A stretch of 24,000 nucleotides of DNA. Source: Methanocella sp. MCL-LM. Its GTDB lineage: Archaea > Halobacteriota > Methanocellia > Methanocellales > Methanocellaceae. The translations under genes and the position numbers were made by a program. The DNA lies in assembly GCF_049676595.1 (NCBI RefSeq), contig NZ_CP187259.1, positions 1,376,975 to 1,400,974 on the forward strand, in the 5' to 3' direction. Below, in pieces: positions 1 through 24,000 of the stretch; positions within the stretch are counted from its first letter, which is position 1; each line of letters starts with the position of its first letter. The notes below the pieces were generated by a model. The model was given only the letters and a program-made list of their open reading frames with translations. It searched no databases and was not told where the DNA came from.

Positions 1-103
1 TAGGCCAGCTTACTCTATAAAGCTTATCTGCCCCTCGCTAAACCTTGGATAAACTATTCATACGAACAGTCCATTACATGCCGGAGGTAGACAGGCTGGC
101 AGC

Positions 104-868
104 ATGAAGTGGGAACGGCTCGCAATTCTTCTGATCATCATTGTCACGCTGACTGTTTTTCTTGTACCCGCAGTTCACGTGCCCCCGGTGCCGCACGCCA
201 TCACGGTCAACGCACCTGCCGGCGAAACCAGTACTGGTACCCTGGTTGCATACCTGGTCATATCTGGCCTGCTGGCGGGCATCAGTCCGCTTCTTGTCAT
301 GGCTTCCCTGTGCCTCGGAGGGCTGTTGTTCATCTACAACAAGAGCCGGATTCCCAGGTACACCAAGTATTACCTGGTCGGCGTCTTTGCCATGTTTCTC
401 ACCTTCCAGTACGATCTGACTATTCCTGGCGCCATAGAGTCCAGCATCTTCAATTTCAGGATCATGATGCTCATGGCCATCGTGACTATCCTGCTCACCA
501 TCATCGCCCAGGAGTTCTCTCCCGGCTTCGCCAGGCGGGCCGCAAAAAATGAGACGGTAAAGGTTACTTTCTTCATCTTCACGGGGGCGCTGGTTGCCCT
601 GGCTATCCTCATGTACGGCGGCGGCTCTTCGTCGCCGGTGATCGGCTTCGCCGAGCAGTCGAAATACAGTACCATCCTCCTGCTGCTGATCTACAACGTC
701 TTCACAATACTGCCCTCGGTCATCCTGTTCGTCGTGCTCAGCAGCGTCAGGCTGAGCCTCCGCACCCGCCTGGCTAACGACAAAGAGACCCTCATGCTCA
801 TCGGCATCGTCTTCCTGTTCGTCACGCTGCTGGTGCTGGAACTTGTGACACTTCTCACAGGGCAGTAA
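104..868 (+). CDS. Hypothetical multi-pass integral membrane protein
   Basis: 254-aa ORF with about 7 hydrophobic helices (for example LAILLIIIVTLTVFLV, LVAYLVISGLLAGISPLLVMA, IMMLMAIVTILLTIIA, MLIGIVFLFVTLLVLELV). No catalytic motif recognised. Confidence 0.6.
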   Translation: MKWERLAILLIIIVTLTVFLVPAVHVPPVPHAITVNAPAGETSTGTLVAYLVISGLLAGISPLLVMASLCLGGLLFIYNKSRIPRYTKYYLVGVFAMFLTFQYDLTIPGAIESSIFNFRIMMLMAIVTILLTIIAQEFSPGFARRAAKNETVKVTFFIFTGALVALAILMYGGGSSSPVIGFAEQSKYSTILLLLIYNVFTILPSVILFVVLSSVRLSLRTRLANDKETLMLIGIVFLFVTLLVLELVTLLTGQ

Positions 869-919
869 AAGTTGCGCTTGAGCATGCGAGACAGCGCAGC
901 GTTAGTTTGCGTAAGCTTA

Positions 920-1873
920 TTATTGAAAATTAGATAGCGTCAGGTGCCCTTTCTTTAGAGGCACAGCCTCGATGCCCAGCTTGGTCCTGATGTCCTTGGC
1001 CAGCTCTTTGGAGAAGCCGTGGAGGGTGTAGACGATCTCGGGGCTGACTGCTTTCGTGAAGTCCAGCAGCTCCTGGTAGTCGGCGTGGTCGGATAGCGGG
1101 AAGGCCGTATCTGTATGGGCCGCATACATCATGCCCCGGTCCATTGCCCAGCCTGATACTGACGCTGTCCGGGCGCCCGCAATCAGGTATTTTTTCAGCA
1201 CGGGGTCGCGCTTGCCGCCTGCGGGTGCCACAATGATCGACGGCTCGCCCGGTTCTTCGGGCAACATCTCTGCGTCCAGGCGGTACCCGAATTTTTTAAG
1301 TACGGCGTTCACTTTCATGACCGGGCCGGTCGTAAATATCTCGTTTCCTTCCATGGCTGCGATGACTTCCTGGGCCTTGCCGAAGGTGTACGCGTAAAAG
1401 ATCGTATGCTTGCCGCAGGCGGCGTTGTCTTCGGCCCAGTCTTTCATCGCCTTGACGGTTTCGTGGTACGGCGGGAAGACGTATTTTTCCTTGCCGAAGG
1501 TCGATTCTATGATGAGGACGTCGGCTTTGACCGGCTTAGCTCCGGGGGAGAAATATTTTTCCCTCGTGCAAAGATCGCCGGTATACAGAACTTTCTTGTC
1601 TCCGTTGATCAGGAACATGCTCGCGCCGGGCACGTGGCCGGAGTCCAGCAAATCGACGTGCTCGCAGGTGGTCCGCTCCACTTTTACGCCTGCCCTGCTC
1701 TCTACGATCGCGTGGGTGATCTCCGATGTCACTATCGCCTGGCTCAGCGAAGACGGCACGTGGTCGAAGTGGCCGTGCGACACGAGGTTGACGCAGTTCC
1801 TCGCACATCTCTTGGGGTCGCACCGGTACTCCCGGCCGGAGAAAACGGATACGCCATTGTCCAGGTAGATCAT
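920..1873 (-). CDS. Metallo-beta-lactamase fold, beta-CASP-type nuclease (short archaeal 'mRNA 3-prime-end processing factor'-like protein)
   Basis: HGHFDH (HxHxDH) motif near the N-terminus, LYTGD, and a C-terminal SDHADYQELLDF motif typical of beta-CASP members. 317 aa. Confidence 0.8.
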   Translation of the reverse strand: MIYLDNGVSVFSGREYRCDPKRCARNCVNLVSHGHFDHVPSSLSQAIVTSEITHAIVESRAGVKVERTTCEHVDLLDSGHVPGASMFLINGDKKVLYTGDLCTREKYFSPGAKPVKADVLIIESTFGKEKYVFPPYHETVKAMKDWAEDNAACGKHTIFYAYTFGKAQEVIAAMEGNEIFTTGPVMKVNAVLKKFGYRLDAEMLPEEPGEPSIIVAPAGGKRDPVLKKYLIAGARTASVSGWAMDRGMMYAAHTDTAFPLSDHADYQELLDFTKAVSPEIVYTLHGFSKELAKDIRTKLGIEAVPLKKGHLTLSNFQ

Positions 1874-2134
1874 CGGATTTCCCTCTGCGGGGCAGGTTAA
1901 AATAGTTGCCTATAAGCAACTTAACAAAGTTGCCGATGATACCCTGTATAAAGGGTTTTCCGTAAAGGGGTGCTTTACCATACATATATAATACTAACCG
2001 CCCATTACGCCCTGATTCTGCGCATTTAAAAGCTATTTAACGGCCTGTTAGGCAAAAGATATAAATACAGGGGTTTTTAAGTAACATATATCGTTAAATC
2101 CGGTATTTTTTATACTGCGAGGAGGTGGATACAG

Positions 2135-2344
2135 ATGAAAGAACTACCCGTCGCATCCGTCGACAGGATCATCCGGAACGCCGGCGCCGACAGGGTCAGC
2201 GAGGACGCGAAGGAAGCACTTGCAGCTATACTCGAGGAGTACGGCACCAAGGTTTCCGCAGAAGCGATCAAGCTCTGCAAGCACGCGGGCCGCAAGACCG
2301 TGAAGGAAGAGGACATCCGGCTGGCTTCTCAGCGGATTCACTAA
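2135..2344 (+). CDS. Archaeal histone (HMf family, histone fold)
   Basis: 69 aa. LPVASVDRIIRNAGADRVSEDA...KHAGRKTVKEEDIRLA matches the archaeal histone fold pattern. GGAGGTG Shine-Dalgarno at 2121-2127, 7 nt before the ATG. Confidence 0.92.
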   Translation: MKELPVASVDRIIRNAGADRVSEDAKEALAAILEEYGTKVSAEAIKLCKHAGRKTVKEEDIRLASQRIH

Positions 2345-2420
2345 AAGAAATGAGCAGAGGAGGGCCACTAGAGGCCTGACTCTGTACCTTTTATCATTTT
2401 TACAAAAAACTTTAGAAATA

Positions 2421-3455
2421 TTATCCCTTGAAACTATGCTTCACCCGGTACTGCCCGACAGCTCTCTTCTCCACACTATCCGCCAGCGTGAGGCGGATAT
2501 CGGTCTCCTGGGACGTGGTGACGGAAAAGCTGTATTGCTTCGACAGATATGCTGCTGATCCACCATCTCTGGCTATGCCTGTGAGCTGCCGGTGCTTTTC
2601 CAGCCGCTCTGCAACCACTGTCTCTGTCAGTTTCTTCACCCCGGCCACCCTCTCGTCGATGATCGGCTCCAGGGTTCTGTCCAGCTCGTACCCCGCCGAG
2701 TTCCTGGCCGACGCCATTGCTGCCAGCAGGGTCGTCCCGGTGCCTGCAAAGGGGTCCAGCACTGTGTCGCCCTGTACCGAATACATCTGGATGAGGCGGT
2801 AAGGAAGCTCGAACGGGTATGCAGCCGATCTGTTTCTGCTATTGCCCTTCAGCTGCTGCGGCACTCCTTTCAGGCCAGACCAGACGTCGGAAAACCAGGC
2901 GTTGCGCTCTTCCCGGAAATATGCGCTCTGCCGCCTTGCTGCGGTGCCTTCGCCGAACTGCCTGTTTCCGCCCTTGCGGAAGATCAGCACGTACTCGTGC
3001 TCCAGCGTCACGTAAGCGTTCGGCGGCAGCATGCCCGAGCCCATAAATTTATTAGGCTTGTTAGAAGTTTTCCGCCAGATGATCATGGGCAGGACATCGT
3101 ACCCGGCCTTTACGAAAAAGCTGGTAATCCTGACGTGATTGGGATAAAGCCTGAAGGCCTCGCCCACCTTACGAGTTGCGTCGCCTATGTTGATGCAGAC
3201 GATGCCGGAAGGTGCCAGCACCCGGTCCGTCTCCTGCCAGACCTTGTCCAGGGCCCGGTGCATCAGCTCGTAAGCACTCTTTCCGTCGCCGGCTTCCAGC
3301 GCCCTTCTTATTCCTGAGCTGGACGCGCCGAACTGGGCGTCCCACATCTCGATCATGGGATACGGGGGCGAGGTGACCACAAGGTTGACCGATTCGGACG
3401 CCAGCTCCTTCATGTTCCGGGCATTGCCGAAGTAGATCGAATGAGTCGTAATCAT
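2421..3455 (-). CDS. DNA methyltransferase, N4/N6 beta-class (SPPY type, likely N4-cytosine)
   Basis: The catalytic motif IV TSPPYP lies near the N-terminus and the AdoMet motif I LDPFAGTGTT near the C-terminus, which is the beta-class order. Starts 14 nt downstream of the panE-like stop on the same strand. Confidence 0.85.
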   Translation of the reverse strand: MITTHSIYFGNARNMKELASESVNLVVTSPPYPMIEMWDAQFGASSSGIRRALEAGDGKSAYELMHRALDKVWQETDRVLAPSGIVCINIGDATRKVGEAFRLYPNHVRITSFFVKAGYDVLPMIIWRKTSNKPNKFMGSGMLPPNAYVTLEHEYVLIFRKGGNRQFGEGTAARRQSAYFREERNAWFSDVWSGLKGVPQQLKGNSRNRSAAYPFELPYRLIQMYSVQGDTVLDPFAGTGTTLLAAMASARNSAGYELDRTLEPIIDERVAGVKKLTETVVAERLEKHRQLTGIARDGGSAAYLSKQYSFSVTTSQETDIRLTLADSVEKRAVGQYRVKHSFKG

Positions 3456-3469
3456 AGGAGGCTCCGGTA

Positions 3470-4360
3470 CTATTTTTTCCTGTGTTCCATTCCCCGGATA
3501 AGCGCCGCCAGGGTATCGTTGACCGGGGTCGGTACCCCCAGTGCTCGCCCGATTTCACACACCTTTCCGTTCAGCACGTCGATCTCTGTGCGCTTTGCCT
3601 TCGATAAGTCCTGCAGCATTGACGACCTGTTGCCTGCCGTGTCCCGGATGACCTGGCAGGTCAGCTCTACCGGGTTCACGCTTGTCCTGATACCTGCAGC
3701 CCTGGCCACGTTTGCAGCCTCCGTGACCGCTGCAGTAACCAGCACCTTAAGCTCCGGGACTTCCAGCAGCACGCCATTATTCACCCCGGTAATGGCGGTG
3801 ATCGCGTTGATTCCGACGTTGGCGAACAGCTTCTCCCATTGGGCAGCCCTGATGTCGTCGGCAATCCTGGCTTTCAGGCCCGCTTTCTCCAGGGCCAGGA
3901 GCGCCAGGTCCAGCCGGTCTTCAGCGCCCGGATCTGTAGAGCCCAGCACCGTCTCGGTGTACCCTGCCACTTTTACCTTTCCCGGCTCCAGAAAGACCAC
4001 GCCGCTATACGAGACTCCTGCCGCCACCCTGCAGCTTCCGATAACGGCTCCGGCAGCTTCATCGCTTCCCAGCCCGTTGCTGATCACGACGACCAGCGTG
4101 CCGGGATTAACGGCGAGCCCTTCTACTGCCGTCATTACGTCGTAGGACTTGACGGTGATGAATACCAGGTCCGATGGTACCGGCCTGTCAGAAATGTGGG
4201 GCTTTGCAGCGGCCTGAATTGCCCCTGTGACTGAGACGCCTTTTTCAAGCTCTTCTCTGTCGTGGGGGCGGCACACCAGAGTGACATCCTGCCCTGATGC
4301 GGCCAGCATGGCGGCATAAAACGTGCCGAGAGCGCCGGCGCCGATGACGCTGATCTTCAT
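3470..4360 (-). CDS. panE: 2-dehydropantoate 2-reductase (ketopantoate reductase, ApbA/PanE family)
   Basis: N-terminal Rossmann motif VIGAGALGTFYA. C-terminal SSMLQDLSKAKRTEIDVLNG resembles the conserved PanE SMLQD...TEID..NG block. 296 aa. Confidence 0.8.
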   Translation of the reverse strand: MKISVIGAGALGTFYAAMLAASGQDVTLVCRPHDREELEKGVSVTGAIQAAAKPHISDRPVPSDLVFITVKSYDVMTAVEGLAVNPGTLVVVISNGLGSDEAAGAVIGSCRVAAGVSYSGVVFLEPGKVKVAGYTETVLGSTDPGAEDRLDLALLALEKAGLKARIADDIRAAQWEKLFANVGINAITAITGVNNGVLLEVPELKVLVTAAVTEAANVARAAGIRTSVNPVELTCQVIRDTAGNRSSMLQDLSKAKRTEIDVLNGKVCEIGRALGVPTPVNDTLAALIRGMEHRKK

Positions 4361-4417
4361 AATACGTATTTAGCGCGCAGCGATATATCTGTGTTTCCCG
4401 CTTACTGTTTTGCCTTG

Positions 4418-4465
4418 GCGACCGCTTAGCCTCTGGCTTCAGCGACCGCTTAGCCTCTGGCTTCA
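4418..4465. repeat. Perfect tandem duplication of a 24-bp unit (gcgaccgcttagcctctggcttca x2)
   Basis: Units at 4418-4441 and 4442-4465 are identical. The second copy contains the stop codon (4450-4452) and last codons of the 4450..4827 ORF. The first copy repeats them just downstream. Confidence 0.9.
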
Positions 4466-4827
4466 GCGGCTTCGTCGCCAAGCTTGAAGAGTTCCCTGAA
4501 CTTCTCGTTGTTGAGCCTGAGGCGAATCCGGGGGCGGCCGTACTGGGCCCTCACGTTTTCCTCGTAGATGACGCCCAGGTTCTCCAGAAAGTCCTTCCTG
4601 CGGGAAAAGGTGGCCTTGGAGGCAAGCCTCGTATGCTCTCCCCACGCCACGACGTCGAAGAACAGCTCTTCGTTGATGGCTGCGGCGAGCAGTAAAATGG
4701 CTACCATATCTATAGTGTTGGGCTTCAACATCGTGTACTTGTGATCAGATAACAGCTTGCTCAGCTTGATGAAATCTTGAATTGTGTTATGGCCGAGGAT
4801 TTCTGGCTCGTGTTCGGCAGGATGCAT
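4450..4827 (-). CDS. Hypothetical protein, possible winged-helix DNA-binding protein
   Basis: 125-aa ORF with an AT-rich upstream region and a TATA-like element. SKATFSRRKDFLENLGVI...GRPRIRLRL looks like a recognition helix plus wing. No family recognised with certainty. Confidence 0.5.
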   Translation of the reverse strand: MHPAEHEPEILGHNTIQDFIKLSKLLSDHKYTMLKPNTIDMVAILLLAAAINEELFFDVVAWGEHTRLASKATFSRRKDFLENLGVIYEENVRAQYGRPRIRLRLNNEKFRELFKLGDEAAEARG

Positions 4828-4909
4828 GTCTTACCTTATTTTACTATTGATATAATTATCTTTTGCTTATTAATGAATTAATAACCAACCGCCTATGTGT
4901 ATGCCGATC

Positions 4910-6175
4910 TTACTGGCATGCACCTTTCTGCGTGCGCTCCGACAGCCGGTTCAGCACGCTCTCCCGGGCGTCGACCGAGACCCGGATACACGGCCCTTTC
5001 GGGCCAGTGTTGTACTGCACATCCCTGACGATGGCCTCCTCGTACAGCTGCGACAACATCGATAAACCTTCCTCTGTGTGGGGCAGGGTAAGCTCTGCAG
5101 ATATCCACTTCGGCAGGAAAAATTCGACCGTGGCCCGCAGTTCCTCTAACCCCTCCCCTGTTTTGGCCGACACGACCACCGGGTGAGGGGCCAGGTTCTT
5201 AATAGCTCCCTCCGTCAGCTCTAGCGTCGGGAGATCGATTTTGTCGCTCTTGTTCAGCGCGGTGATCACCGGTATCGGGCCGATCTTGCCCCAGAGCGTA
5301 TCGTGGCACGTGGCCAGTTTGTCGAGCACCACTTCCGGAGGCTCGCTGGCATCTACGACCAGAATGATCAGGTCTGCCTGGTAAATCTCCTCCAGTGTAG
5401 AGCGAAAGGCTTCTACCATGAAGTGGGGCAGGTCCTTGATGAAGCCCACCGTATCCGTCAGCAGCACTTTGCGGCGGCCCGCTTCCATTATCCGGGTCGT
5501 CGGTACCAGCGTGGTGAACAGCTGATCTTTGGCCACGACAGTCTCACCGACAAGGGCATTCATGAGCGTACTTTTACCCGCGTTGGTATAGCCGGCGAGC
5601 GCGACCATGTCAAAGCCCCGCTCTTTTCGCTTGACCCTCGTCTGATCCTGCCTTTTCCGGATGGTTTCCAGCTCTTCCTTGATCCTGGCGATCCTGCCTG
5701 TAATCTCGCTCTCGTAGATGTCTGCCTGGTACTGGCCCAGGCCTCCGAAACCCGGCTGCTCGCCCCGCCGGGCCAGCTTGACTTTCATCCGGGCCCGGGG
5801 GCGCTCGTAGATCAGGTTCGCCAGCTCGACCTGCAGCTTGGCCTCCCTCGTGCGGGCGCGCTTGTCAAAAATTTCCAGAATCAGGTTAAAGCGATCGATG
5901 ACTTCCACCCGGAACAGCTTAGCCAGGTTATACGCCTGGACCGCGTTCAGCGTCTCGTCGAAGATCACCTTATCGGGCCGCTGCGCGGCCAAGAGTTCGG
6001 AGACTTCCTCCGCCTTCCCCCTGCCGATACAGTAGGCCTTATCCGGCAGAGGCCGGACCTGGGTAATCTTGTCCAGCACCTCGTAGCCTGCCGACTTAGC
6101 CAGCTCTTCCAGCTCGTCCAGAGTCTCGTCTCTGTGCTGCGGATCAATTCTCTTTATCAAAATAGCGCCGGGCAT
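4910..6175 (-). CDS. hflX: GTPase HflX
   Basis: HflX-type N-terminal domain followed by a G domain: P-loop GYTNAGKSTL, DTVGF, NKSD. Confidence 0.92.
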   Translation of the reverse strand: MPGAILIKRIDPQHRDETLDELEELAKSAGYEVLDKITQVRPLPDKAYCIGRGKAEEVSELLAAQRPDKVIFDETLNAVQAYNLAKLFRVEVIDRFNLILEIFDKRARTREAKLQVELANLIYERPRARMKVKLARRGEQPGFGGLGQYQADIYESEITGRIARIKEELETIRKRQDQTRVKRKERGFDMVALAGYTNAGKSTLMNALVGETVVAKDQLFTTLVPTTRIMEAGRRKVLLTDTVGFIKDLPHFMVEAFRSTLEEIYQADLIILVVDASEPPEVVLDKLATCHDTLWGKIGPIPVITALNKSDKIDLPTLELTEGAIKNLAPHPVVVSAKTGEGLEELRATVEFFLPKWISAELTLPHTEEGLSMLSQLYEEAIVRDVQYNTGPKGPCIRVSVDARESVLNRLSERTQKGACQ

Positions 6176-6248
6176 GGTCCACCTGAGGCCGGATCAATCC
6201 GGCTCGGCGGAGAATATGTTTTCCAGCTATTTGAAGCTTCCACTTTCT

Positions 6249-6773
6249 TTAGAAAGGCGGCGAGCTGGCCCGGGGTATGAATTTTTCCCAGTACACCAGG
6301 TCGGCCAGCTCCTTTCTGGGGCGGGCGTCAGGCGTCTCATCCGGGTATCCCAGCGTCATGCAGGCGACGATCTTATCGTCCTGCGGTATGTGAAGGACGG
6401 ATTTCATGTAGTCCTCGTCGAAGTACCCGATCCAGCACGAGCCGATGCCTGCTTCCCAGGCTGCGAGCGAGATATTCTCCAGCGCGATAGCGGCGTCTAC
6501 CTGGTACCATTTATCTTTGGGGCTGCTAAAACATGCGATGAACGCGGCGCAGCCGGCCACGTGTTCCATATTGCTGCAGGCCTTGGACGCCAGCCTCTTC
6601 TGCTCCCGTTCCCGGACTACGACCAGCGCCCACGGCTGCCGGTTCGAGGCTGACGGCGCCAGCCTTGCCGCCTCCAGTATCTGCCGCAGCAGATCGTCGG
6701 GAATCGGCCGGTCCTTGTACTTCCTGATGCTCCTCCGGGTTTCGATCGCCTTGAAAACTTCCATACGATTCAT
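6249..6773 (-). CDS. Nitroreductase family protein
   Basis: N-terminal RRSIRKYKDRPIP and LEAARLAPSASNRQPW signatures of the FMN nitroreductase fold. 174 aa. Confidence 0.85.
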   Translation of the reverse strand: MNRMEVFKAIETRRSIRKYKDRPIPDDLLRQILEAARLAPSASNRQPWALVVVREREQKRLASKACSNMEHVAGCAAFIACFSSPKDKWYQVDAAIALENISLAAWEAGIGSCWIGYFDEDYMKSVLHIPQDDKIVACMTLGYPDETPDARPRKELADLVYWEKFIPRASSPPF

Positions 6774-6790
6774 TTAATATTTTAGTTATA

Positions 6791-6845
6791 AATATAAAAA
6801 AGTGTGCACCGGGGCTGCAGGGATTCGATGGTACTCGAGCCCCGG
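6791..6845 (-). terminator. Hairpin plus oligo-T terminator candidate after the ATPase gene; overlaps the TATA-like promoter of the nitroreductase gene
   Basis: 8-bp stem ccggggct (6809-6816) / agccccgg (6838-6845). On the minus strand this is followed by a TTTTTT run within TTTTTTATATTTATA (6791-6800 region). Confidence 0.4.
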
Positions 6846-6857
6846 GCAATCTCGCCT

Positions 6858-9203
6858 TTACCGGAGCAGTCTCATCCCGTTGAGGATGACGATGATGGCG
6901 GCGCCGGTGTCCGCGAACACGGCCATCCACAGGTTGGAGAAGCCCGCCACGGTCAGCCCGATGAAGACAAGCTTGACCACCAGCGAGAAGGTCACGTTTT
7001 GCTTGATGACGCCCATCATCCTGCGGCCGAGCACCACGAGGAACGACAGCTTCGAGAGATCGTTGGACATCAGGGCGATGTCGGCGGTCTCGATGGCGGT
7101 GTCTGAGCCGGTGGCGCCCATCGCTATGCCGATGGAAGCCTCTGCAAGGGCGGGGGCATCGTTGACGCCGTCGCCGACCATGGCCACGTGCCCGTACTTT
7201 TGCTTGAGCCTCGTGATCTGGCCTACTTTGTCTTCGGGCAGCAACCCTGCATAGTATTCGTCCACCCCCGTCTGGCGGGCGATGGCGCTGGCTGCCTGCT
7301 CACCGTCTCCGGTGAGCATGACGAGGTGCTGGATTTTGGCGCTGTGCAGGGCATTAAGGGCTGCGGCACTTTCGCCTCTGACCCGGTCCATGATGGCGAA
7401 GACTGCTATGATGCCCTGCGGCCCGCCCAGGATGATCGGGGTCTTGCCCGCAGCCTCGAAGGCGGCGATAGTTTTCTGCACGTCTTCGCCGAGGCTGCCG
7501 TTGAACATTCGGGCACTGCCGATGCTGTATTTTACTCCGTTGACAGTCGCACGCACGCCGGCTCCGGGGACGGCCTCGAAGGTCTCCGCTTTTAACACGC
7601 TGTTCTTGCCGTTGGCCCGCATGATGGCGGCTGCCAGGGGGTGCTCCGACCGGTCCTCGATGGCGGCGGCGAGGTGAACCGCTTCATCCCTGGTGCAGCT
7701 GTAGGTGACTACGTCGGTGACTTCGGGCCGGCCCTCGGTCAGGGTACCCGTCTTGTCGAAGGCGATCGCGTTGATGCGGCTGCACTCTTCCAGGTATGTG
7801 CCGCCCTTGATGAGGACTCCGTGCCTGGATGCGTTGCCGATAGCGGCTACTATCGATACGGGGGTCGATATGACCAGCGCGCACGGGCAGGCGATGACCA
7901 GCAGGACCAGCGCCCGGTAGAACCAGGTTTCGAAGGGCATTCCAAAGAGCGGAGGAATCGCGGCGATTGCGACGGCGGCGGCGATGACCGCCGGAGTATA
8001 GTACTTCGCAAACCTGTCCACGAACTCTTGCGCCGGGGCTTTTCGGCCCTGCGCTTCCTCGACCAGGTGGATGATATGGGACAGTGTGTTGTCCTCAAAG
8101 GTCTTCGTCACCTCGACCTCAAGCGTACCCCGCTCGTTCATGGTTCCGGCGTAGACTGTACTGCCCTTCGCCTTCTCCACCGGGACTGACTCCCCGGTGA
8201 TAGGCGCCTGGTTGACCGACGAGACGCCGTCGATGACCGTGCCGTCCATAGCGATACGCTCGCCCGGCCTGATCACTAAAACGTCGCCAGGCACGATCGA
8301 CCGCACCGGGACCTTGCGCTCTTCTCCGTTCCGTAAGACTGAAGCTTCGGCCGGCGCGAGGTTGATCAGCGACTTGATCGAGTTTCTCGTCCTGTCTAAA
8401 GTATATGATTGTAGCGCGTAGCCCACCGAGAAGAGAAAGATGACTGCTGCGCCTTCCTCCCACTGGTTGATCAGGATGGCGCCGGCTACCGCGAGCGTCA
8501 TCAGCAGGTTCATGTCCGGGGTGAGTGACTTTAGCGAGTACAGCGCGCTCCTGAAGATGTAGAAACCGCCGGTAATGATGGCGAAGGCAAAGCACAGCGT
8601 CGGCACATACCATGGCAGGCCGAGGAACGATGCAGCCATACCTGTACCGAGGCCTAAGCCCGAAACTGCAGCCGATATGATTCTCCTGTACTTCTTAAAG
8701 AAGCCGTCTTCCTGTCCGCCGTTGCCCTGCAGCCGGTAGGTATAGCCCATGCCCGAGATCGCTTTTCCGATCTCTGCTACCGGGGTAGCATGCTCCACAG
8801 TCAGGGTAGCACTGGAGAAGTTGAGCGCCGCCCTGGCTACTCCGGGCATCTCCGAGACGTACTTTTCCAGCTTGGCAGCGCAGTCGGCACAGTCCAGGCC
8901 TTCGACCTCAAAAGTATGGACTTCGATACCGTCGAGAGCTGCCTCGTACCCGCTCTTCTCGATGACACAGATCAGCTCCTCTATGCCGGTCGTGTGATCT
9001 ACGGTCAGCACTCCGGCGTTGAAGTTCAGGCTCGCTTTCTCGACGCCCGGGACTGCCTCGACTGCCCTGACCAGCTTGGCGGCACAGTCCGTGCAGTCCA
9101 GGCCGCTTACCCTGATCCGGTCGTGGCGCAGGTCTTCTTTCCTGTGCACCTGCTCAGCCATGCAGCAGCTGCATGTTTCGGTCATGGTTTTTAGCTTCTC
9201 CAT
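6858..9203 (-). CDS. Heavy-metal P1B-type ATPase, P1B-2 (Zn/Cd/Pb-type) signature, two N-terminal HMA domains
   Basis: Core motifs: DKTGTLT, TGES, MLTGD, GDGVNDAPAL. TM6 is CPCALVISTP, i.e. CPC(x)4SxP. TM7 is N(x)7K (NVTFSLVVK). TM8 is DxG(x)7N (DTGAAIIVILN). HMA motifs are GLDCTDCAAKL and GLDCADCAAKL. The start is set at the ATG at 9203 (MEKLKTMTETCSCC...), 4 nt after the arsR stop. The track start at 9263 would overlap arsR by 56 nt. Confidence 0.9.
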   Translation of the reverse strand: MEKLKTMTETCSCCMAEQVHRKEDLRHDRIRVSGLDCTDCAAKLVRAVEAVPGVEKASLNFNAGVLTVDHTTGIEELICVIEKSGYEAALDGIEVHTFEVEGLDCADCAAKLEKYVSEMPGVARAALNFSSATLTVEHATPVAEIGKAISGMGYTYRLQGNGGQEDGFFKKYRRIISAAVSGLGLGTGMAASFLGLPWYVPTLCFAFAIITGGFYIFRSALYSLKSLTPDMNLLMTLAVAGAILINQWEEGAAVIFLFSVGYALQSYTLDRTRNSIKSLINLAPAEASVLRNGEERKVPVRSIVPGDVLVIRPGERIAMDGTVIDGVSSVNQAPITGESVPVEKAKGSTVYAGTMNERGTLEVEVTKTFEDNTLSHIIHLVEEAQGRKAPAQEFVDRFAKYYTPAVIAAAVAIAAIPPLFGMPFETWFYRALVLLVIACPCALVISTPVSIVAAIGNASRHGVLIKGGTYLEECSRINAIAFDKTGTLTEGRPEVTDVVTYSCTRDEAVHLAAAIEDRSEHPLAAAIMRANGKNSVLKAETFEAVPGAGVRATVNGVKYSIGSARMFNGSLGEDVQKTIAAFEAAGKTPIILGGPQGIIAVFAIMDRVRGESAAALNALHSAKIQHLVMLTGDGEQAASAIARQTGVDEYYAGLLPEDKVGQITRLKQKYGHVAMVGDGVNDAPALAEASIGIAMGATGSDTAIETADIALMSNDLSKLSFLVVLGRRMMGVIKQNVTFSLVVKLVFIGLTVAGFSNLWMAVFADTGAAIIVILNGMRLLR

Positions 9204-9207
9204 CAAA

Positions 9208-9540
9208 TCACCCGTGGGCCACGTGCTCGACGCACAGATCAAACAACTGCTTGACATGGCCATCGTCTATCGAGTAGAATGTCGATCGGCCTTCCCTGCG
9301 CGCTTTCACTATGCGCAGCGTCCGCAGCGTGCCGAGCTGGTGAGAGATGGCCGACTGGGTCATGTCCAGCGCGGCGGCTATCTCCTGCACCTTCAGCTCC
9401 CGGTGCTCCAGGACGTCCAGGATGCGCAGCCGGGTCACATCGCCCAGCGCTTTGAAGATCTCAGCGGCGTCGGCGAGGCACCTGGCCTTTTGTTCATCCC
9501 GGCGCTGCGGGCCGATCAATTCATGGGAATGGTTGAACAT
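9208..9540 (-). CDS. ArsR/SmtB-family metal-responsive repressor with an alpha5-type site
   Basis: Winged HTH: FKALGDVTRLRILDVL...VQEIAAALDMTQSAISHQL. C-terminal DGH-x10-H-x2-H (DDGHVKQLFDLCVEHVAH) matches DxHx10Hx2H. There is no CXC in alpha3. Confidence 0.9.
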   Translation of the reverse strand: MFNHSHELIGPQRRDEQKARCLADAAEIFKALGDVTRLRILDVLEHRELKVQEIAAALDMTQSAISHQLGTLRTLRIVKARREGRSTFYSIDDGHVKQLFDLCVEHVAHG

Positions 9541-9559
9541 ATGAATGACTGTTCATATG
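9538..9559. promoter_or_regulatory. Candidate ArsR/SmtB operator (inverted repeat CATATGAA-N6-TTCATATG) overlapping the arsR start codon, downstream of a TATA-like box
   Basis: catatgaa (9538-9545) and ttcatatg (9552-9559) are exact reverse complements. On the minus strand AAAGTATAAATA (around 9566-9577) lies just under 30 nt upstream of the ATG at 9540, suggesting a leaderless transcript. Confidence 0.45.
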
Positions 9560-9668
9560 AATTGATGTTATTTATACTTTCCGTAAAAACCGAAAAAAAT
9601 TACGAAAAAGGGGGCGTCGGCAAGTATGACTCAAAAGCCCCGGCTGGGCAGGCGACTAAGCAGACGAT

Positions 9669-9822
9669 CGCTGCGCTGTGCCAGGATCACAGATTGAAAC
9701 AGATTGCACCGATTGCACAGATGGCTTCCGGATCGATAGTGATGGATGACTAATATTCTTAAAGTTGTATCTGTGTAATCCGTGCCATCTGTCGTAATCT
9801 GTGATCCTGGCACAGCGCAGCG
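9669..9822. repeat. Large palindromic element: 27-bp perfect inverted repeat arms separated by 100 bp, with imperfect symmetry continuing inward
   Basis: 9669-9695 cgctgcgctgtgccaggatcacagatt is the exact reverse complement of 9796-9822. The inner arms carry symmetric short CAGAT(T/G)G / ATCTG repeats. Confidence 0.9.
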
Positions 9823-9846
9823 TTCGTGTGCCTACTCCGGATAGCC

Positions 9847-10044
9847 TTAACACTCTACGACAGGCTTGCTTAGCTCTTCGAACCCGTAAATGTGGGTATA
9901 GACGTTCTTGCACTCGTCACTGCAGAAACCGGATGAGATTTCTCCATGCTCTTCGCTATATTTGCGTTCACACATCATACAACGCATAATCCAATCCCCG
10001 TTGTAAATGGGCTCTGGCATACATAAACAATTTGCTCTTTCCAC
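9847..10044 (-). CDS. Small Cys-rich zinc-ribbon-like protein (start uncertain: GTG at 10044 or ATG at 9987)
   Basis: CMMC-x(15)-FCSDEC arrangement (CxxC...FCSxxC), resembling small archaeal zinc-ribbon proteins. A TATA-like TATATAATTAAC lies upstream on the minus strand (around 10068-10080). Confidence 0.45.
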   Translation of the reverse strand: MERANCLCMPEPIYNGDWIMRCMMCERKYSEEHGEISSGFCSDECKNVYTHIYGFEELSKPVVEC

Positions 10045-10164
10045 GGGGCAAACATGATATACGGTTAATTATATATTCAGTTAGGCCGGCAAGCGAGATA
10101 CACAATGTTTATATGTTACCGGCATAATTACTCTCGATAAAACGCAGAATACCGGAGACCGACT

Positions 10165-11499
10165 ATGGTACTAGACAACCTCGGCACCTCGCTGAAGGAC
10201 GCCCTCAAGAAGATCGCCAATTCCGGCAAGATCGACAAGGAAGTCATCGACGAAGTGGTCAAGGACATCCAGCGGGCCATGATTCAGGCCGATGTGAACG
10301 TGCGGTTAGTGATGAAGCTCTCCAGCCAGATCAAGAACAGGGCGCTCACCGAAGCCCCGCCGGCCGGCATGAACTCGAAGGAGCACGTGCTAAGGATAGT
10401 TTACACTGAGCTTGTCAACATCGTCGGCAAGGCCACTCCCGTGGCTTTACAGTCCCAGACGATCATGATGGTGGGCTTGCAGGGTTCCGGTAAGACGACA
10501 ACGTCCGCCAAGATCGCCAGGTACTTCGCCCGCAAGGGCCTGAAGCCGGCAGTCATCTGCGCAGACACCTACAGGCCCGGTGCCTACGACCAGCTGAAGC
10601 AGCTGTGCGACAAGCTGGGAGTCGGCTTCTACGGGGAGGCCGGCAACAAGGATGCCGTCGCCATCGTCCGCAACGGGCTGAAAGAGATGGCGAAGTACGA
10701 CATCAAGATCGTGGACACGGCAGGCCGGCACGCGCTGGAGACCGACCTCATCCAGGAAATGAAGGACATCTACGGGCTGACCAAGTTCGACCACAAGCTG
10801 CTGGTGCTCGATGCAGCCATCGGCCAGCAGGCCAGCGAACAGGCCAAAGCCTTCAACGACGCGATCGGCATCACCGGCGTAGTCATCACCAAGCTCGACG
10901 GTACCGCAAAAGGTGGCGGTGCGCTGTCGGCTGTATCTGATACTAATACCTCCATCGCCTTCATCGGTGTCGGCGAGACGCCGGACGACATGGAGAGGTT
11001 CGATCCCGACGGGTTCATCTCCCGGCTGCTCGGCATGGGCGACCTCAAGGCCCTCGTGGAAAGGGCCAACGAAGTCCTGCTGAAGGACGACGTCAACGTC
11101 GAGAAGATGATGCAGGGCAAGTTCACCCTGAACGACATGTACGACCAGCTCGAGGCTATCAACAAGATGGGTCCCCTCAAGCAGATCATGTCCATGCTTC
11201 CGTTAGGCGGCCTGGGTGGGAACATCACCGACGACATGTACAAGATGACCCAGGACAAGCTCAAGGGCTACAAGGTCATCATGGACTCCATGACCGCCGC
11301 AGAGCGCGACGATCCTAAATTAATAGGCAGCAGCCGCATCGTCAGGGTCGCCCACGGCTCCGGCAAGTCCGCCGACGAAGTCCGGGAACTGCTCAAGTAC
11401 CACAAGATGATGCAGAAGGCCATGAAAGGCATGAAAGGCGGCGGCCCCGGCGGCAAGATGAACATGCAAAAAATGATGAAGCAGATGGGGATGAAGTAG
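10165..11499 (+). CDS. srp54: Signal recognition particle protein SRP54
   Basis: N domain, then G domain ([19 protein letters not shown]), then a Met-rich M domain ([30 protein letters not shown]). Confidence 0.95.
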
Positions 11500-11565
11500 C
11501 TACCCTGAACTATTCTTGCATCATCTTAACATCTGCATAACCAATTATTTTTAAATCACATCTTC

Positions 11566-11793
11566 GCGGGTCGACGTCCGACCCTTCGGGTCGGCCTACT
11601 CCGGTTTTTCAGGTGCTCCTATGTCCAGGCCGCGCTCGCACCCTCGTCGGTCCAGGCAGCTCGCACTTCGTTGCTCGCCCCCTGAACCTCCTTCGCAAGC
11701 GCTAAGCACCGCCACCTTCGGTAGGCGGTCATTGCCTGGCCATCTCCGCATCCGGCTGATGCCGGACAAGCCTGAAAAACCTCCGTCGACCGC
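11566..11793. ncRNA. Candidate structured non-coding RNA or element (family and strand unknown)
   Basis: Nested long-range pairing. Segment 11566-11576 pairs with 11784-11793 (10 bp, one bulge). Segment 11603-11613 ggtttttcagg pairs with 11771-11781 cctgaaaaacc (11 bp, perfect). Local hairpins lie at 11578-11594 (ccgaccc-ttc-gggtcgg), 11708-11729 (UUCG-type loop) and 11751-11766 (tccggc-tgat-gccgga). ORFs here have implausible Arg/Pro/Ser-rich products. Confidence 0.3.
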
Positions 11794-11910
11794 TTTGGTT
11801 GCTGTTTTAGTTCTGTGCGCATTTTGTGAGCGGGCATCAAGTAGCTCTTACGAACGCCCTTGGCGCCATCCATCCACAATAATTAATACTCTTAAGCCTA
11901 ACTATCCACC

Positions 11911-12489
11911 ATGCGCAGGTTCGTCGTCGTGGGCCATAAGGCTGTCACTAACCCGAAATTTTCCTTGAACGATCTTCCCGGCGGAGCGGGCCGGATGGAT
12001 ATCATCGCCCGGTGCGTTAACGCATCGCTGTTTTTATCGCACGACCTGCGGAGGGATGTGGAGTTCTTTGCCGTGCTTCTCGGGGAGCCTGCTCCGCCAG
12101 TCACGATCAAGTTCAGCGGCGAGCACGTGCGGTATCTCAGCCCGGACGAGCGGAGCCCGGCGGCGCTGATCAAGAAGGCGCTGGAGAGGGGCATACCGCC
12201 GGAGGGCGAGGCTGAGGCGACGCCTGGCGTCTACATCTCTAAGAGGTCGTTCGCCGACGTGATCAGCGGCATGGATAACCTGGTCTACCTGCATGAGGAT
12301 GGGGAAGACATCCGAAGCGTGGAGCTGACCGGGAACGAGACATTTGTGCTTAGCGATCACCAGAACCTGACTCCCGAGGAGGAGGCGGTGTTGGATGCTA
12401 AGGGCGCGAAGAAGGTCAGCCTTGGCAAGAAGCTGTACCACGCCGACCACTGCATCGTCATGGTGAACTGGGAGACCGACCGGCGCTGA
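11911..12489 (+). CDS. trmY: tRNA (pseudouridine54-N1)-methyltransferase TrmY (SPOUT, DUF358 family)
   Basis: MRRFVVVGHKAVTNPKFSLNDLPGGAGRMDIIARCVNASLFLSHDLRRDV matches the conserved N-terminal block of archaeal TrmY. 192 aa. Confidence 0.85.
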   Translation: MRRFVVVGHKAVTNPKFSLNDLPGGAGRMDIIARCVNASLFLSHDLRRDVEFFAVLLGEPAPPVTIKFSGEHVRYLSPDERSPAALIKKALERGIPPEGEAEATPGVYISKRSFADVISGMDNLVYLHEDGEDIRSVELTGNETFVLSDHQNLTPEEEAVLDAKGAKKVSLGKKLYHADHCIVMVNWETDRR

Positions 12490-12490
12490 G

Positions 12491-12525
12491 GCGCCGGAAT
12501 ATCCGGCCTGCACCTTTTCCTTTTT
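12491..12525 (+). terminator. Weak hairpin plus T-rich tract after trmY
   Basis: gccgg-aatat-ccggc (12493-12507) followed by ccttttccttttt (12513-12525). Confidence 0.4.
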
Positions 12526-12594
12526 GGGCGATGTCGCCCGACCCCCAGAGTAAGAATTAACTACAAATCCAGCCTATTCTACACCGGTGGTTAT

Positions 12595-13116
12595 TTGAGA
12601 AGCATCAGTCCTCACGATACCAGTTTCGACCCTGTGCGCCTTGAACCCGAGCCTGCGGTCTTAGATTATGCCGGCTTCCTGGTCCGCCTGGTCGCCTTTC
12701 TGATCGACTCTTTTGTCATGGGAATCATCGGCTTTGTCATCCTGATCCCGGCTATGATCATCTACCTGGCAGCGATCTTCATGAGCACCTCCGACGAGGC
12801 TAACATCATGATGCTCCTGATTGCCGTGCTTGTGATCTTCATCTCAGTACTGATCGAAGTCATCGTCTTCGTGGTCTACAACGCCTGGTTCGAGAGCTCC
12901 AAATACCAGGGCACGCCGGGTAAAATCCTGCTCAAGCTCAAAGTCGTCGATGAGCAGGGAAACCGTATCGGCTTCGTCACGGCAGCGCTCAGGTATATCC
13001 TCAAGACCGTGTTCGCCAACTTCTTCTACATCGGCTTCATCTTCATCCTGTTCAACGATAAGAAACAGGGGCTGTACGACTTGCTGTTGAAGACCTGCGT
13101 GGTCCAGGAAGAGTAA
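12595..13116 (+). CDS. RDD-family membrane protein (non-ATG TTG start in track; start uncertain)
   Basis: YAGFLVRLVAFLIDSFVMGIIG is a typical RDD-domain opening. There are three hydrophobic helices and a C-terminal GLYDLLLKTCVV. Confidence 0.8.
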   Translation: MRSISPHDTSFDPVRLEPEPAVLDYAGFLVRLVAFLIDSFVMGIIGFVILIPAMIIYLAAIFMSTSDEANIMMLLIAVLVIFISVLIEVIVFVVYNAWFESSKYQGTPGKILLKLKVVDEQGNRIGFVTAALRYILKTVFANFFYIGFIFILFNDKKQGLYDLLLKTCVVQEE

Positions 13117-13224
13117 TTTTCTATTTTTTACCTTAGCCCTCAAACGATAGCGGCACCCGGGCAGCTGTAAGTCCATCGAATGGTTTATTAAGCCAGGAAT
13201 AAAAACTGCTTACAGGGTATTGAC

Positions 13225-13761
13225 TTGAGTGGTAAACTGTTCATCTGTTGTTCTCTGATCGTAGTCGCAGGCTTACTCGTGAGCGGGTGCTGCGGCTGCT
13301 GCATTCCGACTGATCCGGGTACGCCGGATACTCCCGGAAACATCTATTCCGGTCCGGGAACCCGGACAGACATCGATAGCGACCTCGTCGGGGCATGGGG
13401 TGACTCGGGCACGATGGGTAGTCTTGTGGACTCTGCAGGCAACTATGTTGGCGCCGCATATTCGGGACAGGCCTACCGTTTCAACAGTGACGGCACTTAC
13501 ATGTACCGGATCATCGGCTCCGGCACGATCATCAAAGGCCTGGTCGAAGTCCACGGCAAATACCGGGTGAGCGGCGATCAGCTCTACCTGTACGATAATA
13601 AGGAAAGCTTCTACCCGTTTGCCGGCGAGAAAAGAGCGCCGACCAGGGACGAGCCCGGGCAAGACGAAACTTATAAGTACTGGTTCGAGGACGGGACAGA
13701 AACGCTGGCTTTGAGAAGTATAGATAGCGATTACGTAGAGCGCTTCCACCGAGCGGAATAA
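13225..13761 (+). CDS. Secreted or lipobox-like protein, hypothetical (Cys cluster after the signal peptide)
   Basis: N-terminal hydrophobic signal FICCSLIVVAGLLVSGCCGCC, then a Gly/Tyr-rich, probably beta-rich domain. TTG start in the track. Confidence 0.6.
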   Translation: MSGKLFICCSLIVVAGLLVSGCCGCCIPTDPGTPDTPGNIYSGPGTRTDIDSDLVGAWGDSGTMGSLVDSAGNYVGAAYSGQAYRFNSDGTYMYRIIGSGTIIKGLVEVHGKYRVSGDQLYLYDNKESFYPFAGEKRAPTRDEPGQDETYKYWFEDGTETLALRSIDSDYVERFHRAE

Positions 13762-13768
13762 AATTAAA

Positions 13769-13789
13769 AGGCCTGCGGGCCTATTTTTT
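13769..13789. terminator. Bidirectional hairpin terminator between convergent genes (lipoprotein gene and hgcB)
   Basis: aggcc-tgcg-ggcct (13769-13782) is flanked by AAAA upstream and TTTTTT (13784-13789) downstream, so either strand reads hairpin plus U-tract. It overlaps the hgcB stop codon (13781-13783). Confidence 0.55.
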
Positions 13790-14137
13790 CTCTCCGCACC
13801 CGCAGGACGTTTCGCTCGCCCCTGATCCGCAGCAGCCACCGTCGCCGCAGACCTCCGGGCCTCCGGTGAGCGCAGCGTGGATCATGGCAGCAGCGCAGCC
13901 TACGCCGCTCTGGACCTTGATGGCGCCAGTCGGGCAGTTGAGCTGGCAGGCGCCGCATTCCATGCAGGCTTCCTTTCGCTCGAGCTTTGCCACGGCCTTC
14001 GCCTTCATCAGCAGGTTTGTGCTCTTGCGCTCTTCGTGCCCGAAGACCGCGTGCGGGCAGACGTTCCAGCACATGCCGCAGCCTACACACTTGTTCGGTA
14101 AGTACTCCAGCGTGTTTTCTTTGTAGGAGTTGAACAT
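13781..14137 (-). CDS. hgcB: HgcB, 2x[4Fe-4S] ferredoxin partner of the mercury methylation corrinoid protein
   Basis: Two CxxCxxCxxxCP motifs (CVGCGMCWNVCP, CMECGACQLNCP). There is an additional conserved-position Cys (GVGCAAA) and a C-terminal Cys-rich tail with a vicinal pair (GGCCGSG...CGCG). The start overlaps the hgcA stop (TGATG at 14135-14139). AGGTGAT Shine-Dalgarno upstream. Confidence 0.87.
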   Translation of the reverse strand: MFNSYKENTLEYLPNKCVGCGMCWNVCPHAVFGHEERKSTNLLMKAKAVAKLERKEACMECGACQLNCPTGAIKVQSGVGCAAAMIHAALTGGPEVCGDGGCCGSGASETSCGCGEKK

Positions 14138-15138
14138 CAGATCACCTTCAGGAAATTAAGCGCTGCTACTGCGAGCTGGATGACCGTGCCGAGGCCTGCC
14201 ATGATCGCCATTATTGGGATGTACCTGTAGATCTCCTTGCGGACGCCGGTGCGGGAAGGGAACGGTGTGGCGCCGGTGAAGTTCAGCGACAGGTACGCCG
14301 TGATAGGTGGCATGATCAGCGGGAAGGTCAGCATCCACAGTGCGGTCCATACGGTTACCTGGGGGTTGCTTAGGTATGTGTACCCGGCGAACGGGAGTGC
14401 CAGTATCAGTCCGAGGAACAGTCCCTTTGAGCTGTAGTCCTTAGTCGGCAAGTACGGGAGCAGTACCGGAAAGAGCACTACGCCTGCCAGCACTGCCGTT
14501 ACCGCCGCGAGGGCGGAGACCAGGCCGCCGGTGAGGAAGCCGGCAATCGTAATCAGAATGGCCGGGATAACTGATGCCACCAGCTCTACGGGAATCAGCA
14601 CAACTCGGTCGGCTACCGGGAACTTCACTCTGCGCATCTCCGGAGTGGCTTTACTTCCGGCTTGCAGGTAGTCTTTGATATCGGCTGCCCGTACCGGGCC
14701 GTACTCTACTTTGAAGCCGCTCCGCTTCGTCACCTCGAACGCGTTGACACCCGGGGCGCCAAGCTGCGGCAGGATCAGCTTTTTATGCGACACGACGTTA
14801 GCCAGCCCGGTGACAGCGATCCGGTTGACCAGCTCGTCGGTGCCGAAGGTGCCTTTGCCGGCAGCGCACCAGACGTTGATACCATAAGTGTTAATCACCA
14901 AAATGTAGCAGTCGATACCCTTCAGCGCGGAGCGCAGGGCGTCGAAGCTGAGCGTATAGTTTGCGGTCACGAACACAGGCGATTCCTTCTCTGGCCTGCC
15001 CAGCGCATACAGGCCGGGCTCTACCAGGTGCTGGTTACGCTTCCAGGACCAGCGTGCAAGGAAATGGTCAAATCGATTTTTCCAGGTTATGTCGCTGTCG
15101 ATCGCAGCTACCATTGGTTTCACGAGCGATGCTTCCAT
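14137..15138 (-). CDS. hgcA: HgcA, corrinoid protein required for mercury methylation
   Basis: Hallmark cap-helix motif GINVWCAAGKGTFGT. The flanking conserved blocks VEPGLYALGRP, PVFVTANY, SFDALRS and LILPQLGAPGV are present. The C-terminal domain has multiple TM helices. 333 aa. Confidence 0.93.
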   Translation of the reverse strand: MEASLVKPMVAAIDSDITWKNRFDHFLARWSWKRNQHLVEPGLYALGRPEKESPVFVTANYTLSFDALRSALKGIDCYILVINTYGINVWCAAGKGTFGTDELVNRIAVTGLANVVSHKKLILPQLGAPGVNAFEVTKRSGFKVEYGPVRAADIKDYLQAGSKATPEMRRVKFPVADRVVLIPVELVASVIPAILITIAGFLTGGLVSALAAVTAVLAGVVLFPVLLPYLPTKDYSSKGLFLGLILALPFAGYTYLSNPQVTVWTALWMLTFPLIMPPITAYLSLNFTGATPFPSRTGVRKEIYRYIPIMAIMAGLGTVIQLAVAALNFLKVI

Positions 15139-15149
15139 GTCTAAACCCC

Positions 15150-15443
15150 CTACTCCGGGCCCAGTTCCTTCACCATCGGCCCAAGCATGTCCTTGACCAT
15201 GCCTGCCAGATCGTCCGCCTTAACTAAGGACATGCAGCAGACTGCGCCGTCCTTCTCCCAGCTCACGATGGCCAGCTTGTCGCCGGGCTTGATGCCCGCC
15301 CGGTCTCTCAGGTCTTTGGGGAGCACCATCTGCCCCCGCTCGTCCACGCTGACCAGCGCTTCGACCTTCCAGGTCTGTAGCTGGGGTTTTGAGGGCGTAT
15401 CACAGCAGCCTGGCTCCGGCGAGTTCTTCAGCTTCTTTACCAT
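15150..15443 (-). CDS. AbrB/SpoVT-domain protein with two Cys-Cys pairs, apparently co-operonic with hgcAB
   Basis: SpoVT-AbrB swapped-hairpin signature VSVDERGQMVLPKDLRDRAGIKPGDKLAIV. Vicinal cysteines at PEPGCCDTP and DGAVCCMSL. The stop lies 11 nt before the hgcA ATG, with GGGGGT Shine-Dalgarno-like sequence in the gap. Confidence 0.8.
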   Translation of the reverse strand: MVKKLKNSPEPGCCDTPSKPQLQTWKVEALVSVDERGQMVLPKDLRDRAGIKPGDKLAIVSWEKDGAVCCMSLVKADDLAGMVKDMLGPMVKELGPE

Positions 15444-15493
15444 CTTATCACAATCCCCTCTACAACTGTATCCTATATAAGCATTCTGATTAT

Positions 15494-15507
15494 TCTGAAT
15501 ATTCAGA
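15494..15507. promoter_or_regulatory. Perfect 14-bp palindrome TCTGAATATTCAGA just upstream of the TATA-like box of the abrB-like/hgcAB unit
   Basis: The palindrome is at 15494-15507, with an extra TTCTGA half-site at 15485-15490. The TATA-like GCTTATATAGGA (minus strand, 15471-15482) lies about 34 nt upstream of the ATG at 15443. Confidence 0.4.
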
Positions 15508-15533
15508 TTAGATTGATATTTCCTGGGCTAGTT

Positions 15534-16190
15534 TTACGTGGTCCAGCTCAGCAGGACATCTGCGTTTCGCTCCGGTGCTTTTCTGCCCTCGTTAGTCGGG
15601 TAGCCGAAGGCCAGCGTCGCCATCATCCCGTATCCAGCCGGGACTTTCAGCTCCTCTCTGGTTTTCCTGTCAGTCCCAAGCGGCGCTGCCAGGCCGATCC
15701 AGCAGCTGCCCAGCCCGAGGGAAGCCGCAGCCAGCATCATGTTCTCGGCTGCGCAGGCGCAGTCTTCCCTGATCAGGCGGCTTTTCGGGGCAAAGATAAA
15801 GACCAGCGCGGGCGCATGGTGGAACAGGTGGAGGCCTGGCGCTTTCATCATCTTCGCATACCGTGCGATGCCCGGTCCTCCCAGACCTGTGGCCGCGGCT
15901 ACTTTTAAACCGATGTTCTGCTGCCACAGCTGCTTCGCCCGGTCTGCATACCTGTCAATATCTGCTTCCCCCGTCACCACGGCGAAACGCCACAGCTGCT
16001 GGTTCATGGCCGTAGGCGCAAATGTGCCGGCCTTGATGATCTCGAGCAGCACCTCGTCGGGCACAGGATCAGGCTTGTAGCTCCTGACGGATCGCCGGCT
16101 GTAGATATTCTCGAGTACCGGGTTTGAGAACTTTGCAGACGGGCGATCGCCGGCTGGCAGAGCAGGGATTACTCCTTCACTGGTTGTCAT
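15534..16190 (-). CDS. Nitroreductase family protein
   Basis: YSRRSVRSYKPDPVP and AGTFAPTAMNQQLWRF signatures of the FMN nitroreductase fold. 218 aa. Confidence 0.85.
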   Translation of the reverse strand: MTTSEGVIPALPAGDRPSAKFSNPVLENIYSRRSVRSYKPDPVPDEVLLEIIKAGTFAPTAMNQQLWRFAVVTGEADIDRYADRAKQLWQQNIGLKVAAATGLGGPGIARYAKMMKAPGLHLFHHAPALVFIFAPKSRLIREDCACAAENMMLAAASLGLGSCWIGLAAPLGTDRKTREELKVPAGYGMMATLAFGYPTNEGRKAPERNADVLLSWTT

Positions 16191-16334
16191 AATTACCAGT
16201 TGCTAAGTGTATCTACGGTCTATTTAACGTTTTTTGATTAAAATACGACGTTAAACATGCGTTTTAAAAATTTTATGACAAAATAATCTTTATTTCAAAA
16301 GTTGAGCGTATATCATGAACCCCAACATCGTAGC

Positions 16335-16724
16335 TCAGGCATACTTTTTCATGAACTCCTCCGGGGTGTAGACTTCATCGACCCACCCGAAGTGCTTCTT
16401 GTTGTTGGTGATCAATGGAATTTTCCGCTTGTATGCATAAGCGCCGATGGCATAGTCTACGGCGTGGGCCGACAGGTCGTACTTTATGAGCGCATTATTG
16501 GCCGCTATCAAGGCGAGCGACCTATCAAAGGGTACGATCTCGATATCCAGCCCTGCTAACGCACTGATAAAATTCGCCACAGATCCGTCCGCTCTCCTCA
16601 TCTGGTAGTACGAAAGCTCCATGAACGCATGGGCGGGGAGATAGCCTTTTACATTTTTCTCTTCCATCCAGAGCAGGAACTCCGGGCCACTGCTGAAGAC
16701 GTTCGTATCGAGGCAGACATCCAT
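16335..16724 (-). CDS. vapC: PIN-domain toxin VapC
   Basis: Acidic PIN residues in the expected order: N-terminal LDTNV, MEL, AVDYAIGA and LITNN. 129 aa. Starts 4 nt after the vapB stop. Confidence 0.85.
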   Translation of the reverse strand: MDVCLDTNVFSSGPEFLLWMEEKNVKGYLPAHAFMELSYYQMRRADGSVANFISALAGLDIEIVPFDRSLALIAANNALIKYDLSAHAVDYAIGAYAYKRKIPLITNNKKHFGWVDEVYTPEEFMKKYA

Positions 16725-16728
16725 CTGT

Positions 16729-16965
16729 TTAGCCTTCCCTGAACATTCTGTCGAAGCCTTTCCTGAATTCTTTGTCAGTTTTATCCAGGTCCTTGAAGCC
16801 CTCTACCATCTCGTAGACGAGGTCCTTCAGGCTCTTGATGATGATCCTGTCATCTTCTTCGATGAAGACTACTTTATCACCTGGCTTTACTCCAAGCTTC
16901 TTTCGGACATCGCCTGGCAGAGTTATCTGATTTTGGCTCGATACTTTACTCGATACTGATTCCAT
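16729..16965 (-). CDS. vapB: AbrB/SpoVT-type antitoxin VapB
   Basis: QITLPGDVRKKLGVKPGDKVVFIEEDDRIIIKS is an AbrB-type fold signature. 78 aa, immediately upstream of the PIN gene. Confidence 0.85.
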   Translation of the reverse strand: MESVSSKVSSQNQITLPGDVRKKLGVKPGDKVVFIEEDDRIIIKSLKDLVYEMVEGFKDLDKTDKEFRKGFDRMFREG

Positions 16966-17048
16966 TTATGATCACAATATTTTAAATGATACGTTCAATA
17001 TTAAATGTTATTGTTGGCTCATTTAAATGGTTTCGGGAAAGGTTTAAA

Positions 17049-18401
17049 ATGTGTAAGCACATCATTGAACCCGGCAATATGACAATTATAGAAACAGCGA
17101 AACGCATCCTCAAGGAAGGCCCGATCTGCGATGCCTGCATGGGGCGGCAGTTCGGCAAGCTTTCGACCGGGCTGACCAACGCCCAGAGGGGCAACGCTAT
17201 CAAGCTGACCTTATCCATGGAAGCGGCTGCTAACGGCGATATGGAACTGCAGAAAGAGCTGGCTCCGACACTGCCCCAGGCGAGAAAACTGGCGGGCGGC
17301 GAGGAAGAGGAATGCTGGCTGTGCAGAGGCCTGTTCCAGCATCCCGAAAAGCTCAAAGAATACGCCGACAAGTGCGTCGAGGTCGTGAAAGGCTACGAGT
17401 ACGACACGCTGCTGGTAGGTACGAAGGTACCCCCAATCATGTCAGAGAAGGAGGAAGTGCTCTGGGCTGAGTGCGGCATAGCCAACGCAGAGCCGCTGAA
17501 GTCGGAACTAAACCGGGAAGTCGGCAAGCTGGTCTCCCAGATGACCGGCAAGCAGGTCGACTTCAAGCGCCCCGACGTGCTTTTCACCATTTACCTCGCG
17601 GACGAGAAGGTTAAACTTCAGGTGCAATCCTTGTTCATCTACGGCCGGTATAACAAGTATGTCCGGGATATCCCCCAGACCAGGTGGCCTTGCCGGGAAT
17701 GCGGCGGAAAGGGCTGCGAGCGGTGCAAGAACACTGGCAAGATGTATACTAACTCTGTAGAAGAGCTGATCAGCCACAAAGTCATCGAAGCCTTCAAAGC
17801 CCACGACGGAGTACTGCATGGCGCGGGCAGAGAAGATATCGATGCCATCATGGTGGGCGAGGGCAGGCCCTTTGTTATGGAGGTTATGGATCCTCACGTG
17901 AGGCGCACAGACCTGGCAGCGCTTAAGGAGCAGATCAATACTTATGCAGAGCCGAAGGTAAAAGTGTCTGACCTCGTATACGTGGCCAAGAATGCGGTCG
18001 AAGAGGTCAAGTCGCTCAAGGTCAACAAAGTATACAGGCTTAAAGTTATATACAATGAGGATATTTCAATAGAAACACTTAAATCTTCGTTAGCTACTCT
18101 ATCTAACTCGGAGATACTTCAACGTACGCCTGAGCGGGTCGCACATCGACGTGCCGACCTCGACCGAACAAGGCACGTTTATAGTATCGACCTGGAAGAG
18201 CTGAACGCGGAGAAAAAGTACTTCGTGATCACTGTCCGCTGTGAAGGCGGGCTATATGTGAAAGAACTTGTTTCCGGTGATAACGGCAGGACGCGGCCTT
18301 CGCTGTCGGCGCTGCTCGGAACGCCGGTCAAAGTTCAGGAACTCGATGTCACAAAAGTTGAAGGAGGAATATCATGGCAAGATCACATGGCGAGAGATTA
18401 A
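17049..18401 (+). CDS. pus10: tRNA pseudouridine(54/55) synthase Pus10 (start uncertain: 17049 or 17079 preferred over track start 16986)
   Basis: N-terminal zinc-ribbon cysteines (CDACMGRQF, CWLCRGLF), a second Cys cluster (CRECGGKGCERCKNTGK), and a catalytic-block-like GAGREDIDAIMVGEGRPFVMEV. The 16986 start lies inside the AT-rich divergent promoter region. Confidence 0.85.
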   Translation: MCKHIIEPGNMTIIETAKRILKEGPICDACMGRQFGKLSTGLTNAQRGNAIKLTLSMEAAANGDMELQKELAPTLPQARKLAGGEEEECWLCRGLFQHPEKLKEYADKCVEVVKGYEYDTLLVGTKVPPIMSEKEEVLWAECGIANAEPLKSELNREVGKLVSQMTGKQVDFKRPDVLFTIYLADEKVKLQVQSLFIYGRYNKYVRDIPQTRWPCRECGGKGCERCKNTGKMYTNSVEELISHKVIEAFKAHDGVLHGAGREDIDAIMVGEGRPFVMEVMDPHVRRTDLAALKEQINTYAEPKVKVSDLVYVAKNAVEEVKSLKVNKVYRLKVIYNEDISIETLKSSLATLSNSEILQRTPERVAHRRADLDRTRHVYSIDLEELNAEKKYFVITVRCEGGLYVKELVSGDNGRTRPSLSALLGTPVKVQELDVTKVEGGISWQDHMARD

Positions 18402-18673
18402 AGACGAGGCACAAGTTTAACAAGGACCTCAGGGCAAGAGGCCTCTCCCCGGTCAGCAAGGCTGTACAGGACTTTGAGGTCGGACAGAAGGTCCACATCG
18501 ATATCGACTCGAGCGTCCACAAGGGCATGCCTTACCGCAGGTTCCAGGGCCTCACAGGCGAGATCCTTGGCCAGGCGGGCCGCGCGTGGTTCGTCGGCAT
18601 CAGTGACGGTGGCAAGAAGAAGACTGTCATTGCCCGGTCGCAGCACCTGAAGCCGCAGAAGAACAACGCATAA
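18374..18673 (+). CDS. rpl21e: 50S ribosomal protein L21e
   Basis: MARSHGERLKTRHKF...GMPYRRFQGLTGEI is a typical L21e sequence. 99 aa. Overlaps the pus10 end by 28 nt. Confidence 0.92.
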   Translation: MARSHGERLKTRHKFNKDLRARGLSPVSKAVQDFEVGQKVHIDIDSSVHKGMPYRRFQGLTGEILGQAGRAWFVGISDGGKKKTVIARSQHLKPQKNNA

Positions 18674-18685
18674 GCAGGGATCGTA

Positions 18686-19036
18686 ATGATCATCAAGAAG
18701 GTAATAAGCGAAGAGTTGCTCACCCTCCCGGAAGTCAGGGACATGCTCAACCACATCAAGGATGAGCGTGAACAGGCCGGCGTAGAGCTCCGCTACGAAC
18801 AGAAGCGGGCTGTGGAGCACGCCAACACGTTCTCCAAACTTGACGGCAAGGCTTCCAGGGACATGGTCAACGAGCTTCTTACCCTTGAGAAGATGAAGCT
18901 CGACATCGCGATCAAGATCGCAAGCCTGTGCCCCCGTACCAGGGATGAGCTCAGGTCTATTTATGCTAAGGAGCGTTTCACCCTGAGCGATGCCGAGCTG
19001 AAAGCCATCTTAGATATAGTAGCAAAATATATCTAA
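18686..19036 (+). CDS. rpoF: DNA-directed RNA polymerase subunit F (Rpo4)
   Basis: 116 aa. LTLPEVRDML...YEQKRAVEHANTFSKL pattern, in the canonical position after rpl21e in archaeal genomes. Confidence 0.85.
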   Translation: MIIKKVISEELLTLPEVRDMLNHIKDEREQAGVELRYEQKRAVEHANTFSKLDGKASRDMVNELLTLEKMKLDIAIKIASLCPRTRDELRSIYAKERFTLSDAELKAILDIVAKYI

Positions 19037-19104
19037 GCAATACTTTATTTTATCTTAGAGCAATATACGATTATACACATAGTACCAATCAGGGTGAACT
19101 ATCG

Positions 19105-19674
19105 ATGACCACGACCCACGCTATCGACATCAAAGAGCAATACGCATATGTTCTAGACTTGCCCGCTGGCCACGGAGATGACACCAGGCCAATCCACCTC
19201 AGGGAGCCGCTGGCTCAGTCCCTCGGCTCGGAGTACTTCATACTACTGGAGCTGGTCATGAAAGAGGGCTCGAAGGTGGAAATCGGGAGTAAGGTCTTTG
19301 TCGGCAAGGGAGAGCGTGACGTGGTCAAGCGGGTCGAAAAGCGGCTCAGGTACGAGGAGCTTACCCAGGGTGCCAAGATCGAACTCCCCTACATGATCGA
19401 GAAGATCGTGAAGGAGAACGAGGCCAAGTACCTGGAGTTCTTCAACATCGCCCAGCCGATCACCACTAGGCTCCACATGCTGGAGCTTCTCCCCGGCATC
19501 GGCAAGAAGATGATGTGGGCGCTGATCGACGAGCGCAAGAAAGGCAAATTCAAGAGCTTCAAGGAGCTGGAAGAGCGGGTCAAAGGCCTGCACCACCCCG
19601 ACAAGCTCATCGCCCGCCGCATCGAGGAAGAGATCAAGGACGAGACCATCAAGTACAGAATGTACGCGAAGTAA
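19105..19674 (+). CDS. DUF655-family putative RNA-binding protein (OB fold plus helix-hairpin-helix)
   Basis: YAYVLD..., ...HMLELLPGIGKKMMWALIDERKKGKFKSFKELEERV is an HhH-like segment. It occupies the conserved position between rpoF and ksgA in archaea. Confidence 0.8.
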   Translation: MTTTHAIDIKEQYAYVLDLPAGHGDDTRPIHLREPLAQSLGSEYFILLELVMKEGSKVEIGSKVFVGKGERDVVKRVEKRLRYEELTQGAKIELPYMIEKIVKENEAKYLEFFNIAQPITTRLHMLELLPGIGKKMMWALIDERKKGKFKSFKELEERVKGLHHPDKLIARRIEEEIKDETIKYRMYAK

Positions 19675-19696
19675 GAGCTCGGGGATAACTATCTCA

Positions 19697-19729
19697 CCGG
19701 CACGGATCGTGCCGGCCTCATAGATTTTT
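19697..19729 (+). terminator. Hairpin plus T5 between the DUF655 gene and ksgA (terminator or attenuator candidate)
   Basis: ccggcacg-gat-cgtgccgg (19697-19715) followed by ttttt (19725-19729), 14 nt before the ksgA ATG. Confidence 0.45.
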
Positions 19730-19742
19730 ATGGAGCATAAAA

Positions 19743-20549
19743 ATGGACCTCGCCCCTGACAAGCGTAAAGATCAGCACTTTCTTGTAGATCAGAACGTAT
19801 TGCACAGGATAGTGGACGCTGCGTCTCTGTCCCCAGACGAAGATGTACTTGAAATCGGCGCCGGCCCCGGCAACCTCACCCGGCTGCTTGCGCAAAAATC
19901 GCATCACGTCTATACTATCGAAATGGACAGGCGCTTTGCAGAAGCGCTCGAGGCCGATTTTCGAGGCTCCAACGTCACCGTCCTCCAGGGCAACGCCCTG
20001 AAAGTGGATTTCCCCCGGTTCGATAAAGTAGTGGCTAATCTGCCCTACTCTATCTCTTCAGACGTCACCTTCAAACTTCTGCGTCGCCCTTTTAAGTTCG
20101 CCGTTCTGATGTACCAGCGGGAGTTTGCGCTGAGAATGGCGGCCAGGGCCGGGGAGGAAGACTATTCCCGGTTGTCTGTCACTGTGCAGCACTTCGCCGA
20201 CGTGAAGCTGCTCTTCAACGTCTCCCGGCGGGCGTTTAACCCGCAGCCCGAGGTCGAGTCGACAGTGGTCAAGCTTACTCCCCGGCCTGCAGGCTATACC
20301 GTCGCAGATGAGGAGCTGTTCATGAAGCTGGTCACTGCGGCTTTCGCGGGCAGAAGGAAAAAGCTCCGGAAAGCCCTCTTGAACGGGGCGCACATGATGA
20401 GCCTGAAAGACCCGCAGGCTATTCTCTCTGCGCTACCTCCCGAAATTCTGGACCGGCGGGCGGAGCAGGTGTCCCCCGAAGAGTTCGCCTTACTGGCGAA
20501 CGAGGTGGCGAGGCTGGTGAAGCATGACAGTTCGGATCTACCGGGATAA
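19743..20549 (+). CDS. rsmA: 16S rRNA (adenine-N6,N6)-dimethyltransferase KsgA/RsmA (Dim1)
   Basis: DQHFLVD, AdoMet motif EIGAGPGNLT, and NLPYSISS. Confidence 0.92.
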   Translation: MDLAPDKRKDQHFLVDQNVLHRIVDAASLSPDEDVLEIGAGPGNLTRLLAQKSHHVYTIEMDRRFAEALEADFRGSNVTVLQGNALKVDFPRFDKVVANLPYSISSDVTFKLLRRPFKFAVLMYQREFALRMAARAGEEDYSRLSVTVQHFADVKLLFNVSRRAFNPQPEVESTVVKLTPRPAGYTVADEELFMKLVTAAFAGRRKKLRKALLNGAHMMSLKDPQAILSALPPEILDRRAEQVSPEEFALLANEVARLVKHDSSDLPG

Positions 20550-21105
20550 AGAGTTCGAGCTGCTGGAAGGCGTCTACGATCCCGGCGATGACTCTTTCCT
20601 GCTGGTCGAGGCGGCGCTCAAAGATATCCGGCCCGGCGAAAAGGTGCTCGAAGTGGGCACAGGCTCCGGCGTCGTCTCGTTTTTCGTCAAAGAGGTCACC
20701 GATGTCATAGCCACGGACATCAATCCCATCGCCTGCCAGAACGCCCGCCTCAACGGGGTCGAAGTCGTGAGGACCGACCTGTTCAGCGGCATCTGCGGCC
20801 AGTTCGACGTCATCATCTTCAACCCGCCATACCTGCCGACTTCCGAGGACGAAAGGCTGGACGCCTGGCTCAACCGGGCGTTCGACGGAGGCCCGGACGG
20901 GAGGGACGTCATCAGGCAGTTTCTGGCCGGGGTCAAACGGATCCTGCCGATCGGGGGCCGGGTGCTGACAGTGTTCTCATCCCTGACCGACATCGATGCC
21001 GTAGCTGAACTGTACCGGCAGCACGGCTTTTCTGTGGAAACAGTTGCCAGGGAAAAGGTGCCCTTCGAGGTGCTGGTAGTGTTTAAATGTATCCGGCTAT
21101 CCTGA
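20524..21105 (+). CDS. HemK-related/Mtq2-like AdoMet methyltransferase (NPPY type)
   Basis: Motif I VLEVGTGSGVV and catalytic IIFNPPYLPT. 193 aa. Overlaps the ksgA end by 26 nt. Confidence 0.82.
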   Translation: MTVRIYRDKEFELLEGVYDPGDDSFLLVEAALKDIRPGEKVLEVGTGSGVVSFFVKEVTDVIATDINPIACQNARLNGVEVVRTDLFSGICGQFDVIIFNPPYLPTSEDERLDAWLNRAFDGGPDGRDVIRQFLAGVKRILPIGGRVLTVFSSLTDIDAVAELYRQHGFSVETVAREKVPFEVLVVFKCIRLS

Positions 21106-21293
21106 TAATTCCATATTAGAAAATTGATTTTTAGTAGAAAACGGTTAAATTTGGGGCCGTTGATTTATTATTCTACGATAACCGTCGATATCCTGCCGCA
21201 TTCCCGGCGGATGCCGGAGTAATCAGAGTTTACTGCGAGCGGGAGGGGGTATCTGTCCCTGAGAATGAAGACGGTTGATCCACGAGGGATACG

Positions 21294-21776
21294 ATGCGTT
21301 TAAAACTATCCTGTACTGCAGTCCTGTGTACAATAATGCTGACTGTTTTGATGATCGCTGCGACAGCCCAGGTCGCAATGGCTATGGGGGTTGCACCTCC
21401 CCCATCTGATCCCACACCCGAACCGACGCCCGAACCTGGGCCGGGACCTGCACCTTCGACAGATCCTACCCCTGAGCCTGCTCAGCCTTCCGGGCCTTCC
21501 GGGCCCTCCGGGAGCTTCGATATGAGTCAGTTCTACGTCCGGCCGACGCCTACTCCGACGCCGGAGCCGACCGTCACTCCGACGCCTACCCCGGCTCCTA
21601 CCGCTACTCCGGAGCCCACGGTTGAGCCAACCCCGGAGGCAACCGCAACGCCTGCCCCGTCTCCGACTCCCGAGGCCGGTTCATGGTGGTCTAACTACTG
21701 GTACTGGATCGTGCTTCTGGTACTGATCATCATCGCCGTTGCAGCAGCGTATTACTACATGAACACTAAAAAGTAG
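21294..21776 (+). CDS. Secreted Pro/Thr-rich low-complexity protein with a C-terminal membrane anchor
   Basis: Signal-peptide-like N-terminus (LSCTAVLCTIMLTVLMIAATAQVAMA). Long TPEPTP/PTPTP repeats. Aromatic-rich C-terminal TM segment WWSNYWYWIVLLVLIIIAVAAAYYYMNTKK. Confidence 0.65.
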   Translation: MRLKLSCTAVLCTIMLTVLMIAATAQVAMAMGVAPPPSDPTPEPTPEPGPGPAPSTDPTPEPAQPSGPSGPSGSFDMSQFYVRPTPTPTPEPTVTPTPTPAPTATPEPTVEPTPEATATPAPSPTPEAGSWWSNYWYWIVLLVLIIIAVAAAYYYMNTKK

Positions 21777-21778
21777 GC

Positions 21779-21807
21779 ACGGGGGAAAATACCCCGTCAT
21801 TTTTCTT
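21779..21807. terminator. Bidirectional hairpin terminator between convergent genes
   Basis: acgggg-gaaaata-ccccgt (21779-21797) followed by ttttt (21800-21804). The minus strand reads the same hairpin followed by CTTTTTAG. Confidence 0.55.
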
Positions 21808-21814
21808 CGGGCAC

Positions 21815-22642
21815 TTAAAACTTGCTCAACTTTTGTAAAACGTTCTCGATCAAGGGCCTTATTTGTCCCTCGTAGCCGTCGGGCGATAGCCGGAAGTACA
21901 GGCTTCTCAAAAACATCTTCACGTTGTTCCGCAGATAATCGTCCTCAGGGTGCGAGCCGCTCTTCAGGATCTCTCCGAACATCTCCAGCCATCCGACGAT
22001 CGCCTGCTTGTCCAGAATTCTTCTACCCAGGATGCCGACCACTGCCCTGGCCAGTCTTTCGTCTTCCCTGTGAATGTAGATGTAGCTGTTGATGACCACT
22101 TTTTCGCTGACGGAGTGCAGGATGTCCAGCAGGTCGCGGCTGTCCGTAAACTCCTCGCACTTCCCCAGCTCGCCAAAAACGTCGGCCGCATGTGCCGTGG
22201 AGTGGGCCCAGCCCTTTTCTCCGACGTAGCCTCTGACATCCTTTTCCTCTGCCATGTACCGGACCATTTTAGCCTTGACCTCCCGGAGGTCTGCCAGAGT
22301 CAGGAATGTGTTCCTCCTGTGGGCGTCGATGATCAGCGCCACGACCAGCAGCGAGAATGTCCTGGTAAAAACCGAGTCTGTCCCTTCTTCTCCGATCCTG
22401 TAAAAGGCGTGCGAGTCGTCCAGGCAGGTGTTCAGCAGGTGTTTCAGCTCTCCCGGAGAAAATTTATCAGCCTCTATCCACCCGGCGAACGTCTCATAGA
22501 TGAGATCGTCCCGCAGTACCGGGTCTGTCGAGCCGATGTTTTCCAGCATCCCGGGGACGAGGCCGAAATCGGCCGTGTCATGGTCAGGACAATTTCTTAT
22601 GTTTATCAGCTTCTCTTTCAGCGTATGCAGGGTTGGGGTCAT
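21815..22642 (-). CDS. DUF2785-like hypothetical protein
   Basis: 275-aa all-helical ORF. The blocks FTRTFSLLVVALII and GWAHSTAHAADVFGEL resemble the DUF2785 family as I recall it. Not verifiable here. Confidence 0.65.
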   Translation of the reverse strand: MTPTLHTLKEKLINIRNCPDHDTADFGLVPGMLENIGSTDPVLRDDLIYETFAGWIEADKFSPGELKHLLNTCLDDSHAFYRIGEEGTDSVFTRTFSLLVVALIIDAHRRNTFLTLADLREVKAKMVRYMAEEKDVRGYVGEKGWAHSTAHAADVFGELGKCEEFTDSRDLLDILHSVSEKVVINSYIYIHREDERLARAVVGILGRRILDKQAIVGWLEMFGEILKSGSHPEDDYLRNNVKMFLRSLYFRLSPDGYEGQIRPLIENVLQKLSKF

Positions 22643-22814
22643 CTCTATTCACCTGTCATACTGCCGTGGAGATGTTAAGTATTACGGAGCTGCCGAAAGT
22701 AAGCGTCTATTCTTAAGACTGGTAGCACTGGTATGTTGATTTTGTGATTGATAGAATGACAAAACGAACATTCGACCGCCGGGTAGTGGCCGCTTTATCT
22801 TCTCCTGCTGTGAC

Positions 22815-23084
22815 ATGAGCATAAATCGCCCGACTGCCATCTGGGCTATCGAGGCATCATTCATGAGGCACATCATACTGGATATCAGATCTGCCGCTTA
22901 CCACTTCGCCGGCAGGCTTCTGGAACCGCTACTGCAGGCCATACGGGGCATCCGTAAAACAAAACTGGCGGCTACCGGAAAATCGGCCAGGCAGCTGGAA
23001 GCCGAGAAGCAGGCCCGGGCTGATCATGCCAGGCACCTCGGAGAAGCATCGTCGGCAATCCTGCCTACTCAATTCTTCCGCTAA
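22815..23084 (+). CDS. Hypothetical protein (weak call)
   Basis: 89-aa ORF with a plausible helical composition. It competes with an overlapping minus-strand ORF (22929..23126). No motif recognised. Confidence 0.25.
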   Translation: MSINRPTAIWAIEASFMRHIILDIRSAAYHFAGRLLEPLLQAIRGIRKTKLAATGKSARQLEAEKQARADHARHLGEASSAILPTQFFR

Positions 23085-23129
23085 TTTTTTAGAGACTGTA
23101 CGTTCTGCACTTGCTGCAGCGATCATCCT

Positions 23130-23469
23130 TCATACGACTTTGTCCTTCCCGGAAGCCTTATCCCGGATCTGTTGATCCAGCCACGTATCGAACCGGTAGA
23201 CTTTATAAACCAGTATTGGGACTACCTTCTCGAAGTACCCTTCCTTCTGCAAGGCATCCTGGAGCTCTTTCAGCTCCGCCGTCGTTTTCGTCCAGACGTC
23301 TATGGTTATGTCATTAGGTAGCGTGCTGGATGATCCTCTGCTCCACCAGGTTCTGGACTCGCTTGTGGGCGGAGTTCGCAGAGACGCCGAGCTTGTCTGC
23401 GAGCTCCCGGTATGTGACCCTGGAGTTTGGGACGAGTTCCTGGATTATCCTGAGGTCAATATTGTCCAT
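23130..23469 (-). pseudogene. Lrp/AsnC-like regulator split by a frameshift (N-terminal HTH of 51 aa, then a C-terminal segment in the +1 frame)
   Basis: My own translation. 23469..23314 gives MDNIDLRIIQELVPNSRVTYRELADKLGVSANSAHKRVQNLVEQRIIQHAT*. The shifted frame stays open across that stop and reads ...NDITIDVWTKTTAELKELQDALQKEGYFEKVVPILVYKVYRFDTWLDQQIRD..., ending with a TGA at 23130-23132. Neither piece is in the ORF track: the first is under 60 aa and the second has no start codon. Confidence 0.55.
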
Positions 23470-23530
23470 GGTCGGGCTGCACCGTATCAATAATCGATAT
23501 GCTGCTATATAATTGCTTACACAGGTCCGG

Positions 23531-24000
23531 CTAAGCCCTCCTTACAGGGGGTATCTGGTATGTCCCGTCCAGTACCTGCGATCCAGGCTCGTACATCCGC
23601 AGGATCAGGTAGAAGTTCCCTTCAGGCGCCGGGAGCCAGTTGGATTCCTTCCCTTCGGGGATCTCTTTCTGGATGTATATGTCCAGCGATCCGTCCGGAT
23701 TATACTTTAGGCCGGGCGTCTGGTCGCCGATCGAGTACCGGTAATACGGGTTGGATGCCAGCATGTACGTCGATGCGTTGTATGCCGACAGAGACCAGAA
23801 GGCGTCGACAGGGGGCAGGTTGCCGCTGCCGAAGCGGATGACGTATCTGTCGGCTCCGTTTAACGGTGCTCCCTCGATACTGGTCATTGCTCTGGCATAC
23901 ACCGCTTCTTCGGGGACGTTTGCCCCAAGGCCGCCCGCTGCTACTGCCGCCCTTGTCAGGTAATCGCTGCCGTAGTTACCTGTCTTTGTGTTCATCAGCC
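23531..24000 (-). CDS. DUF1214-domain protein, C-terminal part (gene continues beyond the window edge)
   Basis: FWSLSAYN...NPYYRYSIGDQTPGLKYNPDGSLDIYIQKE...NWLPAPEGNFYLILRMYEP is the characteristic DUF1214 C-terminal block. The reading frame is open to the window end. Confidence 0.8.
   Translation of the reverse strand, partial: LMNTKTGNYGSDYLTRAAVAAGGLGANVPEEAVYARAMTSIEGAPLNGADRYVIRFGSGNLPPVDAFWSLSAYNASTYMLASNPYYRYSIGDQTPGLKYNPDGSLDIYIQKEIPEGKESNWLPAPEGNFYLILRMYEPGSQVLDGTYQIPPVRRA

What the first reader, a model, noticed from the sequence alone, without database searches (positions are those of the whole stretch)
15150..15443. AbrB/SpoVT-domain protein with two vicinal Cys-Cys motifs as an apparent first gene of the hgcAB operon
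- **Seen:** a 97-aa ORF on the same strand ends 11 nt before the hgcA ATG, with a GGGGGT Shine-Dalgarno-like gap. hgcA and hgcB overlap by one nucleotide, so the three genes look like a single translationally coupled unit.
- **Seen:** the protein has a clear SpoVT/AbrB swapped-hairpin DNA-binding signature (VSVDERGQMVLPKDLRDRAGIKPGDKLAIV). It also carries two CC pairs (PEPGCCDTP, AVCCMSL).
- **Established:** vicinal cysteines are classic Hg(II) ligands in the MerA C-terminus, MerT and the HgcB C-terminal CC. Where an hgcAB regulator has been discussed, it has been an ArsR-type gene upstream in some bacteria.
- **Inference:** this could be an AbrB-fold, thiol-based Hg(II)/metal-sensing regulator or a metallochaperone feeding HgcAB. 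That would be a different solution from ArsR. I cannot check whether a curated family model already exists for this protein.
Basis: partly seen in the sequence, partly recalled or inferred. Interest (0 to 1): 0.8.

Follow-up and report, generated by a model that had tools for sequence, protein, structure and literature searches.

The report
Cysteine-rich AbrB regulator of metal(loid)-methylation genes
The small gene in front of the mercury-methylation genes hgcAB is real and already catalogued as "HgcC", but in other genomes the same protein, with the same DNA-binding-site array, mostly sits in front of the arsenic-methylation gene arsM, so it is most likely an arsenic- or soft-metal-sensing repressor rather than a mercury-specific part.

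Summary
**Observation: confirmed.**
- A 97-aa ORF (15150-15443, minus strand) ends 11 nt before hgcA, and hgcA and hgcB overlap by 1 nt.
- The protein has an AbrB/SpoVT-type domain and two Cys-Cys pairs.

**Already known.**
- It scores 129.5 bits (cutoff 70) on the curated NCBIfam model NF040962, "HgcAB-associated protein HgcC".
- It is 100% identical to a protein named HgcC in Methanocella sp. MCL-LM.
- Zhang et al. 2023 reported an AbrB/PrlF-type gene upstream of hgcA.

**Not found in the literature I could search.**
1. Of 73 informative genome loci encoding close homologues, 62 have arsM (arsenite methyltransferase) immediately downstream and 10 have hgcAB. None lacks both. The two groups cannot be separated by sequence.
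2. Almost all these genes are preceded by 2-5 TCWGA pentamers in strict 9-bp register. In the window these lie at 15507-15485, abutting a TATA-like box. In bacteria they cover the -10/start-site region.
3. C70 is invariant. C69, C13 and C14 are about 90-95% conserved.

**Best reading:** an autoregulated AbrB-fold repressor whose thiolates sense a soft metal(loid). As(III) is more likely than Hg(II). It works like ArsR in a different fold. DNA binding and metal binding are untested.

The parts
15150..15443 (-). hgcC: a 97-aa AbrB/SpoVT-domain protein and first gene of the operon. It has a disordered N-terminal tail (residues 1-24), an AbrB core (about residues 27-75) and a C-terminal helix (residues 76-94).
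   Evidence: ORF. NF040962 HgcC at 129.5 bits against a cutoff of 70. PF04014. 100% identical to NCBI 'HgcC [Methanocella sp. MCL-LM]'. AF2 model.
15402..15407 (-). Codons for C13-C14, the distal vicinal cysteine pair in the disordered N-terminal tail.
   Evidence: C13 is Cys in 58/64 and C14 in 57/64 aligned homologues. pLDDT is below 50 in this region.
15234..15239 (-). Codons for C69-C70, the core vicinal cysteine pair in the last beta-strand of the AbrB domain.
   Evidence: C70 is Cys in 64/64 and C69 in 61/64 homologues. The pair lies in strand 67-75 of the model.
15485..15507 (-). Predicted operator: three TCWGA pentamers in 9-bp register (TCTGA 15507-15503, TCAGA 15498-15494, TCAGA 15489-15485).
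   Evidence: This is the only TCWGA-N4-TCWGA site in the 24-kb window, as 2 overlapping matches against 0.08 expected. The same array lies upstream of homologues in bacteria and archaea.
15474..15480 (-). TATA-box-like TTATATA, 4 nt downstream of the last pentamer and about 31-37 nt upstream of the hgcC ATG. This is an inferred archaeal promoter element.
   Evidence: Read directly from the sequence. Archaeal relatives have TTAAATA or TATAAATA in the same position relative to the array.
15139..15152 (-). The hgcC stop codon (TAG) and the 11-nt spacer with a GGGGG Shine-Dalgarno-like run before the hgcA ATG. There is no room here for a separate promoter.
   Evidence: Sequence.
14137..15138 (-). 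hgcA, the corrinoid protein of mercury methylation (contains NVWCAAGK).
   Evidence: NF040863 at 445 bits against a cutoff of 275.
13781..14137 (-). hgcB, the 2x[4Fe-4S] ferredoxin with a C-terminal CC. It overlaps hgcA by 1 nt.
   Evidence: NF040864 at 114 bits against a cutoff of 99. Coordinates.
13760..13782 (-). A hairpin (AGGCCCGCAGGCCT) followed by a T-rich tract at the hgcB stop codon. This is the likely end of the transcription unit.
   Evidence: This is only a consensus-type match and is not evidence of function.

Best explanation
**What it is.** hgcC encodes a small AbrB/SpoVT-fold DNA-binding protein. It is the autoregulated first gene of an hgcC-hgcA-hgcB operon.

**How it most likely works.**
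- As a dimer or higher oligomer it binds an array of TCWGA pentamers spaced 9 bp apart.
- In this archaeon the array abuts the TATA box. In bacteria it covers the -10/start-site region. Binding there would block transcription initiation.
- Its conserved cysteines are a vicinal pair in the last strand of the AbrB core plus one or two Cys or Cys-Cys clusters in a flexible N-terminal tail. They are proposed to bind a thiophilic metal(loid), which releases the protein from DNA and switches on the methylation genes.
- Most members of the same family, with the same operator, control arsM, so the cognate signal is most likely As(III) or a related trivalent metalloid rather than Hg(II).
- It works like ArsR but is built on a different fold.

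**Shown here:** the gene, the fold family, synteny with arsM or hgcAB, cysteine conservation, and the conserved operator-like array with its promoter position.

**Inferred:** DNA binding by this protein, repression rather than activation, metal(loid) binding, and which metal is sensed.
For: **Fold**
- PF04014 and TIGR01439 hits.
- A profile search hits the SpoVT, Sulfolobus AbrB-family and AbrB N-domains.
- The AF2 model's best Foldseek matches are SpoVT, AbrB-N, C68, Sso7c4 and MazE.
- R46, K43 and P42 are invariant. R46 aligns with the Arg-Arg of the SpoVT DNA-binding helix.

**Synteny**
- Of 73 genome loci with downstream sequence, 62 have arsM immediately downstream on the same strand (NF008823, 349-368 bits). 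Ten have hgcA-hgcB, one has arsM one gene further on, and none lacks both.
- The arsM-linked and hgcAB-linked copies cannot be separated. Mean identities are 65-66% within and between groups, and nearest neighbours are mixed.
- Five arsM-linked copies tested score 119-133 bits on the HgcC model.

**Operator**
- TCAGA/TCTGA occurs 1.96 times per 130-nt upstream region, against 0.25 in shuffles.
- Spacing is strictly 9 bp.
- 62 of 77 regions have at least 3 units in register.
- 47 of 50 exact two-unit matches in 80 genome loci lie just upstream of the gene, and one more lies upstream of arsM in L042.
- In 80 metagenome hgcA loci the pattern occurs only in front of hgcC, in 15 of 19 hgcC-bearing loci and in none of the loci without a detected hgcC.
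- In bacteria the units peak at +28 to +49 from the start of the -35 hexamer. In archaea they bracket the TATA box.

**Cysteines**
- C70 is Cys in 64/64, C69 in 61/64, C13 in 58/64 and C14 in 57/64 homologues.
- Among 50%-identity cluster representatives, 117/131 keep a core Cys and 110/122 have a Cys in the tail.

**Analogy**
- hgcA loci without hgcC carry ArsR or MarR regulators with vicinal Cys in the same position.
- The ArsR2 of P. mercurii is co-transcribed with hgcAB and responds to arsenic but not to Hg (10.1101/2022.10.17.512643).
- The linked ArsM enzymes carry a similar SCC-x-SCC tail.
Against: - No experiment shows DNA or metal binding for any member of this family.
- The N-tail cysteines are not universal. 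The window's protein lacks the proximal Cys (it has W25) that 40/64 homologues have.
- Three arsM-linked homologues (L005, L016, L036) have SC instead of the core CC.
- Vicinal cysteines inside a beta-strand point to opposite faces, so a chelate formed within one strand is geometrically awkward. Any site must involve the tail or the second subunit.
- The monomer model cannot show the dimer.
- In archaea, an array upstream of the TATA box could also belong to an activator.
- The 80 genome loci are the 80 hits most similar to the query, drawn from a list truncated at 600 pattern matches (590 confirmed). They are not a random sample.
Confidence: 0.55

Rival explanations
1. Hg(II)-specific sensor. 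The CC pairs bind Hg(II), and the protein switches hgcAB on in response to mercury.
For: - Vicinal thiols are good Hg(II) ligands (established chemistry).
- The window copy controls hgcAB.
- The cysteines are conserved.
Against: - 62 of 73 family members are linked to arsM rather than hgcAB, and no sequence or Cys-pattern difference separates the two groups.
- Published work reports that hgcAB transcription and methylation are not induced by Hg (10.1101/2022.10.17.512643). That work was done in bacteria with other regulators.
Confidence: 0.08
2. A regulator that does not sense a metal(loid). The cysteines would be structural (for example a Zn site), or form a redox/disulfide switch or an Fe-S site, so that the oxygen-sensitive methylation enzymes are expressed only under reducing conditions.
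For: - All hosts sampled are anaerobes.
- HgcAB and anaerobe-type ArsM are thiol-rich and oxygen-sensitive.
- The operator evidence fits any kind of effector.
Against: - The link is exclusive to two soft-metal(loid) methylation systems (73/73 loci). A general redox switch would not be expected to show this.
- Regulators of other folds at the same position belong to the ArsR metal-sensor family.
Confidence: 0.2
3. Metallochaperone or substrate-delivery adaptor (like ArsD). The Cys-rich tail captures As(III) or Hg(II) and hands it to ArsM or HgcAB. DNA binding would be secondary or absent.
For: - Tight, possibly translationally coupled linkage to the enzyme gene.
- The tail motif resembles the ArsM N-terminal CC-x-CC region.
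- From my own recall, not tested here: ArsD also has vicinal Cys pairs and is both a chaperone and a weak repressor.
Against: - The conserved TCWGA array at its own promoter travels with the gene across both domains of life, and the DNA-contact Arg/Lys residues are invariant. Both argue for DNA binding as a core function.
- One family would have to serve two unrelated enzymes (ArsM and HgcA).
Confidence: 0.12
4. Antitoxin of a type II toxin-antitoxin module (PrlF/MazE-like), with hgcAB co-regulated by that module. This is the published interpretation (PMC10349881).
For: - Pfam names the domain MazE_antitoxin, and JGI annotates many homologues as 'antitoxin PrlF'.
Against: - None of the 73 informative loci has a toxin gene next to it. 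The neighbour is always arsM or hgcA.
- A genuine AbrB+PIN pair lies 1 kb away in the same window (16335-16965) and shows what such a module looks like.
- There is no PrlF Pfam hit for HgcC.
Confidence: 0.02

Closest known systems
ArsR/SmtB-family As(III)-responsive repressors, including the ArsR-like ArsR2 co-transcribed with hgcAB in Pseudodesulfovibrio mercurii ND132
   Same: - A small protein encoded as the first gene of the operon it controls.
- Cysteine clusters, including vicinal Cys.
- Sits directly upstream of hgcAB or arsM.
- ArsR-type genes occupy exactly this position in hgcA loci that lack hgcC (10.1101/2022.10.17.512643).
   Different: - The fold is AbrB swapped-hairpin, not winged helix-turn-helix. 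There is no PF01022 hit.
- The operator is a 9-bp-register array of TCWGA pentamers rather than an ArsR-type imperfect inverted repeat (the ArsR operator form is from my own recall, not tested here).
- Metal binding is untested.
AbrB / SpoVT / MazE / MraZ / Sso7c4 swapped-hairpin DNA-binding proteins (PF04014, TIGR01439)
   Same: - The same N-terminal domain by HMM and by predicted fold.
- The loop-helix Arg is conserved.
- From my own recall, not tested here: these proteins typically bind as oligomers to short repeated motifs (MraZ: TGGGN repeats at 10 bp).
   Different: - None of these is known to me as a metal(loid) sensor.
- HgcC adds a Cys-rich disordered N-tail, a CC pair in beta-4 and a single conserved C-terminal helix containing LGP.
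- It has no toxin partner and no GAF or other C-terminal domain.
NCBIfam NF040962 'HgcAB-associated protein HgcC', and the 'TA-associated prlF/abrB gene' of Zhang et al. 2023
   Same: - This is that family. The window protein scores 129.5 bits and is annotated HgcC in GenBank.
   Different: - The name implies that the family is specific to HgcAB. Here, most members that pass the model's cutoff sit in front of arsM.
- The toxin-antitoxin reading is not supported.
ArsD arsenic metallochaperone
   Same: - Vicinal cysteine pairs.
- Encoded in an operon with the arsenic-handling enzyme it serves.
- A dual repressor and chaperone history (from my own recall, not tested here).
   Different: - ArsD has a thioredoxin-like fold and no AbrB domain.
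- No conserved TCWGA-type operator is known for it.

Membership tests
NCBIfam NF040962 HgcC (equivalog) | Whole-protein score at or above the curated cutoff of 70 bits. | tested here: met
   129.5 bits, model positions 2-70 of 70.
NCBIfam NF040962 HgcC (equivalog) | Encoded next to hgcA-hgcB. | tested here: met
   Met for the window: an 11-nt gap to hgcA. Across the family, only 10 of 73 informative loci are hgcAB-linked and 62 are arsM-linked. Five arsM-linked copies tested score 119-133 bits, so the model does not single out hgcAB-linked proteins.
AbrB/SpoVT/MazE swapped-hairpin domain (PF04014 / TIGR01439) | Domain HMM match above the gathering score. | tested here: met
   PF04014 at 32.6 bits against 24.7. 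TIGR01439 at 36.4 bits against 28.3.
AbrB/SpoVT/MazE swapped-hairpin domain (PF04014 / TIGR01439) | Beta-alpha-beta-beta topology that matches solved AbrB-type N-domains. | tested here: met
   The AF2 core has pLDDT 87-90. The top Foldseek hits are SpoVT, AbrB-N, C68, Sso7c4 and MazE, with probability 0.8-0.99 and target-normalised TM-scores up to 0.70. E-values are weak because the domain is short.
AbrB/SpoVT/MazE swapped-hairpin domain (PF04014 / TIGR01439) | Homodimeric swapped-hairpin barrel that binds DNA. | not testable with these tools
   Only a monomer could be modelled. DNA binding is inferred from the co-occurring TCWGA array.
Type II toxin-antitoxin antitoxin (MazE/PrlF/VapB) | A cognate toxin gene adjacent in the same operon. 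| tested here: not met
   The downstream gene is hgcA here, and arsM or hgcA in 73 of 73 informative loci. The upstream gene is a nitroreductase.
ArsR/SmtB metalloregulators | Winged helix-turn-helix domain (PF01022). | tested here: not met
   No PF01022 hit. The protein is therefore an analogue of ArsR, not a member of that family.
ArsR/SmtB metalloregulators | A Cys-thiolate metal(loid) site that controls DNA binding. | not testable with these tools
   Only conservation of the cysteines could be shown.
ArsD metallochaperone | Thioredoxin-like fold with the Cys12/13/18 site. | tested here: not met
   The fold is AbrB-type. Only the presence of vicinal Cys pairs is shared.

The most novel reading that the evidence does not exclude
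HgcC would define a new structural class of metal(loid)-sensing transcription factors: an AbrB swapped-hairpin fold with a Cys-thiolate site. Through one conserved operator (TCWGA pentamers in 9-bp register), it would place hgcAB and arsM in the same As(III)-responsive regulon across many bacterial and archaeal phyla. That would imply that mercury methylation by HgcAB is expressed as part of an arsenic or soft-metalloid response. HgcC is therefore misnamed as HgcAB-specific.
Probability: 0.4. Interest if true: 0.8.

Novelty: new variant of a known kind. Interest (0 to 1): 0.6.

Why it matters
What controls hgcAB expression, and what HgcAB is natively for, are open questions in mercury biogeochemistry. 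hgcA abundance predicts methylmercury production poorly.

**If HgcC is an As(III)-responsive repressor shared by arsM and hgcAB:**
- Arsenic exposure could gate methylmercury production in methanogens, Methanoperedens, Syntrophales, Dehalococcoidia, Aminicenantes and other groups.
- The "toxin-antitoxin" label currently used for the archaeal regulator would be wrong.
- The NCBI product name would be misleading for most family members.

**What it would add to the field:**
- An AbrB-fold member in the catalogue of metalloregulator families.
- A concrete 23-bp operator for EMSA, reporter and regulon-prediction work.

Tried and rejected
**Hypotheses rejected**
- The toxin-antitoxin reading: no toxin gene is adjacent in any of the 73 loci.
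- A split of the family into hgcAB-type and arsM-type subfamilies: identities and nearest neighbours are fully mixed, and Cys patterns do not differ between the groups.

**Searches that found nothing**
- A second hgcC or an arsM in the window: none. The only other hit is the unrelated VapB-like AbrB gene at 16729-16965.
- TCWGA arrays elsewhere in the window, as possible further regulon members: none.
- Homologues of the Cys-rich lipoprotein next to hgcB in other loci: none.
- Literature searches for HgcC, arsM+AbrB, 'arsenite methyltransferase'+AbrB and arsM+PrlF/MazE/SpoVT found no description of the arsM link.

**Technical limits**
- The sigma-70 promoter scan is not meaningful for an archaeon and found nothing relevant.
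- Dimer or DNA-complex modelling was not possible, because only single native sequences can be submitted.
- The look-up of the M. arvoryzae homologue P0006 returned nothing.
- The published version of the ArsR2 paper (PMC10132117) is not held, so I used the preprint.

Full report
**1.
- The window carries a 97-aa ORF at 15150-15443 on the minus strand.
- Its TAG stop (15152-15150) is followed by 11 nt, which include a GGGGG run, and then the ATG of a 333-aa gene (14137-15138). That gene overlaps a 118-aa gene (13781-14137) by one nucleotide.
- The two downstream genes are HgcA (NF040863, 445 bits, cutoff 275) and HgcB (NF040864, 114 bits, cutoff 99).
- The small protein has an AbrB/SpoVT/MazE domain: PF04014 at 32.6 bits and TIGR01439 at 36.4 bits.
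- It has Cys-Cys pairs at residues 13-14 and 69-70.
- It is a real, conserved gene. There are 2150 homologues at E<=1e-3 and 369 clusters (50% identity) at E<=1e-10.

**2. It is already catalogued.**
One exists: NCBIfam NF040962 ('near_HgcAB', 'HgcAB-associated protein HgcC', equivalog). The protein scores 129.5 bits against a cutoff of 70.
- The identical sequence is annotated HgcC in Methanocella sp. MCL-LM.
- Zhang et al. 2023 (PMC10349881) reported an abrB/prlF/mazE-type gene directly upstream of hgcA. They found it in 14 of 35 contigs and in 8 of 31 confirmed methylators (6 of them archaeal). They called it a toxin-antitoxin-associated putative regulator and did not discuss the cysteines.
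- McDaniel et al. [quoted passage not shown] This is probably the same family, but I could not verify that.

**3. The family is not specific to hgcAB.**
I examined the 80 most similar loci.
- Of the 73 loci with enough downstream sequence, 62 have an arsenite methyltransferase gene (arsM) immediately downstream on the same strand, with gaps of 18-293 nt. Ten have hgcA-hgcB there, and one has arsM one gene further on. None has neither.
- The four arsM neighbours I tested score 349-368 bits on NF008823 (cutoff 263). Five arsM-linked HgcC homologues score 119-133 bits on the HgcC model, the same range as the window protein.
- The two groups cannot be separated by sequence. Mean core identity is 65.5% among hgcAB-linked copies, 66.3% among arsM-linked copies and 65.1% between the groups. 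The nearest relatives of hgcAB-linked copies are often arsM-linked.
- An independent look-up with gene calls shows the same arrangement: a methyltransferase lies downstream of P0033.
- Mixed arrangements also exist. L042 has hgcC-hgcAB and, 3 kb downstream, a second promoter and operator followed by a 10-codon hgcC remnant and arsM. L152 has hgcC-arsM about 0.7 kb upstream of hgcAB.
- In the reverse direction, I examined 64 metagenomic hgcA loci with upstream sequence (46-63% identical to the window HgcA). Eighteen have hgcC directly upstream.
- Many of the others carry one of the following in that position:
  - an ArsR-family regulator with CCC and CC motifs;
  - a MarR-family regulator with CC motifs;
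  - an ArsP permease;
  - an arsM-like methyltransferase.

**4. A conserved operator travels with the gene.**
- The 130 nt upstream of 77 family genes are strongly enriched in TCAGA/TCTGA, at 1.96 per region against 0.25 in shuffles. AATCAGA is about 32-fold enriched over the locus background.
- The spacing is strict. Same-orientation cores lie 9 bp apart. Opposite-orientation pairs lie 8 or 10 bp apart start to start, which is again 9 bp centre to centre.
- 62 of 77 regions have at least three TCWGA-like units in one 9-bp register, with A/T-rich 4-nt spacers.
- In the window the array is TCTGA (15507-15503), TCAGA (15498-15494) and TCAGA (15489-15485). Four nucleotides further on lies TTATATA (15480-15474), about 31-37 nt before the ATG.
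- TCWGA-N4-TCWGA occurs nowhere else in the 24 kb (2 overlapping matches, 0.08 expected).
- In the 80 genome loci, 47 of 50 exact matches lie just upstream of the family gene and one lies upstream of the L042 arsM.
- In the 80 metagenome hgcA loci, the pattern occurs only in front of hgcC: in 15 of 19 hgcC-bearing loci and in none of the loci without a detected hgcC.
- In the 51 upstream regions that contain a TTGACA hexamer, the units peak at +28-31, +37-40 and +46-49 from its start. That places them over the -10 element and the transcription start.
- In archaeal loci the array ends just upstream of the TATA-like box. Often a further unit lies 18 bp on, so the TATA box fills one 'slot' of the register.
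- A DNA motif that stays with one small DNA-binding-fold protein across both domains of life, at repressor-type positions, is strong indirect evidence. It indicates that the protein binds this motif and regulates its own operon.

**5. Protein anatomy.**
- The AF2 model (mean pLDDT 73.7; 87-90 over residues 31-80) shows four elements:
  - a disordered tail (residues 1-24, containing C13-C14);
  - the AbrB-type helix (residues 43-49);
  - a hairpin (57-64 and 67-75), with C69-C70 in its second strand;
  - a C-terminal helix (76-94) containing the invariant G88-P89.
- The best structural matches are SpoVT, AbrB-N, C68, Sso7c4 and MazE.
- The profile search hits SpoVT (E 7.7e-5) and Sulfolobus AbrB-family proteins.
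- D34, R36, G37, Q38, M39, V40, P42, K43, R46, G54, K56, G66, C70, G88 and P89 are invariant in 64 homologues.
- C70 is Cys in 64/64, C69 in 61/64, C13 in 58/64 and C14 in 57/64 homologues.
- Position 25 (W here) is Cys in 40/64 and aromatic in the rest. Position 24 is Cys in 29/64. Most relatives therefore have three Cys clusters, and the Methanocella clade has two.
- Among more divergent cluster representatives, 117/131 keep at least one core Cys and 110/122 have at least one tail Cys.
- The linked ArsM enzymes carry a similar SCC-x(3-8)-SCC region near their N-termini. All 52 examined have at least one CC and 36 have two.

**6. Interpretation.**
- The best-supported model is an autoregulated AbrB-fold repressor of metal(loid)-methylation operons that uses thiolates to sense a soft metal(loid).
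- The identity of the ligand is inferred. As(III) is favoured for three reasons:
  - About 85% of sampled family members control arsM.
  - The functionally analogous ArsR2 of P. mercurii responds to arsenic.
  - hgcAB is reported not to be Hg-inducible.
- Hg(II) binding is chemically plausible and is not excluded.
- The rival readings are a redox, structural or Fe-S role for the cysteines, an ArsD-like chaperone role, and the toxin-antitoxin reading. I score each separately. The toxin-antitoxin reading is contradicted by the absence of any toxin gene.

**7. Novelty and verdict.**
- The gene, its AbrB domain and its position before hgcAB are known.
- I did not find the following in the searchable literature: the dominant arsM linkage, the shared TCWGA/9-bp operator, and the conserved Cys architecture that points to an AbrB-fold metal(loid) sensor.
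- I rate the finding a new variant of a known kind: an ArsR-like operon-first metalloregulator in a different fold.
- Interest is 0.6. It is lowered because the core observation is already annotated and published. It is raised because the result gives a directly testable link between arsenic sensing and mercury methylation.

Noticed in passing
window 16335-16965 (-): A genuine AbrB-type antitoxin (78 aa, PF04014) plus a PIN-domain toxin (129 aa) form a VapBC-like pair 1 kb from hgcC. Its AbrB domain is 39% identical to HgcC over 41 aa. It shows what a real TA module with this fold looks like.
   Followed up: partly
window 15534-16190 (-); L001:7649-8269; L040:6527-7096: A nitroreductase-family gene lies immediately upstream of hgcC. 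A 73%-identical orthologue sits directly downstream of hgcB in a Methanocellaceae MAG (L001). A distant relative lies between hgcC and arsM in L040. This recurrent neighbour is unexplained.
   Followed up: partly
window 13225-13761 (+): A 178-aa putative lipoprotein has a signal-peptide-like N-terminus followed by GCCGCC. It converges on hgcB. It has only a weak Lipocalin_4 hit (E 0.005) and no homologue in the 160 fetched loci.
   Followed up: partly
window 6858-9263 (-): An 801-aa P-type ATPase with two heavy-metal-associated (HMA) domains lies about 6 kb from the hgc operon. The rest of the window is archaeal housekeeping genes (SRP54, Pus10, L21e, Rpb4/RpoF, KsgA).
   Followed up: no
L042:9380-9560: In a Syntrophales MAG with hgcC-hgcAB, a second TTGACA promoter with the TCWGA array lies 3 kb downstream. 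It precedes a 10-codon remnant of hgcC and then arsM. One regulator copy would apparently serve both operons.
   Followed up: yes
L072:5805-6000: The promoter-plus-operator segment upstream of hgcC (TTGACA...AATCAGTATAATCAGAATATTCTGATTA) is tandemly duplicated, with copies about 77 bp apart.
   Followed up: no
L152:1142-4338: A metagenome contig carries the operator, hgcC and arsM, followed about 0.7 kb later by hgcA-hgcB. In eight further hgcA loci (L081, L082, L089, L097, L103, L119, L141, L144) an arsM-like methyltransferase lies beside hgcAB without hgcC.
   Followed up: partly
L118, L131-L133, L096; L150, L156-L158, L160: hgcA loci that lack hgcC carry other Cys-rich regulators directly upstream. 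Some are ArsR-family regulators (CCC in helix 3 and a second CC). Others are MarR-family regulators (RCCxxDEAxC and a C-terminal CC). With AbrB, that makes three DNA-binding families, all with vicinal cysteines, at the same position.
   Followed up: partly
window residue 25 of HgcC (codon 15371-15369): This position is Cys in 40/64 homologues and otherwise always aromatic (F 14, W 7, Y 3). The Cys-to-aromatic exchange is unexplained.
   Followed up: no
window 15187-15480 (+): A 97-aa ORF runs antisense to hgcC. It is most likely a shadow ORF of the GC-rich coding strand. I did not examine it further.
   Followed up: no
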